A DNA stretch of 58,334 nt from IMG/VR virus record IMGVR_UViG_3300048848_000261, positions 1 through 58,334 of that record. One strand, written 5' to 3'. Under the pieces are notes generated by a model that saw only the letters and a program-made list of their open reading frames with translations, made no database searches and was not told the origin of the DNA. Shown here in pieces: positions 1-58,334 of the stretch (positions within the stretch are counted from its first letter, which is position 1; each line of letters starts with the position of its first letter). This stretch comes from a virus (taxonomy: Duplodnaviria; Caudoviricetes). Made by a program: the position numbers and the translations under genes.

Positions 1-10516: not shown

Positions 10517-11146
10517 CTAAGGCTGGCTGATCCGCTCCCGCTCGACGCGATCGAGCCGCTGCCTCAAATCCATGATGACATCCCTTGCGCCATAGACACT
10601 GCCCTGCGCCTGCTTCAATTCATCAACCTGGCGCTGTTGATCTTGAAAGCGTTGGTCATAGTTCGCCCATACGCGAGCGTGCTCGTCTCGCGGCACCAAC
10701 CCCTCCCGAAGCTCCTTGATCGCGGCTTCGGTTCGCTGGCGATCCTCTTGGCCACGAGCTGTCCGCCACTCCATCTCTTTCTGCGTGACCATGCTGCCGA
10801 CGATCGTTGATAGGCTATCCTTCGTCTCAAGCGATCGCATGCGCATATCCTCACGCATTGTCGTGATATTGTCCTTGATCGGCTGCAGCGCCATGAAGCC
10901 CAGTCCGCCCAATACAGTGATCGTCACGGAACAGAACCCGATGATGATCGGCCACTGCGTCTTCGAGCCACCGCGGATGTCGTCGACCAGCGATCGGATC
11001 TGCGAGGCGATCTCGGAGAAGCCCTTCCCCATCCGGTTGTCGAGGTCGCCGATCTGGCGCGACTGGTTCTCGACGCGTTCACCGAGCTGTGCGTATTTCG
11101 CTTCTGGATCAAAGCCGCCGTTTGGCATGTCGTTTCTCCCAGTCAT
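10517..11146 (-). CDS. Phage membrane/coiled-coil protein, lysis-cassette associated
   Basis: Coiled coil, one TM, coiled coil; co-oriented and downstream of endolysin and holin. Confidence 0.75.
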   Translation of the reverse strand: MTGRNDMPNGGFDPEAKYAQLGERVENQSRQIGDLDNRMGKGFSEIASQIRSLVDDIRGGSKTQWPIIIGFCSVTITVLGGLGFMALQPIKDNITTMREDMRMRSLETKDSLSTIVGSMVTQKEMEWRTARGQEDRQRTEAAIKELREGLVPRDEHARVWANYDQRFQDQQRQVDELKQAQGSVYGARDVIMDLRQRLDRVERERISQP

Positions 11147-11184
11147 TCGTTTCTGGCCCTTGGCAATTTCGCGCGGTGGCGGTG

Positions 11185-11220
11185 TTGACTCATGTCAAAG
11201 ATTGAGAACATAGTAAGAAC
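11185..11220 (+). promoter_or_regulatory. SOS promoter: TTGACT -35 and alphaproteobacterial LexA box GAAC-N7-GAAC (11206-11220)
   Basis: GAACATAGTAAGAAC fits the established alpha LexA consensus and overlaps the -10 region. Confidence 0.8.
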
Positions 11221-11231
11221 GAAAACGCCGC

Positions 11232-11561
11232 ATGACGTCGGCATCACCATCCTTTTTGAAGGCGAACACGTGCACCGTGCGCGAGCGAGAACCCGTGTCC
11301 GAACAACAGAAGAAACCTGCTATGCCGCTTCCAACGCTCCGAGATTATCGCGCCGAGACGATCGAGATGGTGTGCAGCCCGTGCGCCCGTCAGGGCAATT
11401 TTAGCCACAAGAGCCTCGTCAAAAAGTTCGGAGCGGACGCCGAGTTTGTCCAGATCCGTCGTGTCCCGGCGATGGGATGCGAGCATGCTGGGACAGAGAA
11501 GTGTCGGGCGAGGTTTCCCTGCCTTCTGCAGGCGCACATCCTATGGGAGCCACGCCAATGA
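11232..11561 (+). CDS. Small Cys-rich (CxxC) protein, first gene of the SOS operon
   Basis: CSPC.R.G....L..KFGAD...C...C pattern. The start may be 11322. Confidence 0.7.
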   Translation: MTSASPSFLKANTCTVREREPVSEQQKKPAMPLPTLRDYRAETIEMVCSPCARQGNFSHKSLVKKFGADAEFVQIRRVPAMGCEHAGTEKCRARFPCLLQAHILWEPRQ

Positions 11562-11761
11562 GCGACGAGACCAGGACAGCCAGGAGCGGGCCAACAGCAC
11601 TCTATCTCCATTGGTGCTGCATCCCTTCATGCAAACAGTGGGGCGGCTTTGGCTTTTCCAACAATCGAGGTGAGCCGCAATGGTGGTGCTGGGAGCACTA
11701 CCCCCACAAACCGAACCAGGTGCGCAGCGAGGCGGCAGAGATCGCCGACATGTTGCGGTAG
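11558..11761 (+). CDS. Small Cys/His protein (HWC...C.QWGGFGF...WWCWEH)
   Basis: ATGA overlap with the upstream gene; GGAG RBS. Confidence 0.7.
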   Translation: MSDETRTARSGPTALYLHWCCIPSCKQWGGFGFSNNRGEPQWWCWEHYPHKPNQVRSEAAEIADMLR

Positions 11762-11788
11762 AAACCAGACAGAGTACGCGAGAGTATC

Positions 11789-12094
11789 ATGGCGAAATCA
11801 GAGACAAGCGCAGGCTTCAATGCCTGGTGGAACTTGCTTCCAGAAGAAACCAAGAATGGGATTGATCGCCGGGTCGCATGGATGGCCTTTGTGGCGGGCT
11901 GCCGTCATCGGACAAATCCCCCGAGGAACACATATCGATTTCGAGCTGGTCGCTGGATCGTCACGGTGACGGCCGACACTTTCGAAGATGCTCGCGTGAA
12001 GGCTGCCGAGAAGCTGGATCAGCGTGCTGAAAAGCTAGGAGCCACGCCGCCGCCGAGCGGATGGCCCCTCACGAAAATCGCAGGCTCTTCATAG
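11789..12094 (+). CDS. Hypothetical protein, third gene of the SOS operon
   Basis: Co-oriented ORF 27 bp after the previous stop. Confidence 0.65.
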   Translation: MAKSETSAGFNAWWNLLPEETKNGIDRRVAWMAFVAGCRHRTNPPRNTYRFRAGRWIVTVTADTFEDARVKAAEKLDQRAEKLGATPPPSGWPLTKIAGSS

Positions 12095-12116
12095 ACAGTC
12101 GCCGTTATTGCGAAGG

Positions 12117-12629
12117 CTACTTCGGAAGCAGATCCGGAACCTTCGACATGATGATGTCCTGCAGAGCATCGGGCGTTACGCCGAGCTTCTGCAGTGCGTC
12201 GGGGTTCTTTTTCTCGACGTACTTGGTCGCCTCGTGCAGCACGACACTTGTGATAGCCGCAGTCGTCACCTGAGTGATGGCCCCGCCTGCAATACCGGTA
12301 CGCGCCAATGCGAACTTCAGAGCGTTGGTGGCAGAGTCATGTACGGCGTTTCGCAGCTTGGTCTCGATCTCCAGCTTCTGCTTCTCATCTGCCACCTTCA
12401 ATAGTGAGATCAAACGTGCAGAGATCCATGTCACCAGGACAGGCCCGACGATCGAGCACATCAGCACGACAAGCGGCTGGACGATCGACCAGAGGTCAAA
12501 CCAGATCGAGGATGGTGCAATCACAAGTGCCGCGTCCTGCGCATATGCCGGTTGGAACAGGCTTGCGAGCACGACCAGGATGCTAAGAAGCGCGAAGAAG
12601 CGCGCAGCGATGATATCGATGCGGATCAT
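12117..12629 (-). CDS. Putative holin-like membrane protein
   Basis: Two hydrophobic segments then a soluble domain; directly downstream of the endolysin; AAGGA RBS before ATG 12629. Confidence 0.6.
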   Translation of the reverse strand: MIRIDIIAARFFALLSILVVLASLFQPAYAQDAALVIAPSSIWFDLWSIVQPLVVLMCSIVGPVLVTWISARLISLLKVADEKQKLEIETKLRNAVHDSATNALKFALARTGIAGGAITQVTTAAITSVVLHEATKYVEKKNPDALQKLGVTPDALQDIIMSKVPDLLPK

Positions 12630-12661
12630 GAGAGATTTCCTTGTGATGAGATGGGGAGGTT

Positions 12662-13393
12662 TCAGAGTTCGGCTTGCACCATGGCGCGCATCTGATCGCC
12701 GATGGCGGTCGCGCCTTTGATGGAGATATCGAACGGCAGGCGGGCAACGTCCCACTTGCCCTTCTGCTTGATGTCGAGGTTCGTCTGAACTTCAGCATGA
12801 CTGAGGACGGTCTTGCGGCTGACCTTGATGCCGTAGCGCTTGCAGAGCTGCGCCAGCACGTTTGCCAGTTCATTCCACTGGACGCGTGTGATCGGCTGCT
12901 TGCCGGCGCTGAAGGGGTTCTCGATGGCGCCAGCCATGCCGCAGAGTGACACACCGATGAACCCAGTGTTGCAATTCAGCGTGTGAGCTGCATAGCCGGC
13001 CTTTGCCTTCGGCAGGCTATTCAGGTCGATCGACGGGACGCCACGGACGTGCTTACCGTCGCTCTCGATCAGGAGATGATAGTGCGAACGATCGAGGTCG
13101 CTCGCCTTGTTCTGGCCGGCCGTCCAGTGGAACACGATGCCGGAGATCTTGGCATCCGGCATCCAGGCAGCAGGGATGACCCTGTCCTTGACGTCGATCG
13201 ATGTCGTGGGCACCGGAGGCGGCAGCGAGGTTGGCGGCGTAGCAGTCAGGCTGCGCAGCTTTTCCAGCTGGTCGAGCGCCACGTTGAAGGCGTCATCGGC
13301 CTCTTTGCCGTAGTCGCCATCAGCGCCGTATTTGGGAAGCGAGAAGCCAAGCGCAAGCAAGCGCTTCTGCGTTTTTTGCAGAGACGGGTTCAT
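12662..13393 (-). CDS. Endolysin: peptidoglycan-binding domain plus N-acetylmuramoyl-L-alanine amidase
   Basis: Q.RL.ALGF.LPKYGADGDYG (PG-binding); HWTAG, YH.LI, AHT..CNTG.IGV, SHAEV (Amidase_2). Confidence 0.9.
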   Translation of the reverse strand: MNPSLQKTQKRLLALGFSLPKYGADGDYGKEADDAFNVALDQLEKLRSLTATPPTSLPPPVPTTSIDVKDRVIPAAWMPDAKISGIVFHWTAGQNKASDLDRSHYHLLIESDGKHVRGVPSIDLNSLPKAKAGYAAHTLNCNTGFIGVSLCGMAGAIENPFSAGKQPITRVQWNELANVLAQLCKRYGIKVSRKTVLSHAEVQTNLDIKQKGKWDVARLPFDISIKGATAIGDQMRAMVQAEL

Positions 13394-13584
13394 GTCTAAT
13401 TTCCTTCGGTTGGGTAGAAGAGATGGCTCGCAGGTTCGTTGCGCTAGCGTGGTCACGGTATCGACTGGGGGTAGGGATGATCGATCAGCCTATCGCGAGC
13501 CTCGGTATTTTCGTCTAGGTGCAGAAATCCTCACAGCATCTGTTTGCGCTTTTCACCGTGGAGCGATAATCCGGACGCTTCAGT

Positions 13585-15036
13585 ATGTTGAAGGCAATGC
13601 GCATGCTCGGCTTGAAAGAAGTTATTGAACTCGCCGCTAAGCTGGAGTGGCAAGCCGTACTCAATGCGACCCAGGACGATCGAACCCTTGCTCGTCAGCC
13701 TCGCTTGTTTGCTCTGCGGCTTGAGGCAGCTCTCGAACTCAATGAAGAGGAAATTGTAGAATCGACGTGTGCTTCTGCGGCGACATCTCAGATGTCACCG
13801 CCGATCCGATTTGCTACCATCCGTCCTTTGGTGAATGCGCAGAGAGCAAAGGAGGCTTGGGCCGTCTTGACTGGCGACCCAGAGGCGCGGGAGAACCCCA
13901 ATTTCGAAAAGCATGCGCATCGCGTTGCGCGTCTCGCAAGCGCTACCGATCCAGAGACTTTACGGCTGATCAGAGGTACTCTCCGAAAACCTTCTTCTTC
14001 CACAGTTCCGAAACACGAAAGCGATATGGGTTTCCCGCTCAACGAAGCCACATGCCCGCGGGCTTTGGGTAGCGTTAGTATGTACGCTTCAGCCGGCACA
14101 AACCTAAAGCACTTGTTCGGCCTGAGAGCTGAACACGAAGAATTGCTCTCGACCCTTTCCAAGCCGAGGCCGCCTAGCGTCCGAGAGTTCCACAACGTTT
14201 TCGTCGACAGATACGGCCAGACATGGTCGGAAGACGGGACACGTATCAAATCGCACGGGAAGCCCGTGGTCACCGCTAGCAAGGAAGACTGCCAGGTTGT
14301 CGATGTAGCCATTAGCGGACTTCTCGCGACTAAGGGCATATATCATTGGATCGTGGATCGGACGCCGCATTTTGGCTCGAGTGGGAATCACGACCAACCT
14401 ACACCAAAGATCCTTTTGGCGACGAACCGGCCACGATTTGAGCGTGAAAGCATTGAGCTTGCCGGGTTCGCCGATGACGACGTCGTAGAAGTATCCGACG
14501 TTGTCTTTGTTGAACGCTTGATCAGCCCGATTGTTGGCTTCCTCGGTCTCCGTGAATGGCAGAGAACCGGCGCAATATACGAAGAGATCGCCGCCAGCGC
14601 GCTGGCGAAAGCGAAGCTAGAAGGCTTTCGAGGCCCAGACTTCGTTTACATCTCCCGGCGCGACAGCGTCAGACGCCCGCTCGAAAATGAACTCGATGTG
14701 GAGCATATGCTTGCAGCTCAAGGCTTCACCAGTATCCAGTTCGGCGGACTGCCATTGTGGCAGCAGATCGCGATCGCTGCTTCGGCGAAGCGTATTATAG
14801 CGCCGCATGGCGCAGGGCTTGCTCACATTGTATTTGCAAGACCCTCTTTGAAGGTACTGGAGATCTTACCGATAATGGATGGTGCCTATTTGCTCAGGTT
14901 TAATTACGCTCGTCTCTCGACTGTGCTGGGCCTCGACTATACGGCATGGCTAGAACCTCAGCCCCCTCAGACCGACCATTGGCGGGTGGTGCTCTCTCAA
15001 TTCTCGACGATCGTACAAAGATGGTTGGCGCAGTAA
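13585..15036 (+). CDS. Glycosyltransferase family 61 (DUF563) moron
   Basis: YHWIVD, YISRRD...R.LENE, QI...A..IIAPHGAGLAH; opposite strand to the late genes. Confidence 0.85.
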   Translation: MLKAMRMLGLKEVIELAAKLEWQAVLNATQDDRTLARQPRLFALRLEAALELNEEEIVESTCASAATSQMSPPIRFATIRPLVNAQRAKEAWAVLTGDPEARENPNFEKHAHRVARLASATDPETLRLIRGTLRKPSSSTVPKHESDMGFPLNEATCPRALGSVSMYASAGTNLKHLFGLRAEHEELLSTLSKPRPPSVREFHNVFVDRYGQTWSEDGTRIKSHGKPVVTASKEDCQVVDVAISGLLATKGIYHWIVDRTPHFGSSGNHDQPTPKILLATNRPRFERESIELAGFADDDVVEVSDVVFVERLISPIVGFLGLREWQRTGAIYEEIAASALAKAKLEGFRGPDFVYISRRDSVRRPLENELDVEHMLAAQGFTSIQFGGLPLWQQIAIAASAKRIIAPHGAGLAHIVFARPSLKVLEILPIMDGAYLLRFNYARLSTVLGLDYTAWLEPQPPQTDHWRVVLSQFSTIVQRWLAQ

Positions 15037-15149
15037 TTGTACATACATGCCTCTGCACCAATCTCGTCTCCTCAACATTAACCGGTTTTTCACCCTGACG
15101 CAGGAATGTCTGCCGGTCAGTCAAACCATAGCAGTGAGGCGCAATCGGG

Positions 15150-15407
15150 ATGTTCAAGGACGACTTCGAGGATGAGTTGGTTGTATTCTATCGCAGGTTT
15201 GCACCGGCGATTATGATATGTGCCTGCCTCTTCATTGTCGGCATGCCGGCTTGGGTGACGCTTGTCGCCACGCTTGTATTTGCGATTTTAGGATGGCTGC
15301 TTATCGCTATCAAACTTCGAATGTGGGTCGCGTACTTAGTTGTGATCCTTACACTCGCATGGGTGATATTTCCCACAGACCTGAGGCGCCTGGTTGGACT
15401 AGAATAA
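15150..15407 (+). CDS. Small 3-TM membrane protein (DDFEDE...PTDLR family), prophage copy
   Basis: Aligns with 5070 and 3740. Confidence 0.8.
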   Translation: MFKDDFEDELVVFYRRFAPAIMICACLFIVGMPAWVTLVATLVFAILGWLLIAIKLRMWVAYLVVILTLAWVIFPTDLRRLVGLE

Positions 15408-15470
15408 CGCCCTGCCCCCTCTCACAGGCGACTAAATCCGCACTGGCGATGCGCGCAGACGTTCAGCCTG

Positions 15471-15971
15471 TTATCTGCTAGAAACGAGAAGAATCTCGGC
15501 CTCCGTTAGCTTCGATTTCCTGCCTAGTGCGTTCCAGCGAGCGAGCATTCCGCGGTAGAGGCCAAGCGATTGGGGACTGAAGGAGTCGTCGGGGTACTGA
15601 GACAGCTCCTCCCACTTGCCTTGCTGTCGCCGAAGAAACCATGCAAACCCGTAATGACCCTCCTGACAGGTCGACAGAAATCCTTGAAAACCGACGCCTA
15701 GCTCAGATGCAGAAAGGTCCAGTAAGCGACAAGAATGTTCTATGGACCGATGCATGTCGAGGATAGCGACAACTTCGTCCGCAACCTGCTTAGGGAATGG
15801 CTCGAATACAAATGGGTTTATTTCACCGTACAGATGCTCATAACCGCAATTTACGATTTCTTCCGCCTGTTCGTACTGCTCTGCCTCCTTCCGATCAATG
15901 ATTTTCAGAATTGCTAGCTGGTTGGATAAAATTAGTCTTTCACCGAACGTAAGCTTTTTCTCTTCCAACAC
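15471..15971 (-). CDS. YfbU-family protein
   Basis: LT..ERLILSNQ..IL, EI...GY..LY, V..ILDM, F.GF, Y..ML..W signature; GGAG before GTG 15971. Confidence 0.8.
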   Translation of the reverse strand: MLEEKKLTFGERLILSNQLAILKIIDRKEAEQYEQAEEIVNCGYEHLYGEINPFVFEPFPKQVADEVVAILDMHRSIEHSCRLLDLSASELGVGFQGFLSTCQEGHYGFAWFLRRQQGKWEELSQYPDDSFSPQSLGLYRGMLARWNALGRKSKLTEAEILLVSSR

Positions 15972-16112
15972 TAGCTCTCCCAACACCAGCAATGAACGCG
16001 TTCTTGGCAAGTCGCAGGTTACTTGCAACCTTGGCGATCCCTAGCGCGCCTCTATTAAATCGCCAATCAAATTCGAATTCTAGTTCGAATAATCAGCAAG
16101 CGGATAATTGAG

Positions 16113-17294
16113 ATGAAACTTTTATACCCGACTCTGCCAGCCATTCTGTTTGCGTCCGTGGCGTTCGCCCAGCAGCCGAAACCCTCCTCGATCCTTGACT
16201 ATATGGTTATGAACGTCTGTCTTCGATCTGACGGCAGTGTCAGCGAAAAAAATCCGCTTGATTGCTCGATTGGTGACCAGCGCGATGTTCGCCCGAATGA
16301 CCTAGTCCCCTACGTGCACTCCGACTATCCCGAGCGCCAGGCTAGTAAGAACTGCCGATCGTTAGGACCTTCGCAGCGCGCCGCCTTCCCCCTTGATACG
16401 CGCGGGAGCGACGGATCAAGGAACGAATACCCGTTGATAGTTGCGTGGACGGACTATCCGCCTCGTAAGGAGCCATGTGGCTTCGGAACCTTCGACAGCC
16501 GCGATACGGCAACCCTACTTACCGTAGCGGATGATTATGCAAGCCTGATCGGTGCGTTCCACCATAAGCGATGGTTTCTCACTATCGGCGCCGGATACAA
16601 CAGTCCTCTGAAGAAGGGCATTAGTCGGTTCCTTGGGACGTGGTCGTTTCCAGCAGAAGTCCCACCTTACGGCGAGGTCGGCTGGGGAATTTTCGAACGC
16701 AAGACGCTGCCCTTCAAAGACGATGACTTTGACCGGTCGTTCCTTCCCACGGATCCAAGCCTGCGGCTAACCAAGACAATACAATTTTGGAAGCACATTG
16801 AGTACTCTTACGGTACGCCTTCCCAACGCACCAAACCCCTTAGCACTCTCCTTCATATCCCCTTCACACAGATATCTGAGACCGGCGATGCACCTGGCGA
16901 AACGAGAGGGTCCGAGCATTTCTATCTCACCCGCGAACTGGGTTACGTGACCAGGTGGGAAAGCTGGGCAAGAGAGGATGGGAACAAGGATGTCATAGGC
17001 CTGGCTCAGAAAGCTTACGGCAATGCTAACTGTTCGCTCCCGGCCACAATTGAGGGCGATATAACCCCACATCTAAACGTCGGCCCGGTCGAAGAGGACC
17101 TGCAATTGGAGGTCTACAAACAGCTTGTAACCGTTAAAGCAAAAGATGGCTCACGATCAACTCACACTTGGTATATGACCGGCTGCCACGACTTTTCCAT
17201 GGTTGTGCCGGTCAAGCCGTATAATCCGAACGAAAAGGTCAACGAGACCACCTTCGGGAAAAATTTCGTAGACCTGTTCACGTCGAGGCGGTGA
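16113..17294 (+). CDS. Secreted hypothetical protein (moron)
   Basis: Sec signal peptide ending in AFA-Q; several cysteines; no family recognised. Confidence 0.8.
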   Translation: MKLLYPTLPAILFASVAFAQQPKPSSILDYMVMNVCLRSDGSVSEKNPLDCSIGDQRDVRPNDLVPYVHSDYPERQASKNCRSLGPSQRAAFPLDTRGSDGSRNEYPLIVAWTDYPPRKEPCGFGTFDSRDTATLLTVADDYASLIGAFHHKRWFLTIGAGYNSPLKKGISRFLGTWSFPAEVPPYGEVGWGIFERKTLPFKDDDFDRSFLPTDPSLRLTKTIQFWKHIEYSYGTPSQRTKPLSTLLHIPFTQISETGDAPGETRGSEHFYLTRELGYVTRWESWAREDGNKDVIGLAQKAYGNANCSLPATIEGDITPHLNVGPVEEDLQLEVYKQLVTVKAKDGSRSTHTWYMTGCHDFSMVVPVKPYNPNEKVNETTFGKNFVDLFTSRR

Positions 17295-17301
17295 TCGCTT
17301 C

Positions 17302-19248
17302 CTACCGCCGATAGAAGACCCCGAGATCGCCCGGAAGATTTTTCCGGGCGGAATATAGGAAGACACCGTAGGGCATCCCTACGTCCTCGATATTAACGAT
17401 CTGAACCGCGGGGTCTTCGGCTGCAGCAATAAGTGACATCCGCAGGGAATTCTGATCGACCCACCAGGCCGAATCCGCTTCTGTAAGCGCTCTTCCTAGA
17501 TGGCGGTGCATATCGTCAGCGATACGCTCAGCAATTCGGTGCCCCCTTGGCGTGTCGAAGATTGCGAGGAACGCTGCGTTCACTTGCGACCAGGGGAGGA
17601 GACGCGGAAAACGCATAATGGGGTCATTCGGGACCCTGCTCTGACTTAGTACGCGCACACGATCGTAGATACGGAAGCCGACGTCAGCATTTACCCACGA
17701 CTGCGACTTCATTACAGCCGTTGGATCCTCGCGAAAAAGAACGTCGATATCAGTGAGGAACACCCTAGATGCGACATTCCTCAAGAAATTCGGAGCCTGG
17801 AGAAAGCGCATGCTCGCGTAGTAGGTCGGCATCCTCGTGTATGACAGGCTGTTGTCTTCCGACGACATCGAAACGTTCGCGAAGTCCCCAAGGGCGGCTT
17901 TGAAGGCCTGCTCAGCTTCAGCGCGGGAGTTCGCTGAAAGATGGAAATGGACCCTCGCATTACTCCCTAGATCGCGTAGAGATCCACAGTAGACCCGCGC
18001 GTACCGATTGAAGTACTTCACATCTGCACAGACAACGAGCGCGGTATCGGTTTTTTTAACGCCTGAGTAGTCAGCTCGCTTCTCAGTAAAGCGTTTCCGA
18101 TCGGCTTGACTCAGCTGGTGTCGGAAGCTGGTCGCGCCGGTTTTGGCATACAATGTGTCTGCGACAATACTTGCGCGAAAATGATGCTCAGCCTCTTTGT
18201 CGTTTCCTTCCAGAAGGTTGACGATGCCGAGAACCATTCGCGCTTCAGGTGAATCCCGCTCAACCAGACTGGAGACAGCGCGGGTTACCACGAGGTCGCG
18301 ATATGATCTGTCTTGCCAGAAAGCTACCGTTTTAGCTGACTGCTCTAGGTATGCTTTCGCGGACTTTGCTCGCTTGCTTTCCACCTCGGGCTGCACGATC
18401 AGGCTATAATATCTTTCAAGGATACATTGCTTGATTTCTTCACACTGGGGATACTCGTAAAGGAAGAGCGTCTTGTCGCGCGCAAGACTACGAACCTCCT
18501 CAGAGCTAGCGTTCTCTAGATGCTGTTCGATCTCGGTCAATGTAAGAGGTGAAAGCCAGCCATCCTCGACGAGTTTGCCATTGAATTTCAGCCGAACACC
18601 TGCCAAGAACGCGTATTGACCGGCCGCGACAATTTGCTCCGAGAGGTCTTTGATAGCTCTACCTACCACGGGTGCCAGCCGATCAAAGTCAGACCGGGCC
18701 ATCATCTTTCCGATGACAGCAATGAAGTCAGGCAGATATTTCGGATTTGCCGCAGCAGCAGTGTGTCCTTCGTGGATCGCTGCGAGAGCGTCGCGTGTCA
18801 ACAAAGATAGATAAACACGCAGCTGAGTTGCATCGTCACTGTCGCCCTCTGCCGCGATAATCTGGCGAATGATGGAAGTAACCTCCCTATTTGCCGAGCT
18901 GTCCGAAATTTGCCGACTATACTTTTTTGTTAGAAGCTCCTTCGCAGTCGCTGATACAGCTAGCAAGACTTTCGCTTTTAGCTTCCGATTCCGCGTCACT
19001 TCGACAGCATCAAGATAGGTCCTCAAAGCGTCAAGTGGCTTACTCTGAGCTCTGAGGAGGCGCGAAACAATCATCAAGCCCCTGGCGCGGTCATCGCCAG
19101 ATGAGAACTCCAGTCGGCTGACACTTTCGATTGCGTCTTGAACCTCTTTGGTCTGGGGATTACGCGCGCTGTGTTTATTGAACAGCGTCCTAACATCTTC
19201 TTCGAGAGTTTTTATGTCGGGAGTACTGAACATCGAAATGGTCCTCAC
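17302..19248 (-). CDS. TPR-like protein with a C-terminal nucleotide-diphospho-sugar transferase-like domain (moron)
   Basis: Helical N-terminus; C-terminal YYASMRF, TDID (DxD), NAAF and W.VDQN.L. Confidence 0.7.
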   Translation of the reverse strand: MRTISMFSTPDIKTLEEDVRTLFNKHSARNPQTKEVQDAIESVSRLEFSSGDDRARGLMIVSRLLRAQSKPLDALRTYLDAVEVTRNRKLKAKVLLAVSATAKELLTKKYSRQISDSSANREVTSIIRQIIAAEGDSDDATQLRVYLSLLTRDALAAIHEGHTAAAANPKYLPDFIAVIGKMMARSDFDRLAPVVGRAIKDLSEQIVAAGQYAFLAGVRLKFNGKLVEDGWLSPLTLTEIEQHLENASSEEVRSLARDKTLFLYEYPQCEEIKQCILERYYSLIVQPEVESKRAKSAKAYLEQSAKTVAFWQDRSYRDLVVTRAVSSLVERDSPEARMVLGIVNLLEGNDKEAEHHFRASIVADTLYAKTGATSFRHQLSQADRKRFTEKRADYSGVKKTDTALVVCADVKYFNRYARVYCGSLRDLGSNARVHFHLSANSRAEAEQAFKAALGDFANVSMSSEDNSLSYTRMPTYYASMRFLQAPNFLRNVASRVFLTDIDVLFREDPTAVMKSQSWVNADVGFRIYDRVRVLSQSRVPNDPIMRFPRLLPWSQVNAAFLAIFDTPRGHRIAERIADDMHRHLGRALTEADSAWWVDQNSLRMSLIAAAEDPAVQIVNIEDVGMPYGVFLYSARKNLPGDLGVFYRR

Positions 19249-19297
19249 ATGCTTCTGCCGAGCTATCTAGCTAATCCACCGTTGGCGAGTCAAACGC

Positions 19298-19327
19298 TTG
19301 ATCTCTCTTACAACTCTCGACTATTGT
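19298..19327 (+). promoter_or_regulatory. Candidate sigma70 promoter antisense to the late operon
   Basis: TTGATC-N17-CTATTGT, directly upstream of a structured element. Confidence 0.4.
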
Positions 19328-19334
19328 TTATGCT

Positions 19335-19435
19335 CGGGTGCGACTGTCATTGGGATGTGCTGTCGGACAGGTCTGAGTTTCAGACCGAGGGCCTGTCGCT
19401 TGAGGTTGTCGTGGGCCTCAGCCGCCCGGCAGGAT
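19335..19435 (+). ncRNA. Candidate structured small RNA
   Basis: Stems CTGTCGG/CCGGCAG, GGTCTGA/TCAGACC and TGAGGTT/GGCCTCA; G-U pairs favour the + strand; intergenic. Confidence 0.45.
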
Positions 19436-19464
19436 CGAACGCATGTTACAGTCGCAAATACTCC

Positions 19465-19626
19465 TTAGTCGCCGTCGCTCGTAAGCAGCTTCACCAGTCC
19501 GATATTGGCAAGAGTATCCGCCCGCCTGGCGTCGACCGGATAGATGTCTCCAAGCTCCCTGCCTTCATGCTCTTCGAGCACTTCAACCACGACGGTCGCT
19601 GCCTCTGAGTTCCCCCGCCTGTCCAT
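19465..19626 (-). CDS. Small phage protein (53 aa, not in the ORF track)
   Basis: Hand-translated MDRRGNSEAATVVVEVLEEHEGRELGDIYPVDARRADTLANIGLVKLL...; starts 3 bp after the previous stop. Confidence 0.55.
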   Translation of the reverse strand: MDRRGNSEAATVVVEVLEEHEGRELGDIYPVDARRADTLANIGLVKLLTSDGD

Positions 19627-19629
19627 CGC

Positions 19630-19815
19630 TTAGCCCTCTTTCTCGACAACGAGCTCGAAGCGCGTCCAATCGGCTGAGATGGACGCAGTTTCCCAGCGGA
19701 TCCGGTCGGCCGCATGTTCGAGGATGTCGCCTGGTAGCGGTTGCCTAGGGATCCCCAGCTCGTCGGTTCGCATGACGGCATCAGCGGCGTCGTAATAGGT
19801 AATGGTCGCTTTCAT
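19630..19815 (-). CDS. Hypothetical phage protein
   Basis: ATGA-coupled within the late operon. Confidence 0.6.
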   Translation of the reverse strand: MKATITYYDAADAVMRTDELGIPRQPLPGDILEHAADRIRWETASISADWTRFELVVEKEG

Positions 19816-20012
19816 GGCTGCGGTTCCTTCAGGCTCTCACCGTCCCAGATCCAGCCGAGCTGTGCATCGCTGGATAAGATGGAATGATAGGCTTCGGAGA
19901 CGACGAGAGTTTCGTGCTCTTCAGAACCTGGCTCATCGTTGATGGTGACCATATCGACAACGGCCATTGGCTTCGCCTCGATATCGATAATTGCGTAACG
20001 CTTCTCTGACAT
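19812..20012 (-). CDS. Tail-fibre assembly-like small protein
   Basis: RYAII...VV...GWIWDG...P motif typical of small fibre-associated proteins. Confidence 0.55.
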   Translation of the reverse strand: MSEKRYAIIDIEAKPMAVVDMVTINDEPGSEEHETLVVSEAYHSILSSDAQLGWIWDGESLKEPQP

Positions 20013-20013
20013 C

Positions 20014-20151
20014 TCAATTGCCCTTTGCAAGTATGCGAGACTGCGATCGGCGCGCCTTTGACGACGCGAGCTTTGCAGCCTTCTTTTTCATCCACGCACC
20101 ACGGCCTTTCTTTGGGCCGTTGTGCTCAGTCTTGATGATCGAGTGGGCCAT
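20014..20151 (-). CDS. Small highly basic protein
   Basis: MAHSIIKTEHNGPKKGRGAW.KK..AK..S.K.RR; tightly packed in the operon. Confidence 0.55.
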   Translation of the reverse strand: MAHSIIKTEHNGPKKGRGAWMKKKAAKLASSKARRSQSRILAKGN

Positions 20152-20155
20152 GGTT

Positions 20156-20689
20156 TCAGGCCCGCCCTGGAATAATGACCGTGCCGTAGACCAGCACATC
20201 GAAGAAGATCGGAACCCCGTTCGGTGTCGTGAACGACAGATAGAGGTACGGCACGCGCCATCTCTTCGGTGCGACGTTCAAGACGAGGACGCTGGAGATG
20301 TCGTCACCGAGGCCGGTGTAGATCTGGCTTGCCGGTACGATGATCTCGCCGGCCTTGTTTACAAGCGTGTAGATACCGCCCCTCATCTCGACCGGGATCG
20401 CAGTCGCGTGGCAAAGCACGATCTTGTCGATGATGAACTCTTCAGCGCCGTAGATCGGGATGGTCTGGTCCGTCGTGGTTGTACCGCTGGCACCGATCAG
20501 CTTGCCGATCGTTGGCTCGAAGCCAATCTGCGGCGGCCCTTTGCGCCCATCGCCATTTTCCAGACGGATCTGCCCCCACGACGACCACTCGCGACCGAAC
20601 AGAACACTGTCGATATTTGTGACGAAGCCATTTCCATCGACCGAGGCGCTTCCCGAGCCACCACCGAACATTTGCATGAGAGCTGTCAT
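20156..20689 (-). CDS. Hypothetical tail-module protein
   Basis: GAGGA RBS; operon position. Confidence 0.7.
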   Translation of the reverse strand: MTALMQMFGGGSGSASVDGNGFVTNIDSVLFGREWSSWGQIRLENGDGRKGPPQIGFEPTIGKLIGASGTTTTDQTIPIYGAEEFIIDKIVLCHATAIPVEMRGGIYTLVNKAGEIIVPASQIYTGLGDDISSVLVLNVAPKRWRVPYLYLSFTTPNGVPIFFDVLVYGTVIIPGRA

Positions 20690-20698
20690 AGGAGATCC

Positions 20699-22228
20699 TC
20701 AGTAGGTTAAGACCGCGCCGGCGTTGACCAGGCGCTCACGTATGACGCCGTAATCGAGAAGGCCGACCGGTATATTCAAGTCGAGTGCAGCGACCATTGC
20801 GATACCCAAAGCGTCACCGATCGCCATCGACGTCGGCTCCATGCGATAGGACGAGAAGAACACGTCATCGACGGCAAGCGTCCAGGGCGTGACGATGTTG
20901 GTGCAATGACGCAGACTCGGCCGGCAGGCTCGGAACGGCACCTGATAGTAGCCGCGACCGGTATCATCGAGCGCGCCCTCGGCGTTGAAGCCAGTGCCCG
21001 GGCGCGGGTAGTTGTTTACAAAGTGCCGATCGGCATTGTAGCCGCCGATGCCCATCGAATCCTGCTTCGACTGACGGCCGGGAGAGACCATGTCTGCGAA
21101 GGTCAGGATACCTTCATTGCGCATGGTGTTGCACTTGCGGACATAGAGCGCCGAGGACCAACCCGGTGTGCCGATGAACTCGTCGGTGTTGTGGGTCGCC
21201 GGCAGACCGTGCAACGCCATGTTGTCGCGCATTGCCTGCGGAACTCGTGGGTCCGTCATGGCGACGTAGAACTGGCCCATGTGCCGGTAATAGTACGCCG
21301 CCTGCTCCATCAGCCTCTCGGCTTTCGAGTACATGCGCGGATAGCCCCAAGCGCGGCCATGCCAGTCGTTACCGTTGGTCGTATGCAGGCCTGGCATGAT
21401 GGTCTGGTAGGAGTTGATCGACTCGATCGTCTGCATTCCACGGACGTTCGTCTCGTCGATCCAGTCGAGGAAGTCCTTGATGCGGAAGCCGGGCGGCGGA
21501 ATGAACGGGCGACGGTTGTCCTCGGTCGACAGCGTCATGCGGAAGTCGAAGCCTTGCGTCTTCGTGTCACCGACGCCTAGAGTCGGGTTAAGCGGCGGCA
21601 TGGTGTAATAGGGCCACACGTCGCCCTTGGCATTGACACGTCGTTGGTTGCCGGCTGAGTAGTGGTCCGACCGGTAGCCCGCGTTGATCTCGTTGAAGCT
21701 GGCCATGCTGTTGCGGCCATAGTCGAGAGGCACACCGGCCAGGCGCAGCAGGTCTCCTTCATAGCCCGCGCACATCATCGCTAGCGGTCGGTTGACGCGG
21801 TAAACGTCGCCGTTCGACAGCGTGATCGATTGGATGGCCTTCGTGGTCGGGTCCTTGACAACACTGACGGCCTCGATGTCGGTGACGACAGTGATGCCGG
21901 GTGTATTTAGATACGAATTGCGGGCAACCCTTGCCCAGTCGGGAGCATACCGTCGAATAAGGCCGTTTGGATGATACCCGTACGTGTCAGACGACGCGCC
22001 CGCCGCAATTGCGGCCTGCTCGACCCGCTGGAAGAAAGTGCGTGTGAGGCCCCAATCGGTGTTTGCGACATAGTCCGGCAAACCCAGCCCCCCGGTGACC
22101 AACCCGCCGGTGAATTTATTCCATTCCAGAATGGCAACAGTGTATCCGGCGTCAGCGATCCTCTTGGCGGCATTGATGCCGCCCATGAGGCCACCGTAGA
22201 TGAGCGCGTCGAAGCTGTATGTCGCCAT
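20699..22228 (-). CDS. FAD-dependent oxidoreductase (FAD_oxidored/PF12831-like)
   Basis: YGG..GG..AA, GGLVTGGLG, YEGDL, GIGGYNADRH, YQVPFR, SSYRMEP. Confidence 0.85.
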   Translation of the reverse strand: MATYSFDALIYGGLMGGINAAKRIADAGYTVAILEWNKFTGGLVTGGLGLPDYVANTDWGLTRTFFQRVEQAAIAAGASSDTYGYHPNGLIRRYAPDWARVARNSYLNTPGITVVTDIEAVSVVKDPTTKAIQSITLSNGDVYRVNRPLAMMCAGYEGDLLRLAGVPLDYGRNSMASFNEINAGYRSDHYSAGNQRRVNAKGDVWPYYTMPPLNPTLGVGDTKTQGFDFRMTLSTEDNRRPFIPPPGFRIKDFLDWIDETNVRGMQTIESINSYQTIMPGLHTTNGNDWHGRAWGYPRMYSKAERLMEQAAYYYRHMGQFYVAMTDPRVPQAMRDNMALHGLPATHNTDEFIGTPGWSSALYVRKCNTMRNEGILTFADMVSPGRQSKQDSMGIGGYNADRHFVNNYPRPGTGFNAEGALDDTGRGYYQVPFRACRPSLRHCTNIVTPWTLAVDDVFFSSYRMEPTSMAIGDALGIAMVAALDLNIPVGLLDYGVIRERLVNAGAVLTY

Positions 22229-22230
22229 GG

Positions 22231-23910
22231 TCAGAAGCCCGCCGCAGCAGCGAAGAAGGTTTCAAGCGCCGCGGCGCCAGCATAACGTTGAGCCTGCGTG
22301 AGGCTGAGACCTGCGTATCGTGCTTTGATCCCGCCTGTGTAGAACGCCGACAGGCCGCCCGTTCCGTTGATCGCGCCGTCGACGAGGTTCGATGTCGACG
22401 GTGCGGTATCGGTGACAGGTATGTCCTGCTCGAAGTGAGCCGACCCCTTATCCCTATGAGCAAGGAACTTGCCAGCACCCGTCCGTGTGACACCTTGCAG
22501 GCCGCCGAGGCCGCCAACTGTGACGATCTGCGCTGACGAGAGGCTGTGCATTGTGGAACTGACAGAGGTCCGGTTGGGACCGTTGCGGACAGCGGAATCC
22601 CCGCCAGCGTAGTGGGCAGAGCCTTGGATTGTGTCGTCAGTGTAATGCATGACCGTATGGTCAGTGGCGGAAGCGATCGCAGTCAGACGCTCTCCAAGAT
22701 CGATAGCGTCGTCCACGCCGTCGAAATTCATTCCCGTCCAACCACCAGTCGGTCCACTGATACGAGTGTAAGATCCCGACTGCCCCCACTTCAGAAGCTG
22801 GTCAGCCAAGTTCGGACCGCAGTAGACCGCGACACGCCCCCGATCCAACCAGCCAGCACCCTTTAGGCCGACAAAAGCATTTTTGATCGCTGTCCGCATC
22901 GGCGTAGTGAGGGATGCGCTGTAGCGGGCAAGATGCAGATCGGCTGCAGCAAGAGCGTTCGGATCGACGTTCGACAAGTTGGAGTAAGAGATTTCGATCG
23001 CGACGCTTCCCTGGTCCGCAATTGCGTTGATGTTTCCAGGCGGAAGACGGTCGAAATCCACAGCCGCGCCGGGGCCGATGGTAACGCCGACGCCTCGAAT
23101 AGATGGGTTTCTGCCCCCCGTTGCGACCGAAAGAGTTCCGGTGGTGGACAGATTGAACACCGTGGCACGGGTCTGCTTTGCATCAGCAAAAATGATAGTC
23201 TTGGCTTGAGTGCCGACGACGTCGGAGCCCGCGAAAGTATATTCTGTTGGCATGGAGTCCTCTCTGATGCGAGCAAGCAGGTTTTCCCAGGTGTAGCGAA
23301 ATAGCGTCGAGCCATTGCCGCTGAGCAGAAGGAATTCCCTGTTGTCAGGAGTTGTGGCCGGTGTACCGGCGGCCAAGGTAGGAATGACAGCGGATGCCGC
23401 TTGCCCGGACTGCTTGAACGTAAGCGGAGTGGTGCCGAGAGTGATCGGACCCGGCGTCGTGCAGACGTATGTCTTGCCGCTATCGGCTGCGCCAAGCTGA
23501 ACAAGGAAGGTGATCCCCGGGAGTTCCGAGCCTTGGTCTGCGTCTGCCGTGCGCGTCGGCGCGCCATTGGTGACGGTATAAAGACCGCTCTCTGGACGCC
23601 CATCCATGAAAAAGCGCTGACCGACGACTGCTGTGACGGTATCGTGCACCGTGCCAGCGGCAAAAGCAGTTGCAATCGGCCCGGTCGCCGTTGTGCGGAA
23701 AGCGACCGGCTCAACCTGCTTTGAACCAGTCGCGATAAGGTCAGTAATGTCCTCGATCGCTTCAATGAACGACTGCTCAAGCTGGTCGAACTCGCTCTGG
23801 ATCGTGGCGGCGAAGTCGCTTCGGATCGAGCTCTTTTGAGGCTGGAACGGAGCGGTCGCCGAACCATCCCGGAAGACGCGGTCTGCCGAGGCTTGGATTT
23901 CTCCTGCCAT
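22231..23910 (-). CDS. Tail fibre / receptor-binding protein candidate
   Basis: N-terminal A..VFRDG..P.QP.K.IR anchor; G.Y.V....TR..DAD...ITLGTT.LTF fibre motif; FDGVDD lectin-like C-terminus. Confidence 0.65.
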   Translation of the reverse strand: MAGEIQASADRVFRDGSATAPFQPQKSSIRSDFAATIQSEFDQLEQSFIEAIEDITDLIATGSKQVEPVAFRTTATGPIATAFAAGTVHDTVTAVVGQRFFMDGRPESGLYTVTNGAPTRTADADQGSELPGITFLVQLGAADSGKTYVCTTPGPITLGTTPLTFKQSGQAASAVIPTLAAGTPATTPDNREFLLLSGNGSTLFRYTWENLLARIREDSMPTEYTFAGSDVVGTQAKTIIFADAKQTRATVFNLSTTGTLSVATGGRNPSIRGVGVTIGPGAAVDFDRLPPGNINAIADQGSVAIEISYSNLSNVDPNALAAADLHLARYSASLTTPMRTAIKNAFVGLKGAGWLDRGRVAVYCGPNLADQLLKWGQSGSYTRISGPTGGWTGMNFDGVDDAIDLGERLTAIASATDHTVMHYTDDTIQGSAHYAGGDSAVRNGPNRTSVSSTMHSLSSAQIVTVGGLGGLQGVTRTGAGKFLAHRDKGSAHFEQDIPVTDTAPSTSNLVDGAINGTGGLSAFYTGGIKARYAGLSLTQAQRYAGAAALETFFAAAAGF

Positions 23911-23995
23911 TATTCATCTCCGATTTGCTAGGAACTGTCGGCCTCAGCCGCCAACAACAGAAAATTGTTACAATATGGATTGCGCGCTACCGCAG

Positions 23996-24406
23996 TCAGA
24001 TGGCCGCTGGACGATACCCTATGAGGCGAAGCGGGATCGTCAGGCTCTGTCCGAGGCTGACTTGCGGGATGCTGTGATAGACGTTGACCTTCCCGTCTGC
24101 GGGAACGTACCCGGTCGCTTCCAGCATGACGGAGCTGCCGACGTTGACGCCGGCGACGGCTGGCTCACCATTGCGGTGAACATAGATCCGATCGTTAATG
24201 CGCGCATCCGGAACGTCGACGGTCTTAACCTTCGATCCGCTTGAGATGGCGATGGTGGCGGCGTGAGTAACCACGACGTCCACCACGAAGGCGACCTTGG
24301 CTGCAACGGCTGCGTTTTTGGCAGTGTCTGCCTCAGCCTTCGCCGCTTCAGCCATCTGGCTCGCAAGGGTGTTCGCGGCTCTCCAGTCACCTTGTTCGGC
24401 TGCCAT
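23996..24406 (-). CDS. Hypothetical tail protein
   Basis: TGATG coupling to the upstream tail-tip gene. Confidence 0.7.
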   Translation of the reverse strand: MAAEQGDWRAANTLASQMAEAAKAEADTAKNAAVAAKVAFVVDVVVTHAATIAISSGSKVKTVDVPDARINDRIYVHRNGEPAVAGVNVGSSVMLEATGYVPADGKVNVYHSIPQVSLGQSLTIPLRLIGYRPAAI

Positions 24407-26817
24407 CAGCCTATCCTCCTGATCGAGAAGCTATCGACCTCAACGACAGCCGTGCTTGTCGCCACCAGACCGAACGCAGTGGTCGTGCCGTTCGCGGTCA
24501 GTGTCTGCGTGAAGGTGCCGGCCGTCGTGCGCCCCGTCCCGCTGACATTCGTCGTTCCAATGAGCCGCGGCGTTATGCTGCCACCGGATATCGAGTTGAC
24601 GGTGAATGTGACCTCGTAGACAGCACCGGCAACTGTCGAAATATTCTGCTGCAGAATACTCGATGAGCCGGAGACGTGGTTATATGCGCCGTTGGCCCAA
24701 GCCCAACCGGTGCCTTTCGTCCACGCGCTGTCAGACGCGGCATCGCCATTCGTCAGCAGTTGCGGGCCATAGATATCGAGCAGGATCGAAGCCGGCGTCT
24801 GGCACTGGACGCCGGACCCGTTCTTGCTTGCAAACCAGTATTTCCAGTGACCGTATCCCGGCAGATCTGTGATCGGCCCGATGACCTGGTTCGCGGTCAC
24901 ACGGTAGTCGCTATTCAGCTGCACGGCCTGGTCATAGGCTTGCGCTGGCGTTCCACGCTTGAACACCAGATAAGCCGTGTTGTCGTTCCCGGCTCTTGCA
25001 CTCAGCAATGCGTTGAGGCCAGAGACAGTCGCCGAGGGCTCGACCGGCGGGCCCGGTCGATCGGGATCGGACAGCGCCGGTATATTCTCGACAAGGGACT
25101 GCTCAGACGACGTGCCACCCGCCTTACGCCACTCGACAGCGACGTCATACAACGCGCCATCGACCAGACCGATGGCCTCGGCGCTGACATTGTCGTCACC
25201 GACGGCCATTGGCTTCCACTTGTTCTGATCGGCAAGCGAGATCTGCGCATAGGCCGTCAGATCGTCACGGCTCGGATATGGGGACCAGGTTGCCGATATG
25301 ACCGGGATCTTGTTGCTGCCGGACACGGCGCGCGATCCGCCGACGACGACAAGGTTGGCAGGCGGGTCGAGGTCGGAGTCCTCAGTGCTTAGTGGCACCG
25401 GTGGCGGCGTACCTTCTTCCGCCGACGAAAGATCGTACATGAAGGGCGAACAGCTTCGCACCTCCATCATGACGGTCATCGTTTCGTCGTCTTCCTGATA
25501 ATCCTCGACCTCGAATGGTTCGAAGTCGATGCCAAGTTCCCTGATCTCCAGAAAAATACGCCGTTCGCCCCGAGCCTGAATACCGAGCAGGTCTGTAACG
25601 ATCTTGCCCTGCCAGCGAGCCGACGCACGACAATAGCGCAGCTTCTGGATGCGCCGGCCGTGATGATGGTTCTGGATCTCGTAGGCTTCGATCGGGATCG
25701 TGCGTGTACCCTGCGCGCTGATATCCTCTTCATCGCGCCATGGATCGCAGCTCGAAGCCGAATAGCCGGTGAGCGGGTTCGTGTATTCAAGCGTCACCTC
25801 GTTGGCTTCGCGCAGCGGGCCGCTTGAGTCCGACATTTCGTAGCTGACGATACACCCATCCGGGATCCGGACCGTCGGCTCTACCCATATGCCAGGATGG
25901 ATGCCGATCTTGCCGTTGGCCTTGAGGTAGATGCGGCTGTCGGTGGCCGTCTCCATCCGCTCGATGATGTCGGCCGGCTCTGTCGTCAGATCATACGAGA
26001 GCTGACCGTGATAGCGTCTGACCGTCCCGCCACCGTTCGTCGGCAGGATCTGGTCGGCGATGTCGGCTGCGACGGCAAAATCATCCTGATCGAACTGGGA
26101 CGGATCGATGCCGGCTCCATCGGGATCGCCGAGATAGTCGAGATAGATCAGGTTCAGATTAGCCGTCCAACCGGTCGTGTTCGTGCGCGGATCTTTCGCG
26201 GTCCCGTCGCGCCGCAGCCCCTTATATTGCGGGATGCGGTTCGGGTAGATCGAATTGAAGTCGTCCTGCTTGGCGCCCTTGGCTGTGATGGCGACCGAGA
26301 TGCATCTGTCGCCGCGATTGGCTTCGCTCCAGATTTCCGGGAATACCTCTGCGATGCTCTGGTAGTAGGTTTCGGTCGCAAGGCCACGGCGGGTTTCGAT
26401 CCGTATCTTGCCCTTGATCGGCTTGGCCTGAATCCAGCCGTTGGCATCGAGCTCGACCGGCCGATCATCGATGTAATGCGCGACGAACTCCGCCGTCGGC
26501 CCCTCTCCGAGGTAGATGACCATGTAGAGGCCACCGTTGCGCGAGCGGTAGAAGGCAAAGCCGCCGCTGGTCATCACCAGGCCACGATGCTTGCGACGCG
26601 GCATCACAGACTGGCGCAGCGTCGACTTGACGTCCTGCGGCTTCAGGCTCGAAGGCTTAGGGCCAAACAGCGCATTCGCGGCATAGCTGATACCGAGACC
26701 GATCGCACCGGCCACAAGGTTTCCAGCGAACGTGAGAGCCCCACCAGCGCCTACGAGCCCCGGCACGCCCAATGCAGCGATAAACCCAACGACAGCTGCA
26801 GGCATCAGGCTCTCCAA
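24406..26817 (-). CDS. Tail tip / central fibre (host-specificity J-like) protein with Fn3-like and CBM-like C-terminus
   Basis: DPRT....WTAN..L..LDYL motif; position after the NlpC-like gene. Confidence 0.8.
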   Translation of the reverse strand: MESLMPAAVVGFIAALGVPGLVGAGGALTFAGNLVAGAIGLGISYAANALFGPKPSSLKPQDVKSTLRQSVMPRRKHRGLVMTSGGFAFYRSRNGGLYMVIYLGEGPTAEFVAHYIDDRPVELDANGWIQAKPIKGKIRIETRRGLATETYYQSIAEVFPEIWSEANRGDRCISVAITAKGAKQDDFNSIYPNRIPQYKGLRRDGTAKDPRTNTTGWTANLNLIYLDYLGDPDGAGIDPSQFDQDDFAVAADIADQILPTNGGGTVRRYHGQLSYDLTTEPADIIERMETATDSRIYLKANGKIGIHPGIWVEPTVRIPDGCIVSYEMSDSSGPLREANEVTLEYTNPLTGYSASSCDPWRDEEDISAQGTRTIPIEAYEIQNHHHGRRIQKLRYCRASARWQGKIVTDLLGIQARGERRIFLEIRELGIDFEPFEVEDYQEDDETMTVMMEVRSCSPFMYDLSSAEEGTPPPVPLSTEDSDLDPPANLVVVGGSRAVSGSNKIPVISATWSPYPSRDDLTAYAQISLADQNKWKPMAVGDDNVSAEAIGLVDGALYDVAVEWRKAGGTSSEQSLVENIPALSDPDRPGPPVEPSATVSGLNALLSARAGNDNTAYLVFKRGTPAQAYDQAVQLNSDYRVTANQVIGPITDLPGYGHWKYWFASKNGSGVQCQTPASILLDIYGPQLLTNGDAASDSAWTKGTGWAWANGAYNHVSGSSSILQQNISTVAGAVYEVTFTVNSISGGSITPRLIGTTNVSGTGRTTAGTFTQTLTANGTTTAFGLVATSTAVVEVDSFSIRRIG

Positions 26818-27188
26818 GCTTTCAGGTGACCACAGCGGTAGCCGGCAATGCCGCGTTCAGATTTGACGAGCCATCGACCTGAAGGCCCCATGATCGCGCC
26901 GAACATCAACCCATGCGCAGCAACGACACCGATATCGCCTGGTCGCGGACAATCGATCTCGACGGCACCAACGCGCGCAGCGCATGCCGCCACGACAGCC
27001 AACATGCCGCCCTCACGCTCGACGACGGCACGGCACTCGTCTTCCGTGCCATAGCTGCCGCGCAGATGCGGAGCCGGATCGACACCGTGCTTGAACCGCC
27101 ACCAATTCGCGATGGTCATAGCGCAGTCGCTCTCCGACCAGACGTGATCCGATCGGGCTGCTTCAGCCAGGAATGTTTCGAGCATCAA
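26805..27188 (-). CDS. NlpC/P60-like tail protein (DUF6950-like)
   Basis: W..SDC....A.W....GVDP....RG.Y and PGDIGVV. Confidence 0.75.
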   Translation of the reverse strand: MMLETFLAEAARSDHVWSESDCAMTIANWWRFKHGVDPAPHLRGSYGTEDECRAVVEREGGMLAVVAACAARVGAVEIDCPRPGDIGVVAAHGLMFGAIMGPSGRWLVKSERGIAGYRCGHLKAWRA

Positions 27189-27760
27189 AAATCCGGGAAC
27201 GTTATGCGCCGGGTGTCGATACCCGGTGTGTCATCTGCAAAGGCGTCGCCAGGATGCCTGTTGCGTTGATCTTGCGGCGTGAGGTAGGCAAACTTGGCTC
27301 GCTTCTTGGCTGAGAACGGGCTCTCCGCAGAGATTGAGACTGTGCGGAGAAACCCGGTGTCACTCGCCTCACGCGTCGATGTGAACTTGCGAACAAGACC
27401 AAAGGACACTGCAAACGGATTGTCGAGAAGACCCCATTCCTTGTCGAAGAACTGATCATAGACGACAGCAGCACGGTTAAAGTATTCCGTCGCCTCACCC
27501 TTTGCCTTGGCGGCAAACTCTTCGTCGACTCCGGACAAGGTGAAGATCAGCTCCGGCGTCTTGCCACCCATGGTCGAGGCGATACCGGATATCTTACCGA
27601 GGCCCCCGACCCCGAGCCAGCGCTTGCCGTCCTTGGTGTCTAACGATCCAAAGCCGTTCCAAAGTCCGATCCGGCCGCTGACAAAATCGATATCCAACAA
27701 GCGCGCCTTACGGACATTCCTGCCGGCAAGATGCGCCTTGATGGTTTCAGGAAAGTCCAT
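27185..27760 (-). CDS. Minor tail (hub) protein
   Basis: W.G.G.L....W.GVG.LG.I and DQ..RHPGD motifs. Confidence 0.75.
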   Translation of the reverse strand: MDFPETIKAHLAGRNVRKARLLDIDFVSGRIGLWNGFGSLDTKDGKRWLGVGGLGKISGIASTMGGKTPELIFTLSGVDEEFAAKAKGEATEYFNRAAVVYDQFFDKEWGLLDNPFAVSFGLVRKFTSTREASDTGFLRTVSISAESPFSAKKRAKFAYLTPQDQRNRHPGDAFADDTPGIDTRRITFPDF

Positions 27761-28439
27761 TCCAGCTCTCCTGAAGTTCGATGGAAGGGCGGCTCCAACG
27801 GCCCATATCGAGCGCAAGCTCACCAGTGTCAGGGGTGGCCAAGTTCATAACGAGCTTCGGATCTACGAAATCCACCTCGTCTCCCGACGACACCGTTGTG
27901 CGAAGTGGCGGCAGGAAGCGCACCGTCGCCGTATTTCCATCGACCTCTGGCGGCTTCGTGACCACGTACATGCTTGGGCGGAGGCCGTCATAGACCGAGA
28001 AGTACATCCCGCGCTTCAGGTTTCCGGCCTGTTCGATGGTGAGGACCGCAGAGGTGGCCCGCATGCCGAGGGCGCCTTTGGAGGTGACCTTGATCGTCGA
28101 CTGACTATAGCCAGAACCGTCCGAGAACAGGGAGCCGTCCGAGTGCGGGATGCCGCTAAGGATCGGCGGAAGACCGCTGTGGACCGGGGCACGCAGATGA
28201 TCGAATGGACTGATGATGATATCTTCAAGGCCACCTTGCAGGTCTGCGATGATCCCGCGCCACTCCAGTATCTGGTCTGTCGTGACGATCGGAAATTCTG
28301 ACATCGTCCCGACCCAGTAGCCGGCATCCGATGCCACCATCTGTTTCCGGCCGGAGAAGCTGGTCGGGCCTGTGATGAGCATCGGCTTGATGCGGAACAT
28401 CACCTCAACGGGTATGAGAAGCGAAGACCATTCGATCAT
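27747..28439 (-). CDS. Distal tail protein
   Basis: Follows the tape measure gene; HSDGSLFSDGSGY and F.PPLR motifs. Confidence 0.75.
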   Translation of the reverse strand: MIEWSSLLIPVEVMFRIKPMLITGPTSFSGRKQMVASDAGYWVGTMSEFPIVTTDQILEWRGIIADLQGGLEDIIISPFDHLRAPVHSGLPPILSGIPHSDGSLFSDGSGYSQSTIKVTSKGALGMRATSAVLTIEQAGNLKRGMYFSVYDGLRPSMYVVTKPPEVDGNTATVRFLPPLRTTVSSGDEVDFVDPKLVMNLATPDTGELALDMGRWSRPSIELQESWNGLS

Positions 28440-30844
28440 GTTCGGCGCCACTCATTCTGCTGTGCATAGGCGATCTGGCGGTTGTTATCGCTCATTGCCT
28501 GCCTGATCAGGCGGATCGTGTTCTCGGATGCGTCGCCCTGGATGACGATGTCGCCACCACGAACGCTAGCACCTGCGCTGCGCTTGTTTTTGGGATCGTA
28601 GATGTCGACCTGCTCGGACGGCTTCTTGCGGAAGGCCACCAACTGATTATCCATCCCGCCAATGCTTCCAGCGCCGCCACCGGGCATGATGCTTCCGCCA
28701 CGATATGCGCCGGGTATAAACGCCTTCAGCACGGAGCCGATTATCGAGCCGAAGCCACCACCGCTACTGCCGCCAGACACCGCCCCACTACCGCCGCTAA
28801 ACGCGTTGGAAAGGGCCTTCAAGCCGTCATTCAGGGCAAAGCTCGCCAGCTGTTTGACTAGGCCTTTAAGCGCTTCTTTTGCGGCATCCCCACCTTCAAC
28901 AAAGCCCGCAAACACATCCCCAATCGAAGAACCGAGAGTCTGCCCTAGCTCATCAAGGCTCGAAAGCTCAGTTCCAATGCCCTTTGCGGTTTGGCCTGCC
29001 ACGCCAACAACCTGCCCCTGCAGGCTTGTCATGCCGTTACCGAGGCCCTGCATCACGTTGACGCCAACTTCATGCATGACGCGCGAAGGAGAGTGGATAC
29101 CAAGAGCGCTTTTGACACTGGTCGAGATCGACGTGCCGATGCTGGCGACGCCGGACTTGACCGTTTCCCATTTCGCTTGGATGCCCTGCCAGAGCCCGTC
29201 GATGATCTGCCCACCGATCGCGATCATCTGGCTTGGAAGATTCGAGAACGCCGCGACGATATCCGTCGCCATCTGCTTCACGCTCTGGACCAGCTCTAGC
29301 ACCTTAGCCGTAAAGCCGGGAATGATCGTGTCTGCGATCGCACCAAAGGTCTGCCAGAAGTTGTTGAGCAGAGCGAGCGCGCTCGTCCAGGCGCCTGCGA
29401 AGTCGCCCGTCAGGGCCTGCGCTATGCCGGTCGCCATCAACCGTGCATTCTCAAGTAAGCCCGTGAGCGATACTTTCATAACCGCAATGGTAGTTTCCAC
29501 GGCAGCAGCAACCGCGGGGAACGACGCCCGGACCTGATCCCAATTCGTATAGAGCGCGGTTGCAGCAGCAGCGAGCGCGGTTACCGCAGCGACGCCAGCA
29601 ATGACAGGTGCGCCGATAGCGGCGACGGCCGACACGAACAGACCGACTGCGACCATGGCAGGACCAAGGACTACGCCGACGCCTGCGACCACCGTTCCCC
29701 ACTTCAAGATTTCGGGGTTTGTTTCCGACAGCTTGTCGACCAGACCTCCGAGAGAACTCACCAACGATGTGGCAAATGCGAGAAGCCCACTATTGGCGAT
29801 TGTGATCGACAAGGTCTCGAGTGCTCCGGTCAGCTTCTCCAGTTCGCCGTTGAATCCCTTCATACGAGCTGCCGACTGCTCATTCGCAGACCCAGTTCTG
29901 GAGACGGTCTCCGTCATCTTGTCGATGCCGGCCGCTCCCTGGTCCGCGAGCGCGATCGCAGTACGCATGGCATCGATGCCGAAGATCTCCTTGACGGCAT
30001 TATTCCGGGCTTCATCGCTAAGCCCCGCGAGGCTGGTCTTCAGCTCTTCCGCGATCGCTGACATGGATTTCATCGACCCGTCGGCATTGAAGAATTCGAG
30101 TCCAAGATCCTTCATTGCCGATTCGGCTGCCGCACTCTTAGGGACAAGCGTGGTAAGGAACGTCTTGAACGAAGTGCCAGCGTCGGAGCCACTATTGAAT
30201 ACCGACGAGGTAGCGGCGATCGCTGCATTGAACTCTTCGAGACTGACACCCAGAGCGCCAGCCACACCCCCAGCCTGGCCCAACGCATCTTTGTAATCGT
30301 TGAAACCAAACTGGGAAGAGAGCGTGACATTGGTGATACCGTCGACAACTTTGCCAAGATCCTTCACCTCGATCTTGAACTGCGACATGACGTTGGTTGC
30401 AACGTCAGCCGCGGTCGAGAGATCACCGCCTGTTGCCTCGGAAAGCTTGATCGAGGCAGCGGCCGCGCCGTTTAAGATATCTTCAGCAGAGACGCCGTTC
30501 TTGGCCAGCATCTCCATCGCGTCGGCTGCTTCGGAAGCGGACTTCGACGTGTTGGCACCCAACTCCAGCGCCATTTTCTGCATCTGCTGGAACTGCTCAG
30601 ACGACGCGTTCGTTGCAGCTTGAACACGGTTCATAGACGCTTCGAAGTCGCCGGCAGTCTTAATCGTCAGCACACCCATGGCAGCAAGCGGTGCGGACAG
30701 ATAGGCGGACATGCTCTTTCCTGCCGACTGCATTGATTTGCCAACGCCGCTCAGGCTGGCCTGCGCCTTCTTGAGCCCGTTCTGAAACTCGGCACTGTCA
30801 ATGCCGAGATTCACTCTGAGAGCGCCGATAACAGCTGATGCCAT
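28436..30844 (-). CDS. Tail tape measure protein (TP901 family)
   Basis: IGALRVNLG.D, FEASMNRV.A, GSDAGTSFK, LGIHSPSRV. Confidence 0.93.
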   Translation of the reverse strand: MASAVIGALRVNLGIDSAEFQNGLKKAQASLSGVGKSMQSAGKSMSAYLSAPLAAMGVLTIKTAGDFEASMNRVQAATNASSEQFQQMQKMALELGANTSKSASEAADAMEMLAKNGVSAEDILNGAAAASIKLSEATGGDLSTAADVATNVMSQFKIEVKDLGKVVDGITNVTLSSQFGFNDYKDALGQAGGVAGALGVSLEEFNAAIAATSSVFNSGSDAGTSFKTFLTTLVPKSAAAESAMKDLGLEFFNADGSMKSMSAIAEELKTSLAGLSDEARNNAVKEIFGIDAMRTAIALADQGAAGIDKMTETVSRTGSANEQSAARMKGFNGELEKLTGALETLSITIANSGLLAFATSLVSSLGGLVDKLSETNPEILKWGTVVAGVGVVLGPAMVAVGLFVSAVAAIGAPVIAGVAAVTALAAAATALYTNWDQVRASFPAVAAAVETTIAVMKVSLTGLLENARLMATGIAQALTGDFAGAWTSALALLNNFWQTFGAIADTIIPGFTAKVLELVQSVKQMATDIVAAFSNLPSQMIAIGGQIIDGLWQGIQAKWETVKSGVASIGTSISTSVKSALGIHSPSRVMHEVGVNVMQGLGNGMTSLQGQVVGVAGQTAKGIGTELSSLDELGQTLGSSIGDVFAGFVEGGDAAKEALKGLVKQLASFALNDGLKALSNAFSGGSGAVSGGSSGGGFGSIIGSVLKAFIPGAYRGGSIMPGGGAGSIGGMDNQLVAFRKKPSEQVDIYDPKNKRSAGASVRGGDIVIQGDASENTIRLIRQAMSDNNRQIAYAQQNEWRRT

Positions 30845-31173
30845 TTACGTCTTCCTTTGCCGGGAGCCCAGCCAGCTACGAGTGACGGCTTCGATCTGGT
30901 CCGCCGTCATCTTCTTTTCGCCCGGCGTTTTTTTGCTACTGCTCAGCATGGTTTCCAGCTTCGGCAGCTTCTTCAGGCGAGCCATCGCCTCGATGTGCCA
31001 TGCAAGAGACATGCGCTCGTCCCGCTCTCGCGTTCGTAGATCAGTGACGCCCTTCAGGACGGCATTGATCTCGCGAAGAGTGAGCCGCCAGAATAGCTCA
31101 TACTGTTGCCCCGCCTCGATCCATGCGGAAATAAGCGACGGCCAGACTATGCTGCCGCCGCCTTCCGAGGGCG
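30845..31173 (-). CDS. Tail assembly chaperone, -1 frameshift extension (gpGT-like)
   Basis: Hand-translated open -1 frame ...WPSLISAWIEAG...FWRLTLREI...LAWHIEAMARLKKLPKL with no early start codon. Confidence 0.65.
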
Positions 31174-31512
31174 CGAGCCGAGATCCTTTTTGGCCACGGC
31201 TGGCTTCTTCGGGAACGCCAGCTGGAACGCTTGTCCAATCAGCTCACCAACGCGCTGCACACCAACGTCGTCGATCAGGTCGTTGCATTCGCGAATGGTC
31301 AGCTGATCATGGCGATGCTGCAGGGCGCCCCAGAAGACTGCCCGCATCAATGTAAGGCTGGCTGTCTTCGGGTTTTCCAGCGCCTGGCCAACCTCCGAAA
31401 TGCTCTTGCCCGTTTCAGCCTCGATCTCGCACATCGCACCCGTTCCGATCTTCATCGTCCAGGTCTTGCCCGCAGCCTCGAAGCTGACTTCGCCTCTCTC
31501 CGGGTTCGCCAT
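31147..31512 (-). CDS. Tail assembly chaperone (GTA gp10-like)
   Basis: MANPERGEV; AMCEIE; position after the tail tube gene. Confidence 0.85.
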   Translation of the reverse strand: MANPERGEVSFEAAGKTWTMKIGTGAMCEIEAETGKSISEVGQALENPKTASLTLMRAVFWGALQHRHDQLTIRECNDLIDDVGVQRVGELIGQAFQLAFPKKPAVAKKDLGSRPRKAAAA

Positions 31513-31937
31513 TATTCAACCTCTCCCCAAACCTCTTCGCCCGATACGGCGACGGTAATGGTCGCCGTCATGCGGTCATCGAACGGAACCGACTTTTCGT
31601 AGCCGGTGATCGCGCCGCCGAACGTCACGGTGACGCCGTTCGGGAATGTGATCTGATGGGGCGTTGTCTCGCCCGAGCTCATGAGCGTACGCAAGATTTC
31701 ATCGGTCGCGCTGCCAGGCACCCAGTTGATTTCGAACTCGGCTTCGCCGCTGTCGATCATGCCGGCGATGTATTCACGCCGACGGCCGGGGCTGAGCATG
31801 TGAGTGGCCTCGATGCGATCAGCGGTGGACGCGCCAGGCGTCACACTCATCACTTCCGCGATGGGGGTGAAGGTAGGGGCGGCGGCTGTCGCCTTGATGC
31901 CGTACTGTGTGCCGTAGCCAATGCGAGCGTCAGTCAT
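31512..31937 (-). CDS. Major tail tube protein
   Basis: IEATHM.SP...REYIAG.IDSGE; T.TI.VSG. Confidence 0.9.
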   Translation of the reverse strand: MTDARIGYGTQYGIKATAAAPTFTPIAEVMSVTPGASTADRIEATHMLSPGRRREYIAGMIDSGEAEFEINWVPGSATDEILRTLMSSGETTPHQITFPNGVTVTFGGAITGYEKSVPFDDRMTATITVAVSGEEVWGEVE

Positions 31938-31942
31938 TGTCT

Positions 31943-32308
31943 TTATTCTCCGTGTAGAACAGTGATGTCGATGGAAGTGCGGAACACGCTGCTGACCTCC
32001 CCCGCGTCCGCTGCGGGAAGGCTTCTTTCGCTCTCGACGAAAATTCCTTGGATGATCCCGCCCGCATATCCGGAGACAAGTGCCTTCGCAAAAGTCGCGA
32101 CAGCCGTCACATCGGAGTATTTCTCAGCGTAGCAATCGATCTGAACGCGGCTTGATACGAAACCGGACGCCCCTCTCATGTGATAGTTCGGCTGTCCGCC
32201 AACGCGAGTCAGCACGATGTACGGACGGGCAACGTTCTGCGGAGCGCGACCCCAATATCGCTTGCCGCTGGCTACAGGAGCCAGGAGATCGGTCAAAGCC
32301 TGCTCCAT
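31943..32308 (-). CDS. Tail terminator (DUF3168)
   Basis: APQ....PYIV; RVQIDCYA. Confidence 0.85.
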   Translation of the reverse strand: MEQALTDLLAPVASGKRYWGRAPQNVARPYIVLTRVGGQPNYHMRGASGFVSSRVQIDCYAEKYSDVTAVATFAKALVSGYAGGIIQGIFVESERSLPAADAGEVSSVFRTSIDITVLHGE

Positions 32309-32754
32309 TATTTCCCCCGCGCCGCTTTCTTCGCCACCCGTTCGGCAGACTTCTCGATTTCGCCCCAGAGCAAGAGCGTGATGCGCTCCAGCGCGGCGTC
32401 TTTTGTCGAGTCCCAGGCCGGCCGCATGAAGGGCTGCGCAACATGGCGCTCGTTACCGAACTCCTGCTGAATATCCGCGGGGTTATTCGAGCCCACAAAC
32501 ATCTCCTGAAAAGCTTGGCCGCCTTCCTTACGATGAAGAGAGCGCTGGCGTGTGGTCAGCTTCGTGGAGACGTCGATACTCTCATACAGATAGTGCTCGT
32601 CGACCGGCGCTCTGCGACGAGCAGCACTGGCAATCAGCTCGCCACCTTCAACGAGAACACGGCGCAAAGCCGCTTTCGCTGTCGCTTTGGGCAATTGACC
32701 CAACGCCCGATCCAGCTCTTTCAGCCCGTCGATTCTCACTGTGATTTTTGCCAT
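32308..32754 (-). CDS. HK97 gp10-like neck protein
   Basis: GLKEL..AL; APVD; QEFG....AQPFMRPAWD. Confidence 0.9.
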   Translation of the reverse strand: MAKITVRIDGLKELDRALGQLPKATAKAALRRVLVEGGELIASAARRRAPVDEHYLYESIDVSTKLTTRQRSLHRKEGGQAFQEMFVGSNNPADIQQEFGNERHVAQPFMRPAWDSTKDAALERITLLLWGEIEKSAERVAKKAARGK

Positions 32755-33098
32755 CAGTCAGCGTCCCGCGAGGCTGTGATCTCAATGAAGCGATGACGCC
32801 CTTCATCGGCTTCCTTCGTGCCCTTGATGTCCCAGACCTTTCCGTCGTGCACGATCCGATCAACCGGAGTTACGGACCGCGCGACGGCGCTTGAGCGAAT
32901 GGTGAAGCGCGAGACGATGAACGATCCGGTTTGACCGGCCGCCACATATTCGATTTTTTGGCTGTCTGACGCATCCCGGCGACGTGCCCACACGGTTACA
33001 AGGTCTCTCCACGTATCAACCGGCTCATTAAGCGGACCAGGGGCCGATGAGGACCGCTGAAGCGTGACGCGGCGATCAAGGTTTCCTGCCTTCATCAT
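32754..33098 (-). CDS. Head closure (head-tail adaptor) protein
   Basis: AGNLDRRVTLQ; W..L.TVWA; DRIV.DG. Confidence 0.9.
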   Translation of the reverse strand: MMKAGNLDRRVTLQRSSSAPGPLNEPVDTWRDLVTVWARRRDASDSQKIEYVAAGQTGSFIVSRFTIRSSAVARSVTPVDRIVHDGKVWDIKGTKEADEGRHRFIEITASRDAD

Positions 33099-33397
33099 GC
33101 CAGTGTCGGGTCCCTCCGCCCCCGCAACAGATTGACCACCGGATCAGAAAGAGGTTCCTCAACTTCATCCCAGAGATTACGTGCGACCATGAGAACAGCG
33201 GCCCGGATGTCGTCTGGTGCGTCGGCTTCGCTCCAAGGGGAGTCTTCGCGTTTCGTATGTCGAAGAACGATCGTGGACGCGCGATCGGCAAGCTTCTGAA
33301 ACTGAGGGACCAGTGAGTCAACGATCACGCCTTGATCGTCGCGCTCAAGGCTCAAGCGCAACTGAAAATCCATGTCTTCTAGTGAGACCAGAGCCAT
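33095..33397 (-). CDS. Head-tail connector (gp6-like)
   Basis: LVSLE....QLR; P.DIRAAVL; V.NLL...RDPTLA. Confidence 0.85.
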   Translation of the reverse strand: MALVSLEDMDFQLRLSLERDDQGVIVDSLVPQFQKLADRASTIVLRHTKREDSPWSEADAPDDIRAAVLMVARNLWDEVEEPLSDPVVNLLRGRRDPTLA

Positions 33398-33398
33398 G

Positions 33399-34268
33399 TC
33401 ATTCCCCCTTGACTGGAACGCCAACGCGAACCGGCTGTTGGGGCTTGGCATCCTTGACGACGCCGTCTTTGCCGTCGCGGCCCTTCTTGGCGCACAGGGT
33501 CCAGTCCTTTGAACCGTCCCCTGGCTTGCTGTTTGTTTTGTCGGCATCGCAGTGCCACAGAGAGCCGCCGCAGGTGACGGTATCACCTTTGCTGTATTGG
33601 CCTTCGGTGAAAACGCCGCGGTAAAGCATGACGGGGAAGCCGAGTTCGACACTGTAATCGATATCCTTGCCCGTAAAGGCCAGAAGCACGGTGCGTCCGT
33701 CATTCATCACTGAAGCGTCGAAATCCTCCAGCGCAAACCCATCACGACCAGGCTTGCCCGGATCGCCGTCTTTCCCAATGACAGGTCCGAGGTTTTTCGT
33801 TGCACCGTTGGTCAGCGTCACGACGAGTTCCCCATCGCGATCGATCAATGCGCCGGCCAGTCCAACGCCGTCTTTACCATCGACGCCGTCTTTTCCGTCC
33901 TTCGCGGCAGGAAGCGCGCTGACACGCTTCTCGATTTCAGAGACAATGAGCGGAGCAACATCCTCAACAGTCACTCCCTTGCCATCCTGTGGGGCAGGAA
34001 TGTACGCTAAGGCAGCCTTCACCGCCTCGTCTACCATCCCGCCGATGTCTGGCAGCTCCGGTGCCTGCGGAATTTCAGGCATGACAATCCCTTTAACGGT
34101 CTCCTTCAGCGCGTCGAGATCCTCCGACAGATCAATGGGCGCGGGAATTGCATCGATCGCCCTCTCCAGCGCCTCGATGCGGGAATGGATAGGTGCCAAC
34201 TGCTTCTCGAGATAGCCTTTGACTACGCCGACAATTTCAGTGCCGAAGGCTTTGCCGTCGAAAGTCAT
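33399..34268 (-). CDS. Head-associated protein with collagen-like GKDG repeats
   Basis: GKDG repeats; C-terminal YRGVF...Y..GD.VT.GGSLWHC...W.L..K.GRDG. Confidence 0.75.
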   Translation of the reverse strand: MTFDGKAFGTEIVGVVKGYLEKQLAPIHSRIEALERAIDAIPAPIDLSEDLDALKETVKGIVMPEIPQAPELPDIGGMVDEAVKAALAYIPAPQDGKGVTVEDVAPLIVSEIEKRVSALPAAKDGKDGVDGKDGVGLAGALIDRDGELVVTLTNGATKNLGPVIGKDGDPGKPGRDGFALEDFDASVMNDGRTVLLAFTGKDIDYSVELGFPVMLYRGVFTEGQYSKGDTVTCGGSLWHCDADKTNSKPGDGSKDWTLCAKKGRDGKDGVVKDAKPQQPVRVGVPVKGE

Positions 34269-35614
34269 CAGCGCAGTCCTTTGTATATTTCGATCAGCGC
34301 TGCCCTGGCTTGCGCCTCGGCAGCATTATCATTGGCGGGTTCGGATGGCTCGACGGGCTTAGGGGCTGGCGCAGTGCCAAACGGGTCGGCTTGGGCATCA
34401 CGCTTTGCCAATGCCTCGAGGCTGAAATTCTGCTGTTGGAGCATGGGGCTCTCACCGCCAGCCTTCGGCTTCAGATCCAGCTTCCGCCGCTGTTCGTTCG
34501 GAGACATGATGCCCTTCGACTTATCCAGCATCTCCATCTGCGTGACGCTGTCCATTCGCAGGAGGTTGTCGGTGTCGAGCTCCGTTCCAATGTTCTCGCC
34601 CATGCCCAGACCTTCATCCAGGCAAAGCTCGATCGACTCCAGTAGAACCTGGAGGCACTGAGAATAATATTCAACGTTCAAGCTCTGGACGTTGCTCGCT
34701 GTCGGCATTGGGCCAAGGCCGATCTTGTACGGAGGGACATGGTAGGTCGAGCAGACAACCTCTCCAGACCATTTCAGCTGCTCTATCAGCTGGGAGTCCG
34801 TCGCTTTCGCCCGCATAGCCTCGTATTTCAGCCCATCGCCGAGTACCGCGACCTTGCCGGAATTCTTGCCAGAGAAGTTGGCGTCCCAGTAAGCCTTTAG
34901 ACGCGAGGCGGTATCGTCGGCGATAGCACCCGGCGCCGTAAGCACACCGCCCGGGCGGGCCCCATTCTGGAAAAACAAAGTGCTGTCGTTTTGGACTGCC
35001 AACCCCTGCATAGCAGCGAGACCCCCTGCGAAAATTGGCGAGAGCCCAACCAGCGGGTGGAAAAAGCAATTAAACCTGTCGTGGATGATCTCCCGTGCCG
35101 GAACGATGATGCTATCCTCGACGCCGCCAAGAGGATCCTTGCTCAGCTGGTAAAAGACGCTGCCATCATCAGAGACCAGAGGCGTCACCATAGTGGGATC
35201 GAGGACATAGAGTTTGACCACAACGCCCCGGCCGTCGCGCTGCTTCAAGATGTAAGCATTGCCGCGCTGCAGCTTCGAGAGAACCCACGACTCCATGAAC
35301 TGGATCCGGTTCTGGAAGCTATTCGGCTTGCGTAGGACCGGCGAATAGGCCGCATTGCTGGTCTCGCTCCAGATCCCGTCGCTGTCCTTCGCCACGAGCT
35401 TGATACGAAGCTTCGAGATGTCCGAAGCGATCAGCGTGCGACAGGCAAAGTCGGCATGATTGGACAGAACCGAGTCATAGCTGACTTCGACATTCTGCTG
35501 CCAGTTTCCGGGCGCGGCTTCGAAGATAGACCACCACCCGCCACGCCCTCTAGAGGCAGGCGACAGCGCTTTTTCCTTCACTGGGTCGCGGCTGAATAGG
35601 CGGGGGAAGCGCAT
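34268..35614 (-). CDS. Portal protein (HK97 family)
   Basis: PN..Q, GNAY, IIHDR, GLSPI, FFQNGARPGGVL, PNE.R. Confidence 0.95.
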   Translation of the reverse strand: MRFPRLFSRDPVKEKALSPASRGRGGWWSIFEAAPGNWQQNVEVSYDSVLSNHADFACRTLIASDISKLRIKLVAKDSDGIWSETSNAAYSPVLRKPNSFQNRIQFMESWVLSKLQRGNAYILKQRDGRGVVVKLYVLDPTMVTPLVSDDGSVFYQLSKDPLGGVEDSIIVPAREIIHDRFNCFFHPLVGLSPIFAGGLAAMQGLAVQNDSTLFFQNGARPGGVLTAPGAIADDTASRLKAYWDANFSGKNSGKVAVLGDGLKYEAMRAKATDSQLIEQLKWSGEVVCSTYHVPPYKIGLGPMPTASNVQSLNVEYYSQCLQVLLESIELCLDEGLGMGENIGTELDTDNLLRMDSVTQMEMLDKSKGIMSPNEQRRKLDLKPKAGGESPMLQQQNFSLEALAKRDAQADPFGTAPAPKPVEPSEPANDNAAEAQARAALIEIYKGLR

Positions 35615-35616
35615 GG

Positions 35617-35892
35617 TCAGTCCTTCGCTTCAGCGATCTTGTTCTTGATCGTGTCGACATCCCAGCCGTGATAGGCCCTCTTACCGACAGTCTCATGGTA
35701 TTCGGCACGAAGGGCGTCCAGCTCGGGGTCTTTGCTGCCGCCATTCTGTCCGTCACCGTCGTGGTCGAGAGGATCGCCCGCTTCGGCGCCAGCAACCACG
35801 TCGGCACGCGCATACCCCAGCTTCCCGAGGACCCGTGCGAAGCGTGGGTCGCTCGCCGTCATGGCGCGGGTCATGTACGAGGACTTCTTCAT
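35617..35892 (-). CDS. Small head-module protein
   Basis: AAGGAG RBS; L..LRAEY....GKR...GWD..T. Confidence 0.75.
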   Translation of the reverse strand: MKKSSYMTRAMTASDPRFARVLGKLGYARADVVAGAEAGDPLDHDGDGQNGGSKDPELDALRAEYHETVGKRAYHGWDVDTIKNKIAEAKD

Positions 35893-35918
35893 TGCCGTCT
35901 CCTTGCTTGGACGAGAGA

Positions 35919-35944
35919 AGCCAGCCCCACGAATGAGGCTGGCT
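35919..35944 (-). terminator. Hairpin/terminator after the capsid gene
   Basis: AGCCAGCC...GGCTGGCT stem followed by TCTC on the minus strand. Confidence 0.5.
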
Positions 35945-35952
35945 CGTTGTCG

Positions 35953-37965
35953 TTACGGAGTAACTGGAGCGGGGGTGCCCCAGGTGGCGCCGGTAAGAAT
36001 GGCCACAGCCGAAGGACGGCGGCGGGCCCAGTTGATGAACCGCTCGACACGGAAGGCCACGCTGTTGGTCTGGAACATCGAGACGAGCGACGTTGCGCCG
36101 GTTGGCGTGTCGGAGTTGTGCGCCGGGTTGTCGGCCATCTCCAGCGAGGCTTCGCGGGACATGTCGACCTGGATGCCGCCTTCGTCAGCGAGGTAGATGT
36201 CGCTGGCGTTGGCAAGTACGACAGTGCCGGCTGGAATGTAATCCGACACAATGACCGGGAGACCCGCGAAGGCGCCGCCCGTCATCGAGATGCCTGGGAA
36301 CTCCGGCTGACCGAGCGGATTGGTCATCATCGACAGAGCAAGCGCTGTCGTCGAACCCATGATCCAGACACCGCTCGTCGGGGCGTTCTGTGCCGCGATG
36401 AACGTCGCCATCAGAGCGCGGATATCTCTCCGGATGTCATCCGCATCACCACCAGACGACACAACCGCGGTCAGGCCGTTGGTGATGGAAGCTGGGGAGA
36501 CGCCGGCAACCGCTGCCTTGGCGGGGTTGACGAAGTCAGTGTCGAGGCGAGCGGCGATCGCAGCAGCCAAACTGTCGCGGAGGAGGCCTTCAGCGGCCGG
36601 AGACGACCGACGAAGGAGTTCTTCGGTTACGACCGCAATGTTCGCCACCTTGAAGATGTCGAGGATATTGCGCTCGAAGCCGAAGCTGGTGAGCGGCTTT
36701 GCCTTCCCTTCCCCAACCCAGTAGCCCTCGCCGCCTTCCGTCTGCCCGACCAGCGGGACGTTGAACGGAACGTTGCGAAGGGCTGGAACACCGTTCTGGC
36801 CGAAACGGCCGAGGATGGTGCGCGGACGGAGGTATTCCACGAAGTCGGCGATCACATCGGTGCCTTCACCGACGAGAGGCGATGCCCAGTTGCCGTCTTG
36901 GGTGGTGCCGGCAGGAACTGCGGCCTTCATGACGATCCCGTAAATGGACGAGTCCTCGCCATAAAGCTCCTTGGCGACGGTGCGCACGCTTTCGCCATCG
37001 AGCTTTGCCAGGGCCTTGACCTTGGCCAGACGAGCGAAGCCGATGCCCTTTTCGAGCGCTGGAGCCTTGATCACGATGCCAGAGCGGGCGGCGGATCCGT
37101 CAGCCGAGGTCTTGATCTGGTTGGCGACAACCGGCTTTGCCGATGTGGCCTGCATCTTCTCCATGGTGCGGAGACGCTTCAGGTCACCGTCAAGGGCGTC
37201 GACTTCGCCGGAGAGCGTGTCGAACTCTTCCTGCTCGGACTGATCGGTCGAACGACCTTCGTCCATGGATTTCTGCATGACTTGCGACATGCGTGCGGAC
37301 TTGGCCTGCCGGGAGGCTTCCAGCGCCGCGATCTGTTCAGCAATGGTTTTCATAGCTGGGTCTTCCTTGAGTGTGAGATTGACTGAGTGCTTAGATTTTC
37401 CCGTGGCGCCGGGAGCGGTATCGGCAGGGCGCTCTATTTTGCCTGTCGCGGCAGGAGCGTTCGTGTCGAAGGACTTGATGACCGCGACACCTGCCGCGTC
37501 CATGTTCTTGATGCTGGTCATGATGGCTTCGGGCTGGGCGGGAATGGTTACGGCAGAAAGCTCATAGACCTCAGACTTGATGAACCTGATGCCTCCCTCG
37601 TCCAGGAAGGCGTATTCGACGGCGCGAAAGCCGATCGACACGGCGCGCACCAGGCCGATCTTGATGGACTGCCATGCCTCATCAATCCTATCCTTGAGCT
37701 TGCCGTCTTCGGCAATTATGGGGATCTCCGCCTCGAATGTGATGCCGTCCTTGGTGGGTTTGTCGAACGCGACGGTGCCGATCGGCTGATAAGCGTCATG
37801 CTGCCAGAGAAACGCCATCGGGTTGGTGAACTTGACGCCGAGGGGCTCCACAATATCCCCGACACGATCAACGGCCGGCGTGGTCGCGATGCCGCGGATG
37901 ATGCGTTTCTCTTCGTCAACTGCCTTGATGGTCAGAAACGAGTATGCGCGGCGCGTCACGGTCAT
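35953..37965 (-). CDS. Fused prohead protease / major capsid protein (HK97 fold)
   Basis: Protease: DRVGDIVEP, LWQHD, SIGF, ELSAVTIPA. Capsid: WVGEG..KP, SMFQ.N.VAFR.ER.INW. Confidence 0.93.
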   Translation of the reverse strand: MTVTRRAYSFLTIKAVDEEKRIIRGIATTPAVDRVGDIVEPLGVKFTNPMAFLWQHDAYQPIGTVAFDKPTKDGITFEAEIPIIAEDGKLKDRIDEAWQSIKIGLVRAVSIGFRAVEYAFLDEGGIRFIKSEVYELSAVTIPAQPEAIMTSIKNMDAAGVAVIKSFDTNAPAATGKIERPADTAPGATGKSKHSVNLTLKEDPAMKTIAEQIAALEASRQAKSARMSQVMQKSMDEGRSTDQSEQEEFDTLSGEVDALDGDLKRLRTMEKMQATSAKPVVANQIKTSADGSAARSGIVIKAPALEKGIGFARLAKVKALAKLDGESVRTVAKELYGEDSSIYGIVMKAAVPAGTTQDGNWASPLVGEGTDVIADFVEYLRPRTILGRFGQNGVPALRNVPFNVPLVGQTEGGEGYWVGEGKAKPLTSFGFERNILDIFKVANIAVVTEELLRRSSPAAEGLLRDSLAAAIAARLDTDFVNPAKAAVAGVSPASITNGLTAVVSSGGDADDIRRDIRALMATFIAAQNAPTSGVWIMGSTTALALSMMTNPLGQPEFPGISMTGGAFAGLPVIVSDYIPAGTVVLANASDIYLADEGGIQVDMSREASLEMADNPAHNSDTPTGATSLVSMFQTNSVAFRVERFINWARRRPSAVAILTGATWGTPAPVTP

Positions 37966-37997
37966 GACGACCTCCAAGTTTTATTGGTTACAGGCGG

Positions 37998-39698
37998 TTA
38001 GCCGAAGACCAGCATCTGGTAGCTTGGCGATTTTTTGGGTTCCGGATTGAGAAACATCAGCATGGCGGCGTTGAAAAGCGCCATCAGGGGGTCGATTTTC
38101 GCCGCGCCTGATACTTCCTTGGTCACCACGTAATTGCTGCCGCGTAGGGTCTGCTTGGCATTCCCAACGGCCCAAGCCATCAACGCCTGGTCACCATGAA
38201 CGAAACGTCTGTCTTCCAGCTTCAGCGGGACAGACGAAATTGCAGTCTGGAGCTTCCAGCCTTGCGCAACAGCTTCAAGCTGTGGCGCTTCGAGGTTTCT
38301 CTCCTCCAGAGCGTCGAGCAGCAAAGCAATCCCAGCCGAGTCCAGTCCAATACCGCGCGCCTCAGGTAAAAGACCCGTGTCAGCAATCCTCCGACAGATA
38401 TCAGCTGCAGAAGCAGCCTGATCTTCGCTGCTTTTGGAGATGATGAGTTCGCCAAGACCCTCAAATTCCCTCAGGCGAGACGAGATGCCCTTACGCCTCT
38501 CAAAAACGCTCTGCCGAGCCCAAGCCTGACCCCAACCAAGCCAACGCTTGGTGACCTTCTCCCGGCCGATGACGTACAGTGCCGCGAGATCGTCAGCGCC
38601 ACCCCAGTCAATGCCGATGGTGCAAACCTCGGATCGACGGAGAAGATCATCAAGCCCTGCCAACTTCGGATCTACGCAGTCGGTCCAGTGGACAGCCCCC
38701 GACCATCCGTCACCGCCGATCCCTACACCGATCTGAATATTCAGATGCTGGCTGGTCCAGATTTGTTCGGCTTCAGGATTGGCTTTGCCGTTGTTTTCGT
38801 AGTCGGCGACCAGGAGTTCGGGATCGATTGACCGGCCCAGGTTTGGAAGCACTGCGCCCCAATTGCTCTGATTCCGCCAGTATTCCTGATCAATCTGCTT
38901 CTCGACGGGAAACTCGTAAAGGACAGGAAGCATGATCGGCGCTCCACCGCCTTTGCCTTCCCTAATGGCCCGCGCTTTGTCCAACTCGATCTTCCAGATC
39001 CCGGTTGGCGCCTCATCGGATTGCGTGGTGATCATCAGCACCTGACCGCCTTGCATCGTGATGCCGCCGCCTCGGATCTGCTGCATCACGGCTGCTGCCT
39101 TGTTCTTCTTCCCCAGCTCGTGCAGCTCATCGATGATTGTGAGGATCGGTATCTCACCGGTAATGATGCCCGTGTCGAACGTCTTCACATCCAGCTTCGT
39201 GCCGGTCTTGATACGCGTGATCCGTTTTTCGCTGTCCTGCACGTCGAAGATGCTTCTCAACCGCGGGTCGATCCGGATCATGCCCTGTGCCTGCTCGAAG
39301 CAGCGCGTTGAGATATTTTGGCTCGGCGCAACGATCAGCATCTGCCGGTTTGGCGCTTCCTCCATGAAGAGAGCCGTCAGCCCGAGGGCCGCAACGTAGG
39401 TCGTCTTGGAGTTCTTCTTCGGGACCATGCAAAGCAGCTCCCGAACCAGAATTTTCTTTGTTTCTGGATCCTCGCTTGCCAAAAACGCGCAAAGAATTTC
39501 ACGGAACCAGTCGCCGCAGGCCTCCGACAGAGGCGGATTGCCAGCGATGTCAGGCAGACGTAAACGGTTGAAGAATGCAACTGCCTTCGCCGCCTTGGCT
39601 TCGTTCAGCGGAACGTCCGCCATTGGTGTTTGGCCGGCCTGCAGTCTTTCCCACCAATCCAGACAGGCGAACCGCGGCAGATCTTCAGTGGCGTGCAT
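37998..39698 (-). CDS. terL: Terminase large subunit
   Basis: VPKKNSKT (Walker A), IIDELH (Walker B), GIDWGGADDL, KIDPLMA. Confidence 0.95.
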   Translation of the reverse strand: MHATEDLPRFACLDWWERLQAGQTPMADVPLNEAKAAKAVAFFNRLRLPDIAGNPPLSEACGDWFREILCAFLASEDPETKKILVRELLCMVPKKNSKTTYVAALGLTALFMEEAPNRQMLIVAPSQNISTRCFEQAQGMIRIDPRLRSIFDVQDSEKRITRIKTGTKLDVKTFDTGIITGEIPILTIIDELHELGKKNKAAAVMQQIRGGGITMQGGQVLMITTQSDEAPTGIWKIELDKARAIREGKGGGAPIMLPVLYEFPVEKQIDQEYWRNQSNWGAVLPNLGRSIDPELLVADYENNGKANPEAEQIWTSQHLNIQIGVGIGGDGWSGAVHWTDCVDPKLAGLDDLLRRSEVCTIGIDWGGADDLAALYVIGREKVTKRWLGWGQAWARQSVFERRKGISSRLREFEGLGELIISKSSEDQAASAADICRRIADTGLLPEARGIGLDSAGIALLLDALEERNLEAPQLEAVAQGWKLQTAISSVPLKLEDRRFVHGDQALMAWAVGNAKQTLRGSNYVVTKEVSGAAKIDPLMALFNAAMLMFLNPEPKKSPSYQMLVFG

Positions 39699-40173
39699 GC
39701 TGTTGAGCTTCCTGCTCAAGCTCCGCCATCAGATCAGCGTCCGCATCGATCGCCTGACGTTCTGTGAGGATTTTCTTGCCGACCCGTTCGGTTGGCGCAG
39801 GCTTGTTGTCCTTTGGTTTCGTTGCCATTTCACGCTCGATCTCCATGCGATCGCTGCGCTCCATCAACTTGCCGAATTCCTTGAGCGCGCCAACATTGCC
39901 CTTCTCGGACAACTCCCAGGCTAGCTCGATCCTCCGGAGCTCCATCCGATCTCGAGCAACCTCGCGGCTGCGAAGCTCGTAAAAATAATACTTGCGCAAG
40001 GTCGGCAAAGTGACGCCGAGAGCCGATGCAATCCGTGGGTTTGTCCAGCCGAGCGCTAGCAACATGCTGACCCTGTTGCGGTTTTTCTTGCTGACCTCGT
40101 GTGCTGGACGCCCGCGTTTCGAGGGTTTGTCCACGAACGGCATCCCGAAGAGGTCGAAATTTTCGTCCGACAT
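39685..40173 (-). CDS. terS: Terminase small subunit
   Basis: RGRP.H plus HTH (IASALGVT.PTLRKYY..EL); overlaps the terL start. Confidence 0.8.
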   Translation of the reverse strand: MSDENFDLFGMPFVDKPSKRGRPAHEVSKKNRNRVSMLLALGWTNPRIASALGVTLPTLRKYYFYELRSREVARDRMELRRIELAWELSEKGNVGALKEFGKLMERSDRMEIEREMATKPKDNKPAPTERVGKKILTERQAIDADADLMAELEQEAQQHARH

Positions 40174-40174
40174 A

Positions 40175-40330
40175 AAAAAAATCCCTGAATGCGTGGGACG
40201 CGGGTGCGGGAGACGGAGGGGTTCCAGACTTTCGCCCCCCCCTCCCGGTCGATGGGGTGTGACATTTCGGTCACGCGGACGTCGGGGGTCAGGGTCGAGG
40301 GGTAGGAAATCCCGATTTTCGGTCTCAACA
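40175..40330. other. Probable cos/packaging site region
   Basis: Intergenic between HNH and terS, with a G8 run (GGGGGGGCGAAAGT on minus) and repeated GGTCGA.GGG...TTTCGGTC; typical of HNH-associated cos phages. Confidence 0.5.
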
Positions 40331-40368
40331 GATGAGGTTAGCTCTCATAACTTTTCTATGTTTCGAGG

Positions 40369-40737
40369 CTACCAACCGGGCTGTGCCCGCTCCTGCTTCT
40401 GCTTCTCGCTGTCGTGGTAGGCTTTCGTCACGGTCTGCAGGTTGCCTATGTCCCAGAACAACTGCTCGTCCCAGTGATGCGGCTTCTTGTGGTCGCACAC
40501 TGGACTGTTCGGAGCGGGATGCGTGCCGACACAGATCACTCCGGTCTGCTTGCACGTGTAGTTGTCTCGCTCAAGAACCTGAAGCCGTAGCTTCTTCCAA
40601 CGTTCACTGTGATACCACTTGCGGTTCGGCGTGTTGATCTCGCGCTCTCGCAGTCTGGCCTTCTCATCACCGACAGCACGGCCAAGGCGAGGCGGCATCG
40701 AGGCCAGTCGAGGTGGCAGGGACTTGAGACGAGGCAT
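40369..40737 (-). CDS. HNH endonuclease (terminase-associated)
   Basis: WY...RW..LR..VL.RD.Y.C; DHK.PH; NLQ....H. Confidence 0.9.
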   Translation of the reverse strand: MPRLKSLPPRLASMPPRLGRAVGDEKARLREREINTPNRKWYHSERWKKLRLQVLERDNYTCKQTGVICVGTHPAPNSPVCDHKKPHHWDEQLFWDIGNLQTVTKAYHDSEKQKQERAQPGW

Positions 40738-40750
40738 ACTCTAAGACGAC

Positions 40751-40773
40751 AAAAGGCGACCTTCCGGCCGCCT
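40751..40773 (-). terminator. Intrinsic terminator in the late-operon leader
   Basis: AGGCGGCC-GGAA-GGTCGCCT followed by TTT on the minus strand, just before the HNH start. Confidence 0.7.
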
Positions 40774-40947
40774 CATCATCGTCATCGCATAGCGGTAGCA
40801 GTTGCCCTGAATCGATGCCTCAGTGGTGAGGCTTGTAGGGCTGGGGTCGGGTGCATTGGTCCCTGAGGCTGTTGCCTGCTCTTCCCATCGTCACGCGATG
40901 GGGATCAGAGGGGATGCCGTCCAACTCGTCCAGTGCGAGAATGACTC

Positions 40948-41595
40948 TCACAGCTTCTTGAGGAAAGCAAGTGGCATGCTTTCAATCTCGAACACCTGAC
41001 CATCGACGTTGATTGCAACTCTTGCCTTCGCCTGTCTGCACCATTTGATTTGAAGGATCAGGCAGGTGAAACCGGAAAAGGCACTTCCTTCGATCTCTGC
41101 TCTGTCTCCCTCGACAAAGGTCTTGTCAGTTGCGACGCGTGGCACGTCATCATCTGCAATCTTCTTGAAAAGATTGATAACTTCATCGCGGATGCAAAGC
41201 GGCGCCCCGGTGCTTCCACCCATCAGACGCACCACATTCTTCTGCCTTCTGAGGCCATCGAACGCTTCATCAGACGGAACGCATCGCACCATCAGGTAGC
41301 CTGGAAGCATCGAGATTTCCTGCAGGAACTTCTTCCCGCGACGAACAACCATCACTTTTTGGCGCGCAAGAAAGACCTCGACGCTGGCCTCAATTAAAGC
41401 CTTTTCCACAGAGAACTCATGGCGTGGTTCGACTTGAAGGCAAAACCAACGGGCTAGGTGTGGGTGATTCTCTGTCACTGTCATCGTTGCTTCCTTCAGG
41501 TTTCTAGCGGCGATCCTGCGCATTCTGTCTTCGAAGCGCTCTCTGCCCTGGTTTGCGACTGGCGATCCGATCACCGTTCTATGCTGCATCATCAT
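40948..41595 (-). CDS. NusG-paralog transcription antiterminator
   Basis: NGN domain (WFCL.V.P..E, LPGYL.V) and KOW domain (F..GD...I..SAFSGF). Confidence 0.85.
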   Translation of the reverse strand: MMMQHRTVIGSPVANQGRERFEDRMRRIAARNLKEATMTVTENHPHLARWFCLQVEPRHEFSVEKALIEASVEVFLARQKVMVVRRGKKFLQEISMLPGYLMVRCVPSDEAFDGLRRQKNVVRLMGGSTGAPLCIRDEVINLFKKIADDDVPRVATDKTFVEGDRAEIEGSAFSGFTCLILQIKWCRQAKARVAINVDGQVFEIESMPLAFLKKL

Positions 41596-42823
41596 CCCGC
41601 CTCTCGATCAGCTTTCTCTGGAATTCCCGAAGGGCCTCCGCCACCGCCTCATCAGGATCATCGATCCCTTCCGGCAGTGCCGGGAACTGCACGAACGGCA
41701 ACCCGTTCGGCTCTGGCAACCATGGCCAGCAACGATCGGCATGCAGGCGTTTCCAAGCCTCCCAGATATCGCCACCAACTGCGACCTTGTCGAAGCTGGA
41801 CGAGATCGCGACAATGCGCGGATGAACGAACGCAGACCGACGCTCGCGAGCACCTTCGTTCAGTTTCACAGCCTCAGGCCAGCCCGACTTTTCCCGCTTG
41901 TCCCGCCAGATCACCTCTTCCTTCTCGGGCTTGGTTTCGATGATCTGTGCTTCCAGTGGGGTTAGCGTCAGATGAACGGGCGGCTTTGACAGTTCCGCGA
42001 GGCGCAGCGCACTCCAGGCGCGCGAATATGGATTGTGCCTCTCAGGCGTTGCCGCTGTTGCAGGCCTGTCGTCCAGACGCTCCCACGCCCGTTCTGAGAG
42101 ATAGGTCGCCGCAGCCTTTGAGAACTTGCGACCGCTGGCTTTGGCGGCAGCGAGATAGTCAGGGGTCCGTTCCTCACAGGCCTTACGCTGCTCAGGCGCC
42201 AGATCCTGCCAGGCGCGCCGTGTCGGCATCTCAGCGTCGATGGCGTATGTCGGCCACGATGACCACCATTTCCGAAAACGCCGCTCCAGCGCTTTGGGAT
42301 TTTCTTCCCCTTCATCGTCTTCGCTCGCGCGCTCTCTCTCTTCTCGTTTAACAGGAGGCGTTAAGGTAGAGGCGTTAATAGGTGCCGGTCCAGAACCGGC
42401 AGGGGGTGCCGACTCTGGACCGGCAGGGGGTGCCGGTATACCGGCAGGGGGTGCTCCAGCTGCAGCGGACGAATTAGGATCAAATTCCTCCTTATCGTCG
42501 GCGTCCCATGCGTCAAATGCAGAGCTATCGACGGCTGAATCGTAGATGACGCGATACCAATGAGCGCTGTCACGACCGCTCGCGCTTTCCACCTTACGGC
42601 GCTCCAGGGCACCAATTTCCACAAGACGGTCAATCGCCGCCTGGACTGTCGAGCGCGAGCACGACAGCGCCTCAGCAAGCTTCACCTGGCTTCGCCGGCA
42701 CCAGCCGTGGCGGGTGTTGGCGTTCCGGCCCAGCATGCAGATCACCTGCAGATCCTTGCCCTTCAGGCGCGGGTCCGTGACTATCCATCCCGGTATGATC
42801 GAGAGACGGGGCTCAGATGTCAT
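41579..42823 (-). CDS. Replication initiator (N-terminal HTH, lambda O-like layout)
   Basis: SQ..LAE.L..SRSTVQ.AI.RL...G; internal iterons; F..WW..WP domain. Confidence 0.8.
   Translation of the reverse strand: MTSEPRLSIIPGWIVTDPRLKGKDLQVICMLGRNANTRHGWCRRSQVKLAEALSCSRSTVQAAIDRLVEIGALERRKVESASGRDSAHWYRVIYDSAVDSSAFDAWDADDKEEFDPNSSAAAGAPPAGIPAPPAGPESAPPAGSGPAPINASTLTPPVKREERERASEDDEGEENPKALERRFRKWWSSWPTYAIDAEMPTRRAWQDLAPEQRKACEERTPDYLAAAKASGRKFSKAAATYLSERAWERLDDRPATAATPERHNPYSRAWSALRLAELSKPPVHLTLTPLEAQIIETKPEKEEVIWRDKREKSGWPEAVKLNEGARERRSAFVHPRIVAISSSFDKVAVGGDIWEAWKRLHADRCWPWLPEPNGLPFVQFPALPEGIDDPDEAVAEALREFQRKLIERRDDDAA
42395..42454. repeat. Iterons of the phage origin
   Basis: ACCGGCAGGGGGTGC at 42395, 42419 and 42440 inside the initiator gene, next to a TTAA-rich stretch. 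Confidence 0.7.
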
Positions 42824-43107
42824 TCCACCATTTCCCCCTGCTTCACGGCGCCCCACATCAGCTTGCGGGAATAGTCCGTGATCTGGCGCGTCTCGATCGG
42901 GATCGACCCGTCGTCCAGCCGAACCGAATTAACGTGAGCGACGAGCGCCGCGAGATAGGCCAGCCCGCCGGAGAAACCGGCAGCTCCTAGGACAGCCGCA
43001 ATGTCGGCATGGTCGCGCTGGATGACGCCGAGCGGAATAGTCGAAAGCCACACCGCCCGCGCCCGGTCGTTTTGCAGGTCCGCCAGAATATCGAGGATGG
43101 GGTTCAT
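42820..43107 (-). CDS. Hypothetical phage protein
   Basis: ATGA-coupled; RA.WL...PLGV motif. Confidence 0.7.
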   Translation of the reverse strand: MNPILDILADLQNDRARAVWLSTIPLGVIQRDHADIAAVLGAAGFSGGLAYLAALVAHVNSVRLDDGSIPIETRQITDYSRKLMWGAVKQGEMVE

Positions 43108-43388
43108 GGGACCTCCCTCGATGTTTCACGTTGCGCAGATGCTGTAACAGCCTGATTCCGCTGGCCTCGATCATGGAAGACGAGATAGTCGGAAGGATCG
43201 ACACCCATCGCCGTGCACAGCGCGAGATGGCTTGCTGCCGACAAAACCTGACAGCTGCATGCTCGCGAGAGCATCGCCGGGTTCAGTCCGTCATGCGCAG
43301 ATGAGGCGTTGCGCGTCGAAAGCCCTGTCGACTTCAGCCAGTCGCGTGTGTCCATTGCCAAACGGTCGCGATCGATTTCGGGGATCAT
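43104..43388 (-). CDS. Small HTH-like protein
   Basis: GLSTR.A...GLNPAMLSR...LC.AMG.DP.DY. Confidence 0.65.
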   Translation of the reverse strand: MIPEIDRDRLAMDTRDWLKSTGLSTRNASSAHDGLNPAMLSRACSCQVLSAASHLALCTAMGVDPSDYLVFHDRGQRNQAVTASAQRETSREVP

Positions 43389-43702
43389 CGAACAATCTCC
43401 TGTTCTGTCATACCGACGAGGCGGATTCCGAACCGGCCAGGGTCCGCGTCCAGCGCCTTCCACAGCCGCTCGCGCGGAGCCGGCGAAATGCGGCGACCGG
43501 ACAGCACCAGTTCCAGCTGCTCCGGCGTGATGTCCGCGCGGCGAATGAGGTGAGCGCGCTCAGCGGCGCAGGCCTCGTCGAAGCTCAGTGCCTTGCGGCG
43601 GGCGCTCTTGCGTTCGTCCGGAAATGCCGCTCGAAAGCCGGCCATCTGGATTCGCGCATTCACGAAGCCGCGCAGCATGGCGGGTGAAAAGTGAGGGTTC
43701 AT
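43385..43702 (-). CDS. Small HTH-like protein
   Basis: P.FSP.MLR.F; coupled to its neighbours. Confidence 0.65.
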   Translation of the reverse strand: MNPHFSPAMLRGFVNARIQMAGFRAAFPDERKSARRKALSFDEACAAERAHLIRRADITPEQLELVLSGRRISPAPRERLWKALDADPGRFGIRLVGMTEQEIVR

Positions 43703-45153
43703 GCCGCCACCTCGTCGAGTGTCGCGCCGAGCAGCACAGCAGCCGTGGCATTGAGCGCAGTCGTTCCGGCCGACGAGATCTGCCACCCGTCATCACCGTG
43801 GCCGGCCCAGATCAGACCCTTGGCCGCGAGATCCGCAATCAGGGCGTCGGAAACCGATGGCCTAACGCCAATGCCGCGCCGCAGCCGTGCTGCATCAAAG
43901 CCGGGGTTCTCTGCCATCCACACCAGCGCCCGCGCCGTCTCTTCGTCGCAGCGCTCTTCCAGCGTCTTGCGGGGCGTGGTGCGAGCAAACTCTTCATCCG
44001 GTGCATCGAAGCTCAGCGGGGAAACGAACCCACCGGCACCCGGCGTTAGTGGGTCCGCTGTCTCAAAATGCTTCCAGTCGACACGAATGAGCTGCGGATG
44101 ACCGATGCCATAGCTGCCGTCGTCGTTCCGCTCCCATATGAACCAGGCCGTATTCATCTGAGAGCTGGCCTTGTCGCCTTCCCAGCCGTCGCGGTGCATC
44201 ATCGGCAATCGCCGGGTGAAGACGTAAACCCGCGATGGCGGGCATTCGTCCATCACAAAGCACCTGTCGGGATCGTCGAAGCCGCAAAGGAAGTTAAGAT
44301 TCAGCAGCATTGCCATCTTGCGCGGCTTGTGCGCGCGAAGGGCGTGCGCGACATACGCATTCGCCACGCCATAGGGCGGGTTGGTAACGATGTCGCAGTC
44401 GCCATTTTGACCAACGGAAAGAAGGAAGTCGCCGACGCCTTGGCACTCGCCATGCTGCGTCGTGACGCCGCGATCGACGAGGTCGGAGATGGTCACCTCG
44501 TAGCCCGCCGTCTCCAGCGGACGCAGGATTGCGCCCTTGCCGACGCTCGGCTCGACCACGTTCAGGCTGAAGCTTTCGAGCGCCAGCAGCGTCCGCATGG
44601 CTTCGCTCGGCGTCTCATAGAGATCGTGGCCGCGATCTTCCTTGGTTGCTGTCTTGGTGCCGGTCGCGTGCCGCGCCGCCTTCTTCAGCGCCGCGCGGCT
44701 CGGCTCCAATCCTTCGGACATCCGCACCTCAATGACGCGCTCCACGAAGTTTGGCTCGTCGCGCACGTGGTCGCGCAGCTTGCGGGCCTCATGCAGATGC
44801 TTGGCATCCAAACCAACATCCTGGAGAGTGAAAACATTCTCGTCGGGAATATTTGATGGCCGACCCGGTCGGGCGATTTGCCCCTTCGCCTGCGCATCGT
44901 CGACGGCGTCTGCCATCGCCACATAGCAAAGGCTCTCGATCTTCAACGCTTCCGCCTGCATGCGCCTCGCCTTGTCGACCAGATCGCGCGAGGTCTTCAC
45001 ACGTTCCGCAGAACCGGCGACCGCCTTGGCTTGGTCATAGGCAACCGATGACAGCTTGAGAGCGCGCTCGACATCGCCGGCATCCAGCAGCGCGCGTGCC
45101 GTCTCTATGCAGGCAACCAGTTCCGAGCTGTCACGGATAGCAAGCTCAGTCAT
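43699..45153 (-). CDS. Orphan amino (N6A/N4C) DNA methyltransferase with an N-terminal extension
   Basis: DLYETP, EPSVGKG (motif I), DFL, IVTNPPY (motif IV), AWFIW. Confidence 0.8.
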   Translation of the reverse strand: MTELAIRDSSELVACIETARALLDAGDVERALKLSSVAYDQAKAVAGSAERVKTSRDLVDKARRMQAEALKIESLCYVAMADAVDDAQAKGQIARPGRPSNIPDENVFTLQDVGLDAKHLHEARKLRDHVRDEPNFVERVIEVRMSEGLEPSRAALKKAARHATGTKTATKEDRGHDLYETPSEAMRTLLALESFSLNVVEPSVGKGAILRPLETAGYEVTISDLVDRGVTTQHGECQGVGDFLLSVGQNGDCDIVTNPPYGVANAYVAHALRAHKPRKMAMLLNLNFLCGFDDPDRCFVMDECPPSRVYVFTRRLPMMHRDGWEGDKASSQMNTAWFIWERNDDGSYGIGHPQLIRVDWKHFETADPLTPGAGGFVSPLSFDAPDEEFARTTPRKTLEERCDEETARALVWMAENPGFDAARLRRGIGVRPSVSDALIADLAAKGLIWAGHGDDGWQISSAGTTALNATAAVLLGATLDEVAA

Positions 45154-45368
45154 GATGGTCGCCTCGCGTGCGGATCGCGCCAGCAGATGCCACCTTCAAT
45201 GAAGGCGCGCACATAGCGCTCATACGCAGCCTCGTCGCGTTGCTGGACGCCGTCCGAGAAGTCACCTGCATTGAGGCCGTCGAGATATTTGGCGAACGCG
45301 CGGAAATTTCGGAGCTGCGCTCTTTGAAGCTGGTCGTCGAAGGGTCGCGACATCGGGGCTACGGTCAT
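45150..45368 (-). CDS. Hypothetical protein
   Basis: ATGA-coupled; GGAGG RBS. Confidence 0.55.
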   Translation of the reverse strand: MTVAPMSRPFDDQLQRAQLRNFRAFAKYLDGLNAGDFSDGVQQRDEAAYERYVRAFIEGGICWRDPHARRPS

Positions 45369-45694
45369 GACGCCCTCCGATACGTGCGCCAGCCGTCGAG
45401 AACGCGCGAAACCGTCGCCTCCGAGACACCGAGCCCCTTGGCTATCGATGCGCTGTCCCATTCGCCGCGCTCCCAGAGCAGCAGCGTGGCGCCGACGATC
45501 GCGTCGAGATCCGCGTCAGTGACCGGCATCCCTTTCTCGCGCGCGCAGACCGCCGCAAAGCCGAGGTCGAACACCTGACCAGCCCAGATCGACGAGGCAA
45601 CACCACGTTCCGCCGCCTGCCGATCGAGCGTCGTCTTCGCCTTCTCGGGCACATTGATAGTCACGCCGACAAGCCTGAACGCGGTGCGGGCCAT
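45365..45694 (-). CDS. RHH plus HTH DNA-binding protein
   Basis: VTINVP...K..LD..A..RG; IAKGLGVSEATVSRVL. Confidence 0.75.
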   Translation of the reverse strand: MARTAFRLVGVTINVPEKAKTTLDRQAAERGVASSIWAGQVFDLGFAAVCAREKGMPVTDADLDAIVGATLLLWERGEWDSASIAKGLGVSEATVSRVLDGWRTYRRAS

Positions 45695-45698
45695 GGGA

Positions 45699-46205
45699 TC
45701 ATTCCCCGCCGACGATCTTCAGAGCCGGCGAAGCATCGCCGCCCTTGGCTGCAATTTCGGCGTAACGACGCTTTTGCTCGATCGACTGCTCGATGATCGT
45801 ATCGAGGTCGCGCATGCCCTGCCGCGCTTCCGCGGGGCTCACCTGCAGGTCGGAATAGGCAATGGAGGCATTGCGCTGATACTCGTTCGCCGCAGCGCCG
45901 ATCGCGAGGGAGCCGCGCACCAGGCACGTGCCGTCGCGGTTCTTCTCTTCCGGGTCCGTGAGTTTGCAACCATGCAGACCGGCCATAACCCGCGTGACGC
46001 AAGGGTCGCCGCATTCAGCTTCCAGGCGCAACACGGCCGGGATCGGCAGCAGCTCTGTGTCGGAATCTGCATTGCAGCGGCCGACCTGGCTTTTAGAAAG
46101 CGAGCAGGTTTCCGCTGCAGCTTCAATTCCGCCGTTCTTCTTGATCAGCAGACGGTTGGCGGCTTTCAGCTGATGGAACCAGGCGTTCGTCAAAGTATCC
46201 TGCAT
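45699..46205 (-). CDS. CII-like regulatory protein
   Basis: LKAA.R.LI...GG.EAAA...SKSQVGR; P...V..LEAECG.P.VT; downstream of cro. Confidence 0.7.
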   Translation of the reverse strand: MQDTLTNAWFHQLKAANRLLIKKNGGIEAAAETCSLSKSQVGRCNADSDTELLPIPAVLRLEAECGDPCVTRVMAGLHGCKLTDPEEKNRDGTCLVRGSLAIGAAANEYQRNASIAYSDLQVSPAEARQGMRDLDTIIEQSIEQKRRYAEIAAKGGDASPALKIVGGE

Positions 46206-46506
46206 GGGGGTTCTCCAGACACAGTTTTCCCGCGCCGGGAAAAGTCCCGCGCGTTTCCCATCGTGGGAAGCATTCGAAAGTGAGAAGTTCAGCGCATCAG
46301 ATCACGGGGGACCGCATGCACGAAGCTCAAGAAAAGAAATCGGCCGGAACGGTCCGCCAGACAGGGTCTGCTCCGGCCGAGGTGCCGCGCGGCGTGAACG
46401 CAATACCTTCGCCGCGCGGTGTTTGGTGGCGGGACGGGAGGAGAAACCGCCACCGGGGGGAACAAGATTGGCATGTTGAGTTGCCATCAGGAGAACCTAT
46501 GCGATC

Positions 46507-46740
46507 TCATGCCGCCTCCGCTGGCACAGAAAGAAAAGTAGCAAGATCGATCTCGATGCCCGCTTCCTTCGCTGCATCAATAAGCGACTGCCAATGTTCT
46601 TGGGGGATGCGACCACGATCCTTCCAGCCCTGCACGGTTGAAACTGGGAAATCGCGATCCTCAGTCGACAACGCACGAGCCGTTCTGGTCAGGCCGCCGA
46701 GCTTGTTGATTATGAACTCAGCAGGAGAGATGGCTTTCAC
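46507..46740 (-). CDS. cro: Cro-like repressor
   Basis: II.KLGG....ARAL...STVQGWK.RGRIP..HW; divergent from CI. Confidence 0.8.
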   Translation of the reverse strand: MKAISPAEFIINKLGGLTRTARALSTEDRDFPVSTVQGWKDRGRIPQEHWQSLIDAAKEAGIEIDLATFLSVPAEAA

Positions 46741-46769
46741 GATACGTATCCATGTTTCGTTGCAATGGA

Positions 46770-46826
46770 GACATACGCACCATGCGTAATAATGTCAACG
46801 TGGATTGCGTAAACGTGTTTCGCGTA
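46770..46826. promoter_or_regulatory. OR-like operators (46774-46788, 46797-46811, 46812-46826) and cro promoter
   Basis: TACGCACCATGCGTA, AACGTGGATTGCGTA, AACGTGTTTCGCGTA; minus-strand TTGACA (46798-46793)-N17-TATGTC. Confidence 0.75.
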
Positions 46827-46835
46827 AATAGCGAT

Positions 46836-47639
46836 ATGAAAATCAATCCGCCAAACGTCACTCAGAAACTTCGTAGTTTGCGCGAGCGGGCTAATCTTTC
46901 CATGGACGAGCTCGCTCAGAAAATGGGGTATGCCAGAGCGTCGAGCATTCAGCGGTATGAAAGCCAGGATTTTGGCAAAGATCATCTGCCAGCAGATTTC
47001 GTCGCAAAGCTGTTAGGTGCACTGCATAATTTGGGTCAGCCGCCTATCACTGCAGCTGAAATTTGGGATTTGGCACGACCTGAACTGGCGCCCGCAGGTC
47101 GACCACTTATAGACAGCTACGATCCGGACGCCGACGAAACAACTTCTGAAGTTGGATATACTAGAGAACATTGGCGACCAGCAGTTGACGGAGCCTTGCC
47201 GGAGATCGACGTGAAACTCGGGGCTGGTTCGGGCGTAGTTGGCGACACCATCAATTTGCCCGTAGGATCTGGCTCAGTAAGCGGACACCCCGTTGTAGCC
47301 GAATGGCTTATCCCTGAAGACTACCTTCGCAACGAGGCTAAGGCTTCGCCGCGGCAAACTCTGGTCATGGAAGTCGTTGGCGACTCTATGCAGCCAACTT
47401 ACATGCCAGGCGATAGAGTTTTGGTCGATCTAGCTCAGGATAGAATGGCTAGTGATACTGTCTATGCCATCAGCGATGGCTTCACAGAGCCACAAATCAA
47501 GAGACTTCAGCGAGTTCCTTTTTCCAATCCGACTGAAGTTATAATCATCTCGGATAATCCTAACCTAGAACGCTTTACTGTCGAACTTGATAGGCTATCA
47601 ATCATCGGCCGAGTATGCGGGCACATCGCCAGGAAGTAG
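46836..47639 (+). CDS. cI: CI repressor (HTH plus S24 autopeptidase)
   Basis: LR.LRERA.LS..ELA..MG; GAG cleavage region; V.GDSM.P; IKRL; IIGRV. Confidence 0.93.
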   Translation: MKINPPNVTQKLRSLRERANLSMDELAQKMGYARASSIQRYESQDFGKDHLPADFVAKLLGALHNLGQPPITAAEIWDLARPELAPAGRPLIDSYDPDADETTSEVGYTREHWRPAVDGALPEIDVKLGAGSGVVGDTINLPVGSGSVSGHPVVAEWLIPEDYLRNEAKASPRQTLVMEVVGDSMQPTYMPGDRVLVDLAQDRMASDTVYAISDGFTEPQIKRLQRVPFSNPTEVIIISDNPNLERFTVELDRLSIIGRVCGHIARK

Positions 47640-47882
47640 CCCTTTGGCGCGCCGCTTCACTGCCTTCAGATCGAAGCGGCGCGAAACACATAAGGCACCA
47701 TCAAGCACCCATCCTTCTGCATGATCGCCAGCGGCCACCGGAGCCGTTTGCGGAATTTTTGCGTCGTGCTTGTCGATCATTCAACTACCCCGTTCCTGAT
47801 GCGTTCTCTTACAAAGCAGTTTCGGCTAATTGAGTCGAGTCGGAAAAACTAAGAGGAAGGGCCAAAGCCGCAATGCAGCTTT

Positions 47883-47932
47883 TACGCAAGTTCCGTAAAA
47901 TTCCACTTGTCGTTTACGCATAGAGCGTATAT
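47883..47932 (+). promoter_or_regulatory. OL-like operators (47883-47897, 47915-47929) and early rightward promoter
   Basis: TACGCAAGTTCCGTA and TACGCATAGAGCGTA match the TACG-N7-CGTA consensus; TTGTCG -35-like hexamer. Confidence 0.7.
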
Positions 47933-47984
47933 CTCTGTTCCGTCCCAGTCATCATGGCTGGTCGATCTACGGATGGAGAACGAC

Positions 47985-48221
47985 ATGCGCTTTGAAAACC
48001 ACAACGCTTACCCACTTTGCCGCACCCGCCAGGAGCAGGTTGAATGCGTCGGCGAGGCCATGCGCCGCCTTGGCGAAGGCTGCACCGAGAGCGACCTCAA
48101 GAACAGCCTTGGCATCACGACCAGCCAGTTGAACGAAGTTGCTGACGACGCACGCGCCTACGCCGTCGCCGCCAGCACCTATCAGCGGCGCGTTTCTGTT
48201 CCGGCCCAGCGCGCCGCCTGA
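47985..48221 (+). CDS. First early gene, hypothetical
   Basis: GGAG RBS; downstream of OL. Confidence 0.7.
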   Translation: MRFENHNAYPLCRTRQEQVECVGEAMRRLGEGCTESDLKNSLGITTSQLNEVADDARAYAVAASTYQRRVSVPAQRAA

Positions 48222-48295
48222 TCCGCTTCGGTGCCCGTCTGCGTACCCCCGGCGTGAGCCGCGCAGACGGCATCCGAAACGGATCGGAGGCCACA

Positions 48296-48709
48296 ATGTC
48301 AGCCGTCAAAAACCTTCAGCACGTACCTACAACACTGCCATTGTCACAGATGACGATGGTGCAGCTGGACGAAGAACTTGCATTCTGGACAGCCGAGATT
48401 GCCAGCGAAGAACGTTGGGGCATGTCGGCAGAAATCGCGATCGAGATGCGGTTGGAAGTGGAAGCGGAGATCCTCCGCCGCCACGCTGCAGAACGACGCA
48501 ACGTGCCCGCCATCGTCGGTTATACGGGCGTTCGTCCGTCAGCGATCGCCATCACCGGCTCGGCACGCGCCCGCATCGAATACCTTCCACCGCGTTTCAC
48601 TCTCGCCTTGGCCCTCGCCATCTCGATCATCGGCATGTGCGCCGCGGCAGCGTTCGCTGGCCAACGCGTCATGGAGATTGAAACTCGCTATGCGTGGGAG
48701 GCAGTATGA
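48296..48709 (+). CDS. Hypothetical protein with a C-terminal TM
   Basis: GGAGG RBS before ATG 48296. Confidence 0.7.
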   Translation: MSAVKNLQHVPTTLPLSQMTMVQLDEELAFWTAEIASEERWGMSAEIAIEMRLEVEAEILRRHAAERRNVPAIVGYTGVRPSAIAITGSARARIEYLPPRFTLALALAISIIGMCAAAAFAGQRVMEIETRYAWEAV

Positions 48710-48996
48710 GCGCGACGATTCTCCGCCTTCCTGTCCGCCCCGCCTTGCGCGCCGTCGAGACGCACCCGGCACCTTTCTTTCAACGCGAGCTTGGCGCAGT
48801 TGCAGTCAATCTGAACGATGCCGCATGCAGGTTCGGCATGTTGTCCGACCGCGTGAGGGATGAGGTATCTATCGTCGAGGGAACGCGGTCGCTTGAAGCC
48901 GCCCTCTTCCATGCACTGACCCTTAGCGGATGCCTTCAGGCAGACCGCCCGCTGCGCGATCTTCTACTTTCGCGCTTAGCCGAGCGGGAGGCCTGA
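48706..48996 (+). CDS. Hypothetical protein
   Basis: ATGA overlap; GGAGG RBS. Confidence 0.7.
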   Translation: MSATILRLPVRPALRAVETHPAPFFQRELGAVAVNLNDAACRFGMLSDRVRDEVSIVEGTRSLEAALFHALTLSGCLQADRPLRDLLLSRLAEREA

Positions 48997-48998
48997 GC

Positions 48999-49517
48999 AT
49001 GGGCAACGCCCAGGACAAAGAGCGGCTGGACACCATCCGCGCGCGGCATGGAGAGAGCAGCACCGACTGGAGAGCGATCGATAGCGCCGTTCATGGAGAG
49101 CAGCTGACCGCTCGCTTGCTACCTAGCCAGCCTGCCGTCGCCCTCGTGACGCTTACCGAAGAGTGCGGCTATCAGGACCGTAACTTTCTCATGCATGCAC
49201 ATGCAGACATCCTGTTCCTGCTCCGGATCTTGGCAGAGGCATTCAGGAAGATCCGCGAGATGCAGAACCTCTTGGAGCAGCCACGCCCGGACCTCGCGAA
49301 GGAATGCGGCAGGATCTGCGAGGACGCTCAGTTCAAGCGGTTCATGCTGCAGAAGCACGGCATCCCTTCCGACGATCAAGAGCGCTTCGCCACCGGCGTT
49401 CGCAAGGTCTTGGACATCGATTCTCGCTCCGAACTCAACACGCATCCAGCCGCCGCTAAGCGATGGGACCACCTTCTTTCTCGCTTCCGAGACTGGAAGG
49501 GCGCGGGAGCCAACTGA
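48999..49517 (+). CDS. Hypothetical phage protein
   Basis: GGAGG RBS; C.D..F.RF...VR..L.I.SR.EL.....A..RW motif. Confidence 0.75.
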   Translation: MGNAQDKERLDTIRARHGESSTDWRAIDSAVHGEQLTARLLPSQPAVALVTLTEECGYQDRNFLMHAHADILFLLRILAEAFRKIREMQNLLEQPRPDLAKECGRICEDAQFKRFMLQKHGIPSDDQERFATGVRKVLDIDSRSELNTHPAAAKRWDHLLSRFRDWKGAGAN

Positions 49518-49594
49518 CGCGCGGATCTCATTCGATATCGATCTCAGGGCCGATATCGAAGGCGATGTGCCTTCGAACTCATAGGAGACTTCAT

Positions 49595-50023
49595 ATGTTC
49601 TCAGCACTGAAAGCCAAACTGTCTGGCGGAGTGAACAAGTACTCGGGCCGTAACGACTTCCTCGAAGCAGTTTGCGCTGCTTCCGCGCTGGTGGCCGCTG
49701 CAGATGGCGACGTGTCGGATGCCGAGGTGGATCAGACCATCAAAGCCATCACGTCCAACGCCAATCTTTCGGCGAACTTTCGCACGCAGGAAATTGAGCG
49801 AACCGCAGATGCCATGCTCAAGCGCGCCCAGGGCGGCCGCGTCGGTCGGTCAGGCCTTTTCAAAGAGATCGAGGACGTTGCAGCCGACCACGATATGGCG
49901 GAGACGGTCCTGCTTTCCGCCCTCGACGTCGCAGACCACGGCGGCATCGACGAGAAGGAAAAGGCCGTGCTTGCCAGCATCGCGCAGCGTCTCGGTCTGA
50001 ACATCACAAACTACGATGTCTAG
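49595..50023 (+). CDS. TerB-family protein
   Basis: DFLEAVCAA.ALVAAADG.V...E; VAD.GGID..EK.VL..IA..LGL. Confidence 0.85.
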   Translation: MFSALKAKLSGGVNKYSGRNDFLEAVCAASALVAAADGDVSDAEVDQTIKAITSNANLSANFRTQEIERTADAMLKRAQGGRVGRSGLFKEIEDVAADHDMAETVLLSALDVADHGGIDEKEKAVLASIAQRLGLNITNYDV

Positions 50024-50174
50024 TTTCCTGAAATCAGGAAAGGCGCTCGTTTTCGCCACGGTGGCGGGCGTCTTAATCATCCTGCAGTTCACGTTGCTGA
50101 CCGCGGCACTCGATTTCATCACCAGCATGTTGCTGATCGTCGTCGGCTTCGTTGCCGGCCGCGTCTCGAAGTGA
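50016..50174 (+). CDS. 52-aa two-TM membrane protein (not in the ORF track)
   Basis: Hand-translated MSSFLKSGKALVFATVAGVLIILQFTLLTAALDFITSMLLIVVGFVAGRVSK; overlaps the TerB stop. Confidence 0.6.
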   Translation: MSSFLKSGKALVFATVAGVLIILQFTLLTAALDFITSMLLIVVGFVAGRVSK

Positions 50175-50185
50175 GGGAAGGCCCG

Positions 50186-50428
50186 ATGATTTATTCAATC
50201 CCGATCGTAGGCTGGCTTCTCGGCCTCTTCTTTCACACGATGCTCGCCATCCCGTTCTACTTCCTCTGGAATGGGCTGGCGCCGACGTACTTCTACTGGT
50301 TGCCCCCGGTCTACCAGAACCTGGGTTTCATGACGATCGTCGGCCTGTTCATTCTGCTGTCGATCCTCAAGGCCGTCTTGCTTCCCCGCTTTGGAACGAG
50401 AGTGACCAACGACCTTAAAAAGTCTTGA
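50186..50428 (+). CDS. Small membrane protein
   Basis: IPIVGWL...LAIPFYFLWN.LAP.YF.WLP. Confidence 0.75.
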   Translation: MIYSIPIVGWLLGLFFHTMLAIPFYFLWNGLAPTYFYWLPPVYQNLGFMTIVGLFILLSILKAVLLPRFGTRVTNDLKKS

Positions 50429-50493
50429 GCCGTCGCAGGGCCCGACGAGAACGGCCCACCAATTGTTAAACCGCGCGAGAACTGGAGGGTGCC

Positions 50494-50814
50494 ATGGGAC
50501 AGCCAATCGACTTCGAAGGTAGCAACCTCGTAATGCGAGCACCTGAAGGCGCAGAGAGCGTCCAGGACATGCACGTATACCGCACGCGGCATTCTTGCGT
50601 CTCATGCTGGACTGTGACGGCGGAGGAGCTTGCTGAGATTGCGACGACCGGCCGCATCTTCCTCTCAGTGCTCGCAGGAGGCCAGCAGCCGCCAGTGTAT
50701 GTCGGTTCTGAGAGCACTTGCCGCGAGGTCATGCTTGACTTCGGACCCGTCTGGCCAATGGTACCGCGGACCCCAGCACCCCAGCCGCATTTGGGTGGTG
50801 GATCGGATGCGTAA
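50494..50814 (+). CDS. Hypothetical phage protein
   Basis: GGAGG RBS; SCW....EEL.EI..TGR.FL.V....QPP. Confidence 0.75.
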   Translation: MGQPIDFEGSNLVMRAPEGAESVQDMHVYRTRHSCVSCWTVTAEELAEIATTGRIFLSVLAGGQQPPVYVGSESTCREVMLDFGPVWPMVPRTPAPQPHLGGGSDA

Positions 50815-51013
50815 GAAACTATGCGCCGAAGATCCTTTGCAAGCTGAATACTCGCTCTGTGGTGACGCCTTCGACGCCCCTGACGATCCGATGTGCGAGA
50901 CGGAACCGTTTGAATTCGCAAGACCCGGACAGACTGTCAACTGTGCTGAATGCCTGCGAGCGATAGGCGAAATCAAGCTCCGGTACTCACCGAAGGGGAG
51001 ATATTACAAATGA
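50807..51013 (+). CDS. Small Cys-rich protein
   Basis: LCGDAFD...VNC.EC; overlap-coupled. Confidence 0.65.
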   Translation: MRKKLCAEDPLQAEYSLCGDAFDAPDDPMCETEPFEFARPGQTVNCAECLRAIGEIKLRYSPKGRYYK

Positions 51014-51612
51014 CCAACGAGAACACACCACCCCAGACGAAAGAGCGGCCGATCGAAGATGGTCGTTTTGATACTTGGTCGCTAGAAGATTTCGCCGGAC
51101 AGTGCCGCATGCAGGCGCGCGACAATCTGGACCCGGAATATTCCGCGTTTATGACCGCCTTAGGCGAACGCCTGCGTGATATGGCAAACACGCCATCACC
51201 CCAAACGAATACGATGGGTGACCTTGAGCGCTGCGCCCGGATCGCCCATGCCGTTTACGAGGACGAGATCGGTAGGCGAGACGCTTGCCTCTCGGAAGGC
51301 CCGCCGAACTGTGAAGGAGCACTGACGCGCGCGCGACAGGCTCAGACCGCACAAGAGATTGAGACGCAGATCCGCGCGTTGATGACCCAACCTCCGTCGG
51401 GCGTTTACGGGCTGATTAAAGAAGCCGCAAACCTGATCCAGAAAGAACGGGACAATCTCTTTTCATCGTTCCAGGTAGACGGACGCCTTGTCGTCGAAGA
51501 CGAGATCGACGCCCGAGCGGTGACGGTTATCGGCGAGATGGATGGTTGGTTGCTACGCGCGAAAGCGGCTCTTTACGGACAGTCCGCCACCCCGGAGGGC
51601 TTGGCAGAATGA
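51010..51612 (+). CDS. Modular hypothetical early protein
   Basis: Contains junction motifs at 51025 and 51193. Confidence 0.75.
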   Translation: MTNENTPPQTKERPIEDGRFDTWSLEDFAGQCRMQARDNLDPEYSAFMTALGERLRDMANTPSPQTNTMGDLERCARIAHAVYEDEIGRRDACLSEGPPNCEGALTRARQAQTAQEIETQIRALMTQPPSGVYGLIKEAANLIQKERDNLFSSFQVDGRLVVEDEIDARAVTVIGEMDGWLLRAKAALYGQSATPEGLAE

Positions 51613-52034
51613 GCAGCCAGGTCAATCGATACCTCAAAGACAAGGCCATGGATCATATCGACCACGCCCTTGGCAGGCCGGTCGATCCGATGGTCGAGAG
51701 CTATCGCAACTACTTTGCGACGGCTACCGACAGCAAGGAAGCGAAGGAATTCGCAGCCTCTCCATATTGGGACACCCACGGCAGAACCGCGCCCAGCCGC
51801 ATGGCATATTTCTTCGTCACCGAGGCCGGCCGTAAGGCGCTCAAGCAGCACCTGAAGGAAATCGGCGATAAGCACCGGCTCTATGCCGTGACATACGAAG
51901 GCCAGACATCGACCATTGTCGCCGTGTCCGCCGCGAAAGCGAAGTACAGCCTTTGGCTCAGTATTTCGGACTGCTTCTGTGACCTGACGTTTGGAAAATT
52001 CACCCGAGGCGCAACCGTGAGGAAGGCAGCATGA
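51609..52034 (+). CDS. Hypothetical phage protein
   Basis: HALG...SYRNYF...F.VTEAG..AL. Confidence 0.75.
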   Translation: MSSQVNRYLKDKAMDHIDHALGRPVDPMVESYRNYFATATDSKEAKEFAASPYWDTHGRTAPSRMAYFFVTEAGRKALKQHLKEIGDKHRLYAVTYEGQTSTIVAVSAAKAKYSLWLSISDCFCDLTFGKFTRGATVRKAA

Positions 52035-52597
52035 CCGAAGATCGCAAAACCTACACCTTCATCGGTAACGACTGCCCGCCTAATTACCGCCGTGTCGGAA
52101 CCATCGATGTTGCCGACCCTGCGGACGTGCGACGTGCGGAAGATCAAGGCTATTGCATCGGTTCGATTTACGACGGGCGCAGCTACTCTGTCGCCGAACC
52201 TTGCGCGGCAGACATCTACGAGGAACTGGACGAAGACCTCGAAAGGGAAAAGGCTGTTACTGCCCAAGCTATTGCGATCATCTGCCGCGAGGCCGCAGAG
52301 ATGGGCTTCACGGAAGATACGATAAGCGAGTTTAGGGCCGGTCGATTCGATGGCGATGACCTCTTGACGCTCCAGGCTGTCGAGCGGGCTCTCACGCCAC
52401 CACCCGAAACGAATTTGTGGGTGACTGATGAGATGGTGGAAAAAGCAGCTGCGGCCTATTGGCTTGAGGTTTACGGCCGCCATCGAAAAAGCCAGCAGTG
52501 GCCTGAGGACGTTCACGGTGGTTCGCAGCAACTTTTCCATGACGGGTGCCGAGCCGCCCTGAATGCCGCTCTTTTCGCCATGGAGGAACAATCATGA
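52031..52597 (+). CDS. Modular hypothetical early protein
   Basis: After the motif at 52397, the C-terminal VTDEMVEKAA module is identical to ORF 54499. Confidence 0.75.
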   Translation: MTEDRKTYTFIGNDCPPNYRRVGTIDVADPADVRRAEDQGYCIGSIYDGRSYSVAEPCAADIYEELDEDLEREKAVTAQAIAIICREAAEMGFTEDTISEFRAGRFDGDDLLTLQAVERALTPPPETNLWVTDEMVEKAAAAYWLEVYGRHRKSQQWPEDVHGGSQQLFHDGCRAALNAALFAMEEQS

Positions 52598-52989
52598 CTG
52601 AGGCGTTCTCTGTGGTGAAAGACGCAGCCTGCATAATGCGTGGGAATAGCAAGACCTTTAGTGTCCGCGAGGGCATGATAGGTGAGGTAAGCGGCGAACT
52701 TTACGCCGACGTTGGGTCTCTACTCTTAAAGCTCGTCCTTAAGGCAGACGGTTCTTACGAGGATCATCAAGGACGGATTTGGGATATAAACGGTATCGAT
52801 CGCTGCCCAATTTGCGCCGAGCCGTTTAAGTCGGATGACGTATGCGCCACCGATATCGAACTTTTGACCGTGCACGCCGAGTGTTTGGAAGGATGCGAAA
52901 TCGTTGATCTTGAGACGGAAGAGCCAACAGACAAGCCGCTAGGCACATTCCCATATAGCGATCTCGCTTCCCCATCACCCCAACCGAAT
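52401..52989 (+). repeat. 589-bp direct repeat, copy 1
   Basis: Appears identical by eye to 54521-55109 (offset 2120). Confidence 0.95.
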
Positions 52990-53622
52990 TTGGTGGCCGC
53001 CGAACTCGTAGACGCACCAAAAGTCAACGAGAACGCGCAAGGATCAAACGGAGAAACCTCGGCAACATGTTGCCGAAATGACCCTAATAGTGACCCTAAA
53101 AACGAGAACATCCACCCGCCCCAGAACCATTTGGAAGGTGACAACCAGCCGCGCTACACTACGAAGCGCATGCATGATGAGATAGCCAAGGCTAAAGCGC
53201 TCGCGCGCATGGAAGTGCTAGATCAACTCCATTCCAAAGCGCTTGGTCAGGTCGATTATTTTGATCGGAAGCAGCGAGAGTTCACCTGCCTCGACGACTG
53301 CCTGGATGAGGAAGGCGAACTCCACCTGCCGGACGATATCGGGCCGCTCCTCCGGCACGACCATGCAAACGGTCGAATGAGTGAGGCCGCTTGGTGGCGC
53401 GATACACTTCAAGGTCTCAAAGAAGAGACCGGGACCCGACCGCCGCAGACCAACGTGATTCCGCCGCACGTCCGTGACTTCATCGGCAAGGTGCAGGGTG
53501 TCTGCATGGGTGTGGCCATGTCGGGCGACGATCATCCGAACCCTGATGGCGCTCTAATGGAACTTGTCGAAGAGGCGCAGGAACTGCTGTTCCCAACCGC
53601 TACCACGGAGGGCCAGCCATGA
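52594..53622 (+). CDS. Four-module chimeric early protein
   Basis: Modules separated by motifs at 52972, 53113 and 53437; includes a CPIC...C...H..C Zn-finger-like module. Confidence 0.75.
   Translation: MTEAFSVVKDAACIMRGNSKTFSVREGMIGEVSGELYADVGSLLLKLVLKADGSYEDHQGRIWDINGIDRCPICAEPFKSDDVCATDIELLTVHAECLEGCEIVDLETEEPTDKPLGTFPYSDLASPSPQPNLVAAELVDAPKVNENAQGSNGETSATCCRNDPNSDPKNENIHPPQNHLEGDNQPRYTTKRMHDEIAKAKALARMEVLDQLHSKALGQVDYFDRKQREFTCLDDCLDEEGELHLPDDIGPLLRHDHANGRMSEAAWWRDTLQGLKEETGTRPPQTNVIPPHVRDFIGKVQGVCMGVAMSGDDHPNPDGALMELVEEAQELLFPTATTEGQP
52972..53130 (+). repeat. 159-bp diverged repeat, copy 1
   Basis: Homologous to 56873-57031 (offset 3901). Confidence 0.9.
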
Positions 53623-54512
53623 GCGAGCCCCGCAGGCTTCTGATCAGCTTTTCTGGCGGAGAAACATCCGGCCGAATGACGAAGCTCATCCACGAGCGTC
53701 GTGCCGGCGAGTACGACGAGATTATCACCGTATTCGCCAACACCAGTCAGGAAAACGAGCAGACGCTTGAGTTCGTCCGTCGATGCGATGAGGCATGGAG
53801 CTGGAATGTCGTGTGGGTGGAAGCCGTAACTGATCCGCAGCATGGTAAGGGCGTCTCCGCTCGCGTCGTCGACTTCAATACGGCTTGCCGTGATGGATCG
53901 GTCTTTGAGGCGATGATTGCGAAGCTCGGTATTCCTGGTCCCGGCTTTATCCATTGCACACGCGAGCTTAAGGAACGAGCGATCACAGCCTATTGTCGTT
54001 CAATTGGTTGGAAGGCGGGGACATACGACACTGCCATCGGCATCCGCATCGACGAGATCGATCGCATCAATCCAAACGCAGCGTCTGCTCGGCTGGTCTA
54101 TCCTCTCATTAAGCGGTTTCCGCACACCAAGGATGACGTCAACGCTTTCTGGAGCCGACAATCCTTCCGGCTCGAACTGAAGGGATATCAGGGCAACTGC
54201 AAATGGTGCTGGAAGAAGTCGCTGCGCAAGCACCTGACGATCATGTCCGAGACGCCAGAAGCATTCGACTTTCCAGAGCGAATGGAAAGGCTCTACCCGA
54301 TGTCTGGAGCCAACCCACGCAATGAGGAAAAGCGGTTCTTCCGCAACCGCCTCAAGGTCGAGGACATCCGACGCCTTGCAGCGGAGGGGAACTTCGCACC
54401 GGCAGAAGACGACGCGCAAATCAATCAGATGGACTTCTTTCGTGGCCTCGACCTCGATGTAGGCGGCGGCTGCGAGGAAAGCTGTGAGGTGACTTTCGAT
54501 GACGCAGCATAA
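53619..54512 (+). CDS. PAPS-reductase-family (PP-loop, Fe-S) phage protein
   Basis: ISFSGGETS, FANT..E, CTRELK, IGIR.DE, YPL, GNCKWCWKK. Confidence 0.85.
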   Translation: MSEPRRLLISFSGGETSGRMTKLIHERRAGEYDEIITVFANTSQENEQTLEFVRRCDEAWSWNVVWVEAVTDPQHGKGVSARVVDFNTACRDGSVFEAMIAKLGIPGPGFIHCTRELKERAITAYCRSIGWKAGTYDTAIGIRIDEIDRINPNAASARLVYPLIKRFPHTKDDVNAFWSRQSFRLELKGYQGNCKWCWKKSLRKHLTIMSETPEAFDFPERMERLYPMSGANPRNEEKRFFRNRLKVEDIRRLAAEGNFAPAEDDAQINQMDFFRGLDLDVGGGCEESCEVTFDDAA

Positions 54513-54717
54513 AAACCCATCACCCGAAACGAATTTGTGGGTGACTGATGAGATGGTGGAAAAAGCAGCTGCGGCCTATTGGCTTGAGGTTTACGGCCGC
54601 CATCGAAAAAGCCAGCAGTGGCCTGAGGACGTTCACGGTGGTTCGCAGCAACTTTTCCATGACGGGTGCCGAGCCGCCCTGAATGCCGCTCTTTTCGCCA
54701 TGGAGGAACAATCATGA
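54499..54717 (+). CDS. Single-module protein (VTDEMVEKAA module)
   Basis: Six-codon leader, then the motif, then the duplicated module; GAGGT RBS. Confidence 0.65.
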   Translation: MTQHKNPSPETNLWVTDEMVEKAAAAYWLEVYGRHRKSQQWPEDVHGGSQQLFHDGCRAALNAALFAMEEQS

Positions 54718-55109
54718 CTGAGGCGTTCTCTGTGGTGAAAGACGCAGCCTGCATAATGCGTGGGAATAGCAAGACCTTTAGTGTCCGCGAGGGCATGATA
54801 GGTGAGGTAAGCGGCGAACTTTACGCCGACGTTGGGTCTCTACTCTTAAAGCTCGTCCTTAAGGCAGACGGTTCTTACGAGGATCATCAAGGACGGATTT
54901 GGGATATAAACGGTATCGATCGCTGCCCAATTTGCGCCGAGCCGTTTAAGTCGGATGACGTATGCGCCACCGATATCGAACTTTTGACCGTGCACGCCGA
55001 GTGTTTGGAAGGATGCGAAATCGTTGATCTTGAGACGGAAGAGCCAACAGACAAGCCGCTAGGCACATTCCCATATAGCGATCTCGCTTCCCCATCACCC
55101 CAACCGAAT
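54521..55109 (+). repeat. 589-bp direct repeat, copy 2
   Basis: See copy 1. Confidence 0.95.
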
Positions 55110-55583
55110 GTGCTGGCCTTGGAAGCACCATGGCAGTGGTGGGCTGGTAGCACCGAAGAATGGTGCACGGTCGGCCCAGAAGACACCCGCGAGGCGATCA
55201 TCCAGGCCGCGACCAACGATAGTCTGGGCGAGTTTCAGCACGAGGAAGGCGGATGGAACCTTGGCTTCCATATCGTCGAAGCCCGGTCAGATCCGCTACG
55301 CCTAGCCGACTGGATAGAAAGAGACCGGCTTCTTGAACGAGCCGAAGACAGCATGGCCGACAGCGATCGCACGTCGAGCGAATATGACGATGGCCCGTGG
55401 TTCGATTGCACACCTGAGCAGGAAAAGGATCTTGAGGCGCGCGTTAAGCGAGCGTGTGACGAATGGCAGGCCGCACACGGCCTCACCTTCGCCTGCGCGA
55501 CGTTCAGCCATACCCGCAACAACGAGCATGTCGTTGTTGAGCTCCCTGACAATCGCACCACCACGGAGGGCTCGGCAGAATGA
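54714..55583 (+). CDS. Chimeric early protein: same N-terminus as 52594, different C-terminus
   Basis: Diverges immediately after the motif at 55092-55109. Confidence 0.75.
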   Translation: MTEAFSVVKDAACIMRGNSKTFSVREGMIGEVSGELYADVGSLLLKLVLKADGSYEDHQGRIWDINGIDRCPICAEPFKSDDVCATDIELLTVHAECLEGCEIVDLETEEPTDKPLGTFPYSDLASPSPQPNVLALEAPWQWWAGSTEEWCTVGPEDTREAIIQAATNDSLGEFQHEEGGWNLGFHIVEARSDPLRLADWIERDRLLERAEDSMADSDRTSSEYDDGPWFDCTPEQEKDLEARVKRACDEWQAAHGLTFACATFSHTRNNEHVVVELPDNRTTTEGSAE

Positions 55584-55930
55584 GCGACATGGAGGAATTC
55601 AGCAAGGCACTTCGCCGGCTTCCCGTCCCTGTCTCCTGCTTCTCCAATGGCGCCTGCTGCCCTTGGTGTGGCGGGTTGAACAAGACTGTAACCTTCGGGA
55701 TGAACAACTGTATCGAATGCGGCAAGGCATATGCTTTTGGATATCCCGATTGGCACGGGGAGAAAGACCCCGTCAGTTGGGTGCCGTTCCCTTTCATGGA
55801 ATTCGAAGCTCTCGGTGGTCGCGCGGATCTTATCCCCGAATTCAAGCCGAATGATCGTCTGAAGGAAATCTATTTCCAGAAAACCGAAGAGCATATCGGC
55901 CGACACGCCGACATGACGAAGCCGAATTGA
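55580..55930 (+). CDS. Zn-ribbon protein
   Basis: CPWC...CIEC; ATGA overlap. Confidence 0.7.
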   Translation: MSDMEEFSKALRRLPVPVSCFSNGACCPWCGGLNKTVTFGMNNCIECGKAYAFGYPDWHGEKDPVSWVPFPFMEFEALGGRADLIPEFKPNDRLKEIYFQKTEEHIGRHADMTKPN

Positions 55931-55940
55931 GGATCATCTC

Positions 55941-56516
55941 ATGACTGAAGCGATATTCAGAGAGCGCCTGCAGGCAATCATCGACTGGGCTGACCTAGCA
56001 ATGAAGAACCGCGCCGTATTCGACAGCCACGGCGTCCGCAACCTCGACGGCCCTGTCTTCGATGCGGCGCGGGAAGCTCTCGCCAGCACCTCGCCACCCA
56101 AAACGAATCCAATCGGCTACATTTCTAGGGATACGTTCGCGGAACTGCTCCACGATAACAGCGGAGAGTACAAGATCGTCACGCCTGAAGACCTGATCAT
56201 GGTTGAAGGATCAATTGCGGACTACGTCCCGATCTTCTCGCTACCAGGAGCGCACCCCTCAGACCCACCGCCGCAGGATCATGTGGCGGGTGTGCCGGAA
56301 GATCTTTTGAAGCTGACGTTTGCCATTCAGCACAACCCGAATTGCCCATCGCAATGGCTGGTTCGCCTTCCCGGCAAATCCGGCTCCATCGACATGAAAC
56401 CCTATCGGGATCTGATAGGCATCGTCCCGCATCAGACCGGCGACATTCTCGGTTTCGGGAAAACACTCGACGAGGCGGCGCGGGCAGCACTCGCAGCTTC
56501 GGAGGTTAAACCATGA
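55941..56516 (+). CDS. Three-module chimeric early protein
   Basis: Motifs at 56091 and 56265; GAGGA RBS. Confidence 0.75.
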   Translation: MTEAIFRERLQAIIDWADLAMKNRAVFDSHGVRNLDGPVFDAAREALASTSPPKTNPIGYISRDTFAELLHDNSGEYKIVTPEDLIMVEGSIADYVPIFSLPGAHPSDPPPQDHVAGVPEDLLKLTFAIQHNPNCPSQWLVRLPGKSGSIDMKPYRDLIGIVPHQTGDILGFGKTLDEAARAALAASEVKP

Positions 56517-57049
56517 CCAGCAACACAAATCTTGCCGAGATCGTTGATCGGCTGCGCGTCAGAACTCGGCCATCGTATGGGTATCAGCCGCTTATGGACG
56601 AAGCCGCAGAAGCGATCGAGCACCTCCAGGGTGAGCGCGACCACTTCTATAAGCAGTGGAGCTCTTGCTGGGCTCCGCTCACCCCCAGAAGCGAAAACGA
56701 GAAGCGCGGGCTTGACCGTGTTCTCGCAATCCTCAAGTCCAAGCTCAGCGACGGCGGGGGTATTGTCGGCGCGTCAGACGTCCAGCGAACTCACAACGAC
56801 TACTATCGCGGCCGGCGCGTGGCCTTCGAGGAATGCGCTGAAATGCTGCGCCTCGCCTTGGAAGCAGAGAGCCCATCACCCGGAACGAATTTGGTATCAG
56901 CCGAACTCGCGGATGCGTCGAAAGTCAACGAGAACGCGTGTGGATCAAAAGAAGAAAGCTCGGCAACATGTTGCCCAGATGACCCTAATAGTGACCCTAA
57001 AAACGAGAACATCTGCTCGCCCCAGAACGATGCGGATGGCAAGCCATGA
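56513..57049 (+). CDS. Chimeric early protein
   Basis: IVDRLR...LMDEAAEAIE.L N-terminus; ends in the 159-bp repeat module. Confidence 0.75.
   Translation: MTSNTNLAEIVDRLRVRTRPSYGYQPLMDEAAEAIEHLQGERDHFYKQWSSCWAPLTPRSENEKRGLDRVLAILKSKLSDGGGIVGASDVQRTHNDYYRGRRVAFEECAEMLRLALEAESPSPGTNLVSAELADASKVNENACGSKEESSATCCPDDPNSDPKNENICSPQNDADGKP
56873..57031 (+). repeat. 159-bp diverged repeat, copy 2
   Basis: See copy 1. Confidence 0.9.
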
Positions 57050-57213
57050 CAGCTCGAGCGATCATCACCGAGATTGAGCTGCGCAGGATGGCGAAGGTAG
57101 CCAAGAGGGATGGTGTTCGCGTCGAAGTGGAGATTGGCGGCAGGCTTTTTCGTGTCGCGCCAGACAACGCGAAGCCAGCTGCTGTTGACGAACACGAGGA
57201 GATCAGGCTTTGA
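57046..57213 (+). CDS. Putative excisionase (55 aa, not in the ORF track)
   Basis: MTARAIITEIELRRMAKVAKRDGVRVEVEI...; immediately upstream of the integrase. Confidence 0.6.
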   Translation: MTARAIITEIELRRMAKVAKRDGVRVEVEIGGRLFRVAPDNAKPAAVDEHEEIRL

Positions 57214-58334
57214 ATGACTTCATGCCGCGAAAACTCCCGCTCTATGTCTGTAAGCAAAAGGACCGAAACGGTTCTTGGGTATACTATTTCCGCATCGGGA
57301 AGGGTACGCGCACCCGCCTTCCCGACCCCAACGATAGCAGATTTCGCGCGGCCTATCAGGCCGCTCTTGCGGGTACTGAAGTCGAGATAAAGGATCGCGA
57401 CACCCCGAACACGATCGCATGGCTTATTGCTCGCTACATGGAGAGCGCAGACTGGGCAGGCCTCCAGCCGGCGACCAGGAAGCAGCGCAGCAACATATTT
57501 TTCCATGTCAAAGAAAAGTCAGACGGTCGCGGCGGCAAGATCGGGATGAAGCCTTACTCCCTGATCACGGACAAAGCCGTGCGTGCAGGCATGGAAGATC
57601 GTGCCAAGACGCCGGCAGCCGCAAACAACTATCTGAAATCGATGTCTGCTCTATGCCGGTGGGCCGTCAAGAACGGCCACATGAAGGTCAACCCTACAGA
57701 AGGAGCGGAGCGCTTCAAGCTCAAGGGTGACGGCTTCCCGGCGTGGGAGATCGAGGACGTTCGGGCATTCTGCATCAAATGGCCGATAGGCACAAAACAG
57801 CGGCTGGCGATGGAGCTCGCCATGCATACTGGGCTGAGGCGGTCGGACCTGGTCCGGATCGGACGTCAGCACCTGCGCGGCAATACCCTCTCAATCACCA
57901 CTACGAAGACATCAGCGCGAATCACTGTCGAGCTTCCGCAGCGCGTGATCGACATCATCGCGGCAACGCAGACCGGCGATCTCCATTTTTTGGTGACTGA
58001 TTATGGGAAGCCATTTTCGGTCCCAGGGTTCGGAAACTGGTTCGGGGACGCATCAAGGAAAGCGAATCTCGAAAAAAATACCCACGGCTTGCGGAAGCTG
58101 GCAGCGACGATGGCCGCAAATGGCGGCGCAACAGCGCATGAATTGATGAGCCAGTTCGGCTGGTCGAACTCCAAACAGGCTGAAGTTTACACAAAAAAAG
58201 CGGACAGAGCCCGCCTTGGAGTAAAGTCTTCGCGCATCGTCAGCGAACAGCTCGGGAACGAGCTTGCCCCTCACAGCAATTCTTGTGAGGGAAATATTCC
58301 AGATAGTGAAGCGATATCAATAACTAAGAATTGA
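57210..58334 (+). CDS. int: Prophage integrase (tyrosine recombinase)
   Basis: Arm-binding N-terminus (DRNG...YYFR); TGLRRSD, K, HGLRK, FGW, Y. The start is probably ATG 57222. Confidence 0.95.
   Translation: MNDFMPRKLPLYVCKQKDRNGSWVYYFRIGKGTRTRLPDPNDSRFRAAYQAALAGTEVEIKDRDTPNTIAWLIARYMESADWAGLQPATRKQRSNIFFHVKEKSDGRGGKIGMKPYSLITDKAVRAGMEDRAKTPAAANNYLKSMSALCRWAVKNGHMKVNPTEGAERFKLKGDGFPAWEIEDVRAFCIKWPIGTKQRLAMELAMHTGLRRSDLVRIGRQHLRGNTLSITTTKTSARITVELPQRVIDIIAATQTGDLHFLVTDYGKPFSVPGFGNWFGDASRKANLEKNTHGLRKLAATMAANGGATAHELMSQFGWSNSKQAEVYTKKADRARLGVKSSRIVSEQLGNELAPHSNSCEGNIPDSEAISITKN

Follow-up and report, generated by a model that had tools for sequence, protein, structure and literature searches.

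A short DNA sequence repeated in one reading frame coincides with homology breakpoints in a phage accessory early operon

A recurrent in-frame sequence in an accessory early operon

Why does one short proline-coding sequence recur within the early genes of a provirus, always in the same reading frame, and are protein modules exchanged at it? We addressed this question in a provirus sequence of 58,334 nucleotides (IMG/VR record IMGVR_UViG_3300048848_000261), the whole of which is called the window here. The sequence lies in an accessory early operon, and the features that form its setting are as follows.

50494-57213, plus strand: accessory early operon of 13 small genes, the last excisionase-like (ORF list)
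50494-50814, plus strand: g1
50807-51013, plus strand: g2
51010-51612, plus strand: g3
51609-52034, plus strand: g4
52031-52597, plus strand: g5
52594-53622, plus strand: g6
53619-54512, plus strand: g7
54499-54717, plus strand: g8
54714-55583, plus strand: g9
55580-55930, plus strand: g10
55941-56516, plus strand: g11
56513-57049, plus strand: g12
57046-57213, plus strand: g13
57210-58334, plus strand: tyrosine integrase (PF00589), its frame continuing to the window end
9106-10011, plus strand: small tyrosine recombinase, rec2 (PF00589), listed as context with no role in the mechanism indicated

A Pfam search gave no match for any of the ten operon genes tested, and PHROG matches in the operon were confined to g7 (PAPS-reductase family), the C-terminus of g9 (phrog_1672), g1 and g4. 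The locus L049 carries a 91% identical relative of the integrase.

A first-pass annotation of this DNA had described 13 copies of an 18-base motif. The letters given there are present at each of the 13 sites, on the plus strand and in the frame of their ORF, but only seven of them constitute a DNA motif, the others being two weak copies and four that match as a peptide pattern only.

51193-51210, plus strand: strong copy, P-S-P-Q-T-N, inside g3; 0 mismatches, 29.8 bits
52397-52414, plus strand: strong copy, P-P-P-E-T-N, inside g5; left end of D1 copy 1
52972-52989, plus strand: strong copy, P-S-P-Q-P-N, inside g6; right end of D1 copy 1 and left end of D2 copy 1
54517-54534, plus strand: strong copy, P-S-P-E-T-N, codons 7-12 of g8; left end of D1 copy 2
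55092-55109, plus strand: strong copy, P-S-P-Q-P-N, inside g9; right end of D1 copy 2
56091-56108, plus strand: strong copy, S-P-P-K-T-N, inside g11 with modules E and F on either side; 24.0 bits
56873-56890, plus strand: strong copy, P-S-P-G-T-N, inside g12; left end of D2 copy 2
50773-50790, plus strand: weak copy, P-A-P-Q-P-H, g1 tail, 17 nt upstream of the g2 start codon; 13.5 bits
51025-51042, plus strand: weak copy, T-P-P-Q-T-K, codons 6-11 of g3; 15.6 bits
53113-53130, plus strand: peptide-level copy, H-P-P-Q-N-H, g6; right end of D2 copy 1; -2.8 bits
53437-53454, plus strand: peptide-level copy, R-P-P-Q-T-N, g6; 0.9 bits
56265-56282, plus strand: peptide-level copy, P-P-P-Q-D-H, g11, upstream of module G
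57014-57031, plus strand: degenerate copy, C-S-P-Q-N-D, g12 tail; right end of D2 copy 2; -3.6 bits

Specifically, CCAYCACCCNNAMCGAAT is the near-identical DNA of the seven strong copies, which are all on the plus strand, in frame and inside 5.7 kb. A matrix made from those seven gives each of them 24-30 bits and no other window position more than 16. The weak copies at 50773 and 51025 score no higher than unrelated window matches at 3331, 41267 and 42912. The copies at 53113, 53437, 56265 and 57014 score -3.6 to 0.9 bits and have the peptide pattern P-P-Q-x-N/H-L/V as their sole common feature; the quoted sequence variant is therefore a peptide pattern and not a DNA motif. In g11, copies (56091 among them) fall in predicted coil between folded segments.

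A chance cluster of proline-rich linkers with separate origins could account for the four copies without DNA similarity and the two that score like random window matches. However, six of the seven strong copies were recovered at three or fewer mismatches against 0.06 expected from 100 shuffles, none of which reached six, and the strong copies have minor codons in common. The probability of this explanation is practically negligible, and for the seven strong copies chance clustering was already refuted. Note that the strong copies are not independent of each other, as a single duplication (D1) is bounded by 52397/54517 and 52972/55092, and a second duplicated module (D2), 84% identical, is bounded by 52972/56873 and 53113/57014.

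Duplication ends and most homology breakpoints fall on the copies

The copies are conserved as DNA, and both recent and older homology breakpoints lie on them. Within the window itself, the following features are repeated.

52401-52989, plus strand: D1 copy 1, 589 bases identical to 54521-55109
54521-55109, plus strand: D1 copy 2, 589 bases identical to 52401-52989
51587-51614, plus strand: second conserved joint at gene boundaries, a ribosome-binding site with overlapping stop and start, 93% identical to 55558-55585

As had been claimed, the ends of both duplications (4 of 4) coincide with copies. D1 comprises 589 identical bases, or 593 with one mismatch, the left joint of its copy 2 resembles a hybrid of two motif variants, and the similarity of D2 fades within copy 53113. 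In the probable source run the D1 unit forms its own 589-base contig with a depth of 82.5 relative to 42-53 in its neighbours, or about twice. The accompanying statement that the sequence between motifs is otherwise unrelated stands except for the second joint, which recurs at 51587-51614 and 55558-55585.

Homologues of the operon genes show the same placement. Local alignments with 119 relatives of one gene end at that gene's two copies. Of 153 alignment ends lying inside both partners, 109 come to within 6 residues of a copy, where 29.6 would be expected, although the ends are not independent of each other. Alignment ends cluster at residues 55-64 of g3 (copy 51193) and 47-62 of g11 (copy 56091), alignment starts cluster at residues 104-126 of g11 (copy 56265), and g6 alignments end at residues 285-289 (copy 53437). 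All 15 non-self matches of g6 span just 8-41% of it, and this gene also has alignment ends off the copies, near residues 68-71, 152-160, 202-212 and 254-258.

Public metagenome contigs provide breakpoints at the DNA level. When pieces of at least 75 nt are counted, 9 of about 14 true homology ends are within 5 nt of a copy, zones that make up about 6% of the stretch. For pieces 98-99% identical to the window this is true of all six ends (55108, 56282, 54532 in two separate contigs, 56281 and 56890). In run X2 a 98.2% identical contig matches from 55108 to 56282, a 33-kb contig begins to match at 52419, and another match begins at 57033 (copy 57014). In run X3 a match begins at 53455 (copy 53437), and contigs of both X3 and X4 cease to match at 54532. 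One X4 contig is a natural motif-to-motif joint in which 54532 is fused directly to 56281, setting a strong-type motif ahead of module G, and a 99% identical X4 contig ceases to match at 56890 and then carries a different module. Other X3 contigs match only gene-boundary pieces at 53603-53622 and 55558-55587. The expectation that mosaic breakpoints concentrate on the motif thus holds for most contig and alignment ends but not for all, the exceptions being those within g6 and the contig ends at 52950, 51633 and 51823. Selection for intact domains alone would put surviving breakpoints in linkers.

The joint in other phages and host genomes

The joint is also present in L138, a complete Mu-like provirus (rated 100%) with six copies. 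An exact 21-mer consisting of the 52972 copy and the next codon recurs at L138 8451 between unrelated flanks, and DNA homology of the window to L138 ends at 56090, at copy 56091. Both the recurrence of this 21-mer in another phage type and the placement of homology breakpoints on copies argue against a chance cluster. In L053 the homologue of the module at 51025 is a separate gene preceded by a motif-bearing tail, and L054 has a homologous H-S-P-Q-T-H-L-E-G stretch that matches copy 53113. Host chromosomes contain little of the sequence: a 14-base core occurs 1-7 times per host genome (5 genomes, 5.4-7.5 Mb), with three of the seven matches in G002 inside the related prophage, and a 17-base version was counted 32 times in a sample of 401 Rhizobiaceae genomes, 27 of which contain it, with no joint array detected by this version in any of them.

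Nucleotide conservation beyond the encoded peptide

We next compared 37 copies from 8 loci with 1000 synonymous redraws. Third positions 6, 9, 18, 21 and 24 carry excess information (p <= 0.001), indicating conservation beyond the need of the protein, a property that the first-pass annotation had named and that is confirmed here. Specifically, the second proline codon is CCC in 33 of 37 copies relative to a window usage of 0.18, and at the codon directly following, 10 of 11 leucines are encoded by TTG and 15 of 15 valines by GTG (usages 0.10 and 0.24).

This conservation bears on a functional peptide, that is, a linker serving as a recognition site for a protease in polyprotein processing or for a host partner, with the DNA similarity of strong copies reflecting recent common descent. 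The pattern is kept with different codons at 53437 (where the peptide core is that of the strong copies), at 56265 and at L054 8266 and 8458; a broad form of it occurs 29 times in 27 of 146 homologues, whereas shuffled sequences gave 0.8 and reversed ones 0; a variant private to L128, x-P-K-N/D-N-L/M/V, is present there four times; and autoproteolytic domain release has been proposed for polyvalent phage proteins in the available part of PMC5512222. We nevertheless regard a functional peptide as quite unlikely to be the explanation, as synonymous positions are conserved beyond its requirement. The motif is also present at extreme N-termini and C-terminal tails with no obvious linker or cleavage use, a close relative of one module (run X2, upstream of 52419) is without the full motif, more distant relatives of modules M3 and J are without it entirely, and the S24 repressor is the only protease found among the early genes tested. 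The four copies without DNA similarity, and the different codons at 53437, do indicate that the peptide itself is also constrained.

The codon after the motif raises the possibility of an RNA or translation element, in which a C/A-rich stretch, then TTG, GTG or ATG, then a Shine-Dalgarno-like G-rich run would form a signal for initiation or between cistrons. Such a signal could couple the translation of modules, or allow a module to be produced on its own as well as in fusion, and the presence of the joint at breakpoints would be secondary because it marks old gene boundaries. Evidence for this is that the next codon is NTG in 25 of the 26 leucine or valine cases, and that about 16 of 37 copies (counted by eye) are trailed by a G-rich run such as GGGTGA, which lies in either of two reading frames and at L054 7314 is the ribosome-binding site of the next gene. 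Furthermore, 9 of 37 copies are within 12 codons of a stop, just upstream of the next gene's ribosome-binding site and start codon, and 5 of 37 are within 12 codons downstream of an ATG. UCACCC within the motif can also pair with GGGUGA, and this stem is predicted in about 10 of 20 copies. However, 23 of 37 copies lie in gene interiors without a neighbouring stop, internal copies have no consistent start codon after the G-rich run, and a Shine-Dalgarno sequence is absent upstream of the NTG. Hairpin prediction at the copies gave no significant result overall (fold z-scores of -2.7 to +1.3, most of them insignificant), and an Rfam search gave no match. On balance we consider this signal unlikely as the explanation of the joint. 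The strict NTG codon and the trailing G-rich run are not needed under a pure recombination model, which counts against the latter.

Exchange between copies as the probable explanation

The reading that we prefer, with a probability of roughly 0.6, is that the motif is a boundary sequence, conserved at the nucleotide level, where modules are reassorted in frame through general recombination or the action of a phage annealase. The 18-base word would be the core of a joint of 21-25 bases, roughly CCA YCA CCC NAA MCG MAT KTG followed by a G-rich run, that appears to flank swappable coding modules in accessory early operons of Rhizobiaceae temperate phages. Its predicted translation is a proline-rich coil, P-x-P-Q/E-T/P-N/H-L/V, in three settings: between domains within genes, directly downstream of start codons, and at the tails of genes ahead of the next ribosome-binding site. 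A crossover that joins two copies, whether these are in a single genome or in two co-resident phages, would trade one module for another, and since all copies are in one phase it would leave the frame intact. The joint may be kept uniform as every exchange would carry it onward. The first-pass annotation had likewise seen a frame-preserving exchange junction, and this part of it is borne out by duplication ends, alignment ends of homologues, contig breakpoints, third-codon conservation and rarity in host genomes.

The probable agents are general homologous recombination or single-strand annealing proteins from phages that belong to this gene pool, either of which would act on the short stretch in common. 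According to the available part of PMC3945230, phage annealing proteins (Rad52-type, RecT) recombine short and diverged homologies, and the minimal efficient pairing segment is 31-34 bp for RecA and 23-27 bp for Red-beta. The 18-25 bases of identity common to joints are below the RecA minimum and at the lower edge for Red-beta, so that any single exchange must be a rare event. Among related prophages, L050 encodes a Rad52-type protein and L053 encodes RecT. Counting against exchange at the joint, searches of the provirus, which is rated only 71% complete, found no RecT, ERF or Rad52 family member, in agreement with the earlier statement that no Red/Erf/Sak recombinase is recognisable.

Comparison with known systems

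Integron attC sites are long imperfect palindromes outside coding sequence, and integron cassettes are whole genes. This locus resembles integrons in having arrays of exchangeable units, a recurrent bounding site and an adjoining tyrosine recombinase, whereas the recombinase is not an integron integrase and no significant, attC-like hairpin was found. The first-pass annotation had proposed an integron- or shufflon-like system run by the two tyrosine recombinases, both of which we recovered. A dedicated system of this kind, with the motif as target of the 9106-10011 recombinase or the integrase acting on protein modules, is not supported and we regard it as very improbable. In its favour, rec2 homologues (59-65% identical) are directly downstream of joint arrays in L054 (6-7 copies), L129 (4) and L128 (4), and the motif is asymmetric like the sfx sites in the available part of PMC11852207. 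However, rec2 occupies the invariable place of the integration module in these prophages, so gene order alone can explain its link to arrays, and L138 has its six copies with zero PF00589 genes. In addition, rec2 scores 21.5 bits relative to an integron-integrase cut-off of 265 and is far under the Xer cut-offs. The seven strong copies are all in direct orientation, and intramolecular recombination between them would therefore yield deletions only.

As described in the available parts of PMC11852207 and PMC5430464, the shufflon (Rci with sfx sites in pilV) also has short asymmetric sites within coding sequence that join alternative C-terminal segments in frame. Those sites serve inversion by a dedicated recombinase within one clone, whereas the joint here forms direct repeats with no dedicated enzyme indicated and is also carried by a phage free of tyrosine recombinases (L138).

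Exchange at the proposed joint is a very clean case of a suspected and rarely seen route to phage mosaicism, here in accessory early genes of Rhizobium-type temperate phages. Polymorphic toxins have pre-toxin boundary motifs such as VENN in CdiA or the Rhs core end, with one boundary per gene, toxin-immunity pairs and secreted proteins. As in those systems, a short in-frame conserved motif parts a constant region from swappable modules and offers homology for cassette replacement; unlike them, there are many boundaries per operon and the products are small cytoplasmic phage proteins with no function assigned. Cassette recombination in polymorphic toxins is mentioned in the available part of PMC5512222.

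The ea22-type early genes of lambda and Stx phages are similar in that, in the available part of PMC10834534, they are non-essential, lie between the integration module and early functions, and have blocks in differing combinations that include a MazZ-like pyrophosphohydrolase block. On the side of the present operon, the relatives P0093 and P0096 carry PF04447. Unlike those genes, the ten genes tested here have no detected Ead_Ea22 or other Pfam family, and a repeated junction word is not part of the description in that portion of PMC10834534.

[quoted passage not shown] The likeness extends to short sequences common to otherwise unrelated neighbours, to their position at module junctions and to general recombination. 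Relative to that model as given there, the joint is mostly inside genes, has a fixed translated phase, joins domains as well as genes, and occurs 7-13 times in this one operon.

Setting and copies of the joint

The sequence under study is an 18-base, in-frame word coding for a proline-rich linker (the joint; each occurrence is a copy), located among the small accessory early genes (g1 to g13) of the IMG/VR provirus record, which has 58,334 bases and a completeness rating of 71%. The early genes found upstream of them include an S24-type repressor and a TerB-domain protein, and by its position the operon is the equivalent of lambda's non-essential early-left region. The features concerned are listed below.

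40948-41595, - strand: NusG-domain protein, amid late or replication genes
49607-50023: TerB-domain protein, head of the accessory operon
50.5-57.2 kb, + strand: operon with 13 small, closely spaced genes, with an excisionase-like gene and then a tyrosine integrase at its end
53619-54512: g7, PAPS-reductase family

Searches against Pfam (E <= 0.01) found no family, and no Ead_Ea22 coiled-coil signature, in 10 of 10 operon genes, and the same is true for g12 and g13. The only operon gene named by PHROGs is g7, where the phrog_424 match spans only profile positions 160-417 of 460, indicating that the N-terminal part of the family is absent. This gene is flanked on both sides by copies of a 589-base duplication, and genome G202 contains a relative that is 74% identical in DNA and covers exactly g7.

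The first-pass annotation described an array of 13 in-frame copies of one motif and its variant. The letters and the in-frame placement hold at all 13 sites, while the DNA motif itself holds at only seven of them (51193, 52397, 52972, 54517, 55092, 56091 and 56873). These seven near-identical copies are all on the + strand, have unrelated flanks, and score 24-30 bits against a matrix for which the rest of the window reaches no more than 16. The 50773 and 51025 copies score like random matches, and those at 53113, 53437, 56265 and 57014 are without DNA similarity, having only the peptide element P-P-Q-x-N/H in common. With up to three mismatches there are six copies versus 0.06 expected, and none of 100 shuffles reaches six; a chance origin of the repeat has practically negligible probability in our assessment.

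Every duplication end in the window falls on a copy, as was first reported. Specifically, the ends of the 589 identical bases are two pairs of strong copies, and those of a second, 84% identical module are two further pairs of copies. Since strong copies are paired as duplication ends, they represent about four or five independent ones. At the left joint of the 589-base duplication, motif base 4 is the only difference between the second copy and the first, which is what a crossover inside the motif would leave. A module that lies between two copies (52990-53112 and 56891-57013) is of low complexity (N-E-N...C-C...D-P-N-S-D-P-K-N-E-N) and contains a 19-base near-palindrome at 53058-53076 and 56960-56978. 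A 77% identical copy of it is found, frameshifted, in an unannotated gap of a Sinorhizobium meliloti pSymB prophage; this pSymB match to the 84% module pair was rejected as a joint, the stretch being frameshifted, partly unannotated and without a clear motif.

Module boundaries in the proteins

At the protein level, all 15 non-self matches of g6 cover only 8-41% of the protein, and the claim that one module is fused to different partners is illustrated by the N-terminal module of g6 and g9, which is followed at the same join point by three different modules in the window and in homologous proteins P0003 and P0011. The relatives of g11, more than 120 in number, align with its N-terminal 50 residues or else with its C-terminal 75, with local alignments ending at residues 47-62 and starting at 104-126, the copies being at 51-56 and 109-114. 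Overall, 109 of 153 alignment ends internal to both partners are within 6 residues of a copy versus 29.6 expected, these ends being non-independent as many relatives have a module in common. Ends away from copies occur in g6 near residues 68-71, 152-160, 202-212 and 254-258. In an AlphaFold model of g11 (mean pLDDT 77) both copies are predicted to lie in coil between folded segments.

A broad peptide pattern of the joint occurs 29 times in 27 of 146 homologues versus 0.8 in shuffles, and is absent from distant relatives of modules M3 and J. The distant metagenome relatives of M3 (7 loci, 36-48% identical) have no motif, indicating that the motif is not part of the M3 domain. The polyvalent proteins of Iyer et al. 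(2017) are single phage or plasmid polypeptides with 2-15 conflict-related domains; the operon proteins have a multi-module build, and Lar-like (PF14354) and MazZ-like (PF04447) domains are present only in relatives.

Breakpoints in near-identical metagenome DNA

The sharpest breakpoint test was obtained by comparing contigs of four public metagenome runs with window positions 51000-57100. Run X1, which may be the source run of the window, has the 589-base unit as its own contig at about twice the neighbouring depth, confirming the duplication only. A 2,999-base contig of run X2 matches 55108-56282 with 21 differences (98.2% identical), and both ends of the match are inside copies. Upstream this contig has another motif variant (A-P-E-T-H-V, read by hand) and an unrelated module, and downstream of the match two copies of the 56265-type word enclose an additional piece of 581 bases. 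In run X4, one contig agrees with the window (4 differences in 442) as far as position 56890, where a strong copy has its final base, and beyond it runs on into a module resembling the central part of g11. Another contig of X4, 259 bases long, joins 54532 directly to 56281 and is a natural motif-to-motif form, with a strong-type motif before module G (the g11 segment C-terminal to the 56265 copy); there are only 20 letters on one side of this joint, and joints of this kind are expected to come from other organisms, which is what is sought here. Additional matches end or begin at 54532 and 53455 in run X3, and begin at 52419 and 57033 in X2. We take the contigs of these runs to be built from 31-letter words, so that a word of 18-21 bases alone could not cause a false join.

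Among the matches listed, about 14 true ends belong to pieces of at least 75 nt, and 9 of these are within 5 nt of a copy, such zones making up about 6% of the stretch; for pieces 98-99% identical to the window, 6 of 6 listed ends are this close. The listed ends off the copies are 52950, 51633 and 51823, in addition to an internal replacement in g4. The proposal that mosaic breakpoints concentrate on the motif is thus borne out in both proteins and contigs, with exceptions. Uncovered stretches in X2-X4 and the small shares of X3-X5 carry no weight for absence or habitat.

Rarity of the word and its spread in related prophages

The possibility that the word is equally frequent elsewhere does not hold. 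The 14-base core occurs 1-7 times per host genome in five genomes of 5.4-7.5 Mb in which related integrases are present, and in the one with seven matches three are inside a related prophage. Of 401 Rhizobiaceae genomes, 27 contain a 17-base version, with 32 occurrences in total and never an array; most of these matches are unrelated, and clear in-frame joints are found only at loci L108, where the site is the same as in L049, and L117. Nine of the 32 are a recurrent 21-mer that ends like the motif, is nearly unchanged and lies inside a 24-codon open frame (L103, L110, L112, L116, L119, L123, L125 and L127, in genomes G061, where it is found three times, G345, G034, G044, G141, G029 and G152); its appearance is that of a small RNA gene or repeat without relation to the joint. 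When IMG/VR was scanned with the exact pattern, 48 single matches came up, by a rough estimate about the chance number, and they were set aside as most were out of frame or in unrelated contexts. No relative of g6 was found in IMG/VR, comparison of the region with phage and plasmid records by BLAST gave nothing larger than gene-sized pieces, and a DNA search of the 401 Rhizobiaceae genomes gave matches in 13 of 400 scored genomes, to whole genes g4, g7 or g10.

Relatives of the integrase (17 loci) and other prophages show similar copies, placed upstream of the integration module.

Copies of the joint in related loci
L054: 6-7 copies
L129: 4 copies
L128: 4 copies, local variant x-P-K-N/D-N-L/M/V
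L049: 1 copy
L050: 1 copy
L053: 1 copy, in a gene tail
L138: 6 copies

The provirus at locus L138, with a completeness rating of 100%, has MuB-like, DUF3164 and GemA genes, and one of its copies has an exact 21-mer in common with window position 52972, the flanks being unrelated. Across 28 control loci the six-residue pattern has a background of 4.07 matches per 100,000 residues in six frames, compared with 7 matches in the operon, which has roughly 2,200 codons. In L128, the accessory region bearing the joint also codes for a C-5 cytosine DNA methyltransferase (2549-3799, Pfam), and the neighbouring gene (1281-2063) is a candidate second one, recognized by eye only.

Constraint on the DNA and on the peptide

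We compared 37 copies from 8 loci for codon choice. Third positions 6, 9, 18, 21 and 24 exceed the information expected from the peptide and window codon usage (p <= 0.001 each, values that overstate independence because the copies are related by descent), indicating conservation beyond the need of the protein. The second proline codon is CCC in 33 of 37 copies versus a usage of 0.18, the Asn/His codon ends in T in 28 of 37, and the codon after the motif is TTG in 10 of 11 Leu cases and GTG in 15 of 15 Val cases (usages 0.10 and 0.24). The 53437 copy and several copies in L054 code for the consensus core with different synonymous codons. Judged from these codon patterns, both the peptide and the DNA of the joint are constrained, and the reading that the repeat is maintained simply as a functional peptide is in our view unlikely.

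A role as an RNA or translation element has somewhat more in its favor, and we still consider it rather improbable. A G-rich run resembling a ribosome-binding site (e.g. GGGTGA) follows the NTG codon in about 16 of 37 copies, as counted from their contexts, in two reading frames; 9 of 37 copies are in gene tails directly before the next start and 5 of 37 are directly after a start codon. Together these features suggest that the joint derives from, or still acts as, an intercistronic element. A UCACCC:GGGUGA hairpin was rejected given that the fold z-scores of 20 copies were mostly insignificant, Rfam gave no match, and promoter-like or terminator-like sites were found at none of the copies. 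A 44-codon alternative-frame ORF (52428-52562 and 54548-54682) has its ATG three bases past the GGGTGA that follows the 52397/54517 motif; it is probably spurious, though placed where a Shine-Dalgarno (SD)-like run would serve it.

There is also a second conserved joint at gene boundaries (51587-51614, 53596-53625 and 55558-55585), in which the ribosome-binding site is encoded by the codons for T-T-E-G and a stop that overlaps with a start comes next. This second joint has the opening CCACCAC in common with the motif, many homologues end in ...T-E-G-x-x-x, and some X3 contigs match only these pieces.

Mechanism of module exchange

General recombination on the common 18-25 bases would be the simplest mechanism, and we assign it a probability of roughly 60%. 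General or phage homologous recombination would act on the short joint and thereby reassort modules. Among relatives belonging to this gene pool there are genes for Rad52-type and RecT proteins, which according to the sections consulted of PMC3945230 act on short, diverged homologies; the minimal pairing segments quoted there (RecA, 31-34 bp; Red-beta, 23-27 bp) are longer than the joint. Rad52-type and RecT genes were not found in the window of this 71% complete provirus, in agreement with the first-pass annotation, which recognized no Red, Erf or Sak recombinase gene.

The same annotation likened the system to an integron or shufflon acting on domains, and pointed to two tyrosine recombinases. 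A family of small tyrosine recombinases does accompany several arrays.

Window, 9106-10011
L054, 8946-9809
L129, 11754-12617
L128, 4810-5799

Members have about 290-300 amino acids, are 59-65% identical and are near the integration end of the prophages; in L054 and L128 the gene is directly before a second, larger integrase, and in L129 it appears to be the only tyrosine recombinase. However, an integration module normally occupies this place, which can account for the gene being beside the arrays in L054, L129 and L128, and L138 has the joint without any PF00589 recombinase; the association with the small recombinase was therefore ascribed to gene order. An integron requires an IntI-type integrase, whereas the small recombinase is of generic tyrosine type (21.5 bits versus a cut-off of 265 for TIGR02249) and the integrase at the operon end does not match this model. 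Integron cassettes are bounded by imperfect attC palindromes, whereas the present word has 18-21 bases, lies inside coding sequence and has mostly insignificant folds. Similarly, shufflon sites are inverted so that segments invert, and need a dedicated Rci-type recombinase, whereas here all copies are direct repeats. The repeat orientation, the generic recombinase, the gene order and L138 together make a dedicated system of this kind very unlikely.

We also considered that the joint is an active, selected signal and not a passive scar, which seems unlikely to us. In one version, a cassette adaptor, the invariant NTG codon and SD-like G-run would let a module be translated alone as well as fused; in the other, some phage or host factor would recognize the conserved CACCC...GGGTG core and promote exchange. 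On either version, temperate phages sharing a gene pool would be retaining a standard connector, in frame, with which new early proteins are built.

Relation to phage mosaicism

The origin of phage mosaics is an old open question, with one view invoking recombination at short conserved linkers and the other random illegitimate joining followed by selection. The pattern described here fits boundary-sequence mosaicism in having a short sequence at junctions of unrelated modules and breakpoints that coincide with it. Genes of the ea22 type are known to be mosaic (PMC10834534, in the part consulted), and protein-domain mosaicism in phages has been surveyed in a paper whose main text does not use the words 'linker' or 'breakpoint' (PMC10684548). 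Text searches of open-access literature gave no paper on the motif word or on a repeated joint, in frame, among phages of rhizobia, which does not prove absence. The portion of PMC3029335 consulted notes that the linker model tends to be discounted, since boundaries are seldom seen to have sequences of this sort. In the present case the linker is plain to see: it is repeated many times per operon, is conserved as DNA, is common to lambda-like and Mu-like prophages, and falls on breakpoints of relatives with 98-99% identity, so that the linker model can be tested directly, and in a harmless soil bacterium. The exchange extends beyond whole genes to the level of protein domains.
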